Part shown: piece after piece, positions 1-57,520 of the stretch
Layout: each line of letters starts with the position of its first letter
How positions within the stretch are numbered: position 1 is the stretch's first letter
IMG/VR virus record: IMGVR_UViG_3300033153_001834
Coordinates: 1 to 57,520 of that record
Length of the DNA stretch: 57,520 nt
From: a virus
Lineage: Duplodnaviria; Caudoviricetes
Direction: 5' to 3' (one strand)
The notes under the pieces: model-generated
The model's input: the letters and a program-made list of their open reading frames with translations, nothing else
What the model was told of the DNA's origin: nothing
Databases searched by the model: none
Program-made: the position numbers and the translations under genes

Positions 1-207
1 CATTTTATCTTTCCAATTAAGTTTATTAAATTCTGCTAATTCTTCTTTATCGCAGTCACCATATATAGTTAATCTTCCTGCATCTAATACTATTTCAATT
101 ACTAAATCTTTTGGAATAGATTGTCCTCCTGAAGATTCTAGAACATCAGAGCCGATAGCTTCCCAAGTTTGGTTCATACCACGTTGAATATCGTTAAAAC
201 TTTTCAT
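1..207 (-). CDS. hypothetical protein (runs off window end)
   Basis: ATG at 207 with upstream AGGA SD and own promoter (233-261); open frame MKSFNDIQRGMNQTWEAIG... to position 1; not in ORF track. Confidence 0.7.
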   Translation of the reverse strand, partial: MKSFNDIQRGMNQTWEAIGSDVLESSGGQSIPKDLVIEIVLDAGRLTIYGDCDKEELAEFNKLNWKDKM

Positions 208-232
208 ATCGTTTCCTTTTTAAGTTAAGATA

Positions 233-261
233 AGTATAAGGAGTAATAGCCCGAATGTAAA
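233..261 (-). promoter_or_regulatory. sigma70-like promoter, leftward
   Basis: TTTACA-N17-TATACT on - strand. Confidence 0.65.
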
Positions 262-339
262 GCCCACTAAGGATTGTAGAAAGATTTGATATTCTAAACT
301 AATTTACCTATATAAAAGGAAGGAGCATAAGCTATTCGT

Positions 340-368
340 TTTACATCTTAAGCTATATGTATTATAAT
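340..368 (+). promoter_or_regulatory. sigma70-like promoter
   Basis: TTTACA-N17-TATAAT. Confidence 0.75.
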
Positions 369-393
369 ACTCTTACTAAAAGGAGAAATAAAA

Positions 394-750
394 ATGAATA
401 AATATCAAAAGTGGATAGAAGAAAATGTTATAGAAGCTTATGGTAAATGTACAGAAGTAACATTAAAAATGGTAGAAGAGTTCCCAGAGCTTACTAGAGT
501 AAGAGGGCATTTCGATTGCCCTAATCGAGGACGAAGTGAGCATTGGTGGTTAACTTTAGGCAGTGATATAATAGACCCTACTATTTCACAATTTATTAAG
601 TTTTCAGATAAACAGTACGAGCCTTGGGATGAAAGCGCACCTGAACCTACAGGAAAATGTGGTAATTGCGGAGCTTATTGCTATGACGGAAGCTATGTTT
701 GCAGTGATAGATGCGAAAAAATATTAAGAGAATATATGGAGAATATATAG
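394..750 (+). CDS. hypothetical protein, possible Cys-His-Asp (transglutaminase/papain-like) domain plus C-terminal Zn finger
   Basis: AGGAG SD; YGKC...HWW...IIDPT pattern; C-terminal CGNCG..C....VCS..C. Confidence 0.55.
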   Translation: MNKYQKWIEENVIEAYGKCTEVTLKMVEEFPELTRVRGHFDCPNRGRSEHWWLTLGSDIIDPTISQFIKFSDKQYEPWDESAPEPTGKCGNCGAYCYDGSYVCSDRCEKILREYMENI

Positions 751-956
751 TGAATATTGAAAGTATGAAAGATGGTAAGTATATATTACTTGAATTAGAA
801 GGCTGTTTTGATGAATTTGAAATAGAAGTAAAAAACGGAAACCATACTATAAATAGAAATAATTATGGTATTATAACTCCTGTCGATAATAAAGAACATA
901 GTCTATTATGTGATTTACACGAATCTGAAAACTGGGAAAAAGAAGAAGATTTGTAG
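750..956 (+). CDS. hypothetical protein
   Basis: GTG at 750 abutting previous stop; acidic ORF. Confidence 0.55.
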   Translation: MNIESMKDGKYILLELEGCFDEFEIEVKNGNHTINRNNYGIITPVDNKEHSLLCDLHESENWEKEEDL

Positions 957-957
957 C

Positions 958-986
958 TTTACTTCAAAATAAAATAAGCGTATAAT
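958..986 (+). promoter_or_regulatory. sigma70-like promoter
   Basis: TTTACT-N17-TATAAT. Confidence 0.7.
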
Positions 987-1008
987 AGATAGATTAAAAG
1001 GAAAAACG

Positions 1009-1182
1009 TTGATTAATCCTAAAGTATATATTCAAGAATTAATAGACTCTGGACTAACAAAAGAAGAAGCTTATAGTGAGCTTAAAAAAGAAATTCAAAA
1101 AAGAAAAATGATTAAGAAAAAACAAATTAAATTTCAAAATGATTTTTCAAATTCTTTTAGAACTAATTGTCAAAGGTATAGA
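1009..1182 (+). CDS. small basic hypothetical protein (57 aa)
   Basis: TTG start after AAGGA SD, just downstream of a promoter; MINPKVYIQELIDSG...CQKV; not in ORF track. Confidence 0.55.
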
Positions 1183-1184
1183 AG

Positions 1185-1523
1185 ATGAAAGAAAATAAAT
1201 TAAAGTATGGTATTTATGATGTAGAATATACAGACGTAGATATAAAAATTCCAGCGGTAGTATTAGGAAATGGAACTATTAATGTAATGGAATTAATTAA
1301 TGAAAATAATGGATTCTTTGGAGTAGGATTTGCAAATACTAAGAAAGGAGAGGTAGGAAGATCAATATTTTTAGAAGAAGACGAAATGCAATTTGAAAAT
1401 GTTGATTGTAAATTTCATATTATAAGCGATAATCCAGATTCTTTAGATGTAATTATAGGGAAATTAATAGATGTTCGTGATAAATTAATTAAATTTAATG
1501 AGAATAACGATGAATCTATATAA
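1185..1523 (+). CDS. hypothetical protein
   Basis: ORF in tightly packed operon. Confidence 0.6.
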   Translation: MKENKLKYGIYDVEYTDVDIKIPAVVLGNGTINVMELINENNGFFGVGFANTKKGEVGRSIFLEEDEMQFENVDCKFHIISDNPDSLDVIIGKLIDVRDKLIKFNENNDESI

Positions 1524-2106
1524 AATTTTAGGTGTAGCAAAAGATGCTACAAAACAAGAAATTAGAAAGGTTTATAAGCTAAAGGCTAATAAAATGCATC
1601 CAGATAAAGAAAATGGAGATGAAGAAAGTTTTAAGCAATTAAAGCATGCTTATGAAGTTCTATTCGATGACGAAAGAAGAAAGCGTTATGATACCACTGG
1701 AAGTGATAGTAAAGTTCCTGACATAAATCAAGAAGCAAGAAGTCAATTAATTGCTATTTTTACTTTTATGGTAGAAAATGAAAAGAAAGGTGATATAATT
1801 AAACTATCTAAAGATCATATTGAATCACAAACTTTACTAGCAGAAAATCAAAAAGAGCTTGAAGAAAAGAAATTAAAAGTATTTGAGAAAAAGATTGGTA
1901 GAGTAACAAGTAAAGGCGAAATGAATCTTTTTGAAGATGTAATTAATCAACAAATTTCTAATTGTAAAGCTAAAATAGTTCAAGCAGAACATTTTCTTAG
2001 TGTTAGTAAACTTATTATAAAGTTATTAAATGACTATGAAGATAATAAACCAGAAAAAGTTATAACGGATGATATATTTACAAACCAATTCTTTATTCAA
2101 AGATAA
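1510..2106 (+). CDS. J-domain (DnaJ-like) co-chaperone with C-terminal coiled coil
   Basis: LYKILGV...HPDK...FKQLKHAYEVL.D..RRK.YD J-domain with HPD motif. Confidence 0.9.
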   Translation: MNLYKILGVAKDATKQEIRKVYKLKANKMHPDKENGDEESFKQLKHAYEVLFDDERRKRYDTTGSDSKVPDINQEARSQLIAIFTFMVENEKKGDIIKLSKDHIESQTLLAENQKELEEKKLKVFEKKIGRVTSKGEMNLFEDVINQQISNCKAKIVQAEHFLSVSKLIIKLLNDYEDNKPEKVITDDIFTNQFFIQR

Positions 2107-2112
2107 AAGATA

Positions 2113-2141
2113 TTTACATTAACTATAATATTAGCTATAAT
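2113..2141 (+). promoter_or_regulatory. sigma70-like promoter
   Basis: TTTACA-N17-TATAAT. Confidence 0.7.
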
Positions 2142-2165
2142 ATATATAGTTAAAAAGGAAATTAA

Positions 2166-3434
2166 ATGAAAGATATAAAACTCCATATTACTCAAGAAGA
2201 ATCACTTTATTTTTTAGTAGATTCTGTCGAGTCTAATAAACCAATAGTAGCTCTTATTGGAGCCGGAGGTACTGGTAAATCTGAAATATTATCACGCTTT
2301 AAGCCATTATATAAATCTTATGAAAATAATGATAAGAAGATTTTTTATACTGCTACGACTAATAAAGCAGTATCTCGGTTAAAAGCTGATATACCAGGAG
2401 CTACTACTTTACACTCTGCGGTAAGTATGCCTAAATATACACCGTTATATGAGAACCTAGAAGATTATTTTGAAAAAATGCCTTCTGATCCAGAACGTAA
2501 AGTACGTTATAAGAAAAATTACTTATTTCGTTCTGATACATTAGAATTCTTACAAGATAATAGAATTGAGATTAAAAAGTTTGATTCTCATTTAGATATT
2601 ATATTTAGTTTAGGTTTATCCGTTTTTGATAAACCTTTCTTTGATAGATATATTGTTAAAGATAGAATTATTAATTCGGTAGTGCTAATTGATGAAGCCT
2701 CTATGCTTTCAACCAAAAGCGAATATAAAGTTGGTTCTTTAGTTACTATTGGTGTAGATACCGCATCTATGGTATTTGATAATATTATTCTTGTTGGAGA
2801 TAGTTCTCAACTCCCACCTATAAATGGAAAATCCTCTTTCGATAGTGTAGAATCTTACGAATTAACAAAAAACTTTCGTTCAGAAAAAGATTTACTTCAC
2901 GCTATTCAATGGGCTAGAGATGGAAAAAGCTTTTATAACTATGTACCAGAAGAAGAAGATACTAATGTTAGAGTGGTTAATAATATATCTAAGCAATGGT
3001 ATATTAATACATATGGCCAAGATAACGTAGTCCATATTTGTTATACGAATAAAACCCGTCATCTTATTACAAAAAGAGTTCGTGAGGAAAGAAAAGGTAG
3101 ACCAGAAATAGGCGAACCAATTATTCTTAGAGGGAATTCTGTAAATGGAGTCTCTAAAGGTGAAATAGGAATTTATGATGGAGAATATATAGTATTTGAA
3201 TCTGGTAAAATATTGCTAAGAAAATATCATAATTTTGATGAATATGAAAAAGAAAAATGGTCTATTTTTCAGTTCGCTTATGCTTCTACTGCTCATATGT
3301 ATCAAGGAAGTGCGGCTGATCACGTAATTATTCACTTATATGATATTCCTACTTTTATAGATATAGAAACAAGAAGAAAATGGATTTATACCGCTGTTTC
3401 AAGAGCTAGAAAATCAATCACTATTATATTATAG
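2166..3434 (+). CDS. SF1B (Dda/RecD-like) DNA helicase
   Basis: GAGGTGKS Walker A, TATTNKA, IDEASM Walker B, VGDSSQLPP, AYASTAHMYQGS, YTAVSRA. Confidence 0.88.
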   Translation: MKDIKLHITQEESLYFLVDSVESNKPIVALIGAGGTGKSEILSRFKPLYKSYENNDKKIFYTATTNKAVSRLKADIPGATTLHSAVSMPKYTPLYENLEDYFEKMPSDPERKVRYKKNYLFRSDTLEFLQDNRIEIKKFDSHLDIIFSLGLSVFDKPFFDRYIVKDRIINSVVLIDEASMLSTKSEYKVGSLVTIGVDTASMVFDNIILVGDSSQLPPINGKSSFDSVESYELTKNFRSEKDLLHAIQWARDGKSFYNYVPEEEDTNVRVVNNISKQWYINTYGQDNVVHICYTNKTRHLITKRVREERKGRPEIGEPIILRGNSVNGVSKGEIGIYDGEYIVFESGKILLRKYHNFDEYEKEKWSIFQFAYASTAHMYQGSAADHVIIHLYDIPTFIDIETRRKWIYTAVSRARKSITIIL

Positions 3435-3442
3435 GGATAAAA

Positions 3443-3787
3443 ATGAATATTAATCTTTTTGAAATAATGAATGAAGTTAAAAAGAAAGTAGGTAAAGATA
3501 GTGCAGCAATACAATTCTATGAATCACGTGGAGTTAATTATATTTTACTTTCTACTTACTATAAAGAAACAAAGCTAAGCAGTGAATTTAAAGTAGAAGA
3601 AGATATGCCAAAAGAATATATAGATTATTTAGTTAAAAACTCTATTAATGAATTAAATGCATTAAGAAAGAAAGTTTATTCAGAAGATTGTCCACATTGT
3701 AATAGTAAAGGAACAGTTTGGTTTGCAGGGATTGGCGGAGGAATTAAATGCCATAATAAAGGTTGTAATTATTGGTTTTGCTATTAG
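3443..3787 (+). CDS. hypothetical protein with C-terminal Zn ribbon
   Basis: CPHC...KCHNKGC motif. Confidence 0.6.
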   Translation: MNINLFEIMNEVKKKVGKDSAAIQFYESRGVNYILLSTYYKETKLSSEFKVEEDMPKEYIDYLVKNSINELNALRKKVYSEDCPHCNSKGTVWFAGIGGGIKCHNKGCNYWFCY

Positions 3788-3796
3788 GAAAATAAA

Positions 3797-3988
3797 ATGG
3801 AAAAGAGATATTGGCAAGATTCTCATATTACTAAAAAAGATGGTAAGTATAAGGCTTGGGACGAAACAGGAGTTGATACTATCGGAGATTTTGATACGAG
3901 AGAAAAAGCAAGAGAAGCTTTATCTCAATATTCATTACAACTAGATGGAAACTATAGCGATAATGGGACAAAAAGAAAATACTACTAA
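3797..3988 (+). CDS. hypothetical protein
   Basis: AGGA SD, packed ORF. Confidence 0.55.
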   Translation: MEKRYWQDSHITKKDGKYKAWDETGVDTIGDFDTREKAREALSQYSLQLDGNYSDNGTKRKYY

Positions 3989-4211
3989 AGAAGCTATAAG
4001 AAAGTATGAAGTAGTTTCAGAATGTATACAATATATTATGAATAATTCTATTAATAATTCTGACGCTAGGCAAATACTAGATCAATTATTAGATGCTTGC
4101 GTTTATAACTTAATAGCTATTGGAGCAGATAAAGAAGAGACAGCTTTAAAACTAAATAATATTTCTATTAAAATGAAAAATTCAATTATAAAAGACGTTA
4201 TGGGGCACTAA
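3945..4211 (+). CDS. hypothetical protein
   Basis: packed ORF; start uncertain. Confidence 0.5.
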   Translation: METIAIMGQKENTTKEAIRKYEVVSECIQYIMNNSINNSDARQILDQLLDACVYNLIAIGADKEETALKLNNISIKMKNSIIKDVMGH

Positions 4212-4469
4212 ATGAAAGTAGTTAATTTTATACCAGTAGGAAATCAAGTTTGTCAAAATACAATTGAAACTTTAGAGCTAATGCTTAAAGAGGCAAAAGA
4301 AGGAAAGCTTCAATCTTTTATTGGTATTACTTTATATAATAATATGGATATGGAACACGTTAAAGCTGGTGCGGTTTATGATAATTATATTTCCTTTATG
4401 GGAATGTTATCAGATTTTCAAATTGATTTTAAAGATGATTATGAGGAAAATAGTAAATGGAAACGATAG
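4212..4469 (+). CDS. hypothetical protein
   Basis: packed ORF. Confidence 0.55.
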   Translation: MKVVNFIPVGNQVCQNTIETLELMLKEAKEGKLQSFIGITLYNNMDMEHVKAGAVYDNYISFMGMLSDFQIDFKDDYEENSKWKR

Positions 4470-5467
4470 TTACACAATTAGAAGAATATAATAAAGCATA
4501 TAGAGCAGGAAACCCTATAGTTCCTAATGAAGTATACGATGCTTTATTAGAAGAATTACCAGAAGACCATCCTTATAGGAATCAAGTTGAGCCTGAAGAA
4601 TTATATAAAGGAAGGATTAAGCATAGTAAACCTATGCTATCTATGCAAAAGGCAAAAACAAAAGAAGATATAGAAAAATGGATTAATACTATATTAGATA
4701 GCGGTTTTAAATTTAAGAGTAAAATGATTCTTATTAAATGTACCGCTAAATTAGATGGTATTGCTGGAAAAAAAGAAGATGGTACTTTAGTTACTCGTGG
4801 TGATGGTCAGTATGGTAATGATGTAACGAGTTCGTTTGATAAAGGGTTATTAGTTTTAGTAAAAGAAATTAATAATGCCGAATTAGGTGAATTTGTAATT
4901 CGCTTAGATTATTTTCAAGAAAAACTTTCTAAAGATTTTTCTCATCCTCGGAACTTCGTATCTGGTGCAATTATGGCAGATACGGTAAGCGATATAACGA
5001 ATAAGGCTTTTGAAGAAGAACAAGTAGTATTTCAAAGCTACTCACTCTTACCAAAAAAAGTTATACCTATAATAGACCTATTAAAAAACTTTAGAGAGCT
5101 TGAGGAGGCTATATCTAAATCTGTTAATTACGCTATAGATGGTGTTATCTTTGAAGTAATAAATCCATCTATAAGAAGAATTATGGGAGAGACAGATCAT
5201 CATCCTAATTGGGCAATAGCATTAAAACCAAAAGATAAAGTATATATATCAACTATATTAGAAATTAAATGGCAAACTGGTAGAACTGGTAAAGTTACTC
5301 CTGTAGTAATAATAGAAACTACTTTAATTGACGGTGTAGAAGTAAGAAGGGCTACTGCTCATAATGCTAAAATGGTAGAAACTATGGGTTTACATGTAGG
5401 TGCTAAAATTGAGTTAATTAGAAGTGGAAGTGTTATACCTTATATAGTTAGAGTTGTAGGAGAATAA
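4457..5467 (+). CDS. ligA: NAD-dependent DNA ligase, N-terminal subunit (Ia, adenylation and OB domains)
   Basis: Y...Y..G.P......YD domain Ia, PMLSM, KLDG, TRGDG, PRNFVSG, DGVIF, QTGRTGKVTP, RATAHN, RSGSVIP; ends after OB fold. Confidence 0.9.
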   Translation: METIVTQLEEYNKAYRAGNPIVPNEVYDALLEELPEDHPYRNQVEPEELYKGRIKHSKPMLSMQKAKTKEDIEKWINTILDSGFKFKSKMILIKCTAKLDGIAGKKEDGTLVTRGDGQYGNDVTSSFDKGLLVLVKEINNAELGEFVIRLDYFQEKLSKDFSHPRNFVSGAIMADTVSDITNKAFEEEQVVFQSYSLLPKKVIPIIDLLKNFRELEEAISKSVNYAIDGVIFEVINPSIRRIMGETDHHPNWAIALKPKDKVYISTILEIKWQTGRTGKVTPVVIIETTLIDGVEVRRATAHNAKMVETMGLHVGAKIELIRSGSVIPYIVRVVGE

Positions 5468-5468
5468 T

Positions 5469-5921
5469 ATGGGATGCGCAAGATTATCATATGTACCAAG
5501 AAATAAAAGAAAAGATGAAATTAAAAACTATGAATATGTAGAAATGCAAAGTGTTACCGATAGAAAAAAAGCATCAAAACAAGGTAATACTGGTTATGAG
5601 TTTGAAATTAATTATGGAAGACATTTTGGTTTCTATAGCCCTAACCAAATATCAAAATTTGAAGAATGTAGTGTATCTAGTAGAGTTATAGCTCAAAGAT
5701 TAACAAGACTTCAACGAAAAGAAGGGTTATTTTTAACTATTGAAGAAGCTATAAAAGCTCCTATTGATATAAGAGTAAAGAAAAATAATAATGACTTATT
5801 AAAAGAAAGAACATTAGTTAAGCAAACAGATATGGAATGGTTTAATGAAAATATTAAACTTATGAATATCGGTTCTCTACATAATAAAAGTTTAATAATA
5901 CAAAGTAGGAGTTTTATATAA
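5469..5921 (+). CDS. hypothetical basic protein, possibly DNA-binding
   Basis: packed ORF; QRL.R.....TIEEAI..P segment resembles phage DNA-binding repeats. Confidence 0.5.
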   Translation: MGCARLSYVPRNKRKDEIKNYEYVEMQSVTDRKKASKQGNTGYEFEINYGRHFGFYSPNQISKFEECSVSSRVIAQRLTRLQRKEGLFLTIEEAIKAPIDIRVKKNNNDLLKERTLVKQTDMEWFNENIKLMNIGSLHNKSLIIQSRSFI

Positions 5922-6778
5922 TGGTAAAGACTGGTGAAGAGCAATATCTTGATTTATGTAATCGAATTTTAAACGAAGGCACGATGATTAAAAATAAGCG
6001 TACTGGTAAAGGTTGCTTAACAGTTATTAATGCTGATTTTGAATACGATGCTAGTGATAATAGCTTTCCTTTAGTGACAACTAGAAAAGCGTATTGGAAA
6101 CAAGCGATAGCAGAAATACTAGGCTATTTATGTGGATATAATAACGCTCAACAATTCGCAGATATCGGTTGTAATTCCTGGTTTGCTAATGCTAATGAGA
6201 ATAAAGAATGGTTAAAAAATCCTATGCGTAGAGGTAAAAATGACTTAGGGGGTGGTTTTTCTTATGCTCAAGGAAGAAATTGGGATCAAACTAATATTGA
6301 TCAATATAAAAATATAGTTGATAAATTATCTCAAGGTATTGATGATAGACGATTAATTATGACTTTTAATAATCCAGGGTCGGCACACGCTTCAGCATTA
6401 CCAGCTTGTATGCATACTCATCATTTTTCTATACTTAATGATACTCTCTATCTAACAAGTTATCAACGTTCTATCGATGTACCATTAGGACTTGTTTTTA
6501 ATATGGGTCAAGTCGTATGGTTATTAAGAATTACTGCTCAAATTACAGGATTAAAACCTGGAATAGCTTATCATAAATTAGTTAATTGTCATCTATATGA
6601 TGATCAAATTGAATTAATGAAAGAGCAAGTTCAACGTAAACCTTTTACTCCACCTTATTTACATATTAATCCTGAGATTAGAACTCTTAAAGATTTAGAA
6701 ACCTGGGTTACTATGGATTGTTTTAGTTTAACAGGATATAAACATCACGAGCCTATTAAGTATCCATTCGCAGTATAA
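5921..6778 (+). CDS. thyA: thymidylate synthase ThyA (Vibrio/Shewanella/Pasteurellaceae-like)
   Basis: RTG..CLTVINAD, FPLVTTRK, LPACM catalytic Cys, YQRSID.PLG..FN with dUMP-specifying Asn, HLY, YPFAV end. Confidence 0.95.
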   Translation: MVKTGEEQYLDLCNRILNEGTMIKNKRTGKGCLTVINADFEYDASDNSFPLVTTRKAYWKQAIAEILGYLCGYNNAQQFADIGCNSWFANANENKEWLKNPMRRGKNDLGGGFSYAQGRNWDQTNIDQYKNIVDKLSQGIDDRRLIMTFNNPGSAHASALPACMHTHHFSILNDTLYLTSYQRSIDVPLGLVFNMGQVVWLLRITAQITGLKPGIAYHKLVNCHLYDDQIELMKEQVQRKPFTPPYLHINPEIRTLKDLETWVTMDCFSLTGYKHHEPIKYPFAV

Positions 6779-6900
6779 TGAATATTATTAAATTACTATT
6801 TGAAATGGCTATATTATTTTCTATAGGCATTTTAGAAAGTATAATCAAAATCTTTAAACCAAAAATTTATATTGAATGGTTTATGGATAAATTCGATTGA
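6778..6900 (+). CDS. small hydrophobic hypothetical protein (40 aa)
   Basis: ATG overlapping thyA stop; fills gap to next gene. Confidence 0.4.
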   Translation: MNIIKLLFEMAILFSIGILESIIKIFKPKIYIEWFMDKFD

Positions 6901-6909
6901 GGATAAAAA

Positions 6910-7707
6910 ATGAGCGTATTTCCAACAACCTGCATGAATTGCGGAAGTAAATTAGAATGGTCTAAGACAGGAGTAGATTTATATTGCCATAATATAAATT
7001 GCTCTGCTAAAAACGGTAGACAATTAACACATTTTTTTGGAATGTTAAATAACCTAGATGGCTTTGGACCAAAGACTATTGAAATATTAATAGAAAATGG
7101 ATATGATACTATTCCTAAGATATATGAAATGAAATGGAATGATTTTAAGATGTGTGGATTTGGAGATAAAACTTCAATAAATCTTGGTAGCGAGTTAGAG
7201 CTATCATTAGAAAGACCATTACCAGATTATCGTTTTATATCAGCATTAGGGATTCCTGATTTAGGATTAGGTGGAGCAAAGAAACTATTAGAGCATTTTT
7301 GCTGGGAAGATATATTATTTGAAATATCTTTATATGATTTTTTATCTATAGATGGTTTTGGTCAAAATAAGTCTAGCTCTATTCATAATTACTGTAGAGA
7401 AAATCGTAAATTATTATTAGAAATATCAGACCTTAGTTTTAATATTACACACGAAAAATTAATAGTAGTAGAGTCAGCTTTTACAGGAAAGCGTATATGT
7501 TTTACTGGTAAAATGGCTAGTAATAGGTCTGCAATGGAAGGGTTTGCTAGGGGGATAGGGGCTACTATTACAGGAGTAAATTCTAAAACTAATGTATTAG
7601 TTTATGGAGAAAAAGTAGGTGCTAATAAAATGAATGCTGCTAAAAAGTTTAATGTAGAAATTATGACTGAAAAAGAATTTATTGTATTAACGGGCTTTAC
7701 TTCATAG
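6910..7707 (+). CDS. NAD-dependent DNA ligase, C-terminal subunit (Zn finger, HhH, BRCT)
   Basis: CMNC...C.N..C Zn finger, DGFGPKTI/GFGDKT/ALGIPDLG/IDGFG HhH repeats, GKRICFTG...K...AKK BRCT; own GAGGA SD. Confidence 0.9.
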   Translation: MSVFPTTCMNCGSKLEWSKTGVDLYCHNINCSAKNGRQLTHFFGMLNNLDGFGPKTIEILIENGYDTIPKIYEMKWNDFKMCGFGDKTSINLGSELELSLERPLPDYRFISALGIPDLGLGGAKKLLEHFCWEDILFEISLYDFLSIDGFGQNKSSSIHNYCRENRKLLLEISDLSFNITHEKLIVVESAFTGKRICFTGKMASNRSAMEGFARGIGATITGVNSKTNVLVYGEKVGANKMNAAKKFNVEIMTEKEFIVLTGFTS

Positions 7708-7724
7708 ATATAGTATAGTATAAT
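7696..7724 (+). promoter_or_regulatory. sigma70-like promoter
   Basis: TTTACT-N17-TATAAT. Confidence 0.7.
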
Positions 7725-7748
7725 AGTATTTTATTTAAAGAGAATCAT

Positions 7749-7883
7749 ATGGATTATTTTCTAATTGCTTTATTTTCATTTTCATTAGGAATTGGAATTG
7801 GTTTACTTATGATGTTCATTAATACTAGAAGTATATCAATAAAACTTCATGAATGTGTAAAAGATATAAAGGATAACAAATGA
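7749..7883 (+). CDS. small membrane protein (44 aa)
   Basis: MDYFLIALFSFSLGIGIGLLMMFIN hydrophobic helix; stop overlaps next ATG. Confidence 0.55.
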   Translation: MDYFLIALFSFSLGIGIGLLMMFINTRSISIKLHECVKDIKDNK

Positions 7884-8188
7884 AAGATGCCCCTCAGTAT
7901 TTAGAAGAAGCAAAAAATCTTATGATAGAACGTGGTAAGATTTATGATAATAGTGATAAAGAACGTAGTATGGAAGCTACAGTAAACGCTTTTAATGCAA
8001 TTACAGGAAAAAACTTATCCGAATCAGAAGGATGGGAATTTATGCTTATACTAAAGCAAGTAAGACAATTTAAAAATCTAAAATTTCACCAAGATTCTGC
8101 CGAAGATAGTGTAGCATACTCTGCTCTTTTAGCTGAAAGTCTTGAAAAAGAATCTAATCAATTAGTAGTAACTATTACTACGGAGTAA
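7880..8188 (+). CDS. DUF6378-like all-helical phage nucleotide-metabolism-associated protein
   Basis: ERG..YD...M.ILK..R....H.DS..D..AY.AL pattern. Confidence 0.65.
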   Translation: MKDAPQYLEEAKNLMIERGKIYDNSDKERSMEATVNAFNAITGKNLSESEGWEFMLILKQVRQFKNLKFHQDSAEDSVAYSALLAESLEKESNQLVVTITTE

Positions 8189-8195
8189 TTTTGCA

Positions 8196-8423
8196 ATGAG
8201 ATTAAAAAAGGCAATTAGAATTGCAAAAGATTGTGGATTAACTACTTTTTCAGAAGTTAAAAGAAATATTGAAATTCATGCTATGAATCTTTTTGAATGG
8301 AGTAAAGTAGAGGAAGAGTTAGCCGAACTTCAATTAGATTTAGAAAAGTTAGCAAAAGACTTTGGTGTAGAATTAGATGAATTGCTAACTTGGAAAATAA
8401 AGGAAATAGAAAATGACATCTGA
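8196..8423 (+). CDS. hypothetical protein
   Basis: packed ORF. Confidence 0.55.
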   Translation: MRLKKAIRIAKDCGLTTFSEVKRNIEIHAMNLFEWSKVEEELAELQLDLEKLAKDFGVELDELLTWKIKEIENDI

Positions 8424-8598
8424 AAAAGATATGTTTTCATTTTTAACAAACCTAAGAGATTCTGGTAAAATAAATATGCTAGGCGCAATTCCATTTTTAA
8501 TAGACGAGTTTAATATTGAAAGAGAAGAGGCTAGTCAAGTATTTGGCAATTGGCAAGTTTCATTATCAAAACCATACTGCGAGGATTGTGAATCATGA
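8413..8598 (+). CDS. hypothetical protein
   Basis: FL..LRDSG..NM.GA.P.L..EF pattern typical of small phage proteins. Confidence 0.6.
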   Translation: MTSEKDMFSFLTNLRDSGKINMLGAIPFLIDEFNIEREEASQVFGNWQVSLSKPYCEDCES

Positions 8599-8825
8599 AA
8601 AATTTATTATTTGGTTTATTATTAATGCCTTTAATTACATTCTCTCACGAATATGAATATACAGATAGTCGTGGAAGAGTAGTAGAACGCTATTTAGTCA
8701 AAGATGATATTATTAAAATTAAAGATAATCGTGGAAGAACAACAGGGTATATTAAAGACGAAAATTTATATAATAATCGTGGAAGAAAACAAGGTACTTT
8801 TATTAAAAAAAACGATTTACTTTAG
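8595..8825 (+). CDS. small exported protein with three (D/N)xRGR repeats
   Basis: signal-peptide-like MKNLLFGLLLMPLITFS; DSRGR, DNRGR, NNRGR. Confidence 0.6.
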   Translation: MKNLLFGLLLMPLITFSHEYEYTDSRGRVVERYLVKDDIIKIKDNRGRTTGYIKDENLYNNRGRKQGTFIKKNDLL

Positions 8826-8844
8826 GGAATACCTATAGTATAAT
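8816..8844 (+). promoter_or_regulatory. sigma70-like promoter for recombination operon
   Basis: TTTACT-N17-TATAAT. Confidence 0.7.
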
Positions 8845-8870
8845 AGATAAAAATAAGTCAGGAGATAAAG

Positions 8871-9269
8871 ATGCCTTTACATATTAAGAAGTATAGTGAT
8901 TGGATTAAAGCTAAATTTAATTTGTCCCAGTTTAAAAAAGAAGAATTATTATTAAGAAATGAAATAATTAATGATTTTACTACACAAACACCAGAACATA
9001 AAATAGAAGGGATAGAGTCAGAAACTCTTGAAAACTTTAAACTAAAATATAAATTTGGTTTAAATCGTAATATTGATAGAGCAGAACTAGATACAGTCTG
9101 GAAAAAATTATCAGAAGAAGAAAAAGGTTGTATTGATTGGAAGCCTTCTCTTAAATTAAAAGAATATAAAGCATTAGAAAAATCAAATCCTGATAGCGTT
9201 CTGCTTGGATGTATTATCGAAAAACCCGCACAATCAAATCTTGAAATAGTTGACCTTAATTATGAGTAA
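8871..9269 (+). CDS. hypothetical protein of Sak4/SSB module
   Basis: AGGAG SD; WKPSL....Y..L motif; position before AAA recombinase. Confidence 0.6.
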   Translation: MPLHIKKYSDWIKAKFNLSQFKKEELLLRNEIINDFTTQTPEHKIEGIESETLENFKLKYKFGLNRNIDRAELDTVWKKLSEEEKGCIDWKPSLKLKEYKALEKSNPDSVLLGCIIEKPAQSNLEIVDLNYE

Positions 9270-9561
9270 TCCAGCGTTAATAGAAATGAAAAAATACTTA
9301 GGTTTACCAGAAGATTATACAACGTCTTTTGCTACACTTTATAAAGTAGCTACTCGTTTTGAAGAAATGACTAGTAATGATCAAGGAATTACTCCTTTTG
9401 GTATAGTCTGTTGGTTAGATAAGTTCGGTAATTTTACTGAGAAAAAAGACCTATGTTCAAGAGTAGTTAATAAGATTTTTATGGGAATGGGAAAAGATAT
9501 GGTACAACTGTTTCCATTTATAGAATTATGTGCCAATAATTATATTGAGGAAGAAGAATAA
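9262..9561 (+). CDS. hypothetical protein
   Basis: packed ORF; ATG at 9262. Confidence 0.55.
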   Translation: MSNPALIEMKKYLGLPEDYTTSFATLYKVATRFEEMTSNDQGITPFGIVCWLDKFGNFTEKKDLCSRVVNKIFMGMGKDMVQLFPFIELCANNYIEEEE

Positions 9562-10244
9562 TGGCTATTAAGATTCAAAGTACAAGCCAAAGTGTAAATT
9601 CAGTAAAAGCTTTAATTTTTGGAGAAAGCGGTGTTGGTAAAACAAAGCTTGCCGCTACAGCCCCTACTCCATTAATCTTAAACGCAGAAGGTGGTCTTTT
9701 ATCTCTAGCTGGAGATAATTTAGATTCTGTAGATATTAAGACTGTAAAAGATGTAATGGATGTATACGAATTTATTACAGAATCAGCAGACGCAAAAAAA
9801 TATGAAACTATTATTCTTGATTCAGTTTCAGATGTAGCAGAAGTATATCTATCTACTCTAAAGAAAAAATTTACAGACCCAAGGCAAGCTTATGGAGTTC
9901 TAGCTGACGATGTAGGTGATATGATTCGTGCCTTTCGAGATATTAAGCATAAGCATGTATATTTTATCGCAAAAGCAGGTAGAGTAGAAGATGAAAATGG
10001 TATTGGTGAAATTAAATCAATTATGCCAGGAAAAACTTTAACGAATGGTCTTCCTTTCTTTTTCGATGAAGTTATGGCTTTACGAATCGGTAAACTTGAA
10101 GATAAGTCAACATATCGTTATTTACAAACCTCAGGAACAGTCGGTTATAAATGTAAGGACAGATCTGGAGCATTAGATTTACAAGAAGAACCTGACTTAA
10201 CCAAACTTTTTCATAAAATCATCCAATATACAAATAAAAAATAA
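9561..10244 (+). CDS. Sak4-like AAA ssDNA-annealing protein
   Basis: GESGVGKT Walker A, AEGGL, ILDSVS, LPFFFDEV, KDRSG. Confidence 0.85.
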   Translation: MAIKIQSTSQSVNSVKALIFGESGVGKTKLAATAPTPLILNAEGGLLSLAGDNLDSVDIKTVKDVMDVYEFITESADAKKYETIILDSVSDVAEVYLSTLKKKFTDPRQAYGVLADDVGDMIRAFRDIKHKHVYFIAKAGRVEDENGIGEIKSIMPGKTLTNGLPFFFDEVMALRIGKLEDKSTYRYLQTSGTVGYKCKDRSGALDLQEEPDLTKLFHKIIQYTNKK

Positions 10245-10317
10245 TAAAATTATAGCATAACGCTAAATCGTTTGTCTAGCGTAATAGACACATACTAAAT
10301 AAAAAAAGGTATAAAAA

Positions 10318-10881
10318 ATGGCTAAATTAAAATTTAATGCAAAGGCTGCAGAGCCAATGGAAGAAAGAAGTTTTATTCTTTTACCAGAAGACGACTATGT
10401 ATTTTCCCTTATTAAATCTGAAATGAAAAGAAATAGTAAGGATACTGCCGACCGATTAAACTTTCAAGCTAAAGTTTTAAATGGTGAGTTTAAAGGTAAT
10501 ATTGTTTTTATCGGACTTAATTGGGGTCATCCTAATCAAGATGCTCAAGCTATTTCAGACCGTGAATTTAAATCTATTTGTGATGTCGTAGGTAAAGGCG
10601 ATGAAGAGATTGAAGAAACAGAAGAGCTTCACGGAATCCCATTTATCGGAACTATTATTCACTCTAAACCATCAGGTGATAAGTACGAAGAAGATGGAAT
10701 AGTTAAATGGCAATATGGACCAAAAGCAGAAATTAAGAAATACGCATCTGCAGAAGGCTCGGATTTATTAGACGGTATAGATACGTCTGATTCCTCTGCT
10801 ACAGAAGGCGGTGGTAGTGCTCCTGCTAAAGTTCCCTGGAAACAAAAAGGCGAAAATTCAGAACAAGAAGCTTCTGAGTAA
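10318..10881 (+). CDS. single-stranded DNA-binding protein (DUF669-like)
   Basis: LLPEDDY...GEFKG..F..LN..HPN..A..I; acidic tail with PW motif; follows Sak4. Confidence 0.75.
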   Translation: MAKLKFNAKAAEPMEERSFILLPEDDYVFSLIKSEMKRNSKDTADRLNFQAKVLNGEFKGNIVFIGLNWGHPNQDAQAISDREFKSICDVVGKGDEEIEETEELHGIPFIGTIIHSKPSGDKYEEDGIVKWQYGPKAEIKKYASAEGSDLLDGIDTSDSSATEGGGSAPAKVPWKQKGENSEQEASE

Positions 10882-10895
10882 ACCTTTTACTAAAT

Positions 10896-10930
10896 TCTTG
10901 CACCTTTAATTAGGTGTAAGATTTTTTTTT
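10896..10930 (+). terminator. rho-independent terminator
   Basis: TCTTGCACCT-ttaatt-AGGTGTAAGA followed by T9. Confidence 0.8.
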
Positions 10931-10960
10931 GATATTTTTATATTTTACATAGAGAATAAA

Positions 10961-11818
10961 ATGCCTAGCTTAAAATCATACCACGAAAGAAAAGAAAAAA
11001 ATAAAATTACAGAATTAATAGATGAAGCAGGAAAAACAATTGGTTATCCTAGACACTATATTGGTTTAAGCGGTTTGGGAGGAAGTTGTACTAGGGCTTT
11101 ATGGTTTACTTTTAGATGGTTTTCTATGGGCGAATTACCTGGAAGAACAAATAGAATTTTTAGAACAGGGCATTTATCAGAAGAAACTATGGTTAAAGAC
11201 CTAGAATCTATTGGTATTAAATGTTGGAATACTTTAGAAGATCAAGATGAATTTATAGATGCCCACGGATATGCTATGGGTCATCCAGACGGTTATTGTA
11301 ATAACGTACCTGGAGCAGAAAAGACTATACATCTTTTAGAATTTAAAACTATGAACGATAAAGCTTTTAAAGATGTAGGTAAAAAAGGTGTTAAAGAATC
11401 TAAACCAACTTATTATGCACAAATGATGCTTTATATGCATAAGAAAGGTTTAACAAGAGCATTATTTATGGCGATTAATAAAAATGACTCTTCTTATTAT
11501 ATTGAAAGATTAAAAGTAGATAATGCTTTTGCAAAAGAATTATTAAGAAAAGCAACAGATATAGTTTTTAGTGAAAATTTTAATGATTTCCCAAGAATAG
11601 GAAGCGGAAAGCCAAGTTGGTATGAATGTAAGTGGTGTAATTATTCGGATGTATGCTTCGGAAACGAAAAACCATTAAAGAATTGTAGAACTTGTAATAA
11701 TTGTAACTTAATAGGTGATGGTAAATTTGCTTGTGGAACAGGCGACGATTATGAATTAACCGTAAAGCAACAAACGGAAGGTTGCAAAGAACATATATAT
11801 TTGGAGTGTATTAAGTGA
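10961..11818 (+). CDS. Cas4-like PD-(D/E)xK exonuclease with Fe-S cysteines
   Basis: C.R.LW..FRW, GHPDG, LLEFKT, YYAQM..YM, CKWC.Y...C. Confidence 0.85.
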   Translation: MPSLKSYHERKEKNKITELIDEAGKTIGYPRHYIGLSGLGGSCTRALWFTFRWFSMGELPGRTNRIFRTGHLSEETMVKDLESIGIKCWNTLEDQDEFIDAHGYAMGHPDGYCNNVPGAEKTIHLLEFKTMNDKAFKDVGKKGVKESKPTYYAQMMLYMHKKGLTRALFMAINKNDSSYYIERLKVDNAFAKELLRKATDIVFSENFNDFPRIGSGKPSWYECKWCNYSDVCFGNEKPLKNCRTCNNCNLIGDGKFACGTGDDYELTVKQQTEGCKEHIYLECIK

Positions 11819-12261
11819 TAGAATTAACTAATAGTGATATTCAAATGCAAGCTATACAGCTTGTTAGAAAGATAGTAAAGAAACAATTTAATAATGGTAA
11901 ACATAATTTTGTTAAAATATATGGAGTTCCTAGAGGTGGAATTCCAATAGCTTATTTATTAAGAGGTCACTTTCTTGAAGCTATAGTAGTAGATGACCCA
12001 AAAGAAGCGGATTTTATAGTCGATGATATATTAGATTCAGGTGAAACTAAGAGAAGGTATGAGAGTCAGTATAAAATACCATTTTATACTTTATATGATA
12101 AACCTAATGAATGGATAAGTTTTCCGTGGGAAAAGAAAGATAATAGTACACCTTTATTTGATAATATCCTAAGAATAGAGCAGTTTTTAGATAGTGCTAA
12201 TTATGAAGAAAAAGTAACAATATTTGAATCATTAAATAATATTATTAAAAGTTATAAATGA
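11815..12261 (+). CDS. type I phosphoribosyltransferase (Gpt-like)
   Basis: YGVPRGG, VDDILDSGET PRPP-binding loop, WISFPWE. Confidence 0.85.
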   Translation: MIELTNSDIQMQAIQLVRKIVKKQFNNGKHNFVKIYGVPRGGIPIAYLLRGHFLEAIVVDDPKEADFIVDDILDSGETKRRYESQYKIPFYTLYDKPNEWISFPWEKKDNSTPLFDNILRIEQFLDSANYEEKVTIFESLNNIIKSYK

Positions 12262-13862
12262 AACTAAGAAGTAAAATTCCAAGATACTATCAAATAGATT
12301 CTGCAGTAGCGGCACTATATAGTATTAGAAACCCCTATTCCCACCCTATTTGTGCTATACCTACTGGGGCAGGTAAAACTATTATAATCGCATTAATTAT
12401 AGTAGAGTATATTAAAAAACATCCAGAAAAAAATATATTAGTGGTTTCTCACGTAAAAGAAATTCTTGAACAAAATTATAATTCATTAACTCAAGAGTTA
12501 GATGAAGATATAGGCATCTATTCTGCTAGTCTAGGAAGAAAAGACACTAATAGAATTACAGTAGTAGGTATGCAATCTGGGAGAAATAATCCAAATGCTT
12601 TTAATAATATTGGTCTTATTATTATTGATGAGTGTCATCTTATATCCGAATATGATGAAGGTACTTATCGTGAGTTTTTGTCTAAGTTTAATTGTAATTA
12701 TATTGGTCTTACGGCTACTCCATTTAGGGCTAGAGGATATATTCATTTATCTGAAGAAGCTCTATTTACAGAAATCTGCCATGATTTAACTTCTTATGAA
12801 AACTTTAATCGTTTAGTAGATGAAGGATATTTATCTCAATTATATTCTAAAGCTACTGACCTTAAAATGGAAATACCAAAAGGAGTAGCTACTCAAGGTG
12901 GAGATTGGGCTAATAATGATTTAGATATTCTATTTAATAATGAAAGAGTTACTAAAGAGGCATTAAAAGAAGCTAAAGAAATTATTATGTCTGGTGGATA
13001 TAAAAAGATATTAGTATTTTGTATTAATATATCACACGCAGAAAGAGTATCTCTATGGTTAAATGATTTAGACGTAAATTGTAATTTTATCCATTCGCAA
13101 ATGGAAGAAGATAGAGGACAAGTTTTAGGTGACTTTAAAACAGCGTTATATACTACAGCTTTATCTAATGTAAACGTATTAACTACTGGGTTAGATGTAC
13201 CAGATATAGATATGATTATTATGTTAAGACCTACAAAATCATTATCTTTATATAGTCAAATGGTTGGTCGTGGTTTAAGAGTATGCCCAGAGAAAGGAAA
13301 GACTCATTGTTTAGTTCTTGATTTCGCAGGAAACGTATCTTCACTTGGACCTGTTAATAATCTACATATAGACCAAAAAGGAAAACCAATAAAAGGTGGA
13401 GAAGCACCAACTAAAGAATGCCCTGAGTGCCAATGCTTAAATCCTACAGTAGCTAAATTTTGTATGGCTTGTAATTATGAATTTAAATTTAAGGTTAAAA
13501 TTACATCTAGCCATTCTGAAATGGATATTGTTAAAAGAATAGAATCTCAAGAATTACACGTATCGAATGTAACTTATAATAGACATAAAAAGAAAAATGC
13601 TCCTGATAGCTTAAGGATTGATTTTAGAGTTGGATTAAGAAAATTTAGTAAATGGTTAGCTATAGAGTCTAATACTTTATATAAAGCTGATATGGCAAAG
13701 AGCGAAATACCAAAAATGCTAAAAGAAAATGAAAAAATTAAAGGGAGCTTTACTATTGATAATATAATAAAAAATAAAGATAAGCTAAAGAAACCAATAA
13801 AAATTATTGTAGATACGAATAATAAATTTCCATTAATTGAAGAGATAATATATGAAGAATAA
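12258..13862 (+). CDS. SF2 DExH helicase with Zn finger (RadD/YejH-like)
   Basis: PTGAGKT, IIDECH, GLTATPFR, LTTG.D.P, QMVGRGLR, CPEC...CMAC. Confidence 0.9.
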   Translation: MKLRSKIPRYYQIDSAVAALYSIRNPYSHPICAIPTGAGKTIIIALIIVEYIKKHPEKNILVVSHVKEILEQNYNSLTQELDEDIGIYSASLGRKDTNRITVVGMQSGRNNPNAFNNIGLIIIDECHLISEYDEGTYREFLSKFNCNYIGLTATPFRARGYIHLSEEALFTEICHDLTSYENFNRLVDEGYLSQLYSKATDLKMEIPKGVATQGGDWANNDLDILFNNERVTKEALKEAKEIIMSGGYKKILVFCINISHAERVSLWLNDLDVNCNFIHSQMEEDRGQVLGDFKTALYTTALSNVNVLTTGLDVPDIDMIIMLRPTKSLSLYSQMVGRGLRVCPEKGKTHCLVLDFAGNVSSLGPVNNLHIDQKGKPIKGGEAPTKECPECQCLNPTVAKFCMACNYEFKFKVKITSSHSEMDIVKRIESQELHVSNVTYNRHKKKNAPDSLRIDFRVGLRKFSKWLAIESNTLYKADMAKSEIPKMLKENEKIKGSFTIDNIIKNKDKLKKPIKIIVDTNNKFPLIEEIIYEE

Positions 13863-14031
13863 ATGCGACCATTGCGGAAAATCACCAATAGATTATTTAT
13901 TTAGTATAAGTAAATATTGGTGCTTCCATTGTAGAAAGCATTATGACTTTCCATTAAAAGAAGGTCAAAAGTCTATCCATATAAAGGGGTTAGTAGGTAA
14001 TGAAGATAGCAATAATAATACCAACAAATAA
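13852..14031 (+). CDS. small Zn-ribbon protein (59 aa)
   Basis: MKNKCDHCG...WCFHCRK; fills gap between helicase and glycosyltransferase; not in ORF track. Confidence 0.55.
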   Translation: MKNKCDHCGKSPIDYLFSISKYWCFHCRKHYDFPLKEGQKSIHIKGLVGNEDSNNNTNK

Positions 14032-14770
14032 TTTAAAAGAAATCAATGGTTTTATTAAGTCTTTTTCTCAACTTAGTTCTTTTAAAAAGTTTTGTGAACT
14101 AGTTATAATAGGAAATGGCAATGTTAATAAAAGTAAGATTAATTATACAAATAATTTATCAATAAGATTTATTAGAATAAATGAAGATTATACAGATAAA
14201 ATTATACCTTTCGCAAAATTAAGAGGCGAAGGGATGAGAAAATCTAATGCAGATTACTTTCTTTTTATGGATGATGATAATAGATTTCTAAAAAGTTGTG
14301 ATTCTTATTTTGTAAATTGCGTACAGTTTTTACAAGATAATCCTTTATGTTCAATTTTGCAAGCTGATAAAACTAGAGATAAAAAATATGGAGCTTATTA
14401 TAAAAGCGATGGTTTTTATTGGACTGGTTATGGTTTATTCTTAAAGAATATTATTAGAGATTATAATCAATTATTAGACTTTAAAGGTTGTTGTGAAGAA
14501 ACTTTATTTGCTTATGAAACTTTAAATTTAGATGGTTTATCATATACTATGTATGGTAATCCTACTTGGAGAGATACTTCTAAGCATCCTAAATGGAATG
14601 AGGAAAATAATAATTCATATAGCGAAGAAGTTATTCAAAATAATATTCAAGGATATATACAAGAAAAATATTGCGATAGTAATTGGAGATATTATCAAAA
14701 TATTCCAAATACTAGTTTACCAAATTTATTACAAGAAAAAATTAACAAAAGGATAAAGTATGAAATCTAG
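14000..14770 (+). CDS. GT-A fold (GT2-like) glycosyltransferase
   Basis: N-terminal IIIPT strand, FAKLR..G, YFLFMDDD DxD motif, CEE. Confidence 0.75.
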   Translation: MKIAIIIPTNNLKEINGFIKSFSQLSSFKKFCELVIIGNGNVNKSKINYTNNLSIRFIRINEDYTDKIIPFAKLRGEGMRKSNADYFLFMDDDNRFLKSCDSYFVNCVQFLQDNPLCSILQADKTRDKKYGAYYKSDGFYWTGYGLFLKNIIRDYNQLLDFKGCCEETLFAYETLNLDGLSYTMYGNPTWRDTSKHPKWNEENNNSYSEEVIQNNIQGYIQEKYCDSNWRYYQNIPNTSLPNLLQEKINKRIKYEI

Positions 14771-15314
14771 TGATATAATAATTTTTGATACCGAAACGAC
14801 TGGTTTAGATGCTCCTTTGGCAACTAAGATAGAAAGTCAACCGTATATAACGGAATTTTACGCAGTTCGTTTAACAAAAGATTTTGAATTTATAGATGAA
14901 GTAGAAACTATGATAAAACCACCTATCCCTATTTCAGAAGAAATAACAAAAATTACTGGTATTACAGATGAAGATGTAAAAGATGCCCCTAGCTTCATTC
15001 AAGTATATGATCAGATATATAATTTATTTGAATGCTGCAAAAACGTAGTAGGCCATAATGTTATGTTTGACTTAAGACTACTTAAGTTTGAACTTTTTAG
15101 ATATGATTTAGAGTATTGTTTTAACTGGCCAAGGAATCGTATTTGTACAGTAGAAAAGAGTAAGCATTATCAAAATAAAAGATTAACTTTACAAAAGTTA
15201 CATATTCATTTATTCGGTAGTGAGTTTACTGGAGCCCATAGAGCACGACATGATGTAGAAGCTACTGCAAAATGTTTTATGGAAATGGTAAGAAGAGGAG
15301 ATATAGTATTATGA
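14760..15314 (+). CDS. dnaQ: DEDDh 3'-5' exonuclease (Pol III epsilon-like)
   Basis: FDTETTG, ITGIT, VGHNVMFD, HRA..DVEAT. Confidence 0.9.
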   Translation: MKSSDIIIFDTETTGLDAPLATKIESQPYITEFYAVRLTKDFEFIDEVETMIKPPIPISEEITKITGITDEDVKDAPSFIQVYDQIYNLFECCKNVVGHNVMFDLRLLKFELFRYDLEYCFNWPRNRICTVEKSKHYQNKRLTLQKLHIHLFGSEFTGAHRARHDVEATAKCFMEMVRRGDIVL

Positions 15315-15757
15315 ATTTTATTTATATAGCAGGTCCATTTTTTAATAATAAACAAAAAGGTTTAATTAAAAGAATTGAAAAAGAATTAGATAAATACGGA
15401 ATTAAGTATTTTTCACCTCGTTCTGAAGGAGTATTAATTGATATGACTCCAGAAGAAAAAGAAGAACAAATGGTAAAGATATTTGATTCTAATATATTTC
15501 ATTTAGAAAATTGTAAAGGAGTAATAGCGGTAATAGATGATTGGGATACTGGTACAGTATTTGAAATTGGATATGCTAATGCTATAGAAAAACCAATTTT
15601 TACCTTATCAGATAATGATTATGGATTAAATGTTATGGTTAGGCAAGCCGTTAGATGTCATAATATAGACGTAAAAAATGCAGTTATAAATATACTTCAG
15701 CATTTTTCAGAATCAGAGCTTACTGGAATGAAAGAATTAACTAAAGATGTAACTTAA
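15311..15757 (+). CDS. nucleoside 2-deoxyribosyltransferase / dNMP N-glycosidase family protein
   Basis: IYIAGPFF, YFSPR, D.GTVFEIGYA.A..KP. Confidence 0.85.
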   Translation: MNFIYIAGPFFNNKQKGLIKRIEKELDKYGIKYFSPRSEGVLIDMTPEEKEEQMVKIFDSNIFHLENCKGVIAVIDDWDTGTVFEIGYANAIEKPIFTLSDNDYGLNVMVRQAVRCHNIDVKNAVINILQHFSESELTGMKELTKDVT

Positions 15758-15760
15758 TAC

Positions 15761-15789
15761 TTTACAACTGTACTTACATAAGTTATTAT
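15761..15789 (+). promoter_or_regulatory. sigma70-like promoter
   Basis: TTTACA-N17-TATTAT. Confidence 0.55.
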
Positions 15790-15828
15790 ATAAGGGTAGG
15801 AAAATAATAACTTATGAGGAAGTAAAAA

Positions 15829-16230
15829 ATGAGAAGATCAAACTATAATAAACATCAAAAAAATAAAAATAAAAAGTATAGAGAAGGCAAAAGAAGATAT
15901 AAATTCGACAGAAATGATATTATTAAAAAGATTAAAGTTAGAATCATAGATGATCCTATTCAAAAATCTATTGATGAATATAATAAAAATCATTTTGGTT
16001 TTCTTTGTACTAACTATGATGATGCTCTTATTGTAAGAGTTACATTAAATCATCTTCGTCATCATTTTACTAATTATGATGAAATACTAAAGACTTTAAA
16101 TCATGCGGACTATGATTTTAATGGATTAAAAGAATTAGTTAATAAAAAAATTATGAAAAAATATAGACATTATTTTGAGGATATAAACGAATGGGCCCTG
16201 AAGGATATTATGAAAGGCTGTATAGGTTAA
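15829..16230 (+). CDS. basic hypothetical protein
   Basis: GAGGA SD; NHLRHHFTNYD motif. Confidence 0.6.
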   Translation: MRRSNYNKHQKNKNKKYREGKRRYKFDRNDIIKKIKVRIIDDPIQKSIDEYNKNHFGFLCTNYDDALIVRVTLNHLRHHFTNYDEILKTLNHADYDFNGLKELVNKKIMKKYRHYFEDINEWALKDIMKGCIG

Positions 16231-16700
16231 CATATATAGTAAGGTACAGTAATGTACCAAGAGTTAATAATGAAGATGTAGCTCAACATTCTTTTTTAGT
16301 TGCTGCTATTTTATTTCAACTTCATATGGAATATAAATTTAATCTAGGAGATGCATTAGAATTAGCAGTAGCTCACGATATATTAGAATCAGAAACATCT
16401 GATGTATGTCATCTTTTAAAGAAAGAGCATCCGGATTTATACACAGCATTAAAGAAGGCAGAAAAAGAAGCTGCAATACGTTTTCCTATATCTATTCAAA
16501 TAGCAATAGAAAGATATGATGAAAATAAATCAATAGAAGCTAAAGTGGTTCATTTAGCTGATGCAATGCAATGTCAACAATATGCTGAAAATGAAATCAG
16601 ACTTGGGTCTAATCATTATTTTAAAGAAGTACGTTCAAATAGTATTAAAAGAATAAACTTTTTAAAGGCTGAATTAAGTCAATTTTATATAGGTGAATAA
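16191..16700 (+). CDS. HD-domain deoxynucleotide phosphohydrolase (YfbR/DatZ-like)
   Basis: RY......EDVAQHSF, AHDILE...SD, VHLAD. Confidence 0.85.
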   Translation: MGPEGYYERLYRLTYIVRYSNVPRVNNEDVAQHSFLVAAILFQLHMEYKFNLGDALELAVAHDILESETSDVCHLLKKEHPDLYTALKKAEKEAAIRFPISIQIAIERYDENKSIEAKVVHLADAMQCQQYAENEIRLGSNHYFKEVRSNSIKRINFLKAELSQFYIGE

Positions 16701-19669
16701 TGGGTCATTTAACTTTACATAGTGAATATTCATTCGGAGCTTGTTATGGCTTTTTAAATAGATTAGTAAATGAATATTCTGATGATGGTTTTATTGGTAT
16801 TTGCGATAACTTTAATACTTTTAGTGCCTATAGACTTCAAGAAGCTTGTAGAAAGCATAATGAAAACTTAACTGACTGGACAGATGGTCAGGCATATAAT
16901 CCAATTCAAAAAGGTGCAAGAAAAAGTAAAGCTAAATTTATTAAACCAATATTTGGTATTAGAGTTACTGTAGTAGAGGATGCTAGTATAGATAATAGCA
17001 GAACTTTTGGTAGAGTAGGGCAGCATGGTACAGAGTATATAGTTATCGCAAAAAATCAAGACGGCATAAGAGAGATTTTTAAACTAACTTCAATCGGTAG
17101 CTCTAATTTCTTCTATAGAGAGAATGTTTCAGCCTCTGATATAGATAATCTAACAGAAAATGTGTATGTAATTCCCACTTCTAATATTATAACCGACAGA
17201 GCTGATTACTATGGGCTCACATTTTTTAATCGGGACTCTTTACCCGTATATTTAAAAACGGATAAGCACAGAGCCTTACCTTTAGTTGCTATAGACGAAA
17301 ACTTTTATCCAACTAAAGAAGACAAAAATGTATATGAATGCTTCGCTGGTAGGAAGAGAGATACTCGTTCTTTTCCTCAATATATATTAGAAGAAGATGA
17401 GCAAAGGTATTATTATCCAAAAGAGGCAGTAGATAATATTAAGGTTATAGCGGATTCAATAGAATTCTTTGAATTACCAAGAGCTAAACCAATTAAAGCC
17501 ATTAATAGTGATACTATTGAAAACCTTATTATAAAAGGGGCAAAGAAAAAAGGTATAGACTTATCAGTTGAACCTTATAGTAGTAGAATAGAAAGTGAAC
17601 TAAAGATAATGCACGATAAAAATTTTATTGATTATTTCTTAGTTATGGCCGATGTTATTCAATGGGCAAAGAAAAGAATGTTAGTAGCACCTGGTCGTGG
17701 TAGTTCTGCTGGTAGCCTAGTATGTCATTGTTTAGATATAACAGATTTAGACCCACTAAAATATGACTTAGTATTCGAGAGATTTATTTCTCCTGAACGT
17801 TCTGACTTCCCAGATATTGATTCTGATTTTAATGATAAAAAGAGAATTAAAGTAGTTCAATATATGGAGAAAACATACGGAAAAGAAAAGGTAAAAACTA
17901 TTGCGAATATTATTACATTTAAACCTAAGTCAGCTATTGGAGAATTCGCTAAAGCACTAAGAATACCAGAGTGGAAAACAGAAGCTACAAAAGATTCTAT
18001 TTTAGATAGAGCAGGAGGCGATAACCGTGCTTCTTTTTGTATGGAAGATACTTTTACTGAAACAGAACCTGGACGTCAACTTTTAAAAGAGCATCCTGAA
18101 TTAGGATTAGTAATGTTTATCGAAGGTCACGCTAAAAATAAAGGTAAGCATGCAGCAGGTGTAATTATATCTAATGAACCATTAACTAATTTTTGCGGAG
18201 TAGATAATAGATACGATACTATTCATATGAATAAATATGATGCAGAGGCAATTAATCTATTAAAAGTTGATATTTTAGGACTAAGGACGTTATCAGTTTT
18301 AGAAGATACTGCAGAACTATCAGGATTTAAAGCTACTGACTTCTATAAGATAGACTTAGAAGAAGAGACTACATATGAAATCTTCGAAGATCAAAGATTA
18401 TCTGGTATCTTTCAATTCGAAGGGGCTACAATGAATCGCCTTAATCAAGAAGTTCCTATGGAGTGTTTTGATGATATTGCTGCATCGCAAGCCTTAGCTA
18501 GACCAGGTGCATTATCTTCTGGTGGTACTACTAAATATATTAATATTAAAAATGGTAAAAAGGAAGCGTTTTATTATAGTGATGTTCATAAAGATATTAC
18601 TAAAAGTACATTTGGTATTATTGTCTATCAAGAACAAATGATGCGAGTAGCTAGAGAAATGGCAAACTTTACTTGGTCTGATGTAGGAAGATTAAGAAAG
18701 GCTGCATCTAAATCTATGGGAGATGAATATTTCTCTACATTTAAACCAAAATTTATAGAAGGCTGTCAAGATTTCGGTGGTTTAACAGAAGAAATGTCTG
18801 AAAAATTATGGAAGGATGTAGCTAGTTCAGGTTCATATTCTTTTAACTTATCTCACGCAGTTTCTTATGGAGTTATATCTAACTGGTGCGCTTGGGCTAA
18901 AAAGAATCACGGATTACAATTTGTAGCTTCTATTTTAAATAATTCTAAAACAGATAAAGATTCATTAAAAGTTCTAAGAGAGTTTTATGATAATGAAGGA
19001 TTACAATATGAATCTGTAAATCCAGATACTTCAGAAGTAAGATGGTCTATTCAAGATGGTAAATTAGTAGGTGGTTTAGGTAATATAGATGGCTTTGGTC
19101 CACAGAAGGCTAAGGATGCTATTAAAATGAGAAACGGAGAAAAGCCTTTTACTCCATCAGTCTTAAGCACTATGTTTGAACCAACTACCCCTTACGATAT
19201 ATTATTTCCAGCAGATTTTCATTGGTATGATATATATAATAATCCGTATGAATATACAGAAGAAAGAACAAAAGTATCATATTTAAAAGATATCCAAAAG
19301 AAGAAAGAGTATTGGTGTATTGGTCAAATAATTTATTTCGATGATATTAATCTTAATGATTATGTACATATTCAAAAAAGAGGTAATGAAATAACTGATG
19401 GGTTTGATAGAAAGATAGTTTTTAGAGTTGAAGATGATACAGATATTATGACTATGATAGTATCTCGTTTTGATTATCCTGGACTTAGAGATATCCTAAC
19501 AAAATGTAAGATAGATAAAACTTGGCTATTAATTAAAGGTGAAATTATATTTCCAAATGCAAGAATATTTATGGCTAAGCAAATAGCAAATATTAGTGAG
19601 CAAATAGGACTTCAGCCTTATAATATTGATACTGCTAAATTTAGTAAAATAAGAAGAGTAAAAAGATAA
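16700..19669 (+). CDS. dnaE: DNA polymerase III alpha subunit (family C)
   Basis: HSEYS PHP start, GRGSSAGS, FERF, PDIDSDF, HAAGV, KVDILGL, YQEQ.M, YSFNLSHA. Confidence 0.95.
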   Translation: MGHLTLHSEYSFGACYGFLNRLVNEYSDDGFIGICDNFNTFSAYRLQEACRKHNENLTDWTDGQAYNPIQKGARKSKAKFIKPIFGIRVTVVEDASIDNSRTFGRVGQHGTEYIVIAKNQDGIREIFKLTSIGSSNFFYRENVSASDIDNLTENVYVIPTSNIITDRADYYGLTFFNRDSLPVYLKTDKHRALPLVAIDENFYPTKEDKNVYECFAGRKRDTRSFPQYILEEDEQRYYYPKEAVDNIKVIADSIEFFELPRAKPIKAINSDTIENLIIKGAKKKGIDLSVEPYSSRIESELKIMHDKNFIDYFLVMADVIQWAKKRMLVAPGRGSSAGSLVCHCLDITDLDPLKYDLVFERFISPERSDFPDIDSDFNDKKRIKVVQYMEKTYGKEKVKTIANIITFKPKSAIGEFAKALRIPEWKTEATKDSILDRAGGDNRASFCMEDTFTETEPGRQLLKEHPELGLVMFIEGHAKNKGKHAAGVIISNEPLTNFCGVDNRYDTIHMNKYDAEAINLLKVDILGLRTLSVLEDTAELSGFKATDFYKIDLEEETTYEIFEDQRLSGIFQFEGATMNRLNQEVPMECFDDIAASQALARPGALSSGGTTKYINIKNGKKEAFYYSDVHKDITKSTFGIIVYQEQMMRVAREMANFTWSDVGRLRKAASKSMGDEYFSTFKPKFIEGCQDFGGLTEEMSEKLWKDVASSGSYSFNLSHAVSYGVISNWCAWAKKNHGLQFVASILNNSKTDKDSLKVLREFYDNEGLQYESVNPDTSEVRWSIQDGKLVGGLGNIDGFGPQKAKDAIKMRNGEKPFTPSVLSTMFEPTTPYDILFPADFHWYDIYNNPYEYTEERTKVSYLKDIQKKKEYWCIGQIIYFDDINLNDYVHIQKRGNEITDGFDRKIVFRVEDDTDIMTMIVSRFDYPGLRDILTKCKIDKTWLLIKGEIIFPNARIFMAKQIANISEQIGLQPYNIDTAKFSKIRRVKR

Positions 19670-19686
19670 TTATCAAAAGAAATTAA

Positions 19687-19715
19687 TAGACATATAAAAG
19701 ATAATCGGGTATAAT
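19687..19715 (+). promoter_or_regulatory. sigma70-like promoter
   Basis: TAGACA-N17-TATAAT. Confidence 0.6.
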
Positions 19716-19741
19716 TCCCTTATAATTAATTTAAAAAGAAA

Positions 19742-20455
19742 GTGAGAAATAAGAAAATGGTTGATTTAGTATATAGAAATACATATAATATGTTTGTTAG
19801 ACCTTGTACTTCTGATGATTTAGTTTGCGATGAAGCTCAAGAATATTTAAGACTTTTTATTGATAAAAAAAATTATGATGTATTTCTTGATATAGGGGCT
19901 AATATTGGTTCTGTAACTTCTTTAGCAAAAGAAATTAATCCGATTATGGAAATAATCTGTTACGAACCAGATAAAGAGAATTTTGATGTATTGCATAGTA
20001 ATACTAAAAACTTTTCAAGTATAAGACGTTATAGAGTAGCATTAGGAACTGGAGAAAAAGATATTAATCTTTTTAAAGCAAAAGGTTCTAATAAAGGAAA
20101 GCACTCTATAATAAGTAGAAGTTGTAATATGGATAAACCAACTAACGTTCATCAATTAGATTTTAGAAAAGAGCTAATTAGAACTAATTGTACTCTTTTA
20201 AAGATTGATATTGAAGGTGGTGAGTATAGTTTAGACCTTTATAATTTACCAGAAAAAATTAAAGGTTTAGCTATTGAATTCCATCTTATAGATAATAACT
20301 ATAGTCAAATGCTTTATTTATATCAAGGAATTAAAAGTCAATTTGGTTTAGTTTTAGGTGATACTCCAGAAGAAGAGTCACTAGAATATTTTAAAGAAGC
20401 GTATAGTGAAAAAGACAGCGCATTTATGTGCATATTTTTAAGGAATGAAAAATGA
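19742..20455 (+). CDS. FkbM-family SAM-dependent O-methyltransferase
   Basis: FLDIGANIG, YEPD..NF, LKIDIEGGEY, IEFH. Confidence 0.88.
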   Translation: MRNKKMVDLVYRNTYNMFVRPCTSDDLVCDEAQEYLRLFIDKKNYDVFLDIGANIGSVTSLAKEINPIMEIICYEPDKENFDVLHSNTKNFSSIRRYRVALGTGEKDINLFKAKGSNKGKHSIISRSCNMDKPTNVHQLDFRKELIRTNCTLLKIDIEGGEYSLDLYNLPEKIKGLAIEFHLIDNNYSQMLYLYQGIKSQFGLVLGDTPEEESLEYFKEAYSEKDSAFMCIFLRNEK

Positions 20456-20898
20456 AATGTATTAGTATAACTGGTATTGATAAGTCAGGAAAATCTACTT
20501 TAATTCAAAGAGTATGGGATGCAACTAATGGTAATTACTATGTTGCAGATAGAGACTTATCTACTCGTCATTTTTTTAATATTCTTCTAGGAAGAGTTAA
20601 TAAAAATGATAAAGTTTATCATAAAGAGTATAAAAATAAAATAGCTGCATATAGACAGTTATTAGATTTAGCAGTACTATTAGAAGTTAACGAGTTTGAT
20701 TGGAAACTAAGATGTCACTCTCATAAAGAGAAACCGTTAGTTGGTAATCTTAGTTTTGGTTTACATCAAAAAGCGTTAATAAAACATTTTGATAAAGCTC
20801 ATTATAAAAATGTGCTTAAACTTAATACTTCAGAATTATCTGAAGATGAATGCTTCGATGCTATAATGAAGCGATTGGGATTATATGGGAGAAAATAA
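20452..20898 (+). CDS. P-loop deoxynucleotide monophosphate kinase (Tmk-like)
   Basis: ITGIDKSGKST, VADR, LNTS. Confidence 0.75.
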   Translation: MKCISITGIDKSGKSTLIQRVWDATNGNYYVADRDLSTRHFFNILLGRVNKNDKVYHKEYKNKIAAYRQLLDLAVLLEVNEFDWKLRCHSHKEKPLVGNLSFGLHQKALIKHFDKAHYKNVLKLNTSELSEDECFDAIMKRLGLYGRK

Positions 20899-21795
20899 AT
20901 GCCAATAGATAACAGTTTACCAGACCATCCGCTTTTAGTAAATTTAAAAACTGGTAAAAAGCCGGTTACGCAATATATTAATGGATTAAATGCTATTAAT
21001 GTTCGTATACTAGAAGCACCAACTATTACAACTTTAGAAAGCTATATTCCTGAATTTACATCTGGAACATGGGAAGATAATCCAGTTTATGGTTTTTCTA
21101 AAGAACAAAGGAGTCAAGCTGTAAATGATTTATTTGATGGTTATTTATTGCCTACTGCTCTTGAAACTATTAAAATTACCTTCATCGTAGAAGGCATTGA
21201 TTTACCTGATGTTTGTCATTTAATTCGTCATCGAACTATGGGCTTTAGTGCTTCTGGTACAGGTGATAGAGATTCAAGAAACGATAAAGTATTATTAAAA
21301 CCATCTATTATTGGTTCTAAGTATGAAGCTAGTATAAAACTAGCTACAGATATATTAAAAGAAACTTATGCTAAAATGATGGATGATCCAGATATTCCAG
21401 TATTAGATGCTAGAACAATTCTTCCAAGAAATACTAATAATTATTATTATGTAACTGCAGACTTAAAGGCAATCTTTGCTTTTATCGGTCAACGTAAGGA
21501 TGAAAGTATTGAACCTGAGACTATGAATATCTTTGCTCTTAAATTATGGTTAGAGATATGTAAAATTTATCCAAAATTAAAAGATAAAATAGATTTACGT
21601 GGTCCAGATCATTTTGCTATTAAGACTTCTATCGGTGGACGTTCATCTAATTTCTATAGACCAGAACCTAAAAATGATATTTATAACTATAAATTGAATT
21701 GGTTTATGAAACAAAAGATGCGTCAAGAAATGCGTGGTGGAGATCAATATATTAAATTAAGAGATTCTATTTTAAAAGAGATAGATAAATTATAA
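20899..21795 (+). CDS. divergent flavin-dependent ThyX-like enzyme
   Basis: ALE...F..EG, LIRHR..FS, DARTILP, F..QR; the canonical RHRx7S/R substrate loop is altered. Confidence 0.75.
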   Translation: MPIDNSLPDHPLLVNLKTGKKPVTQYINGLNAINVRILEAPTITTLESYIPEFTSGTWEDNPVYGFSKEQRSQAVNDLFDGYLLPTALETIKITFIVEGIDLPDVCHLIRHRTMGFSASGTGDRDSRNDKVLLKPSIIGSKYEASIKLATDILKETYAKMMDDPDIPVLDARTILPRNTNNYYYVTADLKAIFAFIGQRKDESIEPETMNIFALKLWLEICKIYPKLKDKIDLRGPDHFAIKTSIGGRSSNFYRPEPKNDIYNYKLNWFMKQKMRQEMRGGDQYIKLRDSILKEIDKL

Positions 21796-21853
21796 TATTG
21801 TAGCTACACAGAAGTCCATATAGCTATTATTTTTAATAAGTAATACTACCCCT

Positions 21854-21886
21854 AGCCTTATATTTTAATAGAGTATAAGGCTTTTT
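21854..21886. terminator. terminator at convergence of the two genome arms
   Basis: AGCCTTATAT...GTATAAGGCT-TTTT inverted repeat between convergent stops. Confidence 0.65.
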
Positions 21887-22220
21887 ATACGATTGTAATA
21901 TCTGCTTTATTAGTAGTAGAACTTCCATCCGCATTAGTTCCTGTCACATATATATCAGATAGAGTTTGAACTATAGTTGGAGTTCCATCTATTAATCCGG
22001 TTGTAGGATTTAAATTTAATCCAGTTGGTAAAGTACCTATTAATGTAAAAGAGACAATATCTCCACCTGTAAATAATGGTTCCACTTCATAAGAATATAG
22101 AACACTAGTCTGACCATTAGGAGGATTAAAAGTAGCTAATGCAATAGGTGGATTTCCATATCTTTGTTTAGCTTTTCTTCTTCTTGCATAATATAAAGCA
22201 GCTTGCATATTTGGTTTCAT
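21885..22220 (-). CDS. putative Ig-domain (He_PIG-like) virion protein
   Basis: GTLPTGLNLNPTTGLIDGTPT...VTGTNADG. Confidence 0.7.
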   Translation of the reverse strand: MKPNMQAALYYARRRKAKQRYGNPPIALATFNPPNGQTSVLYSYEVEPLFTGGDIVSFTLIGTLPTGLNLNPTTGLIDGTPTIVQTLSDIYVTGTNADGSSTTNKADITIV

Positions 22221-22228
22221 AATAAATC

Positions 22229-22585
22229 CTATAATTTTGGTAATACTTTAAATGATATTACAGTAGTTGATTTTCTACCGCTAGCAAGTTCTACTTCTAA
22301 CTGACCTTTCCAAGAACCATCTATATCTAATGTATCAGATAATGTAATATATTCAGCCAAACCGTCAGTTCCATCTGTAACAAGAGCAGCTACTAAGTTA
22401 GTAGTATATGTTCCGTCTGGTTTTAAGAATTTTAAGTCTAATGCTACAGGATTAGATATATCTAATACAGATTCTACTCTTGGTTCTACAGTAGTATCAC
22501 AAGTATGAACGTGAAATTGTATTGGTAAACCTTCGTCGCCAACAAATATCTCTTGGCAACAGACTTCATCTTCGCACTTAGCCAT
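22229..22585 (-). CDS. BppU-N-like beta-sandwich adaptor protein
   Basis: VGD.G..I, KPDGT, G...Y.....LD..G.W..Q pattern. Confidence 0.55.
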   Translation of the reverse strand: MAKCEDEVCCQEIFVGDEGLPIQFHVHTCDTTVEPRVESVLDISNPVALDLKFLKPDGTYTTNLVAALVTDGTDGLAEYITLSDTLDIDGSWKGQLEVELASGRKSTTVISFKVLPKL

Positions 22586-22770
22586 TATAATTCAACCTTT
22601 TCTCTAAAAATTTTGGAAATATAAACTTTAATTCTTTCAATTAAAGATATATAAACCTTATTATAAATAACACTAGACAAATAGACCTTTTCTTTTATCA
22701 ATGAGCTAGTATAAACTTTTTCTTTTATATTACTAGATAGATATACCTTAAATCTAACAGGAGTATTCAT
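22585..22770 (-). CDS. small protein made of 10-aa KVYxS repeats
   Basis: FKVYLSSNIK/EKVYTSSLIK/EKVYLSSVIY/NKVYISLIER/IKVYISKIFR/EKVEL; coupled to both neighbours. Confidence 0.6.
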   Translation of the reverse strand: MNTPVRFKVYLSSNIKEKVYTSSLIKEKVYLSSVIYNKVYISLIERIKVYISKIFREKVEL

Positions 22771-22910
22771 AGCTCTACCTTGAATCTAATCTTTTCTGAG
22801 ACATAAACTTTGAAACGAATTACTTTATCCCAGTATTCTAAGATTTTCTTAACTCCACCTTTAAGCCAAAATGGAGATTGCCCTTTTTTCTTTAATCCAA
22901 AAGTATTCAT
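22767..22910 (-). CDS. small paralogue of the KVYxS protein (47 aa)
   Basis: MNTFGLKKKGQSPFW...IRFKVYVSEKIRFKVEL; ATGA overlaps at both ends; not in ORF track. Confidence 0.55.
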   Translation of the reverse strand: MNTFGLKKKGQSPFWLKGGVKKILEYWDKVIRFKVYVSEKIRFKVEL

Positions 22911-25681
22911 TGTGGTGCAATCTCAATGATTTCACCTTCAGCATTTTCTATATAATCAAATACTTTACGGATAGTAGTCTGATCATCTTCATAAGTAGTA
23001 ATAGTTTTAACACTTTCATTAGTAATACGCTTATTCATTTGAGTTATATGAATGTCTTTAACTTCTTCTGGATTTAATGCGAAAAACTGAATAGAGCAAC
23101 CAATACCAGAATTATCAATTGGTTTAACATTACCAAAGATTATAATTTGACCATTAGTGCAAGAACTATCTATTTCTACCATACCAACTGCTATAATTTT
23201 TACTATATCTGTAGGTTGGTTACAATTTATGATAGTTATACCACCAACATACCCCATTAAAGCTAACTGAGCTGTACCAGTAATTCCACCTATACTTATA
23301 GTGGGTTTAGTAAAATCTGTAGATATCGCTGTACAGTTTTTAACTAATGCAAATCCACCATCAGGTACTTCGAATGTACTTGCTAATCCACAGTTTTCAA
23401 AATTACCATTTAAGTTAGTAACGGATGTACTAATTAATCTTGACTCTTGTACTGTAATTGAACCTGAATATAATCCATCTAAAGTAATATAAGTAAACCT
23501 AGAGCCATCTAAGTTTTGACTATTAGTAGTAATCTTAGATATATTAATACTATCAATATAAAAGTTTTTTATTTGTCTAGTAAATTCTATTTCTGACATA
23601 AGACGTAAATTTAAAATATTATGAAATTCTGCAAAATCTATAGCTATAGTTTCATTAGAAAATGGATTATGCTGCGAACCATCTTCAACTTCAGGATCAA
23701 TTAATTCTGAGTCTATATATAGTTTAAATTCTAAATGCTTTAAGTGAGCAGCTACACCGCCTAAAGTGTTAACATCATCGTAAGGCGTTAAATCTGTAGT
23801 TAATAATGTATCAGCATTTAGAATAGCTATATCTTGTTTCTCATGCGAAGTACCGCCACCTAAATCATTCACATTGCCAAGTGCATTATTAGCGATACTA
23901 TTACTAGCGCCAATTTGAACACCGGTAGAATTAGCCGTTATATTTATTCCATATCCACCGTTATTATGAATTACATTTCCGTTTTTAAATGTAACTTCAT
24001 GTCCAGTAGTAACATCAATAACAACACCGTCCTCAGTACAAGAACCAATATGGTTATGATCTAAAGTAAAGTGCTGAGACCCGCCATTTATACGTACACC
24101 ATAGCCAGTACTATGACCAACTCTAGTATTTTTTATTATACCATACGCACCATCAACTATAAGTATTCCATTTCCAGAATCTTCTATATAAATATTTTCA
24201 ATTAATGGAAAAGAAGCAGAGCACTTAATAGTCGCTATCGTATTAGTACTTTCGGTTGTTAATAACATACCAGATATTTCGCAACCGTCACCTTGCATAT
24301 CAACTGCGGCTAAATTATCATCGTTACAATGCATATGGAAATCACGACCAGGTCCACGAACAAATACATAGTTTTTAGTTATAAGTATTTGTTCATTAGT
24401 AAAAGTAACACCTGTTGGATCTCCAGATACACAAACAATTATATCATGGTTATTATCATTAACTAATTCATGAGCTCTAGCAAATGTTTTAGTTGCTCGA
24501 TGGGCATGGTCACCTGCGTTTGTATCATCTCCACCATATGGATCCCAGAACCAAATAATTCCAGTACCTGTATGGTGAGGACGAAGCAATTCAACTAAGC
24601 GGGTTAAGTTAGTAACTTCGGAACCAGATACAACTGTATTAACGACATAACATCCAGGACCACTATTATCTACTACTCTACCAACACCACTAAGCATTAT
24701 AATTCCGTCTGTACAAGAGGAATCTATTTCTACTTCAGCAGCATCAAGTCCGATACCTAATTCACTTGGTCCAGTAAGATTAGATATTTGTAATCTTCCA
24801 GAATAATTAGGCATTACTAAATTCTGTCCTGAAGAACCACAGTCAATAATAGGTACGCTCGTTATTTGCTGTTGATAACAATCTGTAATAGTAGCATCAA
24901 GCGAACCCGCTAATGTTATAACCCCATTTAAAGAGGAATCATGGATATGGCCATTAAAATAAGTAATATCGTGTACAACACAGTTTGTAATTTCACTATC
25001 ACCATCTAGTGTTCCGGTAATATCGAAGCTATCAAATGAAGTTTTTAAACACAAACAATCTGGATTAACGAGCATAGTGGTATTTACATGAGATACACCA
25101 ACCATATGATATCCACGAACGTCATCTCCAGTATCTAATACCATATTGGTAAGAATATTAATATCTGAAAAACCATAATATAATGCAATAGACACTGAAT
25201 CCGTAACGTTATTAGATGGACGTCTTCGTGTTCCAATTGGATATATAGTTCCGGCAACACCTTTTAAAATATCAATGGTAACCGCTCCGCCATACTCACC
25301 AAACTCAATAGCCTGTGATGTCACTAAACCAGCTGAGTTAGCAGAACGAATAGATACCTGATTAACATTAGTTACATCACCAACATTACTATTAGCCCCT
25401 TTTAGATTAACCGCATATTGACCATCTTCGAAAGTAACAGTATAGCTATTAATCATCTCAATAACACGCGCTAATGTTACACCACCAACAGTTACTTCTG
25501 TATTATGGTTATGAGTTTTTATAAATGACATCCCCTCTTCGTCATCCTCTAAATCTTTTAGAGTCAAACGAAAGGCATTTAAATCTAGCTCCCTAATTTC
25601 TGTAGGGACTGACTGAATTAAAGTCATATCATTGCGAGGAACAAAAACTATTTTCGAACCCCAATTAAGACTAATAGCCAC
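22907..25681 (-). CDS. large virion protein with parallel beta-helix (pectin-lyase-like) regions
   Basis: G.D.N.G.....A.KT...A motif and GxGI/NxI beta-helix repeats. Confidence 0.65.
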   Translation of the reverse strand: MAISLNWGSKIVFVPRNDMTLIQSVPTEIRELDLNAFRLTLKDLEDDEEGMSFIKTHNHNTEVTVGGVTLARVIEMINSYTVTFEDGQYAVNLKGANSNVGDVTNVNQVSIRSANSAGLVTSQAIEFGEYGGAVTIDILKGVAGTIYPIGTRRRPSNNVTDSVSIALYYGFSDINILTNMVLDTGDDVRGYHMVGVSHVNTTMLVNPDCLCLKTSFDSFDITGTLDGDSEITNCVVHDITYFNGHIHDSSLNGVITLAGSLDATITDCYQQQITSVPIIDCGSSGQNLVMPNYSGRLQISNLTGPSELGIGLDAAEVEIDSSCTDGIIMLSGVGRVVDNSGPGCYVVNTVVSGSEVTNLTRLVELLRPHHTGTGIIWFWDPYGGDDTNAGDHAHRATKTFARAHELVNDNNHDIIVCVSGDPTGVTFTNEQILITKNYVFVRGPGRDFHMHCNDDNLAAVDMQGDGCEISGMLLTTESTNTIATIKCSASFPLIENIYIEDSGNGILIVDGAYGIIKNTRVGHSTGYGVRINGGSQHFTLDHNHIGSCTEDGVVIDVTTGHEVTFKNGNVIHNNGGYGINITANSTGVQIGASNSIANNALGNVNDLGGGTSHEKQDIAILNADTLLTTDLTPYDDVNTLGGVAAHLKHLEFKLYIDSELIDPEVEDGSQHNPFSNETIAIDFAEFHNILNLRLMSEIEFTRQIKNFYIDSINISKITTNSQNLDGSRFTYITLDGLYSGSITVQESRLISTSVTNLNGNFENCGLASTFEVPDGGFALVKNCTAISTDFTKPTISIGGITGTAQLALMGYVGGITIINCNQPTDIVKIIAVGMVEIDSSCTNGQIIIFGNVKPIDNSGIGCSIQFFALNPEEVKDIHITQMNKRITNESVKTITTYEDDQTTIRKVFDYIENAEGEIIEIAPQ

Positions 25682-25691
25682 TTCTTATCTC

Positions 25692-25898
25692 CTATACTGT
25701 GGGCCCCATGCCTCTACCGTTAAGATGAGCTACTAGTTGTTTTGCATTAAGAAGTTCAGCTTTAGTATTAGTAAGCTCTGCTTCTATTCTAGTCACTTTC
25801 TCTACTAATATAGTTATTAGTTTATCGTGTTTTTTTGCTACTTCGTGTAATGCATGTATATTCTTACTGTTTACAGAACCGTCTAATGGAGCTGTCAT
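25692..25898 (-). CDS. small coiled-coil protein
   Basis: AGGA SD; heptad pattern. Confidence 0.55.
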   Translation of the reverse strand: MTAPLDGSVNSKNIHALHEVAKKHDKLITILVEKVTRIEAELTNTKAELLNAKQLVAHLNGRGMGPTV

Positions 25899-25906
25899 AA
25901 TTTATC

Positions 25907-27538
25907 CTATTCGTCATCAATTAATGTAGCAGTAGTAGTAAAACCAGCTGCCGTATCAACTGTACCTGTAAAATTAAATGTCTTATAAAAAGGTGAAGAT
26001 GTTCCTTTTCTTATTCTTCCAATAATTGGTTGGTTACTAGAGAAAGAACGTATATCCTGTATTTCACCATTAATATCAGTAAAACCTTTTATAATATCAG
26101 TACCTTCAGTTAAGTCTCCACCAGCTGCAGCTTCAACTAAAACATTAGCGTCTAGGGTAGTTAATAAACTTCCATCTGAATGCTTAACAATAATTTTGGT
26201 AGTTACTTGTCCAGCTACTACGTTAACAGTACCAGCTCCAGTATTATAAACAGAAGGAGTAGATGCTCCTGCTACTACATTAATAGTTAAAGGACTTCCA
26301 GTATCAGTATAATTAACTAATATGGTTTCATTACCTGATGATGCGACTGTATATCCACTCTCTTGGTTATCCCAATTTAATGAGGTAGAAGTATTTATAG
26401 TTCCTAAATCAACACCGTGCCCTGTACCATCAGAAGTAAAAGTGCATTCTGTAACAATATTTAAGTTACTAACTAATAAACCTACTGATCCAGAAGGACT
26501 ATCGTAAGTTTCTCCAGTTATTGTTGCTCCGCCTTGTGTTACTAGGCCACATCTACGTCTAATAGTCTTTAATAAAGTACTATTAGATTGATAAATAAAA
26601 GTGCCCATATCCGTAAAGGTACAAGATATCTTAGTAATAGTAGCATTGTCTATAGCTTCAAAAGTACCGATAGAAACAGTGCCTAGAGCTGCAATTGATA
26701 TTGCTGTCCACTCAATATTAGAAGATACATTATGTACTTCTATTCTATTAAAAGCAGGAGTGACATTAATAGTATTAGCTATTGAGATACTTTTACTAGA
26801 ATCTCTAAAGTCAACAGGATTAGTCGCTGTCCCTAGAGACATTAAACCTTGATGTTCATAACCACCTTTAATTGGATCAAGTAGATTCCATTTATTAGTA
26901 ATTATACTATCTACATCAGCATAGCCATTAAAAGTAGCATAGTTAGCTGTTTCTCCATACTCATAGATAGAAGTACATCTTCCATATCTTATAGCATTAC
27001 AAGCATTAGGATTACCACGAGCTTGTTGAAGTGCAGCTACAGCCATACCTATCATATTGTATGTAGTTACAGTGTTGCCTACAGTATGGTCTGGTGAACC
27101 TATCGCTGGATTAATAGCGTAATTTGCCCAACCACCACGAGGTGCTGGAGCGAAGTCTGAACCGGAGGCATTCCATCCATAAAAATCACCAAAATTTGTA
27201 CCGGCTAATACGATTATGCCGGCATTAGCTAAAGTATTAAGTGCAGGAGGAGCAGCCCATAAATGGTGTATTAACGCTGCACCATCTGCAGGAATTGTAA
27301 ATGCTGCTGTATGTAAATACATAATAGTAGCAGGGCCAGAAGCCCCACTACCATTACTATCTTTTGTCATCTGAGCCGAGACACATTCTGAATTATTATA
27401 ATACAGATTCTGGTCGTCAACCATAGCACCGCCAGTATCCCAACCACCATCACTAGACTCATCCCAATCGCCAGCATCTACGTTTAAATCACCAGTCGCA
27501 ATAGTTACTAAGTCAGTTGTATATGAAGGAACAGTCAT
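25907..27538 (-). CDS. Gly/Thr-rich putative virion structural protein
   Basis: beta-rich composition; C-terminus similar to that of the 577-aa neighbour. Confidence 0.6.
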   Translation of the reverse strand: MTVPSYTTDLVTIATGDLNVDAGDWDESSDGGWDTGGAMVDDQNLYYNNSECVSAQMTKDSNGSGASGPATIMYLHTAAFTIPADGAALIHHLWAAPPALNTLANAGIIVLAGTNFGDFYGWNASGSDFAPAPRGGWANYAINPAIGSPDHTVGNTVTTYNMIGMAVAALQQARGNPNACNAIRYGRCTSIYEYGETANYATFNGYADVDSIITNKWNLLDPIKGGYEHQGLMSLGTATNPVDFRDSSKSISIANTINVTPAFNRIEVHNVSSNIEWTAISIAALGTVSIGTFEAIDNATITKISCTFTDMGTFIYQSNSTLLKTIRRRCGLVTQGGATITGETYDSPSGSVGLLVSNLNIVTECTFTSDGTGHGVDLGTINTSTSLNWDNQESGYTVASSGNETILVNYTDTGSPLTINVVAGASTPSVYNTGAGTVNVVAGQVTTKIIVKHSDGSLLTTLDANVLVEAAAGGDLTEGTDIIKGFTDINGEIQDIRSFSSNQPIIGRIRKGTSSPFYKTFNFTGTVDTAAGFTTTATLIDDE

Positions 27539-27547
27539 GGTTCATCC

Positions 27548-29281
27548 TTATACGTCAGATGTTCTAATAACTGTAGTTGAGGAATCAGAATTAGATAGAG
27601 AACCAGTAGTCTCAAAAGTCTTAATCCCTTCTAAGTCACCAGCTGTACCACCATCACGAACACGAATAAATAGATTACGAGTTCCTGCTGCAACAACAGT
27701 AAATGCTTCAGTAGCAGAAGTAGCAAGCTTATCAATATAAGAAATATAAACTTCTTGGTCGATTGCAGCTGTTGGTACACCGGTACATCCGGTAAACGTC
27801 ATAATACCAGCGCCTACAGTATAACCAGTATACTCTACAAATTCATATACACCATCTGAATCACGTTGAATACGAATAGTACCAGATGTTGGTGTATTAG
27901 TTTCTGAATCAGTGCCTGTTCCAGGTGCTTCTGTACCAGTCTTAACGATAACTTCTGTAGAAGCACCAGTTACTGCTGTACTAAGTAAGAACTGCCCTGT
28001 ATCAAGAACACCACCACTTTCTGGTCCAACTAGTACTCGATCTTCACCAGTAACAACACCATCAACTGAGAATGTTACATTGTTAGGTGGAGTAATAACA
28101 TTGGTATCTAAGTCGGTAAACTTATCATTAGCACCAGTATCAGATGTTTCCATACCAATACCATAAGCACCAATTAAAGCAGAACCAGTCGAAGCACCAA
28201 TAAATGGAGTAGAAATAACACGTTCAGTTGCACCTGTTACTGTACCAGTAGCACTACCATTACCTGTAATAGTTCCAGAGGTAGGAGCAATACCAGTTAA
28301 TATTTGCATCCATAACTTAGTAGTAGCAGTAGCATCAGTAGTATCTACGGCTAATAATTGCCCAGTACCACCTGCCCAAGATAAACTTTCTGGTTCTGCC
28401 CAAGTACCTGTACCTGGAGTAATTGCTAATTCATGAGTAATACCACGGAAGTCTTCACCTGGTAATCCATATAAGGTAGTAGCTTCACTTTCACGAGAGA
28501 TATATTTCATACGCTCGTAAAATTGATTAATACTATAAACGTCTTTATTCCATTGTGAATAGTAAGGTTCATCTGCACCATTAGCATTAATATCTAATGG
28601 GTTATAACCTTCTTTAATATTAGTAATACCAGTTCGGCTACTAGCATCAGTAGTATCATTTAAGTCAGCAACATAGGTTAACGCAAGTACGTTATTACCA
28701 TTAGATGTACCATTAATCTTAAATTCTGAAAAAGTAAAACCAATTTGACGAGTAGTACCAATTAAACGTCTACCATCAATATCACCACCATCTATTGCAA
28801 AGTCATGAACTTTAACCATAAAACGATGAGAAATACCATTAGCGATATCACGATTTAAACCTTTAGTAGACTCACCATTAGGAATAGTATTCCAGAATGG
28901 ATCAGTAATACTAACTCCTTCTTGTAATAGTTGTAAATCCATACCCTCATTAGCAATAGCTACGAGGCCATCCCATACAATTTTATCTACACCAGTAGTG
29001 CCCTGAATAATGGTACCATCAAATAGATGTTCTGTTGCTAGTTGGTTAACATTATATCCATTAATAAGTGTAATAATATTATCAGTTGAGCGGTCAGATG
29101 GAGTTAAGTCTGTGATATCAAGTAAATCATCACCACTAGCAACGGCATCGTCTGCTAAGTCTTGTAACCATCTATGAAATGCAATTACAGAATAGTAACC
29201 AGCACCAGCTGCTCCATGAGCAGCTCCAGTATATGTAATTGCTTTAGCAGCACTTACTGCAAAATCATCACCAATTGCCAT
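27548..29281 (-). CDS. Gly/Thr-rich putative high-copy structural (filament/fibre) protein
   Basis: GAGGA SD; frequent CGT/GGT codons as in the major capsid and tail tube genes; beta-rich. Confidence 0.6.
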   Translation of the reverse strand: MAIGDDFAVSAAKAITYTGAAHGAAGAGYYSVIAFHRWLQDLADDAVASGDDLLDITDLTPSDRSTDNIITLINGYNVNQLATEHLFDGTIIQGTTGVDKIVWDGLVAIANEGMDLQLLQEGVSITDPFWNTIPNGESTKGLNRDIANGISHRFMVKVHDFAIDGGDIDGRRLIGTTRQIGFTFSEFKINGTSNGNNVLALTYVADLNDTTDASSRTGITNIKEGYNPLDINANGADEPYYSQWNKDVYSINQFYERMKYISRESEATTLYGLPGEDFRGITHELAITPGTGTWAEPESLSWAGGTGQLLAVDTTDATATTKLWMQILTGIAPTSGTITGNGSATGTVTGATERVISTPFIGASTGSALIGAYGIGMETSDTGANDKFTDLDTNVITPPNNVTFSVDGVVTGEDRVLVGPESGGVLDTGQFLLSTAVTGASTEVIVKTGTEAPGTGTDSETNTPTSGTIRIQRDSDGVYEFVEYTGYTVGAGIMTFTGCTGVPTAAIDQEVYISYIDKLATSATEAFTVVAAGTRNLFIRVRDGGTAGDLEGIKTFETTGSLSNSDSSTTVIRTSDV

Positions 29282-29293
29282 TTTATAATTCCT

Positions 29294-29533
29294 CTATTTT
29301 CTATCTAATTCTGTGTTAAATTCTTTTATGTATAATGGTCTCATTATACGCAGTCTGTTCTCTTGTTCTTTTTTGTTGTATTTTATTTGCATTTCTAATA
29401 TAGTTGATTGCTTAGAAATCATTTTATCTAAATTTGATAACTTTTCATCTTGTTCACGCTGCCAATCAGTAGCATAAAGCATAGCACTTCCAAGAAAAGC
29501 AATAATTAGCATTAATATTTGCGTAACTTTCAT
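29294..29533 (-). CDS. membrane-anchored coiled-coil protein (i-spanin-like)
   Basis: N-terminal TM helix plus coiled coil, directly after endolysin. Confidence 0.5.
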   Translation of the reverse strand: MKVTQILMLIIAFLGSAMLYATDWQREQDEKLSNLDKMISKQSTILEMQIKYNKKEQENRLRIMRPLYIKEFNTELDRK

Positions 29534-29907
29534 CTTCTATCCCATCGTGCTTTTTCTGAACGAGTATCTATATGTATTCCCCAAGAATAAATGCCAATAC
29601 CATAAGTATTAGGAAATAAGTTATCCAAAAAAGCAAAAAGCTCTTCTGGTTTTTCTGTTTTGACATCTATTGCTCTACCTATTAAATGCTTAGATTTTGA
29701 AGAAAAAGCTATATAGTTTTTAGTATATTTTTTTTGAATCTTTTCATTATATTTAACGCAACGGCATGCTGAACTTGGAGAAAATGAACCTATTTTACTT
29801 CTTATAGCCTCAGCTATAGGAATAAGTTCAATATCAATAGTATCGTATCCGCATCCGCATTTACAAGCAAATTCTTTTCTCCAAAAATTAGGTGATATTT
29901 TGCTCAT
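29530..29907 (-). CDS. endolysin, peptidase M15A family
   Basis: NF..KEFACKCGCG, SACRC..YN, S.HL.G.A.D, GIGIY...IHID.R. Confidence 0.88.
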   Translation of the reverse strand: MSKISPNFWRKEFACKCGCGYDTIDIELIPIAEAIRSKIGSFSPSSACRCVKYNEKIQKKYTKNYIAFSSKSKHLIGRAIDVKTEKPEELFAFLDNLFPNTYGIGIYSWGIHIDTRSEKARWDRR

Positions 29908-30443
29908 TTCTTTTTATCTTTATTATCGTGATCACTTATTAAAGTATGGTTTGTTTTTATATCATCTTTTATATCAATATAAAAAGCACCTACCATAACA
30001 GAACCTATTAATATACAAGCATATAATAAATTTATATGATTTTTTGCAGTAGTCATTATTTCTGCTTTTATTCTAACTGCTAAATTAGTATGCGCTTCGT
30101 GAGACCTATCTTTAAAATCATTAAATTTTGAGTCTTGCTTTCTAATATTATCCCATATTTTATCAGTCTCGTGAGCTACTAATCTACTATGCTCTATAGG
30201 ACTTCTTTCAAATTTTAATGATAAATCTTTAATAGTATCATCGAAATGACGAATAGTTTTTTCTAACTGTATAACTTCATCAAATCTAGCATCTAATTTA
30301 GCTAAAACAGATGACATAGTTTTATCTAACTGAATTTGACTATTAAACGTTTCAGTTTGCTTTGATACTAATATAGAAAAATCTTTTTGTAATTGCACTT
30401 GAGCAATTTCAATTTCTTTTAGTCTTTCATCTTCTGTACCCAT
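29904..30443 (-). CDS. coiled-coil protein with C-terminal TM helix (holin candidate)
   Basis: LLYACILIGSVMVGAFYI TM; immediately upstream of endolysin. Confidence 0.5.
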   Translation of the reverse strand: MGTEDERLKEIEIAQVQLQKDFSILVSKQTETFNSQIQLDKTMSSVLAKLDARFDEVIQLEKTIRHFDDTIKDLSLKFERSPIEHSRLVAHETDKIWDNIRKQDSKFNDFKDRSHEAHTNLAVRIKAEIMTTAKNHINLLYACILIGSVMVGAFYIDIKDDIKTNHTLISDHDNKDKKK

Positions 30444-30447
30444 AATA

Positions 30448-30792
30448 TTATTCGCCTATATCACTTAAACGTTTAATATCACTTAAAGACTTAACTTCAC
30501 TTAAAGAAGATGGTTTTGAATCAGGTAACATCTCTGTATCACTTACTACTACGTGACAACCTGTACGATCATTCTCATACTCATAATAAAAGTTTTCTGG
30601 TAATACTTCTGAGCATTTAACTTTACATAATTCAACATTACCTTTAGTAGTATCAAGATAACTATCAAAAGTAACTATACCTTCAACTACTACACATCCA
30701 GTAGTCAATTCTGGGTCACGTAAATCATCAATAGCTTTTGGAGAGCATCCAGTAAAAAGTAAAACAGATAATAAAACAATAATAAACTTCAT
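30448..30792 (-). CDS. lipoprotein (o-spanin-like or exclusion)
   Basis: signal peptide with lipobox LFTGC; several Cys. Confidence 0.7.
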   Translation of the reverse strand: MKFIIVLLSVLLFTGCSPKAIDDLRDPELTTGCVVVEGIVTFDSYLDTTKGNVELCKVKCSEVLPENFYYEYENDRTGCHVVVSDTEMLPDSKPSSLSEVKSLSDIKRLSDIGE

Positions 30793-31175
30793 TATATAAA
30801 ACCTCTTTCTAATGCATAAGAGTCAGTACCTTTTAACTCAACACCAGTTACATATTTGGATATTCTCATCCTTCTTATCCATCGAGTAGCATCATTTAAA
30901 GATTCATAATCTGTAATTAACTTTAAATTATTATCAAAATTTTCATTTGCGTCTAATAACTCTTGATAATTTTGAGCTAACTGCCATTCGATATCATGAA
31001 TAATACAGGCCGACTCAATATTAACAAACCACATAGTAGGTGGAAATGGAATTCCACCTTTAGCTCCGCATCCATTAGCATAAGAATAGTCTAATCGTAA
31101 ATTTTCACTTTTATAATTTAAACCGTATTTTTCTATATCTAACTTAAACAGTTCTAAAGATTTCATAATATTCAC
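30792..31175 (-). CDS. phospholipase A2-like (NGCG...CxxHD) protein
   Basis: NGCG....C.IHD..W...AN..F..NL. Confidence 0.55.
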   Translation of the reverse strand: MNIMKSLELFKLDIEKYGLNYKSENLRLDYSYANGCGAKGGIPFPPTMWFVNIESACIIHDIEWQLAQNYQELLDANENFDNNLKLITDYESLNDATRWIRRMRISKYVTGVELKGTDSYALERGFI

Positions 31176-31205
31176 ATTTAAAATTTTTTATATTACCCTT
31201 ATTTT

Positions 31206-31234
31206 ATCTTATACTATTATAAAAGTAAAGTAAA
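31206..31234 (-). promoter_or_regulatory. promoter for lysis cassette
   Basis: TTTACT-N17-TAAGAT on - strand. Confidence 0.55.
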
Positions 31235-31282
31235 TCTTTTATTTATATGAATAAAAAAGTGTATAAAAATCAGTTACTTACG

Positions 31283-31801
31283 TTAAACTGGAGGAGTCCA
31301 TACATTCCAATTTTCAGCTGAAATATTAAAATCAATAACTTCTTGTACAGTATTTAACTTATCTATATTTTCTTTTACTTTACTAGAATCTGTTAATATT
31401 TTTTGCTCATATTCAGATAATTTTTGGTCTGTTTTAGCTTCGTCTTTCTCTTCTTGAGTTAATACAATCTCTCCTGCTATTTTATCCGATTTATTATTCC
31501 TACGAACTGATATTATATTACGATGCTCAATAGGATCACTTATAATATCTTGTACTGGATTAGAATAAGCATCTTCAATTAATACATCAGCATAGTTATT
31601 CACTTCGATATATTTAAAATCTTTTTGCTTCTGTAATAATTCAGGATCAGTAAATTCAGAAACAAAAGTAGTACCATTCCAAATACTATATTGATCAGGT
31701 ATAACTTCTGATTCTATAATAGTATCCATTATATCTTGATGAAATACTGGAAGTATATCAAAAGATTCAGCAACTTTATTATTTTCTAATCTATAAAACA
31801 T
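31283..31801 (-). CDS. tail fibre assembly/chaperone-like protein
   Basis: follows Gly-rich fibre; WNGT.F and terminal W..W.PP. Confidence 0.5.
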   Translation of the reverse strand: MFYRLENNKVAESFDILPVFHQDIMDTIIESEVIPDQYSIWNGTTFVSEFTDPELLQKQKDFKYIEVNNYADVLIEDAYSNPVQDIISDPIEHRNIISVRRNNKSDKIAGEIVLTQEEKDEAKTDQKLSEYEQKILTDSSKVKENIDKLNTVQEVIDFNISAENWNVWTPPV

Positions 31802-33618
31802 TATTTATACTCCCATACTATTACTGCACCATTAGCACCATTACCACCTATACTAGCACCACCACCACCACCGGAACCACCACCACCATATGCTCCACCA
31901 GCTTCATCAGAAGAACTTGTTCCTCTACCACCGCCACCTAAATAAGATGAACCTCCAGCTCCGCCATCATCATCTGTGTTATTACCTACACTACCACCTT
32001 GGCCTTTTATATTTAGATTACCACCTGAACCAATACCACCAATACCACCAGTAACGCCTACATTATTTGTACCACCATAACCTCCTGTTGCACTACAATG
32101 CGCACCAAAAGAAGATGTACCACCTGTACTAGCAGTACCTGATATACTAGTACCACCAGCACCGCCACCACCTCTAGTAATAGTTTCAGAGGTAATAGAA
32201 GTAACATCAATAAGTTCTATTGCAGTACCACCACCGCCACCACCGCCACCACTTGACTGGTAACCACCACCGCCACCACCGCCAACAACTTCTACTCTTA
32301 CTTTGGTAATGCCTGCTGGCTTAGTCCATGTACCTGATGATGTAAATACTTGTACACTTTCTAAACCACCACTACCGCCTAATCCATCTGATTCTGCTTT
32401 AGAGTAAACATCTAGCGAGGTTCTGAAACCAGCAGCAGTATTCTTTCTTACATAGGAATCAGTAGAAGAATAGAAAACAGTATCAGCACTTCTAGTCCCT
32501 TGAGCATGATTCATATTTACATAATTACTAAATAGATACCTACCATAGATATCAGCATTACTATCACGTTGTACAATAGTATTGCCAACAGCAGTTATAT
32601 CTTTACTAGCCCCACCTAACTTATCTGAATCAGATGACTTACCTATAAAGTTGGTGGCATATACATTATTATAAACATAACTAGATGTACCTAAATCAAG
32701 AGATAATGTAGAAGATGGACGAATAGTCTTATGGTTTAATATCACACTAGAATATAATGTTAATACATTACTCCATATAGGAGTCTGACCTAGAGTTTGA
32801 GAAGCCGAGGTAATTTTAAATATATGACTTCCTGCCGATTGGCTAAAATCTTGATGAAAAGCATAACCCTCTTCTGTAATACCAGTAGTGAAGTGATTAC
32901 CTACTCTGATATTAAAGTTACCACCACCATCATTAGAATTGATGGCATGTTTACCATCTTCAATCATTAAGCCACCAGTAATACCAGAACCTAAATATAC
33001 TTGGGTCATAGCTGCTTTACCAGTAACATCTATACCTGTAGATGTAGTTTGTAATTTAGAATCACCATCATACTTTAAATCTACATCACCATCTTTCTCA
33101 AAAGATATCCAATGCTTCTCTATAACACCTGACGCAGATAACTGAGATATAGCACTATTACCATAAGACCTTGAATAAACACCAATACCACCAAGACTGT
33201 TATAAGCTGCAAATCTTCTATCTATATCACTAGTAGCTTCAGCTACATAATCACCATCAAGTCTAAGTTGTAAACTATTAGTTTCACCAGTATGTTTATT
33301 CAGATACCAAGCCCCATCACGAACATAAGCTCTAATACCATGATTTAAACTAACATCATCATCGTAGTCATTAAAATATTGATATTTACCCATTCCTAAA
33401 TTATAAGCTTGACCATCCCATTGAGGTAATAAATCTTCTACTTCAACACCACCAACGGTATCAGCATCCGCAGTTAAATCTACAATAGTATCCGATTGGT
33501 CTTTAGTATAAATCTTTTTATCAGGAAGATTTATAGCTAATTCACCACGCTCTAATTGAGTATGAGTTGGTACTTCAGTAGTCGTTTCTGATTTTTTATG
33601 TATAAATTTCTTAGCCAT
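31801..33618 (-). CDS. tail fibre with Gly-rich C-terminal domain
   Basis: L..GELAIN..D.KIY N-terminus, AD..GG / VQRD..G fibre repeats, FTSSGTWTKPAG...GGGGG adhesin-type domain. Confidence 0.75.
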   Translation of the reverse strand: MAKKFIHKKSETTTEVPTHTQLERGELAINLPDKKIYTKDQSDTIVDLTADADTVGGVEVEDLLPQWDGQAYNLGMGKYQYFNDYDDDVSLNHGIRAYVRDGAWYLNKHTGETNSLQLRLDGDYVAEATSDIDRRFAAYNSLGGIGVYSRSYGNSAISQLSASGVIEKHWISFEKDGDVDLKYDGDSKLQTTSTGIDVTGKAAMTQVYLGSGITGGLMIEDGKHAINSNDGGGNFNIRVGNHFTTGITEEGYAFHQDFSQSAGSHIFKITSASQTLGQTPIWSNVLTLYSSVILNHKTIRPSSTLSLDLGTSSYVYNNVYATNFIGKSSDSDKLGGASKDITAVGNTIVQRDSNADIYGRYLFSNYVNMNHAQGTRSADTVFYSSTDSYVRKNTAAGFRTSLDVYSKAESDGLGGSGGLESVQVFTSSGTWTKPAGITKVRVEVVGGGGGGGYQSSGGGGGGGGTAIELIDVTSITSETITRGGGGAGGTSISGTASTGGTSSFGAHCSATGGYGGTNNVGVTGGIGGIGSGGNLNIKGQGGSVGNNTDDDGGAGGSSYLGGGGRGTSSSDEAGGAYGGGGSGGGGGASIGGNGANGAVIVWEYK

Positions 33619-33633
33619 GATTTTCCAATGATT

Positions 33634-34548
33634 CTAATCTTTTAAGTAATATGTTATGTTCCAGATGTTACTATACCATCTACCACTGTTACGCTGGGTT
33701 GCTCCGTTGTCTGCCGCTAAACTTGCACAACTAAACGTTGCATCATAGCGTACTTGATTAGATGAAAATACAAATCCCGTTTCTGCTGAACCAACATCAT
33801 CATATGTTTGTAATTTTGCATAACCAATTGAATCATCGTATTTTAATTCAGCTCGCATAACCCCGTTAGAGTCTTGTAATGTATGTGAAGCATACCCACT
33901 TGCACTACTGGTTTTTGCTATAATTCGTGGAGAGGTTGCAACAGCTGTTATTGTACCGGCAACATTAAGAGAGTCAGCCACTAATTCACCTGTAACTGTT
34001 ACACCTGTATTTGTTGTTTCAATTTTCTTAGAAGAATTATAATATAGATTAACGCCTCCGTCTCTAAGCATTTGGACCCATAAATCCTCAAGAGCACCAT
34101 TAGAAGCTGTCTGTATAATTGCGCCATCACCATACTCATCAGAAAGTCGCAATGTGACACCGCCATAACTACTGCGAACTGATACCATTCGATCCGTATT
34201 AATATCAGCGGCAAGGCCGATAATTAAATCACCTGTCATATCCCGTGAACCATCTAATGGAAGAAAGTTATTATCGGCATATGGTAATGTTATTTCATGG
34301 GTTGATACATTAACTAATGCTATTTCAAGGTCATTAGTTCCATCGAAAAACATAAGTCTATGAATATTAACTGTTGGTACTTCAGAAGTATCTAGCCATG
34401 ATGTCCCTGCTAATGCACTAACTGGTCTACTTGGTCCACTTCTCATTGTCAATAGAACATTATTAAGTCTATTTAAAATCTCAGCTAATTCATTTCCACT
34501 AGTTAAAGCTGGGTCTATATTAAAATCATTACTTGGTTGCTGGGCCAT
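33634..34548 (-). CDS. tail fibre protein 2
   Basis: N-terminal anchor paralogous to 34553-35731; FLPLDG...MTG.L fibre motif. Confidence 0.7.
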   Translation of the reverse strand: MAQQPSNDFNIDPALTSGNELAEILNRLNNVLLTMRSGPSRPVSALAGTSWLDTSEVPTVNIHRLMFFDGTNDLEIALVNVSTHEITLPYADNNFLPLDGSRDMTGDLIIGLAADINTDRMVSVRSSYGGVTLRLSDEYGDGAIIQTASNGALEDLWVQMLRDGGVNLYYNSSKKIETTNTGVTVTGELVADSLNVAGTITAVATSPRIIAKTSSASGYASHTLQDSNGVMRAELKYDDSIGYAKLQTYDDVGSAETGFVFSSNQVRYDATFSCASLAADNGATQRNSGRWYSNIWNITYYLKD

Positions 34549-34552
34549 GACG

Positions 34553-35731
34553 TTATCCTATTTTACTTTCTAGGGCTATTACTCTCTTTAATAAAGAATT
34601 ATAGTCGTTTTTTAATTGTTGATTTTCTGTACTTAGCTCTTGTACTGCTTTAACTAGAGGTGCTACGAATTCTGTATAGGCTAAATGTTGCACTCCAGCT
34701 CTATCATAATGAATATATCGTTTTTCATTTCCAACTTGGTCTTCTAATGTAGCTTTAACTTGTTGAGCTGAAAAACCATAATTAATAGATTCTTTATCAG
34801 CTCCAGTTTTCCAAGTAAATTTTATTGGATTTATAGCATTAATAAAATCTAATCCTAAATCTATATCTTGAATATTTTTATGTCTTTCATCAGAACGAGC
34901 TAATATAGCAACTGCTGAAAAGGCCGTAGTAATATAACTTTCATGACCTAATGACATTTCACCAGAAGCTGTAGCATATGCATCTGTTCCTATACAAATA
35001 GTATTAGTAAAAGTATATAATAACGTAGAGCCACCAGCATTTGTATAAGTTCCAGCAAAATCACCAATAGCTATATTATAAGAACCAGTAGAAAGTCTAC
35101 TAGCACTATCATTTCCTATACCTATATTATTAGTTCCTGAGAAATCTGTTGAACCAGCTAAAGCTCTATTTCCTAAACCAGTATTATGAGTTCCACTAGT
35201 GGCCTTATTTCCTGATGCACGACCTAAATATACATTATAATCACCTGTTATAAGAGGACCAGAACTTTGTCCTATTACTGTATTAGAACGTCCTGTAATT
35301 AAAGAAGCTCCAGTTTCTTCTCCTAATAAAATATTTTCAAAACCTGATGTAATAATAGCTCCTGCATCGTTACCTATAGCAATATTATTATTATCTGTAC
35401 TATCATCATTAGCAAGCGCTGAACCATCTTCACTTAGTGCCATTGATGTACCTTTAAATGAAATATAAGTATCTTCAAAAATAATAGAATTGGTAGCTAC
35501 TTTTAAAGTAAATATTTTAATATCTACTGACCCATCATAAAAATAGCTTATATGATCAGTAGCACTTGTAGTGTCTAGCCAAACTGTTCCTGCTTGGGCT
35601 GAAGGTGGTCTTGACGTTCCGCTACGCATTGATAGTAATGCGTTATTTAAATTATTTATATAATCCACTAATTGTATTCCAGATGTTGTATATGGGTCTA
35701 TATCAAAATCTGTATCTGGTTGCTGTGACAT
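34553..35731 (-). CDS. tail fibre with C-terminal intramolecular chaperone (peptidase S74)
   Basis: NIAIG/NTVIG beta-roll repeats; SDERHK..I, GF.AQ.V, LVKAVQEL coiled coil. Confidence 0.85.
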   Translation of the reverse strand: MSQQPDTDFDIDPYTTSGIQLVDYINNLNNALLSMRSGTSRPPSAQAGTVWLDTTSATDHISYFYDGSVDIKIFTLKVATNSIIFEDTYISFKGTSMALSEDGSALANDDSTDNNNIAIGNDAGAIITSGFENILLGEETGASLITGRSNTVIGQSSGPLITGDYNVYLGRASGNKATSGTHNTGLGNRALAGSTDFSGTNNIGIGNDSASRLSTGSYNIAIGDFAGTYTNAGGSTLLYTFTNTICIGTDAYATASGEMSLGHESYITTAFSAVAILARSDERHKNIQDIDLGLDFINAINPIKFTWKTGADKESINYGFSAQQVKATLEDQVGNEKRYIHYDRAGVQHLAYTEFVAPLVKAVQELSTENQQLKNDYNSLLKRVIALESKIG

Positions 35732-35743
35732 TTTATTCTCCTG

Positions 35744-38700
35744 TTATAATAATATATAATTAGTAATAGCTACTGGTAGTTGTGATATATCATCTTCATC
35801 TTCAACTTCAACGGCATTATAAAAAGTATCTTCTTGTTCGCCATAACCTTTTGCTATAAAGTCAAATTGAACATCAGTAGGAACTACTATATCCTCAAAT
35901 CCATTAGCTCCTACAGAAGTATAAAATTCAATGTCAAATCCTGTTTCATCAATAGTATCTAAAACATAATATTGACCTTCAACGACATTATCTTCAGTTA
36001 TAGCTATTACTGGTTTTGTTGTTGTATTAAATGGTTTAGAGAAAGTAACTCTTTTACCAAATACTTGGCCCGCTAATAATCCGTCTCTTGAAATGTCATC
36101 TCCATATTCAGTTCTATCTGGCATATCAACTATAACTTTTAATCCAGTAATATGCGGAGTTGAATATTCACAACATGTAGTTAGTACAGCTCTAAAATAA
36201 AAATAATGACCTGTATAGAAACCAGCCGTAAGATTTTGCCATCCACCCCAATTACTATCTTGCTCTAATGTTGAAGCATCTTCTATATAATTCCAGTCGG
36301 AAATAGAACCATTCTCAGATGCGGTCTTAACTTGAATTACTGTATTCCATTCTCCTAAAACAGCTTGAGTTAATCTACTTAAATCACTTACTACTTCCCA
36401 ATTAGATACCGGATAATCTTCTTTAGTATAACCTTCTATTTGAGCAGTTAAATAACAACGATATATTCCACCTACATTAAATAAAGTAGATAGATCATAT
36501 GAACCAAAAGAAACGTGAGTTCCATCTCCTCCAGTATTAATTAATTCTAATCCATCATCTACTAATATTACATCAGTCTTATTTCCAGTAAAAGTAGGAT
36601 TTTCAATAGACTCCTGAACTAAATTCATAGCTGCTATTTCTGGAATAGTTGTTTTAACTAATGAATAATTATTAGATAAATTTCCAGTAGTATCTATTGT
36701 CTTAAGCATATATGAACCGATACGTGCATTTACATCAATAGTAGTAACATTAAATGGTATTAAATTACCTTCTGCTGTAGAATTATCCCAACTAGGATTA
36801 TCTCTATCAGGACTATACTTTAAAATAAAACCAGCAATATCAAGATCATTAGGAGCTAACCAAGTAAATGACATAGTTTGCTCTGTTATATTACCTGCAA
36901 AGAATAATGGTTTTCCTGGCTTTTCTATATCGTAAGGTAATACAATTAAAATTGGCGCACATATTTCTAATTGTGCTTTATAACCAAATGCATTTACTGG
37001 AATCACCTTAATATATATAGCAGAACCTTTATTATAATCAATATCTAAAGTAGATTTTTTATTAAATAATCGATAACTACCAACTTTAGATTTAACAATA
37101 TCTACTAATTCAAAGTTTTCATTTTCATCATATGTAGTCCATATTTCATATTCAAGATTTGTACCTATATCTATCCACGAAACTTGAACATTAGCAACTG
37201 GAATTCTATTTTCGTATGCTATAGAAACTTTTTGATTTAATCCAACTGCGCAAGAAGGATATAGCATTATGTCTGGAGATATATTAGGATCATAAGCTGG
37301 TATATCTTTAGTATCAGCTAATGCTATATCTGGAGATAATGGAATTAAAGTTAATGATGCAGTTAAATCACTAGATGGAGCTATAGATTTAACTAAGAAA
37401 TCATCAGTAACATAAGTAACTTTTCCATATACACATAAATCTCCTATTGTAACTCCAAACTGTGTTGGCTCTACGGTTAGAGTTACTTCATAACCTTCAC
37501 CAGCAACGCTATCAACGGAATACTCTTCTTGCTCTCCTATATTTACTGAACCAAATCTAACTCTTAATTTATAAGTTGGTCCAACTTCGTATGGAACTGG
37601 TTCTCTTAGGGTTACAGTATTTCCTGATATAGCTACTATTCGTGATGGTATTCCTCCTGCGCTTGCTACATCATGTTGTACTTTAATTAAATCTCCACGT
37701 TCACAAATTAAACTTTCTATATCTGTTGAAATAGTAAAAGTCTCAGGTCTTAATTTACCTTGAGCCATATAATATCTACCATCTCTAAAAGCTTGTGAAC
37801 TTCTAGTTATTAATGGCATTGTTATATTTTCAAAATATGTTGCAGCAGTACAATCTACAGTTTGACCATCTATAGTACAAACTTCAGGTCCAGTTACCCC
37901 TACTTCATTATATCCATCATTATATACTATATGGTCAATCGCTTGCCATTCCTCTAAAGGATTTATAAATGTACATTTTAATGCATGCGGCTGTTTAGTA
38001 AATACCTTGCTACCTTTAAAACCCCATGAATTAGCTGATGTAAATAATTGTACTGGTACTGTTGGAAACTGTTCCCATATAACTGCATATCTACCTTCTC
38101 TCATAGTTAAAGTAGCACGACCAGTAGACATTATTGAAGTTAATCTATCATATACTGTTGAACTAGCATCAAAATTACAATCACTGTTATATTTAAATTC
38201 TGTAGTAGCCTCCCCAGTTCCATCATCTACTAACTCTTCACAAAATAAAGACCAATTATAAAAAGATAGAAAGTCAATTCTTTCATCTGGTATTGGATCA
38301 GAATTAGCATCACCACGTATGATATCTAATGATATCCATGCAGGATTAGATGTATGCTCAAACGTCCAAGTATCAACTCCATTCCAAGTCCATATTTTCC
38401 TTTGACTTATTGCAGTTAAAGTATCAACGGTTCCACTCAATTGAGCAGACGATACTATTTGCATACTTAATATAGTATGAGGTACATCAAATTTTAATGG
38501 TTCTTTTTGGCTTTTGCTTGTTATAGCAACTAATTCTGTCTTATCAAAATATCTTCCTGAATCTGCAAATTTTATATATAATACATCATCTGTTCTTGCT
38601 ATTCTTATATCCCATTCTCCGGCACTAGGAAAAATAAGATTTAAAGCATAAATAAAAGGAACTGAAGTTCTTCTTCTTAATAAAAATGAAGGAATGCCTT

Positions 38701-40165
38701 GCCCATATAATGTAAAAAAAGTAGTATAATTTCCTGCTGCCATTATCCATATAAAATGGCGGACAGTACCAAACCAACTTTCACCATCACCATAATCTTG
38801 TGTCCAATAGCTTTTAACAGCGGTAATAATAGGCTCTTCTGGAAATGATTTATCAAGAACTATATTAAATCTTTTTATATTAGTATATGTAATTTGTTCT
38901 CCCCAAAAATCATATTCATCTCCCGTTACTATACGTACAGTTGAACTATAATATTGGCTAACAGATATTATTTCATATTCGATTCCATTTCTAATAAACT
39001 TAGAGCCAACTTGAGGAGCTAGTGCATTAGATGTATCATATGCAGATGGAATACCTTTCGTCTCAACTTGAAAGTCTGGTCCAGTATTAACTGTCCAATA
39101 TACATAAGAATTAATATCATTTACATCACCATGAACTATATATAAATCTAAGAAATCTATACTTTTTGCAAAATTTTCACTCCATACTGTTGCATGAGAT
39201 GCACTAAGTTGCTCTTGTTTAAAAAATTTCCAATTCTCCTCTATATCATCTGCATTATGATCTTTATATTGTATAGAAAAATGAACTGACATAGCCTCTC
39301 TATCAGTTCCATGAGCCATATATAAAAGTCCGAGTGGTAAAGACATATTAATAGTCATTGCACTCGCATCATCAGCTAACGATGATCTTACAATCCAATC
39401 TTTTTTTATTTCAGTTGAAAATGTCTCTGTTATATTGTCATTTTCATAATATGGTATTAATCCTGAAGTATAATTACTATCTACATTATATTGAACTCCA
39501 CTATAAGAATCTAATGAAGTATTACCAATTAATATACTACTAATATCAATATGACCATATCCAAAGTCATATATCGCATGAATAGTTTGAGTATCTCCAG
39601 CAGTTGTAATATATGATTCTACCGCTAAATCTGGACTAACTTTATATGTCCCATATATACTTCTTACTGCTCCGTGAGGTCTTGCTCTATTTCTTAAACC
39701 CTCCATACCAAAAAAACCAGAACTATCATCAGCTGACCCAGGAGTTTTTGGTTTAGGTGGTGGAAATAATGCTGATATTAATAAAGAGCCGACAAACATA
39801 ATGCCAGCTCCAACCAATGAAGCGCTTGCCCCAGCTAATAATCCACCGGCTCCGGTTAGAATACCAGCAGCATATGGAGCAAAAATAGTTAAAGCAATAC
39901 CAGCAATCATAGCGAGTGGATTTTTTCCACTATCACCACCACCTCTAGGCATAACAGCAAGATAAACTACATTATTTGGTTTAGCATATGTAGTTTCCCA
40001 TTCTTCTTTTGTTATTAAAATTCCGTCAATAGTTACATCAATATAGTCGTGAAGAACTTCAGGCATATTAGAGCGAGTCACAATCTCACTTAAAGGAGTT
40101 GGTCTATCAATAATAAAGTCTTCTGTATTACTAGAAACTAATTTTCTTTTTACATAAACGGCCAT
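35744..40165 (-). CDS. central tail tip / host-specificity protein (lambda J-like, with I-like N-terminus)
   Basis: V.PRGGG...hydrophobic stretch, YG...V.PD, NPAW...D, RGD.I.V.HD, FN3-like C-terminal part. Confidence 0.85.
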   Translation of the reverse strand: MAVYVKRKLVSSNTEDFIIDRPTPLSEIVTRSNMPEVLHDYIDVTIDGILITKEEWETTYAKPNNVVYLAVMPRGGGDSGKNPLAMIAGIALTIFAPYAAGILTGAGGLLAGASASLVGAGIMFVGSLLISALFPPPKPKTPGSADDSSGFFGMEGLRNRARPHGAVRSIYGTYKVSPDLAVESYITTAGDTQTIHAIYDFGYGHIDISSILIGNTSLDSYSGVQYNVDSNYTSGLIPYYENDNITETFSTEIKKDWIVRSSLADDASAMTINMSLPLGLLYMAHGTDREAMSVHFSIQYKDHNADDIEENWKFFKQEQLSASHATVWSENFAKSIDFLDLYIVHGDVNDINSYVYWTVNTGPDFQVETKGIPSAYDTSNALAPQVGSKFIRNGIEYEIISVSQYYSSTVRIVTGDEYDFWGEQITYTNIKRFNIVLDKSFPEEPIITAVKSYWTQDYGDGESWFGTVRHFIWIMAAGNYTTFFTLYGQGIPSFLLRRRTSVPFIYALNLIFPSAGEWDIRIARTDDVLYIKFADSGRYFDKTELVAITSKSQKEPLKFDVPHTILSMQIVSSAQLSGTVDTLTAISQRKIWTWNGVDTWTFEHTSNPAWISLDIIRGDANSDPIPDERIDFLSFYNWSLFCEELVDDGTGEATTEFKYNSDCNFDASSTVYDRLTSIMSTGRATLTMREGRYAVIWEQFPTVPVQLFTSANSWGFKGSKVFTKQPHALKCTFINPLEEWQAIDHIVYNDGYNEVGVTGPEVCTIDGQTVDCTAATYFENITMPLITRSSQAFRDGRYYMAQGKLRPETFTISTDIESLICERGDLIKVQHDVASAGGIPSRIVAISGNTVTLREPVPYEVGPTYKLRVRFGSVNIGEQEEYSVDSVAGEGYEVTLTVEPTQFGVTIGDLCVYGKVTYVTDDFLVKSIAPSSDLTASLTLIPLSPDIALADTKDIPAYDPNISPDIMLYPSCAVGLNQKVSIAYENRIPVANVQVSWIDIGTNLEYEIWTTYDENENFELVDIVKSKVGSYRLFNKKSTLDIDYNKGSAIYIKVIPVNAFGYKAQLEICAPILIVLPYDIEKPGKPLFFAGNITEQTMSFTWLAPNDLDIAGFILKYSPDRDNPSWDNSTAEGNLIPFNVTTIDVNARIGSYMLKTIDTTGNLSNNYSLVKTTIPEIAAMNLVQESIENPTFTGNKTDVILVDDGLELINTGGDGTHVSFGSYDLSTLFNVGGIYRCYLTAQIEGYTKEDYPVSNWEVVSDLSRLTQAVLGEWNTVIQVKTASENGSISDWNYIEDASTLEQDSNWGGWQNLTAGFYTGHYFYFRAVLTTCCEYSTPHITGLKVIVDMPDRTEYGDDISRDGLLAGQVFGKRVTFSKPFNTTTKPVIAITEDNVVEGQYYVLDTIDETGFDIEFYTSVGANGFEDIVVPTDVQFDFIAKGYGEQEDTFYNAVEVEDEDDISQLPVAITNYILL

Positions 40166-40548
40166 TTATAAAACCCTTCAATTCTATTTTTCCACTTTTT
40201 ACCAGTATACTTTTCTATTGCTGCTGCGTGTCCTTTTAGAGTATGAATCATATATTCATTATCTAAACACATACCAACATGAACTGGCTCTCCAGCTATT
40301 TTCATCATAATCAAACAATAAACTTCTGGTACTTTAATTTCTTCCCATTCATCTTTACTATTTTTAAAATAATTATGAACAGATTCCATATCATTTGCAT
40401 TAATGTAATCGTTATTATTATCTGGTATAGTTATTCCACGCTCTATCCCAAAAACATATTTATAAAAAGTCCAACAATCAAAACCTGGACCAGTACCTTT
40501 TGATTCGTATGGAATGCCAACGTATATTCCTGCCCAATTTGGTATCAT
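40150..40548 (-). CDS. NlpC/P60 tail tip protein (lambda K-like)
   Basis: YVGIPY...G....FDCW, HVG, IH. Confidence 0.85.
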   Translation of the reverse strand: MIPNWAGIYVGIPYESKGTGPGFDCWTFYKYVFGIERGITIPDNNNDYINANDMESVHNYFKNSKDEWEEIKVPEVYCLIMMKIAGEPVHVGMCLDNEYMIHTLKGHAAAIEKYTGKKWKNRIEGFYKWPFM

Positions 40549-40684
40549 TTAATTAACGTGAACCATAGAGATTTTATATTAGACCTTGTTAAAAAATAAT
40601 AAAAACTGTAAGATAAAGATAAATCATCTCTAGTTTTATTTTTTAATTTACAAATAAGATTAATTATCATTATATTTTCCTTAG

Positions 40685-41164
40685 TTATCTAAATAACCCG
40701 TGATATCCAGCCGCAAGAGTAATTTGGTCTTTTGGCCATCTTTGGTTTAAAATATCATCTGCATATAAAATTCCAGATATTGTGTATGCATCATAAGTGA
40801 CCTCTCTTAACTTAAGATTTGTTATCTCTATTTCTACATCGTCTAAATAATCAGATAAAACTACACTTATAGTTATATCTGGAGATTCAGTTATACTACG
40901 AATAACCTCAACTAAAGCTACGTCTATATTATCAAAAGTTAATTTTACTGTTTGTAACTTTTCTCCATCATCATTTCCAAGAACTATATTAAATGGATAA
41001 GCAGTATATACTTGAAAATCACTAGTAATAGATTCTCTATTATTTACAAGATATAATGTTTCATCTAAATCAGGATGCTCTATCTTCATTAAGATTAACC
41101 ATACCTGATCAGTTTCTACTGCATTAGCAGACTGAATAGCAACTTGTGAAAAATTTCTTGGCAT
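40685..41164 (-). CDS. minor tail protein (DUF1833-like)
   Basis: I.HP.L....LV.N, AYPF, L..DN.D; position. Confidence 0.75.
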   Translation of the reverse strand: MPRNFSQVAIQSANAVETDQVWLILMKIEHPDLDETLYLVNNRESITSDFQVYTAYPFNIVLGNDDGEKLQTVKLTFDNIDVALVEVIRSITESPDITISVVLSDYLDDVEIEITNLKLREVTYDAYTISGILYADDILNQRWPKDQITLAAGYHGLFR

Positions 41165-41541
41165 TATACAATAACCTTAAGTAATCTTTCCCATTGGAAA
41201 GAGGCAATACGATTTATACCACCTAACTGAGTATAATTTATTTCTCCTACAAAACGATATTCATAAGTACTTGTAGGGTCAGCGGGATCAATATAGTTAA
41301 ATCTTTCTATTCCACCTTTTAATGTTACATTATAAAAGTTTTCAAGAGTAAGATATTGAGCATGAGTAATTTGAATACTTCCATTTAATATTATAATAGG
41401 TGTAGTATATCTTCTACGAACTTTATCTAAGCCAGCAGGAATCTTAGTACGAATTATATTCGATTTCGCTTTTTGCGAGAAACCATTCTGCAATAGATAT
41501 TGTGGTAAAAAAGTTTTATTAGGCCAATCTATAGCTGCCAT
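41164..41541 (-). CDS. distal tail protein (lambda M-like)
   Basis: RT....G..K.RRR.T, FY...L.GG...F...DP. Confidence 0.75.
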   Translation of the reverse strand: MAAIDWPNKTFLPQYLLQNGFSQKAKSNIIRTKIPAGLDKVRRRYTTPIIILNGSIQITHAQYLTLENFYNVTLKGGIERFNYIDPADPTSTYEYRFVGEINYTQLGGINRIASFQWERLLKVIV

Positions 41542-41543
41542 TA

Positions 41544-44500
41544 TTAAAATCCTCTCCGCTTAACACCATATACAGAACCCATTTGCTTATCAAGAGAACC
41601 ATTCTGAATAGAAGCATTTATCTTTTCTTCAATCATAACATCAATAGTTTTATGACCTTTATCATCAGTAGTTTCTTTAGTAGTAGCTTGTGACCCTGTA
41701 GAATTATTATATACATTTACAGTAGTATTATTCTCGCTCTTAGTTCCAGAAGCTTCTACACCTAACTTTCCATTCTTTCTAGTTAAAGGCATAATAGCTT
41801 CTGGGCCTGCTTCGCCCATTAAACCAGTACCATCAGCAAAAGGAAATAAAGTTGGTTTATTAACTATTCCTCCATTTGCGAAAGCTTGAACACCTTTATT
41901 AAAAGCTCCACCATTAGCCCAAGTTGCAAATTCAGCTCCAGATAAAACACCAGAAGTCCCACCAGTAAATCCTGTTTGGCTAGTTATCATAGAAGAAGAT
42001 GTTGCTCCTCCAAATATACTGCCTATAACGCTAGAAAAACTTGCGGCCAACGGCTCTGTGATACTTTTCTGTATAGCTAGACGGGCTAAGTCTTTAATAA
42101 TACTATCTACTAAGCTTCTGACATCCATTTTTCCGGTTGTAACGAATTCAGCTAACTGGTCTGTCATTGAGTTAAATGATTTAGTAGTTATTTCAGACAT
42201 CTCTTCAAAAACGGTCTTAGAGTTTAGGCTAAAATCATCTAAGCCATCTTTCATACCTTGAAACATCTGGTCTTGCTGGCTCATTTCTCCAGCTCTAGCT
42301 AAAACTAATTTTAATGCTCTTTCGCTTTCAAATAAAGAACGATTATAAGCATCGTTTGAAATTTTGCCTTTTTCTTTTAATATATTTAAATCATATTGAA
42401 CTTCAGCATATTCATAAGTAGCAGCTTTAACATCATCATAACTTCTTGCTAATTCATTTATAGCATTAGCTTCATTTAGTTCTATATATTCTTTTGTTTG
42501 TTCAATAGCTTTAGCAAAAGTAGTATTAAACTCTTCTTGAGAAATAGTATTAAGCTTTCTAGCATTAGCTAATACCTCAAGTTTCTTTTCTAAATCTATC
42601 TTATCATCAAAAGAATCGTAAGCTTTATCAAATGGATTTTTTAACTTTTCAATTTCATTATTTAATTCTGCTTGTTCTTCTCTAAATTTTATTAAATCTT
42701 TAGTTGATTTTTTAACCGCATTATTATATGCAGTAACAGCTTTCTTATCTGTTACTTTTCTTTTAGTGTAACCTTTATCTATTTCTGCAGTTATTTGAGC
42801 TTGATTTTTTGCATCTTCTCTTATAGCTTCACGAAAGTCTTTATTCATTTGCTTTTCGTGGTCTAATTCAACCTTTACCTTATCTCTATCAGCTAAAGCC
42901 ATTTGCTGAATATTCGCATCGAATGTTTTTTCAGCTTCTAATCTTTTTCCTGCATTAGCCCATAAGTTCTCATATTGCTTATTATTTTCAGCTAAAACTT
43001 GATTAGTAGCTTCAAGCGATGCTCTTAATGATTTTACCTCTTCATCATCACCAGTTACTTCATTAAAACCAATTCTAATTCTAGTAATATATTTATCAAT
43101 AGTTCCAAACGTATCAATAAAACCCATCCTTAAATCTTGGTATAAAGTTTCAAATAAAATGACTACAGAATTCTTAAAAGACATAAAACTAGATAGCATT
43201 ATAGTAGTAACAGTTTTAATATTTATTGGTAAGTCGTTTAAGGCATCATATACTAATTCTATAGAACCAGCAATAGCTTCCATTCTAAAAGTTTCATCAC
43301 CTGGTAATTCCATAAAGGCAAATAATCTTGCCCAGCTATCGTAAACTAATCCACTAGTATCATATAGGTCGAATAGAAATGTAGTAAGTTCTTCTACATC
43401 TTTAGCCATATCTGGAAAACCAGCTGTCATAGCATTCATAGCTGCACCATCATTAGCTAAATTTGCTAATAATCCTGCTAAGAAATTTAATGAATCTTTT
43501 AACGCTCTACTCTCTGCAACTGCATTAGCCCATAAATCCCAACCAATCTTAACTCTTTGTTCTGCAGCTTCAATATTATCTAAAGCAAAAGTATATTCCA
43601 TAGACGTTTCGCTTAATCTTTCTAAAGCTTTAGTCATTAATTCTATATCAAGTTTTCTTCCTGATGATAATTCTTTTAAAGATTGTCCAGCATATCCAGC
43701 TTCATCAGCTACATCTCTTAAAGCCATTTTAAATAATGGTAAGTTCTCTGAGATTGAACGATACTCATCTCCCATTAAGAAACCAGCAGAGAAAGACTGA
43801 GATAACTGAATTAAAGCATTATTCATTTCTGTAGTACTAGTACCTGCAGCACGAGCACTCATTACAAGACCTTCTGTCCATTTAGCTAATGTAGAAGTAG
43901 AAAATGCTCCTTCTGTAGTAATAGCAAAACGTGTAATAATACGACCTAAATCTTGAATAGCGAAACCAGTTTTAAACGCAGAAGTTTTTACAATGTCTAG
44001 AGCTTCTGTATTACCTGTAAATGTTTCTAATTTTCTTCCCATTAAATCTAAAGATTCAGCAGTTTTATTAAACTCAATGTATAACTTAATTCCAGCGTAA
44101 GCAGTTGCAGCTAACATCGCAGTTCTAAATAATACTAACTGAATTTTTAAGAATTTATTTACAAAACCCATTGATATGCCTAAAGCCTTTTGGCTTGAGG
44201 CGGTAGCAACAGATACCCTTCTATATTTAGACATTGCTGCAGTATTAGCATTAAGGCTTACACCTAAAAGCATCATTTGCTTACTAAGCTTATTTAATGC
44301 CATCGTATTAGCATTTAAACTAGCATTAAGCATTGCAGAATTACGATTAAAATTCGCTAATTCCATAGCAGACTTGTTAGTAGCTGCCCCTAATGATGTC
44401 ATTGAATTCTTTAGTGCTAATATATTTGCACTATTTTTTGCTAAATTAGCATTTAAAGTTTTGGTTTGAGAGGCTAACGTTCTCATTCCAGTAATACTTT

Positions 44501-45083
44501 TATTTACTGCAGCAGATAACGTAGACATTGTCTTAGACATATTAACTAAAGCAGCATTATTCTTTTTAATAGCAGTATTATTCATATTAATACTACTATT
44601 TAATTTTGACATCGAAGTAATATTACTTCTTATTGATGTATCTAATGACTTATTAGTAGTAACTAATGCTTTTGTAGATTTTACACTATTAGATAAAGAA
44701 GTATTTAGTGTTTTTGTTTGAGTCGATAACATTTTAATGCTTCTAGTACTATTTTTCATAGAAGCATTAAGAGATTTAGTTTGAGTAGTAAGAAGTTTTG
44801 AGTTAGCAACACTCTTCTTTAAACTTGCATTTAAATATTTAGTTTGAGTTACTAGTTTTCCAGTATTAACGGCACTCTTTTTAGTGCTATCGCTTAATCT
44901 TTTGGTTTGAGTATTTAGTTTTCCAACTTCGGCTGAAGCTTTTGATAATGTTTTATTTAAAGCAGTAGAGTTCTTATTGAGATTCTTAACGTGAACATCA
45001 TTAGATTGTAAAACTTTAGATAGTGCGGTTAAGTCTTTTAAAGCCTTAGTTGCATCTATTATAATCTTTGATTGATAATCCAC
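41544..45083 (-). CDS. tape measure protein
   Basis: long helical protein, ALIQLSQ...G...GDEYRSI.EN.P motif, FA.GG/MGEAGPEAIMPL C-terminus. Confidence 0.92.
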   Translation of the reverse strand: MDYQSKIIIDATKALKDLTALSKVLQSNDVHVKNLNKNSTALNKTLSKASAEVGKLNTQTKRLSDSTKKSAVNTGKLVTQTKYLNASLKKSVANSKLLTTQTKSLNASMKNSTRSIKMLSTQTKTLNTSLSNSVKSTKALVTTNKSLDTSIRSNITSMSKLNSSINMNNTAIKKNNAALVNMSKTMSTLSAAVNKSITGMRTLASQTKTLNANLAKNSANILALKNSMTSLGAATNKSAMELANFNRNSAMLNASLNANTMALNKLSKQMMLLGVSLNANTAAMSKYRRVSVATASSQKALGISMGFVNKFLKIQLVLFRTAMLAATAYAGIKLYIEFNKTAESLDLMGRKLETFTGNTEALDIVKTSAFKTGFAIQDLGRIITRFAITTEGAFSTSTLAKWTEGLVMSARAAGTSTTEMNNALIQLSQSFSAGFLMGDEYRSISENLPLFKMALRDVADEAGYAGQSLKELSSGRKLDIELMTKALERLSETSMEYTFALDNIEAAEQRVKIGWDLWANAVAESRALKDSLNFLAGLLANLANDGAAMNAMTAGFPDMAKDVEELTTFLFDLYDTSGLVYDSWARLFAFMELPGDETFRMEAIAGSIELVYDALNDLPINIKTVTTIMLSSFMSFKNSVVILFETLYQDLRMGFIDTFGTIDKYITRIRIGFNEVTGDDEEVKSLRASLEATNQVLAENNKQYENLWANAGKRLEAEKTFDANIQQMALADRDKVKVELDHEKQMNKDFREAIREDAKNQAQITAEIDKGYTKRKVTDKKAVTAYNNAVKKSTKDLIKFREEQAELNNEIEKLKNPFDKAYDSFDDKIDLEKKLEVLANARKLNTISQEEFNTTFAKAIEQTKEYIELNEANAINELARSYDDVKAATYEYAEVQYDLNILKEKGKISNDAYNRSLFESERALKLVLARAGEMSQQDQMFQGMKDGLDDFSLNSKTVFEEMSEITTKSFNSMTDQLAEFVTTGKMDVRSLVDSIIKDLARLAIQKSITEPLAASFSSVIGSIFGGATSSSMITSQTGFTGGTSGVLSGAEFATWANGGAFNKGVQAFANGGIVNKPTLFPFADGTGLMGEAGPEAIMPLTRKNGKLGVEASGTKSENNTTVNVYNNSTGSQATTKETTDDKGHKTIDVMIEEKINASIQNGSLDKQMGSVYGVKRRGF

Positions 45084-45098
45084 ATTAATAACCTTACA

Positions 45099-45461
45099 TT
45101 AATTTATTGTATTTTTTTTCTTTGCTTTATCTATTTTCTCATGATATTTTGTAACCAAGAGGTCAATTTTTTTAATTATAGAAATAATAGTGGTTTCTTT
45201 AAATGGTATCGGATATAATTCGAAATAATGTTTAAAATCAGTTATAGTTAAATGATATTCAAACCCAGTTAAACTCTTTAAATTTTGATAAGTTTTAAAG
45301 AACCACATCTCAACCTGTTTATCCAATTCTGGAATATGGTCGAGAGGTGTTTCTTCTCCAATATCTTGTAAATCTTCAAAAAATTTAATATTATCGAAAT
45401 AATCAATATTCCATTGTAACGCTTCAAAAACGTTTTCTACTATTTCTTTTTCTTCAAAAAA
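45099..45461 (-). CDS. tail assembly chaperone, -1 frameshift extension (gpGT-like)
   Basis: -1 frame is open from T TTT TTG (45461-45455) to the stop at 45099 and lacks its own good start. Confidence 0.7.
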   Translation of the reverse strand, partial: FFEEKEIVENVFEALQWNIDYFDNIKFFEDLQDIGEETPLDHIPELDKQVEMWFFKTYQNLKSLTGFEYHLTITDFKHYFELYPIPFKETTIISIIKKIDLLVTKYHEKIDKAKKKNTIN

Positions 45462-45838
45462 TTAGACTGTTCACCTGCTTCGGTTATTACAAATTCTCTT
45501 AAGTCTGTATCTTGAGATAATAGCTCTAAAGATGTATCTGCAGAATATGGAACGCCTTGACCTTCTTCGTCTAATAAGACATTTTCATCCCAACCTAACA
45601 ATAGTTCTTTTGCAGCTACTTCTGTCATAATACGTTTAGCAATATCATTACCAATAGATTTACCTTTTTCGATTTTCTTTTGGTAAGGTTGCATTTTTTT
45701 AGTTAATGTAGCTTCGTAATGAGGGTTTCCATCAGAACGAGCGATTTTAAGCTTTAGAATATTGCCTAGACCATCATCGAAATCTAACCATACACCTTCA
45801 AGCTCTAACTGTCTATCAGTTTTCGTAAATTTTAACAT
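45440..45838 (-). CDS. tail assembly chaperone (gpG-like)
   Basis: between tail tube and TMP; EGVW, LLGW, PYS; ATG at 45838 after ACAGGA SD. Confidence 0.8.
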   Translation of the reverse strand: MLKFTKTDRQLELEGVWLDFDDGLGNILKLKIARSDGNPHYEATLTKKMQPYQKKIEKGKSIGNDIAKRIMTEVAAKELLLGWDENVLLDEEGQGVPYSADTSLELLSQDTDLREFVITEAGEQSNFLKKKK

Positions 45839-45842
45839 TTTA

Positions 45843-45918
45843 TTTTCCTGTGTGTTTAATATTCCCTGCAATTAAAATAATACGATAGCCACAGTCAACA
45901 CAGGAAAAACTGTAGCTA
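45843..45918 (-). promoter_or_regulatory. hairpin whose loop is complementary to the chaperone SD (pseudoknot-like leader)
   Basis: 10-bp stem 45918-45909/45895-45886; loop UUUUCCUGUGU pairs with ACACAGGAAAA at 45853-45843. Confidence 0.6.
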
Positions 45919-45942
45919 AAGGTTTGCCGTTAAGCGAACTAG

Positions 45943-47115
45943 TTATGGAAGTTTATCAATTAAAGATAACTTAAACATATAGTCATCAGTATCTTCACGT
46001 AATGCACGGAAGCTACCGGACTGCATTAAGAATTGATCTTTTCCAGCAATTGGAGTATCTAAAGTTTCAAACTTACATTTAGGCATATTCATACCGATAT
46101 TATTACCATGACCATCAGTAAGAATAATAGTAACACCGAAACTTTGTGCAGCTAAGAACTTATTGTAAAGACTTAAATCTTTAAAGTAAACTTCAACGTT
46201 ACCAGTAATTTGAACTGAGTAAGAAGCAGTTTCACAAGCACCTAGAACACCGATAGATTTTGCAGCTGTGATTTGGTTATCGTAAGTTAGGTCTAAGGAC
46301 TGGAATGAACAAGTACCTAAAGAAACGCCCTCAAGATAAATAGTACCTACAGAACTTACAGCATTCATAATACTATATGCTGGTACAGCTACTTCTGTTT
46401 GACCTGCAATAGGTGTAGCAGTAGCTTCTTCGGTAAGACCAATAACACCAAACGAACCATTTAAAATAGAACCAGTAGCGAAGTTCCAGTTCATTGTAGA
46501 GATTTTAACACCACGGTAATACCAATAACTAAAACTACCACCATTATTTGCGGTCTTTTTAAAGGTATATGTTTTTGGTGAATCAGCGCCATTAGTTACT
46601 AAGGTATCTGCATCTACAGCAACATCAGTTTGCGCTGTCATATTAATAGGCATATTTGGATAAATAGAAATCTCATCCGCTACTGAATTATCAATACAAG
46701 TATAAATACCATCAATAATATCATCTAATACAGAAGATAATCGAAATACATCACCAATCCCTACATCGCCTTCAATACCTGCTAAAGAAACAGTACCAAA
46801 ATCAATACCATCTACAGAAGCTGCAGAAAGCGCAATAGCTGTAGTAGTATCATTTTGAAGTAAAGCTAACATCAATGGTTTATATGGGTCATAACTTAAT
46901 TCATAATTAAGCTCTCCACCGACTTCTGAATCTACTACAACTAAGTCGTCTGTCTGACGATCATCTCGGATGACTTCAGAAACGGCTGTAGAAATATTAG
47001 AAACAGGCGAACCACCTGTTGTTGGTAAAAGTTGAAATGCGGGAGTGTCAGGTGTTACACCTTCTTCTGTCTCTTCAATATACGAAATACCAGTATAATT
47101 CGTAGTTACTGCCAT
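45943..47115 (-). CDS. major tail tube protein
   Basis: E...GVTP..P, SE.IR.DRQ..D, G.VEVYF.D..LY.KF; position. Confidence 0.85.
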   Translation of the reverse strand: MAVTTNYTGISYIEETEEGVTPDTPAFQLLPTTGGSPVSNISTAVSEVIRDDRQTDDLVVVDSEVGGELNYELSYDPYKPLMLALLQNDTTTAIALSAASVDGIDFGTVSLAGIEGDVGIGDVFRLSSVLDDIIDGIYTCIDNSVADEISIYPNMPINMTAQTDVAVDADTLVTNGADSPKTYTFKKTANNGGSFSYWYYRGVKISTMNWNFATGSILNGSFGVIGLTEEATATPIAGQTEVAVPAYSIMNAVSSVGTIYLEGVSLGTCSFQSLDLTYDNQITAAKSIGVLGACETASYSVQITGNVEVYFKDLSLYNKFLAAQSFGVTIILTDGHGNNIGMNMPKCKFETLDTPIAGKDQFLMQSGSFRALREDTDDYMFKLSLIDKLP

Positions 47116-47133
47116 GATTATCTCCTAATTAAA

Positions 47134-47541
47134 TTAAATCTCATCTGAAATAAATGGTACTTCACATATGAGGTTGAACCAACCATCTTTATCGTCCCCT
47201 ACACGTTGAACGGTAGCAGCCTGTGTTAATAAATTTGGTAATGGATTTTTATTATCCATTATATCTTTTATATCTTGTGCGTATTGATAAGCTTGACCAA
47301 CACCTTTTCCTAATGGAACCCTTATATTAATAAATAATACACCTTCAGTTCTTTTTCTTTTCTGAGAAGCTGAAGCTATATTAACATTAGTACTAAAATA
47401 AGGTATAAACTTTGTTTCTAAATAAGCTTGTCCAGTAGTTTCACTAAATTTCATATTATCTACAGCTATAGGAGTAGCACCTGCCCATCCTGCGGTTAGC
47501 ATATTATCTAACTCTGCTGCTGTTTCTAATAACGTTGGCAT
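47134..47541 (-). CDS. tail terminator protein
   Basis: size, position, G...I.I.VP.G.G. Confidence 0.7.
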   Translation of the reverse strand: MPTLLETAAELDNMLTAGWAGATPIAVDNMKFSETTGQAYLETKFIPYFSTNVNIASASQKRKRTEGVLFINIRVPLGKGVGQAYQYAQDIKDIMDNKNPLPNLLTQAATVQRVGDDKDGWFNLICEVPFISDEI

Positions 47542-47960
47542 TAAATCTTACCTGCTGCTTTAGCTTCACCACGTTTAATTGCTCTTCTTACAAAACCTTT
47601 CGAAGCAGCAACTTTTGCACTATCTGGAAATAAAGGATTAATTCCAGCATTAACATAAACTAAATATGGAGTATTATTCCATATATAATATCTTTCATGC
47701 CTTCCATATGTCTTTTGACTAGATGGTTGAGGCTTTTGGTATTTTTGTCTACTAGTATTCTTTGGTCTAATATTATCCGCTTTAGTATTTGGTCTTATCC
47801 CTTTCTTCCAATTTGAAGCTAAAGTTCCAGTTTGGACAGGAGATTCTTCTACTAATTCATTATAAATATTATCTACTACATTAGCAGCATTCTTTTCAAA
47901 ATTATCATATATGGTTTCTACTAAGTCTCCAAAATGATTTGTAACTCTTCCAGTTCCCAT
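47541..47960 (-). CDS. tail completion/neck protein (HK97 gp10-like)
   Basis: SPV.TG.L..NW, N.TPY..Y.N.G, GFV. Confidence 0.7.
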   Translation of the reverse strand: MGTGRVTNHFGDLVETIYDNFEKNAANVVDNIYNELVEESPVQTGTLASNWKKGIRPNTKADNIRPKNTSRQKYQKPQPSSQKTYGRHERYYIWNNTPYLVYVNAGINPLFPDSAKVAASKGFVRRAIKRGEAKAAGKI

Positions 47961-48328
47961 TAGCCTAATCTCCTTGCGTAGATAGTCCAACTAGCTTTCG
48001 CTGGGTCTGGATTAAATGCTTTCAACTTATAAGTTGAACCTTCATCTTTAATTATCATGTCTACTTCAAAATCTACATTATTTCTATCGCTATCAATAAC
48101 TAAGATTTTTATATTGTTATTTAAAGTAGCATCATCAATTCTTTCACCTTCAAAATCAGATGAAACTACAGCTCTTACGTCTGTAATTGTTTCTGTAATA
48201 GTATTAACCATAGTTCCATCATCATAAGAATCAGTAACTACTACAAATTGAATAATTCTAACTGCATCTAATAAATCACTATCAAAAGCCTTTCCTAAAC
48301 TGTTTTGAACATCTTCATATAGTCCCAT
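47960..48328 (-). CDS. head closure protein
   Basis: size, position, DPA.A.W....R. Confidence 0.65.
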   Translation of the reverse strand: MGLYEDVQNSLGKAFDSDLLDAVRIIQFVVVTDSYDDGTMVNTITETITDVRAVVSSDFEGERIDDATLNNNIKILVIDSDRNNVDFEVDMIIKDEGSTYKLKAFNPDPAKASWTIYARRLG

Positions 48329-48482
48329 GGCTTTCTTCTAACCTACTAGTCTTAGGGTTTATTCTTTTTTCCGCTTCGTACTTAATTGCAAAATATATTG
48401 AAAGTCGTTTTCCGTTTTTAAAAATAGCATAACCTTTATCGGTATGCTTTATTTCTTTATCAGTCTTAACACGACTTTTCAT
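48315..48482 (-). CDS. small basic hypothetical protein (55 aa)
   Basis: ATG 3 nt after adaptor stop; fills gap; not in ORF track. Confidence 0.4.
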   Translation of the reverse strand: MKSRVKTDKEIKHTDKGYAIFKNGKRLSIYFAIKYEAEKRINPKTSRLEESHGTI

Positions 48483-48485
48483 TCT

Positions 48486-48920
48486 TTAAACCCTTATTAG
48501 ATTTTTATTTCCATTGCCTAAAGAGCAGTAAGGAGATAGTATCATCGTAACTTCTGGTTTTTGATCTATCTTTTTGCCTGCTTTAGAATAAATACCTTGA
48601 TAAGTTGTTTCACTTTCTACAGAACCAGCTTTAACTTTCTTCTGTACTATTGGACCAGATTTAGGGTCTTCAGTTGGTAGTAAGACTCCTTGTACGTGTT
48701 GCTCAGCTAAAATAGCATTAGCACGTTGAACTTCGTCTGGTATAGTTAAATAGTCATCGGTGTCCCATAAATCAGATTCGCAAGAGTAATTCTGATCTAT
48801 AAACAAACGGCCATATACTAATGCCATTTCTTTATCAGAGACACTAGCATCTGACCACTCATCAGATTTATTTATAGAAGTAGCAAAAGCTACTGTACAA
48901 TATGGGACTAAATAAGCCAT
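48486..48920 (-). CDS. head-tail adaptor protein
   Basis: Y.TV.FA, W......K..AL, IP.EV..A...LA, KVKAGSVE.ETTY. Confidence 0.7.
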   Translation of the reverse strand: MAYLVPYCTVAFATSINKSDEWSDASVSDKEMALVYGRLFIDQNYSCESDLWDTDDYLTIPDEVQRANAILAEQHVQGVLLPTEDPKSGPIVQKKVKAGSVESETTYQGIYSKAGKKIDQKPEVTMILSPYCSLGNGNKNLIRV

Positions 48921-48921
48921 A

Positions 48922-49341
48922 TTAACATGCGGCCTTACAAGCTACCTTAGCTACATCAGCTGCAACTTTTACTGCAGTATGAACAGAAGCAGAATCTTGC
49001 TGATCTCCTGAATCTATAGCCGCAGATAAAGTAGCAATAGCAGCTGCAATATTATTGGTAACAGCTTCTAGTAAAGCTTCTGCTAATTGACCAGAATCAG
49101 AATCTGCCGTAATAGTATTACCTGTAGCAAAACTCATAGTAAACACTTCGCCTACTGCTTGATTTCGAATTACGAAAACTAAGGTAGATGCATCTGAAAC
49201 AACAGAATCTACATTACCAGAACTAACGCTAATGCCTGTCATATCCTCTGCAGTAACGGCTTCTGAGAATGTGACTATTGCCTGCAAGCCACCGTTTGCA
49301 TCATTAGATGCTACGATACCTGATATAGTTGGAGTTGCCAT
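48922..49341 (-). CDS. Ig-like putative head decoration protein
   Basis: VTFSEAV Ig-like motif; Ala/Ser/Thr-rich. Confidence 0.5.
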   Translation of the reverse strand: MATPTISGIVASNDANGGLQAIVTFSEAVTAEDMTGISVSSGNVDSVVSDASTLVFVIRNQAVGEVFTMSFATGNTITADSDSGQLAEALLEAVTNNIAAAIATLSAAIDSGDQQDSASVHTAVKVAADVAKVACKAAC

Positions 49342-49350
49342 AATTTATCC

Positions 49351-49689
49351 TTATGATGGTTTAAATGTTGGGTCGGGAAAACTTCTTGGTTTAGTTCTAA
49401 GCGGTAAACCTGCTTTTTTCTTAAGAATAGTACTAGTTTGCTTTCTCATAGAGGCCATTAGTTCAGAATGACTAGGTTTTCTTTTCTTATCTTCTGCTTT
49501 TCGCTCTGCGACTTCTTTCTTAGATTCTTCAACCTTAGATTCATTCGCTTCTGCTACTGGTGCAGTTGCTTCGTTAACAATAGGATTAACTTTAGGGTCA
49601 ACTTTAGCTTCTACTTTAGCAGCATCTTCTGTTGCTTTAGTTTCTACTTTAGTTGCCTCTTCTACTTTTTTCTCTTCTGATAAAGCCAT
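49351..49689 (-). CDS. low-complexity K/E/A-rich hypothetical protein
   Basis: ACAGGAG SD; follows capsid gene. Confidence 0.6.
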   Translation of the reverse strand: MALSEEKKVEEATKVETKATEDAAKVEAKVDPKVNPIVNEATAPVAEANESKVEESKKEVAERKAEDKKRKPSHSELMASMRKQTSTILKKKAGLPLRTKPRSFPDPTFKPS

Positions 49690-49743
49690 TTTTAATTCTC
49701 CTGTGTATTTATTATTGAATAACTCTTAATAAAAACTATTCAA

Positions 49744-49776
49744 TAATAAATCAGGGCTATAAACCCTGATTTATTA
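49744..49776 (-). terminator. terminator/stem-loop after major capsid gene
   Basis: TAATAAATCAGGG-N7-CCCTGATTTATTA inverted repeat. Confidence 0.7.
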
Positions 49777-49795
49777 ATATTTTAGAACTATAGAA

Positions 49796-50812
49796 TTAAC
49801 CGTTTGACTTAAGTACTGCCAAAGGAATATTCTTACGTTCAGTATAAATACGATCCCATTGAGCTGCCGCTTCTAACTGAGTTAGAGTAGCAGTAATGCC
49901 CTGAGCTAGACCAGAAGATAGGAAAGCGAAACCTTGAGGATGAACGATTTCATTCTGACGATAGACAAGAATATCTTGACCAGAACCTTGACCTACTAGA
50001 GCTTCACGCTGAAGTTCAGAAGGCATAAGAGCAGGAGAAGTACCATAACCGAAAGCACCACGACCTAAAAGGACAGTATCGTAAACGAAACCAGAAGTAC
50101 CACCAGCAATAACGGTCATACCGTCATCTTCGATAACTTCCAAACCAAGATAGGTAGGAATTTGAACTTCGCCACGAGCATCTGGGATATAATCAATAAG
50201 ATTTTGCTTCTTAAGATTAGCGAAAACAACTGAATGCATAGCAATAGCAGTTAAAGTGCTAGAGTGGTCGCCCATAGTTGCTTGAGTGTCAATTACAGCT
50301 TCAGCAGAAATAAGATTAACCGCAGTAGCAGCATCACCATCAGCGATAGAAATGTCGTTAACCATATCAGATGTATAGTTATCAATATTATCTGCTAGAA
50401 CACCAGTAAGAGTGGATAGCAAACGATTTTGAGAAGCGGTAGCCCAATAATGACCAACACGATTAGTAATAGCACCAAGAGGATCTTGCAAAGCTAGTTG
50501 ACGAGCTAAGTCCATAGTAGACCAGGCTTTAGTTTGATTAGCTAAACGGAAGATTTGTGTACCAGAAGTGATTTTATCAGGAACGATAACATCAGCTGGA
50601 TTATCAGTTGCGTAATCTGGCTCATCATTAGTTAGAGGATCGAAGTTAGGCAATTCGCCAACCATACCACCAACAGCTACCATTGAGTCAATACGTGTAT
50701 CACGTACCATTACACCGGACTGGATAAAACGATTGTATTCAATCGCAGATTCTTGAACAGCACCATTAAATGCTGTAGGCTCATAAATGTCAGCAAGACG
50801 TACTTCAGCCAT
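49796..50812 (-). CDS. major capsid protein
   Basis: 338 aa, F.QSG, DL...L...DP..AI, IAMHS.V, IPTY.G..V..DD, HP.G; strongly biased codons. Confidence 0.9.
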   Translation of the reverse strand: MAEVRLADIYEPTAFNGAVQESAIEYNRFIQSGVMVRDTRIDSMVAVGGMVGELPNFDPLTNDEPDYATDNPADVIVPDKITSGTQIFRLANQTKAWSTMDLARQLALQDPLGAITNRVGHYWATASQNRLLSTLTGVLADNIDNYTSDMVNDISIADGDAATAVNLISAEAVIDTQATMGDHSSTLTAIAMHSVVFANLKKQNLIDYIPDARGEVQIPTYLGLEVIEDDGMTVIAGGTSGFVYDTVLLGRGAFGYGTSPALMPSELQREALVGQGSGQDILVYRQNEIVHPQGFAFLSSGLAQGITATLTQLEAAAQWDRIYTERKNIPLAVLKSNG

Positions 50813-50839
50813 TTTAATTTCTCCTAAAAGTATATTAAG

Positions 50840-50929
50840 CTCTTAGCAGAAATTTTATCGGTGCCAAGAGAGAGTTATTTATTTTACTCATCTTGACGGA
50901 ATCTCGATGTGGGAAAGACGGAATCTTTC
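50840..50929 (-). promoter_or_regulatory. structured capsid 5' leader with twin UUCCG-loop hairpins
   Basis: AGATTCCGTC twice (50895-50904, 50917-50926), each in a hairpin, plus a CTCTTGGCA/TGCTAAGAG stem. Confidence 0.55.
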
Positions 50930-50944
50930 TATTTGTATAATGTA

Positions 50945-50973
50945 ATCATAACACATCTAAATAGAAAAGTAAA
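50945..50973 (-). promoter_or_regulatory. capsid gene promoter
   Basis: TTTACT-N17-TATGAT. Confidence 0.65.
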
Positions 50974-50991
50974 GCTTTTTATTAATTATTT

Positions 50992-51020
50992 TTTACATTT
51001 ATAGATTTTTATAGTATAAT
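50992..51020 (+). promoter_or_regulatory. promoter of antisense moron
   Basis: TTTACA-N17-TATAAT. Confidence 0.75.
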
Positions 51021-51065
51021 ATAGTCTAATATAAGTTAAATACTATATAGAAGGAATAGTTAAAA

Positions 51066-51236
51066 ATGAATGGTAAGAAAGCAAGAAAGATTAGAAAAGA
51101 TTTAAGAATGAATGGTATTTATTATGATAATGCTGAATATGAAATTCTTAATCATGGGAAAAATGGTATTGGTACGATTGGTTTAACCTCAAGTTGCGGA
51201 CGTTCTAAATATCTTAAGGCTAAAGCAGACGTATAA
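51066..51236 (+). CDS. small basic protein (56 aa), antisense moron
   Basis: MNGKKARKIRKDLRMNG...KAKADV; AAGGA SD, own promoter and terminator; not in ORF track. Confidence 0.7.
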   Translation: MNGKKARKIRKDLRMNGIYYDNAEYEILNHGKNGIGTIGLTSSCGRSKYLKAKADV

Positions 51237-51240
51237 TTTT

Positions 51241-51270
51241 AATGGGTTAGATTAAAAACCTAACCCATTA
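51241..51270. terminator. bidirectional terminator
   Basis: AATGGGTTAG/CTAACCCATT inverted repeat between convergent stops. Confidence 0.75.
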
Positions 51271-51274
51271 TTAA

Positions 51275-52090
51275 TTACTGAACAGCTTCACGTAAAGTTT
51301 TAGCTAGAGTTGGATTGTTCTTATTCAATTTTGCTTGTTCTGTAATAGAATAACCATTACCTTTCTTATCAAAAGGATTATTAGTAGCATTATACTTCTT
51401 ACCACCAACATTAATAGTTGTATCAGAACCTTGATTTTGAATAGGAAAAGCTCCTGAAAACGCTTCATTAGCTTGAAATTCAGCGATTAATTCCGAAACG
51501 ATCATAGGGTCACCAGTCTTTACGTTCATCCGTTCCGCACCAGAAGTATCAACTACTTTAGTTTTATAAAGACCATTTTCATCTTTAAAGGTTTGAATGC
51601 TATCTTTAATATGAGGCATTAATAGAACTTGAGAACCGTTTACCTTTTCAATTTCTTTTAAAGCAACGTTTTCAATTAGTTCGTGGTCTAAAGCTGATTT
51701 TAGCCCTACAATTTCTAAGTCTTTAGATATAGTTAAATCACTAACAATCTTTTCGTGACTATTAGTCATATCATTCTTAAGCTTATTCCAGTTTTCAGAT
51801 GCAACTAAAGCTTCTTCTTCAGCTTTAATTCGATCAGATTCGATTTTATCTACATTTTCGATATATTTAGTATATCCATCTAAATCTAAACCTTCAGCTT
51901 TCTTTGATAATTCTTTAGCATCATTTAAGCGACTAATAAGGTCAGAATTTTTATCAACTAAACCTTTCTTTTGATTTTCAATATCTGTATTATATAGAGT
52001 ATCAAAGTTTTCTTGAACAGCTGACATTAATTTTGCTTGGTCTTCTGTTAGGTTTAGCTCTTTCATTAAATCTTTTATTGCAATTGGCAT
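51275..52090 (-). CDS. capsid scaffolding protein
   Basis: coiled coil (GL..KN..L), NPF......TEQAKL...NP.LA C-terminus; ATG at 52090 after AGGAAGGA. Confidence 0.75.
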   Translation of the reverse strand: MPIAIKDLMKELNLTEDQAKLMSAVQENFDTLYNTDIENQKKGLVDKNSDLISRLNDAKELSKKAEGLDLDGYTKYIENVDKIESDRIKAEEEALVASENWNKLKNDMTNSHEKIVSDLTISKDLEIVGLKSALDHELIENVALKEIEKVNGSQVLLMPHIKDSIQTFKDENGLYKTKVVDTSGAERMNVKTGDPMIVSELIAEFQANEAFSGAFPIQNQGSDTTINVGGKKYNATNNPFDKKGNGYSITEQAKLNKNNPTLAKTLREAVQ

Positions 52091-52120
52091 CTTATTTTCC
52101 TTCCTGTGTTTAAAAATATA

Positions 52121-52142
52121 GGCGTTAAGATTAGTTAACGCC
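52121..52142 (-). terminator. stem-loop after the tRNA-like/leader/protein cassette
   Basis: GGCGTTAA-N6-TTAACGCC followed on - strand by TATATTTTT. Confidence 0.55.
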
Positions 52143-52153
52143 ATTTTACTAAA

Positions 52154-52522
52154 TTATGCAGCTTTCTTCATTTCTGGAGACTGATAAATTCCAGACTTCC
52201 ATTCGTTTAAAATCTTTAGATTTTCTTCACGCTTATCTGAATCAGAATATTTTTCAACCATAGACTTAACTTTACTCCAGTTAGGTATGGTCATAGAAGT
52301 TCGTTCTATTTGTTTATATCCTAAACCTCTTATTAATCCATAAGCAAGATAAGTTGCTCTTGCAATAGGTCTAATATGAGTAGTTCTATGTAAATAGATA
52401 GATTCTCTTCTCATATTTGATTTATAAGAAAATTTACCTTTTTTAATTGATAACTCTTCTTTACGAATAATGCGTGATTCTTCTGCTAACGATTTTATTT
52501 TGATCTTTAATTCAATACTCAT
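52154..52522 (-). CDS. basic helical protein of unknown function linked to tRNA-like RNA
   Basis: TAAGGTG SD, ATG at 52522; LKIKIKSLAEESRIIRKEE...HR...IR..ARATYLAY....G..Y..IE. Confidence 0.75.
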   Translation of the reverse strand: MSIELKIKIKSLAEESRIIRKEELSIKKGKFSYKSNMRRESIYLHRTTHIRPIARATYLAYGLIRGLGYKQIERTSMTIPNWSKVKSMVEKYSDSDKREENLKILNEWKSGIYQSPEMKKAA

Positions 52523-52572
52523 GATATTCACCTTATTGTTTAATTTTAATTGTTATTTATAAAAAAATTAAA

Positions 52573-52612
52573 TCAATTTGGTGGTCCACGGTTATGAAAT
52601 TCAATGCTTCAT
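52573..52612 (-). CDS. leader peptide MKH-(UGAA)-FHNRGPPN requiring +1 recoding
   Basis: AGGAGA SD (52624-52619); ATG AAG CAT TGAA TTT CAT AAC CGT GGA CCA CCA AAT TGA. Confidence 0.6.
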
Positions 52613-52642
52613 AATTATTCTCCTATATTTTACGCTGTAAAA

Positions 52643-52711
52643 TGGTGAGTGTGCAGGGAATCGAACCCTGTGCTACCGGATTGAAAGCCTTTTGCAAAGC
52701 CCTTCACACCC
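52643..52711 (-). tRNA. non-canonical D-armless tRNA-like RNA, 8-nt anticodon loop (UUCA)
   Basis: GGGTGTG/CACACTC acceptor stem, A-CCA end, CAGGG-TTCGATT-CCCTG T arm; no D stem; TGC-AAAA-GG[CTTTCAAT]CC-GGTA-GCA arm. Confidence 0.75.
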
Positions 52712-52765
52712 TTAAAAAAATTATTTTAATAAACAAAAATAAAATAATAAAACAAAATAAAATAA

Positions 52766-54355
52766 TCAATTCTTAATTTCCGTATTCTTAATGTTATTCC
52801 CTGTTTCAAGATTTGAACCTTTTAAGCCTTCGTCTTGTCCTGATCCAGACCCTGGTCCAGGTAACGCTGGAGTTAACTCTGCAGTTAATCTAGCAGCAGT
52901 AGCAGCAATCTCCGCATCTTTTTCTTTATCAAGAAATTGAGGAGGATTTTCCTTAATATCTGCTATTTCTTCTTCAAATGTCTTATTAGCGTTAATTATT
53001 TCGCCTTCTTTCATCTTCTCAAACATTGTCTTATGAGAAATAGCTCCGTCTATCCAAGAACGAACTAAAGCAATTTGAGCATTTGGTTCCATGTCTACTG
53101 ATAAGAAATCTGAATTAAGTTTATAAACAATCTTCCTTGCATCTTTACCTGCCCAATTAAAATATATTTTTAAAATTTCTTGTAATTGAGAAGAGATATT
53201 TTGAACGATTGAGGTTATAACCGCAGTTTCTTGACCGCTTCTTATTAAAACAGAAGTAGCAGTTTCACGAGAAACACCTTGTTGTTTTAAGATTTGGGCT
53301 CCAGTTACGGCCATTGTCTCTCTTAAATCTTCAATATAATCACGATGAGCTTGCGCTGACTTTCCATCAAACTCAAGCATACCAACTTTAGCGTCTGGAT
53401 TGCCTAAAACCCATAATTTAGAAGAGCCGATTGTTGTTGGAGTGTCTTCATCATCTGCATCAACACCTGTAATCCAAGGAGTTGGTAAAGCAGTCATATG
53501 CAAGACTTCAATTTGGTCTACAACTCTATTAATTAGGTCAATATTTAAGTCAGATACGTCCTGAAGTACTGATTTATCAATAGAATAGTTATTAGACTCT
53601 TTACCGTGAATAATAAGTGGTATAGCATCTAATTCCTGACCGTTCTGCATTATAAAATTATCTTTAACACTTTCGTCAGAGTATTCAGTCTTATCTTTAT
53701 CTCTTGCGTAGTTAGTTTCGTCAGGTTTAGGTATATTACGCTCATATTTACGTACACGAACCCGATTTTTACCCTTATTTAGCTCAGATGGGTGTAAACT
53801 CCATACATAATGGACTTTTACTATCTCTAAAGTAAATTCATCGTCTGCTTTTTGTCTTTCTTCTTGTACAGAATAGACAAACTGGGATAATTCAGGATAA
53901 CCTTTATCGTTAGACGTTTGGAAGCTAACAAATTGTTCTGGCTTAATTAAGGTTAAGTAAGGGCGGTTAAGAGGCGTAGAAAAGTCCACAATCGAAGCAC
54001 AGAAGCCTTGCTTTAAGACTTCATACGGTATTTGAGCAGCATATTCGTTAACAGAGTTACCAAGTAGGTCTACATTTTGATATAAGATATCACTATCTTC
54101 TACAGGAAGTTCGTGTAGAGGTGGCTTCTTAAAGATTGAAGAGTTAAAAGATGAAATGACTTTAGGGTAATATAAGTAAAAAGGTGTTCTAGCCCATCTT
54201 GCAGCTTTTTGGTCGTCGGAATCTAGCTCAAGACCAGCGTAATATTGGTCCATATTCTCTAGCATTTTCTTACGACCAGCGTATAAATCGTTATTTTGAT
54301 TTATTTCTGATTGCAAAGCGAGTACTTGTTGCGACATTTTAAATAAATAAGCCAT
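52766..54355 (-). CDS. portal protein (DUF4055-like)
   Basis: follows TerL; F.K.P, LH.TALP.P.I.G, G.LEF.G, ETATS, GAIS..T. Confidence 0.85.
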   Translation of the reverse strand: MAYLFKMSQQVLALQSEINQNNDLYAGRKKMLENMDQYYAGLELDSDDQKAARWARTPFYLYYPKVISSFNSSIFKKPPLHELPVEDSDILYQNVDLLGNSVNEYAAQIPYEVLKQGFCASIVDFSTPLNRPYLTLIKPEQFVSFQTSNDKGYPELSQFVYSVQEERQKADDEFTLEIVKVHYVWSLHPSELNKGKNRVRVRKYERNIPKPDETNYARDKDKTEYSDESVKDNFIMQNGQELDAIPLIIHGKESNNYSIDKSVLQDVSDLNIDLINRVVDQIEVLHMTALPTPWITGVDADDEDTPTTIGSSKLWVLGNPDAKVGMLEFDGKSAQAHRDYIEDLRETMAVTGAQILKQQGVSRETATSVLIRSGQETAVITSIVQNISSQLQEILKIYFNWAGKDARKIVYKLNSDFLSVDMEPNAQIALVRSWIDGAISHKTMFEKMKEGEIINANKTFEEEIADIKENPPQFLDKEKDAEIAATAARLTAELTPALPGPGSGSGQDEGLKGSNLETGNNIKNTEIKN

Positions 54356-54357
54356 TT

Positions 54358-55716
54358 TTACTTCCCTTTTACACCCTTTGATCTAAAGGTATTTCTCTTT
54401 ACCGGAAACATATAATGTATAATATAAGTTGCCGCATCTGTTATATCATCTATCGAAGCTCCAGAAGTTTTTTCTGGGAGTTCAGTATTTGGATTAAAAA
54501 CTTGTTGCTCTAATGCGTCTGTTAAATCAGGACATAAGTCTGTATTTACTGTTACTAAACCTGATCTATAAGCCGAATTAGAGGCTAAAACACGATCAAG
54601 TATCTTAGGATTTCTTCCAGGATATTTACAACTAAAACCTGCTCTCTTTAGAAGAGATATATCAGATTGTGTAAAACCTTTAGAAGATACATTTTTACCA
54701 GAAGAATCTGGGAAGCAATTAACTTGAGAATTAGGAAATACATTCTGAATTACTTCTATTGTTTCTGGCGTATCTTTAATTCCTTTAAAATGATGTATTG
54801 CTGCTAAAGTTGGTTTCTTATTGTATAAATAACCATTAACAGATTTACCTTGTTCTGCAAGACTTTTTCTTTTAACATAAATAACAGAATTACAGTTCAT
54901 TACGTTAAAATCCATTGATACGAATAAATCTTCACCATCTTCATAGACTTCATTCGTATGAGAATCTATACGATTAAACTCTTTAAAGACTGTACCCGAC
55001 TTCATATTTATAAACTCACCATCTAAATATGCCGAGACTAATTCTTTTGGATAAATAGCTTCTAAGTTTTCTACAAAATCAGATGGTAAATGTAAATTTT
55101 CCCGTGTCGAAGCTTGGATTAAAACATAATTCTTTGGTCTATTCTTTTTAAATCTATCATAAACAAAGCGAAAACCCTCTGGAGTTGTCGCAACAAACAA
55201 TTGGTTAATTATATTTATTATTCTGCCATCTTCGTCTATTTTTATATTTCCATCTTTATCTAAAAGAGGAATGGCTTTACGAGCACGAGCAATAGCTTTA
55301 ATCCAAATTTCTTTTGCTTTATTCGTTGGTAGTGTATCTAGCTCATCGCAGAAAACAGCTACTACGTTCATACCGATAATCTTTGTAGGATCATCCATAG
55401 ATTTAATAATTATTCTACCACCAGCTTCAAATACAATTTCACCGGTTGTTCTGTTAATTTTATATTTAATATTAGTAGGTTGTAAAATCTCTTCAAGAGT
55501 CGGAATTAAAATATCCCGCATCATTGAGAAAACTGGAGTTAAGTATAAGACATCCGCTTGTGGATACTTTAACTTAATAATAATCATTTTAAGAACTAAT
55601 ACGAATGTCTTTCCTGAACCAAACCCAGCTACAAAAGCTACAGCCTTTGAAGTTTCATCGCAGTCGATAAATTTCGTCTGTGACTTAGTGAGTTCAATTA
55701 TACGTCCAGGTTTCAA
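54358..55716 (-). CDS. terL: terminase large subunit
   Basis: VAGFGSGKT, CDELD, TTPEGF, T.EN.HLP, YL.G.F, MDFN nuclease, DD..DA..Y. Confidence 0.92.
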   Translation of the reverse strand: MKPGRIIELTKSQTKFIDCDETSKAVAFVAGFGSGKTFVLVLKMIIIKLKYPQADVLYLTPVFSMMRDILIPTLEEILQPTNIKYKINRTTGEIVFEAGGRIIIKSMDDPTKIIGMNVVAVFCDELDTLPTNKAKEIWIKAIARARKAIPLLDKDGNIKIDEDGRIINIINQLFVATTPEGFRFVYDRFKKNRPKNYVLIQASTRENLHLPSDFVENLEAIYPKELVSAYLDGEFINMKSGTVFKEFNRIDSHTNEVYEDGEDLFVSMDFNVMNCNSVIYVKRKSLAEQGKSVNGYLYNKKPTLAAIHHFKGIKDTPETIEVIQNVFPNSQVNCFPDSSGKNVSSKGFTQSDISLLKRAGFSCKYPGRNPKILDRVLASNSAYRSGLVTVNTDLCPDLTDALEQQVFNPNTELPEKTSGASIDDITDAATYIIHYMFPVKRNTFRSKGVKGK

Positions 55717-55765
55717 ACTTTAATTCTCTAAGATGCAGTTATTAAGCCTATCTTAACATATATAT

Positions 55766-56335
55766 CTAGGGAAGTAAAGGACTTTTATAAGTAAAAGTTC
55801 CTTTAATATAATGAGGATATTGATTAGAATCAAATATTTTTTCTAGTGTTTTTAGAAATTCTTTAGGTAGGTATTCATTCTCTATTAGTTTAAGTTGAAT
55901 ATTATTAACAAAATCCATCTTAGATAACTGATAGCAAAAGTTTGAATCTAAGGGAAAATTAGAAAGAGGGGTAGCAGTTATCATTACCTTTTGGGTAAAG
56001 CAGATAATCTTATGGTATATCTCTAAAGCATCTTCATAATCAAATATATCAAAATCTTCTAAAATAATTAAATCTTGATGCGTTAGTTTATTAATTTCAT
56101 CGTAATCTAGTATTGTTAATTTATGATTATATTCTTTAAGCTCTCGAAGCATACTATCGTATACAGTTTTTACATATTCTTTTAAACTAGAATCTACAAT
56201 AATAGTAATTTTACCTTGGTTCATTATAGCTTTCGCTATTGAAGTATATGTTTTCCCTGATGCCATACCACCGATTAAAGTTGTTACTTTTTTATTAGAT
56301 TGAACAGCTTCTAATTGAGTTTTAAATAGTTTCAT
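55766..56335 (-). CDS. truncated terminase-like ATPase (nuclease domain absent)
   Basis: Q...V......GGMASGKT, IILED, ITATP, EN.YLP..F...L.......YIKG.F. Confidence 0.65.
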   Translation of the reverse strand: MKLFKTQLEAVQSNKKVTTLIGGMASGKTYTSIAKAIMNQGKITIIVDSSLKEYVKTVYDSMLRELKEYNHKLTILDYDEINKLTHQDLIILEDFDIFDYEDALEIYHKIICFTQKVMITATPLSNFPLDSNFCYQLSKMDFVNNIQLKLIENEYLPKEFLKTLEKIFDSNQYPHYIKGTFTYKSPLLP

Positions 56336-56670
56336 TATTCATTATCTCCATATTTAAGAATAAAATGACCATCTTTTCCAGTAGGGACATTTTCAGGATT
56401 CATTAATCTTCTATCAACTAATCTTTCTATATGTCTTGATTCGTGTAATACTAATGCTTTTCTTAAATGAGAAATAATTTCCTCGTTACCTCTCCATGGT
56501 ATTTGTTTATTTAAAAATTGAACTCTATTAATTAAAGCACGTAATACTTCTTGGTTATTTGTTCCTGGATGCTTATTTCCTTTATTTCTATTAACAAAAC
56601 ATAAAGTTTCTGTTCCGTTACAGTCAAGAGCATTAAGACTATAAATATGACCTTCTTCTAGCACTTCCAT
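56335..56670 (-). CDS. possible Tad1/Acb2-like helical-hairpin sponge protein
   Basis: H.Y.L...L.F...GT...EVL..LI.R..FL.....N..I..HL..AL...E.R...R pattern. Confidence 0.45.
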   Translation of the reverse strand: MEVLEEGHIYSLNALDCNGTETLCFVNRNKGNKHPGTNNQEVLRALINRVQFLNKQIPWRGNEEIISHLRKALVLHESRHIERLVDRRLMNPENVPTGKDGHFILKYGDNE

Positions 56671-56876
56671 TAGTAGTCCTCTGTTATGTTTTTATCTTCG
56701 ATAAACTTTTCTTCAAATTCTTTTATTGACCTTATATATACAGTAACTAGTAATGGATTTTGATATACTACCATATCTTGGTCTTTATTATCTGTTACAT
56801 CTAAACCAATATAAAGAACTTCGTATAAGTCATTCGTTTTAATGTTTCTATAGTAGTGATTAGGAGAAATATTCAT
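56670..56876 (-). CDS. DUF1653-like small protein
   Basis: YR..K....YEV......MVVY......R...EF.EKF. Confidence 0.7.
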   Translation of the reverse strand: MNISPNHYYRNIKTNDLYEVLYIGLDVTDNKDQDMVVYQNPLLVTVYIRSIKEFEEKFIEDKNITEDY

Positions 56877-57130
56877 AAATCCTCAAAATTTATTGGTAAG
56901 TCTAGTGTTTGTCGATTTAACTGATTATTATATGCTTCGCAATGATCTATATCTTCTTGGCCCATTGCTACTTCGCATTTCGTTTCATTATTACTATTAC
57001 AATTTTGACAATCGTTATTTTTATAATTCAAATAATAGGACTCTGCCCATTCTATTCCATTACACTTTCCTCCAGTTAATCTATGAGGAAAAGGATAAAT
57101 ACTACAAAAGCATGTTACTTGCTCTCTCAT
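56873..57130 (-). CDS. Cys-rich hypothetical protein
   Basis: C.C..YPFPHR...GKC, CQNC. Confidence 0.6.
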   Translation of the reverse strand: MREQVTCFCSIYPFPHRLTGGKCNGIEWAESYYLNYKNNDCQNCNSNNETKCEVAMGQEDIDHCEAYNNQLNRQTLDLPINFEDL

Positions 57131-57520
57131 TTATTCACCTTTTGCATAAAGAATTGAATCTTCTGATATTTTTATTGGTTCTTCTTTCCATTCCGAGATT
57201 TTTACAACTACTCCACCTGGTTTTCCTATTGACCCTCTTATTATATGAAGGTCGTTAATTAAAGCATCGTCATCCCATACTTCAGCATATGTTAGAGAGT
57301 CTAAAAGGGCTTTCATTCTATTATCTAAATCAGCTCTATGACGAGTTGGAAAAGAGATTAAGACTTCTACCTTTAATGGTATATTAGCTTGGATATTAAA
57401 CTTATGTTTTAAAACATACTCTCTAACCTTCTGCCTATAAATTTTACCTTGCTCTTTTACATACTTAATGACTTTATAGGCTTTAGTAGTATATCCATAG
57501 TACGAGTTTACACTCGGTGG
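57131..57520 (-). CDS. rusA: RusA-like Holliday junction resolvase (5' end outside window)
   Basis: PPSVN.YY...R.DLDNRMKALLDSL......DDD..I. Confidence 0.88.
   Translation of the reverse strand, partial: PPSVNSYYGYTTKAYKVIKYVKEQGKIYRQKVREYVLKHKFNIQANIPLKVEVLISFPTRHRADLDNRMKALLDSLTYAEVWDDDALINDLHIIRGSIGKPGGVVVKISEWKEEPIKISEDSILYAKGE

What the first reader, a model, noticed from the sequence alone, without database searches (positions are those of the whole stretch)
52154..52711. Candidate natural quadruplet-decoding system: D-armless tRNA(UUCA) + UGAA-interrupted RGPP leader + basic protein
Seen: three elements sit in order on the - strand between portal and scaffold. (1) A 69-nt tRNA-like RNA whose anticodon loop is 8 nt, C-U-[U-U-C-A]-A-U, with UUCA at 52685-52682. 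(2) About 30 nt after its CCA, a strong SD (AGGAGA) and AUG AAG CAU UGA A UUU CAU AAC CGU GGA CCA CCA AAU UGA. Frame 0 stops after MKH, but reading UGAA as one codon gives MKH-X-FHNRGPPN*. UGAA is the exact complement of the 4-nt anticodon, and the +1 frame has no usable start of its own. (3) A 122-aa Arg/Lys-rich protein gene followed by a stem-loop. Established: 8-nt anticodon loops make +1 frameshift-suppressor tRNAs, and RAPP/RGPP-type motifs are ribosome-arrest signals (SecM/ApdA/ApdP class). Inference: the phage encodes a tRNA that reads stop+A as a quadruplet, a leader that senses it by stalling at RGPP, and a partner protein that may chaperone or charge the D-armless RNA (as SmpB does for tmRNA) or be the regulated output. 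I know of no described system like this.
Basis: partly seen in the sequence, partly recalled or inferred. Interest (0 to 1): 0.93.

Follow-up and report, generated by a model that had tools for sequence, protein, structure and literature searches.

The report
Phage four-base-codon tRNA gene switch
This phage carries an odd tRNA with one extra anticodon-loop base, next to a tiny leader gene that reaches its ribosome-stalling end only if UGA plus the next A is read as one step, which would uncover the start of the neighbouring gene.

Summary
The module has five parts:
- a 69-nt tRNA-like RNA without a D arm (52711-52643, minus strand);
- a leader, SD-AUG-AAG-CAU-UGA-A..., with RGPP in the +1 frame;
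- a hairpin in which the RGPP codons pair with the SD and AUG of the next gene;
- a 122-aa basic helical protein;
- a terminator-like hairpin.

Relatives of the protein gave 104 distinct loci. In 71 the leader carries an in-frame TAG followed by xPP, mostly beside ordinary tRNA(CUA). All 11 TGA leaders read TGA-A with PP in the +1 frame. All 8 whose tRNA I found have an 8-nt loop NUUUCAAN. Both TAG-A/+1 leaders go with NUUCUAAN.

Caveats:
- The window's anticodon stem has only two G-C pairs, and a competing hairpin is predicted to be more stable.
- A few 8-nt-loop tRNAs go with in-frame leaders.
- The protein's function is unknown.
- Nothing has been tested at the bench.

Five literature searches found no description of such a system. 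Earlier AI notes of this scan report the same switch on other DNA; I reached it independently.

The parts
52643..52711 (-). 69-nt tRNA-like RNA without a D arm. It has a 7-bp acceptor stem, A73, an encoded CCA, a canonical T arm and the 8-nt anticodon loop CUUUCAAU.
   Evidence: Sequence read. ARAGORN mitochondrial mode calls it D-armless. Rfam tmRNA-end match of 20.5 bits. It is 65 of 69 identical to L069, while the adjacent gene is 209 of 369 identical.
52680..52687 (-). Anticodon loop C-U-[U-U-C-A]-A-U. UUCA (52685-52682) is complementary to UGAA in the leader.
   Evidence: The same loop text appears in L002, L069, L072 and L073, and AUUUCAAA closed by a perfect 5-bp stem in L080. The pair count favours the 8-nt register: 68.2% of cells paired, against 46.7% when slid by -1.
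52619..52624 (-). Shine-Dalgarno AGGAGA of the leader
52573..52612 (-). Leader mini-ORF AUG AAG CAU UGA-A UUU CAU AAC CGU GGA CCA CCA AAU UGA. Read in frame it gives MKH-stop. With UGAA taken as one step it gives MKH-X-FHNRGPPN-stop.
   Evidence: It is the only such leader in the window, and 0 of 20,000 shuffles gave a +1 version. In L068 versus L069 the three differences within FYYHDPP are synonymous in the +1 frame.
52600..52603 (-). UGAA, the proposed four-base codon
52579..52590 (-). CGU GGA CCA CCA, coding RGPP in the +1 frame. The same bases are the strand that pairs with the SD and AUG of the protein gene.
   Evidence: Fold. RGPP is described as an arrest motif in passages of PMC12992588.
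52517..52592 (-). Long hairpin that sequesters the SD core GGUG (52532-52529) and the AUG (52522-52520) of the protein gene against the RGPP codons.
   Evidence: -17.5 kcal/mol, z -2.68, 2 of 200 shuffles fold as well.
52154..52522 (-). Gene for a 122-aa basic, all-helical protein of unknown function, the presumed regulated output.
52121..52142 (-). Terminator-like hairpin GGCGTTAA-CTAATC-TTAACGCC followed by a T-rich tail; it closes the module.
   Evidence: 2 terminator-like sites found (this hairpin read on both strands), against 0.4 expected in shuffles.

Best explanation
The locus is a self-contained translational switch gated by the phage's own stop-codon-reading tRNA.

Proposed sequence of events:
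- The tRNA-like RNA has an 8-nt anticodon loop, C-U-UUCA-A-U. It competes with release factor 2 at the fourth codon of a 3-codon leader.
- If release wins, the ribosome ends after Met-Lys-His and stays upstream of the hairpin.
- If the tRNA wins, UGA plus the next A are consumed in one step. This could be four-base pairing UUCA:UGAA, or an equivalent +1 shift caused by this tRNA.
- The ribosome then translates FHNRGPPN in the +1 frame and slows or arrests on RGPP just before the stop.
- The RGPP codons are the strand that pairs with the SD and AUG of the next gene. A ribosome sitting there frees that start site, and the 122-aa protein is made.

What is shown by sequence and comparison: the parts, their order, the +1 frame of the PP motif, and the match between the four anticodon letters and the four leader letters across many distant phages.

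What is inferred: charging of the RNA, actual four-base decoding, the stall, the unmasking, and what the protein does.
For: A. Conserved module.
- 66 viral loci and 80 metagenome loci encode relatives of the protein.
- ARAGORN finds a tRNA with anticodon CTA in 46 of the 60 loci scanned. Where it lies next to the gene it usually ends about 110 nt upstream.

B. Leader frame follows the stop codon. Among 104 distinct loci:
- 71 have a leader with in-frame TAG and then xPP;
- 11 have TGA-A with PP in the +1 frame;
- 2 have TAG-A with PP in the +1 frame;
- none has an in-frame TGA leader;
- 19 had no leader by my script, and 1 call was an artefact.

C. Anticodon loops match.
- All 8 TGA-A/+1 loci with an identified tRNA have the 8-nt loop NUUUCAAN. 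L080 has a perfect 5-bp stem, and Rfam's tRNA model aligns it with one inserted loop base.
- Both TAG-A/+1 loci have NUUCUAAN.

D. The tRNA-first search gives the same picture.
- Of 99 distinct pattern hits, 38 are tRNA-like with the 8-nt register better or tied. Of these, 35 lie next to the protein family gene (22 have it downstream, 13 just upstream).
- At least 23 of the 38 have a TGA-A/+1/PP leader.
- Four UCUA loci have TAG-A/+1 leaders.

E. The window clade.
- The tRNA is 65 of 69 identical to L069, against 67 of 120 for the spacer and 209 of 369 for the gene.
- Substitutions in the leader are synonymous in the +1 frame.

F. SD and AUG sequestration.

G. RGPP and RAPP are reported as strong, context-tolerant arrest motifs, with RDPP and RSPP partially permissive (passages of PMC12992588).
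Against: - In the window the stem closing the 8-nt loop has only two G-C pairs.
- A competing hairpin, GGGCUUU-GCAA-AAGGCUU, uses part of the loop. With acceptor and T arms kept, it is predicted at -22.4 kcal/mol, against -18.8 for the anticodon-arm fold. The predicted probability of the G24-C33 pair is 0.002.
- ARAGORN in standard mode and Rfam's tRNA model do not call the window's RNA.
- An 8-nt loop alone does not predict +1. L007/L008, L010, L017 and L039 have 8-nt loops of the type CC(C/U)CUAAY or GCCCUAAC, without U at the position before the four letters, and they go with in-frame TAG leaders. In L017 the letters UCUA could even match TAG-A.
- L301 has an in-frame TGA-G leader ending in RGPP, in a locus whose only UCA-containing loop is of the UUCA type.
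- The anticodon stem is weak across the class. The fourth pair is unpaired in 7 of 9 sequences, and covariation support is modest.
- On the protein tree the TGA-A/+1 class needs 3 changes, but a single origin is not excluded. The loci are therefore not independent events.
- No gene in the window needs UGAA decoding, so the tRNA has no visible client other than the leader.
- The closest relatives have HDPP, not RGPP.
- No experiment or RNA data exists.
Confidence: 0.7

Rival explanations
1. The tRNA does cause the +1 shift, but not through four base pairs. It might read GAA in the +1 frame with UUC, or read UGA with UCA and then slip during translocation, as has been argued for laboratory frameshift-suppressor tRNAs.
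For: - In the window a 7-nt register (CUUUCAA, anticodon UUC) gives as many contiguous stem pairs (2) as the 8-nt register. ARAGORN's mitochondrial mode draws it that way.
- L007, L010, L017 and L301 show 8-nt loops beside in-frame leaders.
- The abstract of bioRxiv 10.1101/2020.12.31.424971, seen in the listing, treats the mechanism for SufB2 as an open question.
Against: - The 7-nt register fails for L005, L073 and L080, where it gives 0 contiguous pairs.
- Across 9 tRNAs the 8-nt register pairs 68.2% of cells, against 46.7%.
- The fourth letter after the stop is A in all 13 +1 leaders of the protein-first set, which did not require it.
- Anticodon and codon change together between UUCA/UGAA and UCUA/UAGA.
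Confidence: 0.15
2. In this particular phage the RNA is a decayed relic of the family's tRNA and no longer decodes. The leader and protein are then silent, or expressed by some other route.
For: - The D arm is lost.
- The anticodon stem has two base pairs, and a competing hairpin is predicted to be about 3.6 kcal/mol more stable.
- Standard tRNA detectors fail on it.
- L068, the closest relative by protein, has only 4 of 7 acceptor pairs in the homologous register (read by eye).
Against: - The RNA is far better conserved than its surroundings: 65 of 69 identical, against 209 of 369 for the gene.
- CCA, the acceptor stem, the T arm and the loop text are all intact.
- The leader's +1 frame shows synonymous-only change in relatives.
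- The D-armless members L004 and L068 also show an outer helix extending the anticodon arm: UGC/GCA in the window, GGGGC/GCCCC in L004, GGC/GCC in L068 (L068 read by eye). That looks like structural compensation rather than decay.
Confidence: 0.1
3. The leader is a prfB-like sensor of release factor 2. A slow UGA lets the P-site tRNA slip +1 without any special tRNA, and the adjacent RNA does something else.
For: - UGA followed by a +1 frame is the layout of prfB (recalled).
Against: - The codons before UGA in the +1 leaders are CAU, AAU, AAC and ACC. None can re-pair in the +1 frame (AUU, ACU, CCU).
- The leader's SD ends 15 nt before UGA, not about 3 nt as in prfB (prfB spacing recalled).
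- The idea does not explain why 35 of 38 UUCA-loop tRNAs lie beside the module.
- It does not explain why TAG-A leaders go with UCUA loops.
Confidence: 0.03
4. The RNA is a tmRNA-like or tRNA-like element with a non-decoding role: an RNase P/Z processing signal, an integration-site remnant, or a decoy.
For: - Its only Rfam match is to the two ends of the tmRNA model.
- In L002 a permuted tmRNA gene lies directly upstream of the homologous tRNA.
Against: - The match is below threshold (20.5 bits against 47). Only 24 nt lie where the tmRNA model has 328, so there is no tag reading frame. Position 3:70 is G-C, not G:U.
- The 5' acceptor strand is present, so this is not an attachment-site fragment.
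- The loop letters co-vary with the leader.
Confidence: 0.02

Closest known systems
Laboratory +1 frameshift-suppressor tRNAs (sufD, SufB2, sufJ) and engineered quadruplet tRNAs, including evolved UAGN decoders
   Same: One extra base in the anticodon loop gives an 8-nt loop, with four loop letters complementary to four mRNA letters and a +1 outcome. Papers seen as listings or abstracts; passages of PMC9094753 read.
   Different: Those arose as suppressor mutations or by design, and mostly read sense-codon quadruplets. Here the tRNA is a conserved natural gene that targets stop+A, has a dedicated cis target, and in this phage lacks the D arm. [quoted passage not shown]
RAPP/RGPP-type regulatory arrest peptides (ApdA, ApdP, ApcA; SecM with RAGP)
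   Same: A small upstream ORF ends in R-x-P-P close to its stop. The downstream gene's start site is held in a stem that a stalled ribosome would open. RGPP is reported as the strongest motif (PMC12992588, passages).
   Different: Those peptides are tens to hundreds of residues long, usually carry export signals and monitor Sec/YidC activity. Here the whole nascent chain has 12 residues. The motif is reached only after a stop codon is bypassed. The input is a tRNA, not protein export. Many relatives have KPP, HPP or DPP instead of RxPP.
Suppressor tRNAs of phages with reassigned stop codons (recalled: Borges et al. 2022; not read here)
   Same: Phage-encoded tRNAs read UAG or UGA.
   Different: This phage uses the standard code. 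79 ORFs cover 95.6% of the window, and 16 of them end in TGA. No gene needs read-through. A local test for TAG recoding in relatives was inconclusive. I recall no report of a sensing leader in that work.
prfB (RF2) autoregulatory +1 frameshift (recalled)
   Same: An in-frame UGA early in a reading frame, a productive frame at +1, and an outcome set by competition with release factor 2.
   Different: There is no slippery P-site codon and no SD-like stimulator at the right distance. A dedicated tRNA is present, and the product is a stalling leader rather than the factor itself.
D-armless mitochondrial tRNAs such as metazoan tRNA-Ser(AGY) (recalled)
   Same: The D arm is replaced by a short connector, the anticodon helix is extended, and ARAGORN's mitochondrial mode recognises the RNA.
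   Different: This one is encoded by a tailed phage of bacteria, has an 8-nt loop and no variable region. Most of its family members keep a normal D arm.

Membership tests
Canonical tRNA (Rfam RF00005) | 7-bp acceptor stem with NCCA end, and a T arm with a GTTCRANYC loop | tested here: met
   GGGUGUG/CACACUC, then A and CCA; CAGGG-UUCGAUU-CCCUG. T-stem covariation across 9 family tRNAs: 93.3% of cells paired, and 3 of 5 pairs change on both sides.
Canonical tRNA (Rfam RF00005) | D arm | tested here: not met
   No D stem is present. ARAGORN's mitochondrial mode draws a D-replacement loop. Standard ARAGORN finds nothing.
Canonical tRNA (Rfam RF00005) | 5-bp anticodon stem closing a 7-nt loop | tested here: not met
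   The loop has 8 nt and is closed by two G-C pairs.
Canonical tRNA (Rfam RF00005) | Score at or above the Rfam gathering cut-off | tested here: not met
   No tRNA row for the window at E up to 10; only tmRNA at 20.5 bits. The relatives L072, L080 and L073 do pass, at 51.9, 51.3 and 45.0 bits against a cut-off of 29.
tmRNA | mRNA-like domain with a resume codon and tag reading frame between the two halves of the tRNA-like domain | tested here: not met
   Only 24 nt lie where the model has 328. The score of 20.5 is below the cut-off of 47.
tmRNA | G3:U70 alanine identity pair (feature recalled) | tested here: not met
   Position 3:70 is G-C; the wobble pair is at 2:71.
+1 frameshift-suppressor / quadruplet tRNA | 8-nt anticodon loop | tested here: met
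   The register is ambiguous in the window alone (2 contiguous pairs either way). It is clear in L080 (5 bp), L073 (4) and L005 (3, against 0 for the 7-nt register).
+1 frameshift-suppressor / quadruplet tRNA | Four loop letters complementary to a four-letter site in a cognate mRNA | tested here: met
   UUCA with UGAA in the window and 10 further loci of the first set; UCUA with UAGA in 2. More cases came from the tRNA-first scans.
+1 frameshift-suppressor / quadruplet tRNA | Demonstrated +1 decoding | not testable with these tools
   Indirect evidence only: the PP motif is always in the +1 frame, and changes are synonymous in that frame.
RAPP/RGPP arrest peptides | R-(A/G)-P-P near the C terminus of a small ORF upstream of a co-oriented gene | tested here: met
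   RGPP lies one codon before the stop, in the +1 frame. Across 84 leaders, RxPP occurs in 24, and R or K directly precedes PP in 46.
RAPP/RGPP arrest peptides | Downstream start site sequestered so that a stalled ribosome would expose it | tested here: met
   Predicted fold. 43 of 58 loci show the pairing, against 169 of 1160 shuffles. This is prediction only.
RAPP/RGPP arrest peptides | N-terminal export signal and monitoring of Sec/YidC | tested here: not met
   The whole peptide has 12 residues and no room for a signal. The downstream gene is not a localization factor.
RAPP/RGPP arrest peptides | Arrest shown experimentally | not testable with these tools
   No assay is available here.
Stop-codon-recoded phage with suppressor tRNA | In-frame reassigned stop codons in phage genes | tested here: not met
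   ORFs read with code 11 cover 95.6% of the window, and 16 of 79 end in TGA. There are no split genes at TGAA.
prfB-type +1 programmed frameshift | P-site codon able to re-pair at +1, and an SD-like stimulator about 3 nt upstream (features recalled) | tested here: not met
   CAU before UGA would have to re-pair on AUU. The SD ends 15 nt upstream.

The most novel reading that the evidence does not exclude
Tailed phages maintain, over deep divergence, dedicated tRNAs that read stop+A (UGAA or UAGA) as a single four-base step. They use them in a built-in self-test: only when the tRNA is made, charged and beats the release factor does a 12-residue leader reach its stalling PP motif and switch on a widespread protein of unknown function. 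In this phage the decoder would also be a D-armless tRNA with an extended anticodon helix working on a bacterial ribosome.
Probability: 0.6. Interest if true: 0.95.

Novelty: categorically new. Interest (0 to 1): 0.88.

Why it matters
Four-base decoding is known from laboratory suppressor mutants and from engineered genetic-code expansion. A natural, conserved tRNA and target pair would show that evolution has used it.

- It would supply ready-made, mutually matched tRNA and reporter pairs for UGAA and UAGA, shaped by selection.
- It would give a clean natural system for asking how an 8-nt loop moves the reading frame.
- It points to a new regulatory logic, in which a gene is gated by the activity of a specific tRNA against a release factor.
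- It directs attention to a very large phage protein family without any annotation: 3,719 representatives at 50% identity. The family's expression seems tied to stop-codon suppression.
- The D-armless form in this phage, if active, would widen what bacterial translation is known to accept.

Tried and rejected
- Closest relatives. I used the metagenome scan instead, which gave L068 and L069.
- DNA similarity to deposited phages: none.
- Protein function. No hit at Pfam or PHROGs thresholds, nor in NCBIfam or PADLOC. Foldseek against PDB gave no match at E <= 0.001. VIA-align wide gave a best Z of 7.3, all generic helical hairpins and below the level the tool calls meaningful for helical proteins. 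BFVD returned only uncharacterized phage proteins. The ESM Atlas gave only unnamed viral clusters, scoring 0.82 or less.
- Conserved operon partner. Ten immediately downstream ORFs gave HNH, RNase H-like, weak VWA or nothing, so there is no common partner.
- TAG or TGA recoding in relatives, from ORF coverage of the loci: inconclusive, because removing either stop raises coverage by a similar amount.
- Genes in the window interrupted by TGAA: none. The one long junction, at 8421, is an ordinary overlapping gene pair. The 117-codon +1 extension after 48315 is a gene with its own ATG. The 11 TGAA among 16 TGA stops mostly reflect ATGA(A) stop/start overlaps.
- More D-armless relatives, by exact pattern in viral contigs: 0.
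- Public sequencing runs: no RNA holder listed, and two DNA runs each hold a small share of the sampled words.
- Bacterial and archaeal genomes: only 3 loci, all on MAG contigs, from a single peptide pattern.
- Papers. Five full-text searches listed nothing on a phage tRNA with an 8-nt loop paired with a stop-containing leader.
- L035 was scored by my script as 'TGAC +1'. I rejected it as an artefact: it is the end of a long ORF that finishes in VPP.
Full report
**What is there.**
The window is a whole viral record of 57,520 bases, 31.6% G+C, estimated 95% complete. On the minus strand the large terminase, portal, scaffold and major head genes are identified by Pfam and PHROGs.

Between portal and scaffold lies the reported module:
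- a 69-nt RNA gene at 52711-52643;
- a leader, with SD at 52624-52619 and ORF at 52612-52573;
- a 122-aa gene at 52522-52154;
- a terminator-like hairpin at 52142-52121.

The RNA has a perfect 7-bp acceptor stem with G2:U71, discriminator A, an encoded CCA and a textbook T arm. It has no D arm. ARAGORN in standard mode finds no tRNA in the window. Its mitochondrial mode draws a D-armless tRNA. Rfam matches only the two ends of the tmRNA model, below threshold.

The leader reads AUG AAG CAU UGA, then A, then UUU CAU AAC CGU GGA CCA CCA AAU UGA. By my criteria it is the only such leader on either strand of the window. No +1 version appeared in 20,000 shuffles of the spacer.

**The protein leads to a conserved module.**
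The 122-aa protein has no Pfam, PHROGs, NCBIfam or PADLOC family. It nevertheless belongs to a very large family, with 3,719 representatives at 50% identity.

Scans with the protein returned 66 viral loci and 80 metagenome loci; the latter are the best 80 of 115 relatives. ARAGORN on the first 60 viral loci called a tRNA with anticodon CTA in 46, and odd anticodons in 5 more. Where the tRNA lies next to the gene it usually ends about 110 nt upstream.

Reading the 260 nt upstream of each gene showed a mini-ORF between the tRNA and the gene: SD, start, 1-9 codons, TAG, 2-6 codons, then xPP. Over the 84 leaders scored (all classes), the stop follows PP directly in 60.

**Frame and anticodon go together.**
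I de-duplicated the loci to 104 distinct upstream regions and scored them by script.

| Leader type | Loci |
|---|---|
| In-frame TAG, then xPP | 71 |
| TGA-A, PP in the +1 frame | 11 |
| TAG-A, PP in the +1 frame | 2 |
| In-frame TGA | 0 |
| Artefact (L035) | 1 |
| No leader by script | 19 |

For the 71 in-frame TAG leaders, the nearest suppressor-type tRNA has:
- a 7-nt loop YUCUAAA, with position 31:39 paired or not, in 58;
- an 8-nt loop in 6;
- no tRNA found in 7.

For the 11 TGA-A/+1 leaders:
- 8 have an identified tRNA, and all 8 carry the loop NUUUCAAN. These are the window, L002, L005, L069, L072, L073, L074 and L080.
- L080 has a perfect 5-bp stem, and Rfam's tRNA model aligns it with one inserted loop base.
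- The other 3 lie on short contigs or gave no clean call.

The two TAG-A/+1 leaders, L092 and L004, have the loops CUUCUAAU and AUUCUAAA. That is UCUA where the others have UUCA.

**Starting from the tRNA instead.**
I scanned viral contigs for GG-CUUUCAAU-CC followed by a T arm. It gave 99 distinct hits:
- 25 are not tRNA-like;
- 36 fit a 7-nt register better, as ordinary tRNA-Glu would;
- 38 have the 8-nt register better or tied.

Of these 38:
- 35 lie beside the protein family gene. In 22 it is downstream, and in 13 it lies just upstream, which is a second gene order.
- At least 23 have a TGA-A/+1/PP leader by one or other of my scripts. Those scripts looked only for stop+A.

The UCUA pattern gave 13 distinct hits. 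Five fit the 8-nt register as well or better, and all five lie beside the family gene. Four loci, one of them scored as a 7-nt register, have TAG-A/+1 leaders. L248 is the same contig as L002. I did not otherwise de-duplicate across collections.

**The window's own clade.**
L069 (protein 55% identical over the best tblastn segment) and L068 (70%) carry the module in the same place, after the portal gene.

| Region, window vs L069 | Identical positions |
|---|---|
| RNA | 65 of 69 |
| Spacer | 67 of 120 |
| Protein gene | 209 of 369 |

Their leaders are MNN-UGAA-FYYHDPP and MKN-UGAA-FYYHDPPQ. The three differences between them inside FYYHDPP are synonymous in the +1 frame. This argues that this frame is translated. 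RGPP itself is therefore not conserved; PP near the end is.

**How the switch would work.**
The 101 nt from the leader to the start of the protein gene fold at -17.5 kcal/mol, with z -2.68 and 2 of 200 shuffles folding as well. In that fold CACC of the two Pro codons pairs with the SD core GGUG, and CGU of the Arg codon pairs with the AUG.

Across the family, 58 loci have a clear start at least 30 nt after the leader. In 43 of them, at least 5 of the 11 SD-region bases pair with a segment lying from 15 nt before to 16 nt after the leader's end. The same holds in 169 of 1160 shuffles.

Variants tell the same logic:
- in L024 and L046 the read-through frame runs to an ATGA overlap with the gene's start;
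- in L052 and L056 it runs into the gene itself;
- in L098, L125, L147 and L107 an ORF of about 85 aa begins with two or three sense codons (M-S or M-T-S) followed by TAG, and ends in PP-stop;
- in L015 and L101 an ORF of about 70 aa ends in TAG followed by six codons and PP-stop.

RGPP and RAPP are reported as the most robust and context-tolerant arrest motifs, not relieved by EF-P, with RDPP and RSPP partially permissive. I read only passages of PMC12992588 for this.

**What speaks against it, or limits it.**
- In the window the stem closing the loop has only GG/CC. With the acceptor and T arms fixed, the best predicted fold puts GGGCUUU-GCAA-AAGGCUU into a hairpin at -22.4 kcal/mol. The fold with the anticodon loop and an outer UGC/GCA helix reaches -18.8. 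The predicted probability of the loop-closing pair is 0.002.
- The other D-armless members L004 and L068 also have outer helices (GGGGC/GCCCC and GGC/GCC). This suggests a compensating long anticodon arm, but it is not proof.
- Across nine +1-class tRNAs the two loop-proximal pairs always form. The fourth position is unpaired in 7 of 9, and overall covariation support is modest: 6-7 of 500 shuffles reach the observed values.
- Four distinct tRNAs with 8-nt loops go with in-frame TAG leaders (L007/L008, L010, L017, L039). They lack U directly before the four letters. L017's UCUA could even match its TAG-A.
- L301 has an in-frame TGA-G leader ending in RGPP. The only UCA-containing loop in that locus is of the UUCA type. 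So such tRNAs may also read triplets, or another tRNA acts there.
- The quick protein tree puts the TGA-A/+1 loci in three or four basal groups, and one origin is not excluded. The careful search did not finish.
- The phage uses the standard code and has no gene that needs UGAA. The tRNA's only visible client is the leader.

**The protein.**
AlphaFold2, run with 29 aligned relatives, gives mean pLDDT 90.1. The model is a long helical hairpin (residues 3-28 and 33-64) followed by short helices. Invariant residues K8, S11, L12, E15, I19, R20, H45, R46, R51, R55, A60 and E73 lie mostly on the hairpin. The protein has pI 9.99.

No structural or profile search named a function. A basic helical hairpin fits RNA or ribosome binding, but that is inference only. 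The same family serves both UAG-type and UGA-type modules, so a role specific to one release factor seems less likely. There is no common downstream partner.

**Comparison with what is known.**
The parts resemble laboratory +1 suppressor tRNAs, RAPP-type arrest leaders, phage suppressor tRNAs and prfB. The membership tests show that the locus belongs to none of them as defined.

Five full-text searches found no paper describing a phage tRNA with an 8-nt loop paired with a stop-containing leader. [quoted passage not shown]

Earlier AI notes of this scan describe the same kind of switch on other genomes, and the extended anticodon helix on this one. They are unchecked notes. My analysis reached the same reading from my own calls before I read them.

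**Verdict.**
- The mechanism remains inferred.
- For this phage the unusual, weakly paired RNA is the main doubt.

Noticed in passing
L002:2418-2858 (same contig as L248); also L030-L032 around 2225-2764: A permuted (two-piece) tmRNA gene lies directly upstream of the UUCA tRNA in L002. Rfam tmRNA_permuted scores 123.1 bits. ARAGORN also calls permuted tmRNAs next to the CUA tRNA in L030-L032. Phage tmRNA genes therefore sit beside the suppressor module.
   Followed up: partly
L098, L125, L147, L107, L035 (about 300 nt upstream of the protein gene): Here the mini-leader is replaced by an ORF of about 85 aa. It begins with two or three sense codons (M-S or M-T-S) followed by TAG, and ends in (V/A)PP-stop. 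L035 has the same ORF end without a stop codon and has no CUA tRNA nearby.
   Followed up: partly
L015, L101: An ORF of about 70 aa ends in TAG followed by six codons and PP-stop (KVFKPP in L015). The sensor is appended to a real gene.
   Followed up: no
L052, L056, L024, L046: The read-through frame of the leader continues past SRSPP. It runs either into the protein ORF itself (L052, L056) or to an ATGA stop/start overlap with it (L024, L046). This is translational coupling instead of, or besides, hairpin opening.
   Followed up: partly
L007/L008, L010, L017, L039: These suppressor tRNAs have 8-nt loops CCCCUAAY, CCUCUAAC or GCCCUAAC, with no U before the anticodon letters. They go with in-frame TAG leaders, which is unexplained.
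   Followed up: partly
L301 (minus strand of the locus, about 380 nt after the GG-CUUUCAAU-CC tRNA): The leader MVMPQ-TGA-AELLTKIRGPP-stop has TGA-G in frame. It is the only in-frame TGA leader I saw, and it lies in a locus with a UUCA-loop tRNA.
   Followed up: partly
L229, L271, L273, L305, L328, L334, L344, L349, L360, L366, L371: A second gene order: leader, protein gene, then the UUCA-loop tRNA immediately downstream.
   Followed up: partly
window 52090-52144: The long scaffold ORF listed from ATG 52144 begins inside the terminator-like hairpin. The ATG at 52090, preceded by AGGAAGGAAAA, looks like the real start.
   Followed up: no
window, stop codons of 79 ORFs: 11 of 16 TGA stops are followed by A, mostly because of ATGA(A) stop/start overlaps. 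At 8421 the +1 frame after TGAA coincides with the next, overlapping gene (8413-8598).
   Followed up: yes
L068:about 140-215: The closest protein relative carries the same loop text. Its acceptor stem pairs at only 4 of 7 positions in the homologous register. The cause could be decay, an assembly error on a 1.3-kb contig, or a different fold.
   Followed up: partly

Follow-up and report, generated by a model that had tools for sequence, protein, structure and literature searches.

The window (the whole stretch of 57,520 nt of phage DNA that was analysed) carries genes for terminase, portal, scaffold, capsid and tail proteins. On its minus strand, between the portal and the scaffold genes, lies an inserted cassette. 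In order, it holds a putative tRNA gene, a strong Shine-Dalgarno (SD) sequence with a three-codon mini-ORF ending in UGA-A, a strand predicted to pair with the ribosome binding site (RBS) of the next gene, that gene itself (122 aa, referred to as the partner) and a terminator-like hairpin (Table 1). In two related phages, whose portal proteins are 58–64% identical to that of the window, the portal gene runs straight to the scaffold gene with no cassette.

The terminator-like hairpin follows the stop codon of the partner gene and precedes the conserved scaffold RBS. A scan of the region gave 2 terminator-like sites (one palindrome, counted once per strand) vs 0.3 expected. A promoter scan of the region yielded 3 sites vs 3.9 expected, which is not above chance. 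The tRNA element is located inside the head-gene cluster, far from any integrase.

Table 1. Features of the cassette and their positions in the window
Feature	Position	Strand	Basis or remark
Inserted cassette, ~650 nt	52113..52765	minus	portal stop to conserved scaffold RBS/start
Putative D-arm-less tRNA gene, 69 nt	52643..52711	minus	sequence, constrained fold, covariance model, ARAGORN -mt, family statistics
Acceptor strands GGGUGUG/CACACUC, 7 bp, G2.U71	52711-52705 / 52653-52647	minus	
Connector AAGGGCUU, 8 nt, in place of D arm	52704-52697	minus	
Outer helix UGC / GCA	52696-52694 / 52673-52671	minus	
Internal loop AAAA / GGUA	52693-52690 / 52677-52674	minus	
Inner helix GG / CC	52689-52688 / 52679-52678	minus	
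8-nt loop CUUUCAAU	52687-52680	minus	UUCA at 52685-52682
T arm CAGGG-UUCGAUU-CCCUG	52670-52654	minus	
A73; encoded CCA	52646; 52645-52643	minus	
Small hairpin UUUUAC-AGC-GUAAAA straight after CCA	52628..52642	minus	folded; lineage-specific
Leader SD AGGAG	52620..52624	minus	7 nt before leader AUG
Leader mini-ORF AUG AAG CAU UGA (52612-52601) with conserved +4 A (52600)	52600..52612	minus	
Second in-frame stop UAA	52592..52594	minus	two codons past UGA
Predicted anti-RBS strand CCGUGGACCACC	52580..52591	minus	MFE folds, family pairing test
Partner-gene SD AAGGUG	52529..52534	minus	sequestered in predicted leader fold
Partner gene, 122 codons incl. ATG, stop TAA	52154..52522	minus	P0001 = residues 2-122
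Terminator-like G+C hairpin + T-run	52121..52142	minus	closes cassette

A sequence-only reading of this locus had described a tRNA-like RNA with no D arm, and the parts that it listed are indeed all present: a 7-bp acceptor stem with its G2:U71 wobble, discriminator A, CCA and T arm, a GG-bearing 8-nt strand replacing the D arm, and an extended anticodon helix. The anticodon arm joins the T stem without a spacer, and there is no variable loop. When only the GG/CC hairpin was constrained, ViennaRNA returned exactly this D-arm-less drawing. The third acceptor pair is G3-C70, the wobble being G2.U71, and the alanine pair of tmRNA, G3.U70, is absent. Measured against a cloverleaf, the element has the acceptor, the discriminator and the UUCGAUU-type T loop and lacks the D stem-loop and the variable region; in place of a 5-bp anticodon stem with a 7-nt loop, the family register gives an 8-nt loop. 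The hairpin after the CCA, also described earlier, is where it was said to be and is missing in the nearest relative, L005.

ARAGORN in bacterial mode found 0 genes in the window, and an Rfam scan at gathering thresholds returned nothing. The armless-aware -mt and -mtmam modes of ARAGORN both reported a 'D-loop mtRNA' of 69 nt at identical coordinates. In -mt mode the label is 'D-loop mtRNA-Glu(ttc)', the loop being taken as 7 nt and the anticodon as Glu UUC. An alternative fold with a GCA (Cys) anticodon, which had been considered possible, falls away: the bases concerned form the 5′ strand of the outer helix, and relatives do not keep them as GCA. Three things had escaped the same reading: the 8-nt loop with its stop-type anticodon, the leader mini-ORF whose UGA-A matches that anticodon, and the partner gene.

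Without constraints, minimum free energy (MFE) folding of both the 69-mer and its central segment favours a competing hairpin, and the tRNA fold of the window copy therefore rests on homology with its relatives. The 69-mer is not above shuffled sequences in fold stability (z −1.75). In the window copy alone the inner helix consists only of GG/CC, and the 7-nt and 8-nt loop registers are nearly tied (G.U + G-C vs GG/CC).

For the comparative analysis, a covariance model was built from 26 short members of the family, the window element included. Its search of the window gave one match (E about 7e-23) at 68.1 bits, a score that partly reflects seed use, because the window element is among the 26 seed members; members outside the seed (L037, L044, L065 and L033) reached 41–63 bits with the same model. 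Among 30 non-redundant short members, which span phages of 44–73% G+C, the acceptor stem is complete (7/7) in 29, the T stem (5/5) in 28, and CCA is encoded in 25. In 25/30, vs 6.5 expected (maximum 17 in 20,000 simulations), an outer helix directly adjoins the T stem, the extended arm of those 25 measuring 7–10 nt on its 5′ side and 8–11 nt on its 3′ side. In alignment A3, read by eye and not counted by a script, 25/26 rows have a GG in the connector, and one G column is invariant.

Overall, 78.4% of the pair positions are paired vs 57.1% after shuffling. Covariation amounts to 0.537 vs 0.182 in shuffled data, with 0/500 shuffles reaching 0.537 and slid registers staying at or below 0.211; the alignment behind these covariation figures was fitted to the model, and some acceptor strands in it are mis-registered. 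Helix 1, for instance, is 64% paired in the model-fitted alignment vs 29/30 perfect by anchoring. Compensatory changes were seen in the acceptor, T and outer helices, as in the acceptor stem with GGGUGUG vs GAGUAUG. The extended arm is supported at the level of the family, so that the lack of covariation in it which the earlier reading had considered does not apply.

The closest relatives (L005/L006, L007 and L008, with partner proteins 50–64% identical by tblastn) are all D-arm-less elements of 69–70 nt and not cloverleaves, which argues against a recent deletion from a full cloverleaf. We agree with the view that the intact arms reflect selection rather than decay: judged by comparison of sequences, the window element is a member of a phage RNA family. 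The discriminator among the 30 short members is G in 12, U in 10 and A in 8, and because it varies the amino-acid identity is not readable from it, as had been anticipated.

The central segments of the short members are not unusually stable (mean z −0.2; 0/30 below −2), and a lenient free-position test of the outer helix in single sequences, in a partial run, was not significant, the test being too lenient. RNAalifold on raw MAFFT alignments recovered the T arm only, because the 5′ ends are staggered. The locus had no blastn match among 50,697 phage records. A pattern of the T arm and 3′ acceptor strand had no exact match in viral contigs or prokaryote genomes; therefore, no cellular tRNA or tmRNA with an identical 3′ half was found. 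An origin of the element as an attP site or a tmRNA fragment was also considered and dropped because both acceptor strands are present, the site lies in the head-gene cluster and G3.U70 is lacking.

In the 8-nt register, positions 4–6 of the loop CUUUCAAU read UCA, complementary to the opal codon, and the stop of the leader mini-ORF, UGA, is cognate to UCA/UUCA. Relatives with CCGG-CUUUCAAU-CCGG and ACGG-...-CCGU stems fit only an 8-nt loop. Others in the same cassette slot carry CUA loops, and one carries UUA. Anticodon and leader stop change together: UCA is found with TGA in 31 cases and CUA with TAG in 7, with 4 off the diagonal (Fisher p = 3e-6; the loci are related, and these as well as the other cassette and family counts are not independent events). 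Three of those four are parser choices, and one is a real mismatch (L062, with loop AUUUUAAA and a TGA-A leader). The complementarity extends to four bases, UUCA vs UGA-A, and 29/31 of the leaders that go with U-UCA 8-nt loops have A at +4.

The window phage itself uses the standard code. Reading TGA, TAG or TAA as sense merges no real genes. TGA is the stop codon of the portal gene and of other normal genes, and none of the TGA-ended genes can be convincingly extended in frame 0 or +1; what continues them in '−1' is simply the next gene, overlapping in the ordinary way. No gene in the window phage needs suppression.

The leader, with its SD, mini-ORF, stop and a CCNCC box, was recognized upstream of 54/85 unique copies of the partner ORF vs 41/850 random windows, and this pattern was not found at the remaining 31/85. 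Of the 85 ORF-upstream regions, 36 contain the pentamer TGAAT, vs 3/850 random windows. Even at loci with the tRNA downstream of the ORF, as in phage DLP5, the leader remains upstream of it. Among 33 opal-type leaders, a second stop precedes the CCNCC box in frame 0 in 19, 1–4 codons on, while the +1 frame holds none (0/33) and the +2 frame 3/33. The distance from this frame-0 stop to the box is exactly 7 nt in 13 of the 19 leaders and 10 nt in the window.

According to the predicted fold, CACC of CCGUGGACCACC pairs with GGUG of the partner SD and CGUGG with UCAUG, which holds the start codon, with two more flanking pairs. The window and L005 leaders fold alike by MFE, and the masking helix shows a compensatory exchange (CACC/GGUG vs CUCC/GGAG). 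Across 50 leaders the probability that the SD is paired with the segment after the stop averages 0.68 vs 0.31 in shuffles, and it exceeds 0.5 in 40/50. For the window leader alone it is 0.80, a value reached by 10/60 shuffles. The leader has two elements of a leader-peptide translational attenuator, namely a short ORF with its own SD and a predicted RBS-hiding pairing within reach of the leader ribosome.

A tRNA with a stop anticodon was located within 1.6 kb of 60 of the 85 ORF copies by a strict parser, and no such typed tRNA was found at the other 25. The linkage was also approached from the RNA side, with unique elements from 80 loci found by motif alone. The partner ORF was nearby for 12/13 short elements and 9/12 full-length tRNAs with an 8-nt loop (3/12 being without it) and for 0/20 canonical tRNA-Glu genes with a 7-nt loop. 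In 4 loci the partner ORF has a tmRNA gene nearby. The arrangement of tRNA, leader and protein recurs in many phages and seems to be undescribed: in the literature searched, neither a D-arm-less phage tRNA nor such a cassette was found to be reported. A search of sequencing runs for the locus listed no RNA run; two DNA runs match 4–5% of the sampled words.

The partner protein is all-helical and basic and ends in -KKAA, and its family has invariant Arg/Lys/His residues. It belongs to a large, unnamed phage family of 3567 representative clusters; we collected 20 relatives, and the family is encoded at 69 viral loci and 1 genomic locus. In a quick tree of the protein, 51/79 inner branches stay open. 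No match was obtained in Pfam, PHROGs, NCBIfam or PADLOC, nor in a fold search of the PDB (best E = 3.5), the ESM Atlas gave no usable match, and the BFVD matches are uncharacterised phage proteins only. We found no longer or fused forms of the protein, which is weak evidence. Our guess is that it acts as a labile regulator or a tRNA-binding factor that feeds back on suppression. The idea that readthrough of the partner's own stop masks a degron by hiding the -AA end was rejected: the partner gene of the window ends in TAA, and all three stops are in use in the family (TAA 35, TGA 19, TAG 16).

The explanation that best fits these observations is a functional phage tRNA belonging to a structural class that seems not to have been described, with neither D arm nor variable loop. 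In such a molecule, one long anticodon arm of about 9–10 layers would replace the stack of the D stem and anticodon stem, and the 8-nt loop would present UCA (or UUCA) to the opal codon. We consider it likely that this RNA, once expressed, processed and charged, works as a stop suppressor that licenses translation of the partner gene. In the OFF state, a release factor would end translation at the leader UGA, the next 12 nt would stay paired, and the SD and AUG of the partner would remain masked, keeping the gene off. In the ON state, the cassette tRNA would read UGA. With triplet reading, the ribosome would then park at the UAA two codons on; with four-base decoding, it would pass through the CCGUGGACCACC strand in the +1 frame. 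Either way, it would cover or melt this strand, the partner RBS would be freed and the 122-aa protein would be made. If the partner is produced only when UGA is read, the tRNA would thus be a stop suppressor with a built-in reporter.

More tentatively, and with rather less than even confidence, we suggest that the cassette is a widespread and portable, self-reporting suppressor circuit of phages that combines an orthogonal stop-reading tRNA, a leader that measures the release factor and a labile feedback protein. Its tRNA would often be D-arm-less with a four-base anticodon, and the leader would weigh tRNA activity against the host release factor. The protein, often with an ssrA-like -AA end, would be made only on suppression and would feed back on termination or on the tRNA.

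The loop may also be read as that of a D-arm-less tRNA-Glu(UUC), with 7 nt (CUUUCAA) closed by G.U, that promotes a prfB-like +1 shift at UGA: the ribosome would slip at UGAAU, and GAA, one base on, would be read as Glu. The switch would keep its logic, with a different amino acid and frame than in simple suppression. ARAGORN -mt assigns the window copy in this way, several full-length relatives are called Glu ttc by ARAGORN, the loop letters are identical to those of true phage tRNA-Glu genes, and the two registers of the window copy (GG/CC vs G.U + G-C) are nearly equal. The leaders would allow such a shift as well, with the +4 A in 29/31 and a +1 frame open to the box in 33/33. We nevertheless regard this reading as unlikely, since the relatives with longer stems fit the 8-nt register only and the partner ORF accompanies 0/20 true tRNA-Glu genes. 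Moreover, the same protein also occurs where the loop is CUA and the leader stop UAG, and some of these tRNAs are plain amber tRNAs with a 7-nt CUCUAAA loop, for which no Glu reading exists. If UGA were read as a triplet, a second stop in frame 0 would be required, such as the enriched and precisely spaced one of 19/33 leaders.

It is improbable that the RNA does not decode at all and serves as a tRNA-shaped ligand or processing signal. It could then be a punctuation mark for RNase P/Z, an RNA ligand of the basic helical protein in the manner of the tmRNA domain and SmpB, or the partner in a T-box-like, ribosome-free contact between the loop and the leader UGAA. The variable discriminator would suit a role of shape only, the partner is basic with invariant Arg/Lys/His, and the best Rfam match is the tRNA-like domain of tmRNA, genes for which lie near the ORF in 4 loci; in addition, a target of suppression was found neither in the window phage nor by the authors who described phage Summit (PMC9022506). 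Against it stand the strong SD and well-spaced start before the matching stop at most loci, needless for an RNA–RNA contact, as well as the spacing of the second stop, which points to a ribosome footprint. The element lacks the alanine mark G3.U70, its acceptor and T arms are perfect and CCA is encoded in 25/30 members, and full cloverleaf amber suppressors occupy the same cassette slot.

A decaying pseudogene, attachment-site remnant or chance look-alike without function, which could account for the silence of standard detectors, the z of −1.75 and the lack of an RNA run among the sequencing runs listed for the locus, is very improbable and nearly refuted by the comparative data: 30 short members in phages of 44–73% G+C retain perfect arms, GG and loop, the acceptor, T, outer and masking helices change in a compensatory manner, the gene order with leader and partner is conserved, and the site lies in the head-gene cluster far from an integrase.

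Among known tRNAs, the proposed suppressor resembles the D-arm-less tRNAs of metazoan mitochondria, such as tRNA-Ser(AGY), which also have a short connector for the D arm and keep the acceptor and T arms. It differs from them in its canonical T arm, encoded CCA, lack of a variable loop, arm of about 9–10 layers with an internal loop and 8-nt stop-type loop; furthermore, that class belongs to animal mitochondrial genomes and relies on adapted factors, whereas the window element is found in a phage of bacteria. We know of no adapted EF-Tu or synthetase for a D-arm-less phage tRNA.

The earlier suggestion of a likeness to this mitochondrial type stands, supported by ARAGORN -mt, while that to the tRNA-like domain of tmRNA (RF00023) holds for the acceptor and T arm only. 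The two share these arms, ACCA and a D-loop substitute with GG; in both, a helix departs where the anticodon stem would be, and a small basic protein (SmpB in the case of tmRNA) is encoded nearby. However, the phage element scores 20.5 bits vs a cut-off of 47, with 328 model positions skipped and only the two ends aligned. It also lacks the pair G3.U70, which gives tmRNA its alanine identity, the tag reading frame and the pseudoknots, and the partner matched no family or solved fold in the searches described above.

Loops of 8 nt are known from the frameshift suppressors sufD, sufJ and SufB2, from engineered UAGN/quadruplet decoders and from yeast mitochondrial tRNA-Thr1, which reportedly can read triplets. 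The phage loops likewise have an extra base 5′ of the triplet, with a complementary fourth codon base (A, 29/31), and match the N-U-NNNN-A-N design of engineered quadruplet decoders; the phage family is natural and would be aimed at stop codons. Leader-peptide attenuation of the ermC type and the autoregulation of RF2 through an in-frame UGA in prfB are switches set by ribosome position. The phage leader resembles both in its shortness, one-codon decision and alternative pairing that hides or frees the next RBS, and prfB also in that a release factor competing with another decoding event at UGA sets the output. It differs in that the decider would be a cassette-encoded tRNA and not an antibiotic, amino-acid supply or a regulated protein.

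A man-made D-arm-less suppressor-type adaptor, 'mini HisT', offers a precedent: it is accepted by E. coli HisRS, EF-Tu and ribosomes and required a host pnp mutation for stability (Edelmann et al. 2024, PMC11551756). Since the same paper counts every known bacterial tRNA among the cloverleaves, a natural D-arm-less phage family would be new and would revise that statement. Such a family would also supply minimal, possibly orthogonal and evolution-tested suppressor tRNAs for genetic-code work. If the self-reporting circuit suggested above is real, its tRNA would be the first one found in nature that serves bacterial ribosomes without being a cloverleaf. The cassette, for its part, would be a compact natural sensor of the tRNA/release-factor balance, of interest for translation control and synthetic biology, and the link to stop decoding would give a handle on the function of the 3567-cluster partner family.

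Annotated phage suppressor tRNAs, namely 'tRNA-Sup-CTA' of the Stenotrophomonas phages DLP5 and Summit and the suppressors of stop-recoded crAss-like phages, belong to the same cassette family. They are full cloverleaves with 7-nt loops, unlike the D-arm-less window tRNA with its 8-nt loop, and the window phage, in contrast to recoded phages, keeps the standard code. Besides DLP5 and Summit, OLIVR1 is a cultured phage in which the cassette was found. For the suppressor of Summit, its authors identified no target genes and call the purpose unknown (PMC9022506), and the link to the leader and partner gene is not mentioned in the papers that we consulted. The cognate leader would be the first concrete, testable target for such seemingly purposeless suppressors of standard-code phages (PMC9022506). 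Were the circuit to operate as outlined, it would explain these orphan tRNAs and reveal a dial by which the phage sets stop-codon readthrough during infection. In DLP5, an SD-AUG-AAG-UAG leader precedes the partner ORF, and tRNA-Sup-CTA follows the ORF 8 nt on.

All the features listed for the D-arm-less RNA of the window by the sequence-only reading are present in the sequence, and the observation was confirmed. The acceptor (GGGUGUG/CACACUC, with G2.U71) is followed by A73 and CCA, the T arm reads CAGGG-UUCGAUU-CCCUG, and an 8-nt connector, AAGGGCUU, occupies the D-arm slot. The anticodon arm consists of UGC/GCA, a 4x4 internal loop and GG/CC enclosing an 8-nt loop, CUUUCAAU, without a variable region. 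At this position ARAGORN called no gene in bacterial mode, and Rfam gave no match at gathering thresholds. The metazoan-mitochondrial mode of ARAGORN called a 'D-loop' tRNA-Glu(ttc) at identical coordinates, and in a permissive Rfam scan the tmRNA model aligned at both ends only (20.5 bits vs. a cut-off of 47). Folded without constraints, the 69-mer prefers a rod-like alternative over the tRNA fold, which is not its MFE; the inner helix of this copy is weak, and the sequence was not more stable than its shuffles (z −1.75).

Coordinates of the features in the window and in the relative loci (L numbers, fetched loci encoding the partner-protein family)
Feature	Location	Strand	Remark
D-arm-less tRNA-like gene	window 52711-52643	minus	
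Partner ORF	window 52522-52154	minus	122 codons
Terminator-like G+C hairpin and T-run	window 52142-52121	minus	after partner gene, before scaffold RBS
Scaffold RBS and start	window 52113-52088	minus	alignment; conserved in both related phages
TGA-ended ORF followed by A	window 8172-8423	plus	
TGA-ended ORF followed by A	window 11815-12261		
TGA-ended ORF followed by A	window 14757-15314		
TGA-ended ORF followed by A	window 19730-20455		
TGA-ended ORF followed by A	window 22907-25684		
TGA-ended ORF followed by A	window 29530-29913		
TGA-ended ORF followed by A	window 56873-57130		
Open frame past 8172-8423	window 8424-8600	plus	frame +1, 57 codons
OLIVR1 'tRNA-Val'	L076 1312-1388 = MT234338 40274-40347		amber-type loop
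tRNA with ochre-type loop	L062 2307-2376		
tmRNA gene	L033 3018-3392		near ORF homologue
tmRNA gene	L035 4456-4864		near ORF homologue
tmRNA gene	L049 3287-3675		near ORF homologue
tmRNA gene	L058 2294-2727		near ORF homologue

Sequence comparison shows a family of short RNAs that share this architecture. A covariance model with 26 short members as seed, the window element among them, scored the family at 41–71 bits (68.1 for the window element, itself a seed) and most ordinary tRNAs of the same loci below ~35 bits; tRNA-Glu-like genes in motif-picked loci reached 37–47 bits, overlapping the lower end of the family because the loop hairpin is common to both. In an anchor-based parse of 30 non-redundant short members (68–73 nt), all seven acceptor pairs were found in 29, all five T-stem pairs in 28 and an encoded CCA in 25. 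The loop was CUUUCAAU in 25 and AUUUCAAC in the other 5, and the discriminator was G in 12, U in 10 and A in 8. In the model-fitted alignment, which is biased towards the model, paired cells amounted to 78.4% vs. 57.1% in shuffles, and the covariation score was 0.537 vs. 0.182 (reached by 0 of 500 shuffles; at most 0.211 in slid registers). Some 5′ acceptor strands are mis-registered in this alignment, and for this reason the acceptor helix is only 64% paired there.

The central segment of the short members showed no unusual stability (mean z −0.2), and a helix test with free positions was too lenient to be informative. Under a stricter null, with the inner hairpin held fixed and the flanks shuffled, an outer helix (at least 3 bp, ending at most 1 nt from the T stem, with 6 nt or more left for the connector) was found in 25 of 30 natives vs. 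6.5 expected, the maximum in 20,000 simulations being 17. In those 25 the arm takes up 7–10 nt on its 5′ side and 8–11 nt on its 3′ side, which is about the length of the stack of D stem and anticodon stem, canonically ~10 layers. Compensatory changes occur in the acceptor (GAGUAUG in L007, where the window and L005 have GGGUGUG) and in the outer helix (AGG/CCU in L034 vs. AAG/CUU in L023). All members of the clade of the window (the window copy, L005 and L007) are D-arm-less (support 95, in a poorly resolved protein tree).

The comparison shows the linkage of these RNAs to the partner gene in both directions. In the loci fetched as encoding the partner family (69 viral and 1 genomic), a tRNA or short tRNA-like gene adjoins the ORF on the same strand, and the anticodons called by ARAGORN are unusual (cta, tca, ttc, as well as two- and four-base 'tc', 'ct', 'ttca' and 'ccta'). 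The Stenotrophomonas phage DLP5 carries the ORF, then 8 nt, then an annotated tRNA-Sup-CTA. In the Agrobacterium phage OLIVR1, a gene annotated as tRNA-Val and located ~100 nt upstream of the ORF has the loop GCCCUAAC. Because this loop is of the amber type and a UAG leader precedes gp84, the Val label looks wrong. Between the two genes lie an SD, GUG AUC GAA CCU CUG UAG A and CCUCC. The gp84 product is annotated as a 'putative structural protein', a label for which no basis was found in the main text of the paper.

In the reverse test, the RNA motif alone (loop hairpin and T-loop letters) served as the query and returned at least 80 loci; the protein was sought with an HMM in their six-frame ORFs, and unique elements were counted. 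Among the matches listed, the ORF was nearby in 0 of 20 cases of canonical tRNA-Glu(UUC) (with a complete D arm, a stem of 5 bp and a loop of 7 nt) vs. 12 of 13 short elements (≤73 nt) and 9 of 12 full-length tRNAs with a stem register forcing an 8-nt loop; the sole short element without the ORF has a flank of <700 nt. Hence it is the 8-nt-loop class, and not tRNA-Glu, that the protein accompanies. As the loci are related, the counts throughout overstate the number of independent events. No typed tRNA was found at 25 of 85 ORF copies and no leader was detected at 31 of 85, figures in which parser limits, short flanks and true absence are not separable. The comparison supports and extends the earlier proposal that the element is under selection. 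In four loci, tmRNA genes lie 0.02–2 kb from a homologue of the partner ORF, three of them permuted according to ARAGORN; L058, in which the tmRNA gene stands directly behind the homologue, yielded no suppressor tRNA.

Longer-stem relatives (CCGG-CUUUCAAU-CCGG and ACGG-...-CCGU) are compatible with an 8-nt loop only, and the loops follow the pattern N-Y-(U/C)-(UCA, CUA or UUA)-A-N. The other occupants of the tRNA slot are plain 7-nt amber (CUCUAAA) or opal (UUUCAAA) tRNAs. As read from these loops, a stop anticodon is the common denominator of the tRNAs in the slot.

A matching stop is found in the leader. In the window, the leader runs from the tRNA to the partner gene as AGGAG, 7 nt, AUG AAG CAU UGA A, UU UCA UAA and CCGUGGACCACC. 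Nearly every opal-type locus shares the plan of an SD, a mini-ORF of 2–7 codons, UGA-A-U and a CCNCC box 4–25 nt (mostly 13–22) downstream of the stop, and amber-type loci have UAG in place of UGA. This plan is no chance pattern: the SD, mini-ORF, stop and box occur in 54 of 85 ORF-upstream regions vs. 41 of 850 random windows of the same loci, and the TGAAT pentamer in 36 of 85 vs. 3 of 850. The leader remains upstream of the ORF even in loci with the tRNA downstream of it. An automatic parse of unique loci paired UCA with TGA in 31 and CUA with TAG in 7, with 4 off-diagonal cases (Fisher p = 3e-6). Inspection traced three of these to parser choices and left L062, with the ochre-type loop AUUUUAAA beside a TGA-A leader, as the only true mismatch, which may reflect a recent mutation of C to U in the loop, or else wobble reading. 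The post-stop base is A in 29 of 31 leaders paired with U-UCA 8-nt loops and is variable with 7-nt amber loops. In many leaders, U and then G usually come after UGA-A, so an AUG often stands in frame directly behind the UGA; it may serve re-initiation or be part of the decoding context.

No gene needing suppression was seen in the window phage, where TGA serves as a normal stop, nor was any convincing extension product seen past its TGA-ended ORFs. In 7 of 10 TGA-terminated long coding-strand ORFs the stop is followed by A, a context that matches the UUCA of the tRNA. The open frame past the TGA-A of the first of these ORFs has its own ATG inside and probably represents a separate small gene, not the product of a frameshift.

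The comparison also supports a masking helix and its spacing. The predicted folds of the window and L005 leaders agree: the strand downstream of the second stop pairs with the SD and start codon of the partner gene, and the masking pair is compensatory (CACC/GGUG in the window vs. CUCC/GGAG in L005). In 50 leaders, the predicted probability of pairing between the partner SD and the 33 nt that follow the stop averaged 0.68 vs. 0.31 for shuffled segments; it was above 0.5 in 40 and was matched by at most 3 of 60 shuffles in 26. For the AT-rich window copy alone, masking was 0.80 vs. 0.62, with 10 of 60 shuffles as high. A stop before the box was found in frame 0 in 19 of 33 leaders (a second stop 1–4 codons on), in frame +1 in none and in frame +2 in 3, and of the 19 frame-0 stops, 13 have a distance of exactly 7 nt to the box.

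Given known ribosome footprints, these arrangements can be read as a switch. A ribosome terminating at the first leader stop would leave the box outside its footprint, free to mask the partner RBS, and one that moved past this stop would cover or unwind it; triplet and four-base reading of the stop would both get the ribosome to the box. We consider this combination of a suppressor tRNA and a leader switch reasonably probable. From the sequences we infer that the RNA would be made, trimmed and charged, that the tRNA would decode the stop, and that decoding would switch the partner on rather than off.

Searches of Pfam, PHROGs, NCBIfam and PADLOC gave no match for the partner ORF, and no relative of solved structure was found (best E = 3.5). 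A word-indexed search gave 20 relatives and a full profile search (E ≤ 0.001) gave 3567 related representative clusters. The family has a strongly conserved N-terminal helix and the motif HR..VR..AR..AYGLIRG, and the protein is basic; a high-confidence model (pLDDT 90.3) predicts that it is all-helical, with a long hairpin at the N-terminus. An Ala-Ala C-terminus is present in 26 of 71 family reading frames, including the window copy (-KKAA), and presumably resembles the ClpXP-recognised end (C-terminal degron) of the ssrA tag. At a guess, the partner could be a labile factor, either feeding back on suppression or binding the tRNA.

All known bacterial tRNAs are cloverleaves according to Edelmann et al. 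2024 (PMC11551756), who also show that an engineered D-arm-less tRNA is accepted by the E. coli machinery. The genome note on phage Summit mentions a suppressor tRNA without a target and of unknown purpose (PMC9022506). The literature searched by topic and phage name did not yield a description of either a D-arm-less tRNA in phages or a tRNA-leader-protein cassette, and the words 'phage' and 'virus' are absent from a 2020 review of non-canonical tRNAs. The parts are of known kinds (tRNA, suppressor tRNA, leader-controlled translation), and their combination appears to be undescribed.

In the window, which is an entire IMG/VR virus record (57,520 nt, ~95% complete, ~30% G+C), the genes around the cassette are those of the terminase large subunit, portal, head scaffolding protein, major head protein and tail. 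In two related phage contigs with portal proteins 64% and 58% identical to that of the window, the scaffold gene lies ~30 nt past the portal stop; in the window, ~650 nt separate the two, which shows an insertion. The inserted block contains the tRNA-like gene, a spacer, the 122-codon ORF and the terminator-like hairpin, and looks like a self-contained cassette. Because of where the alignment places the conserved RBS and start, the scaffold start is most likely the ATG at 52090 and not the upstream in-frame ATG at 52144 of the plain ORF list. The hairpin would stop the cassette's own transcript within the head operon, and promoter matches in a scan of the region were at chance level. A look-up of sequencing runs for the locus listed none of RNA. 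Elsewhere in the window, long ORFs switch from the plus to the minus strand at ~21800–21900, where the sign of the GC skew also flips.
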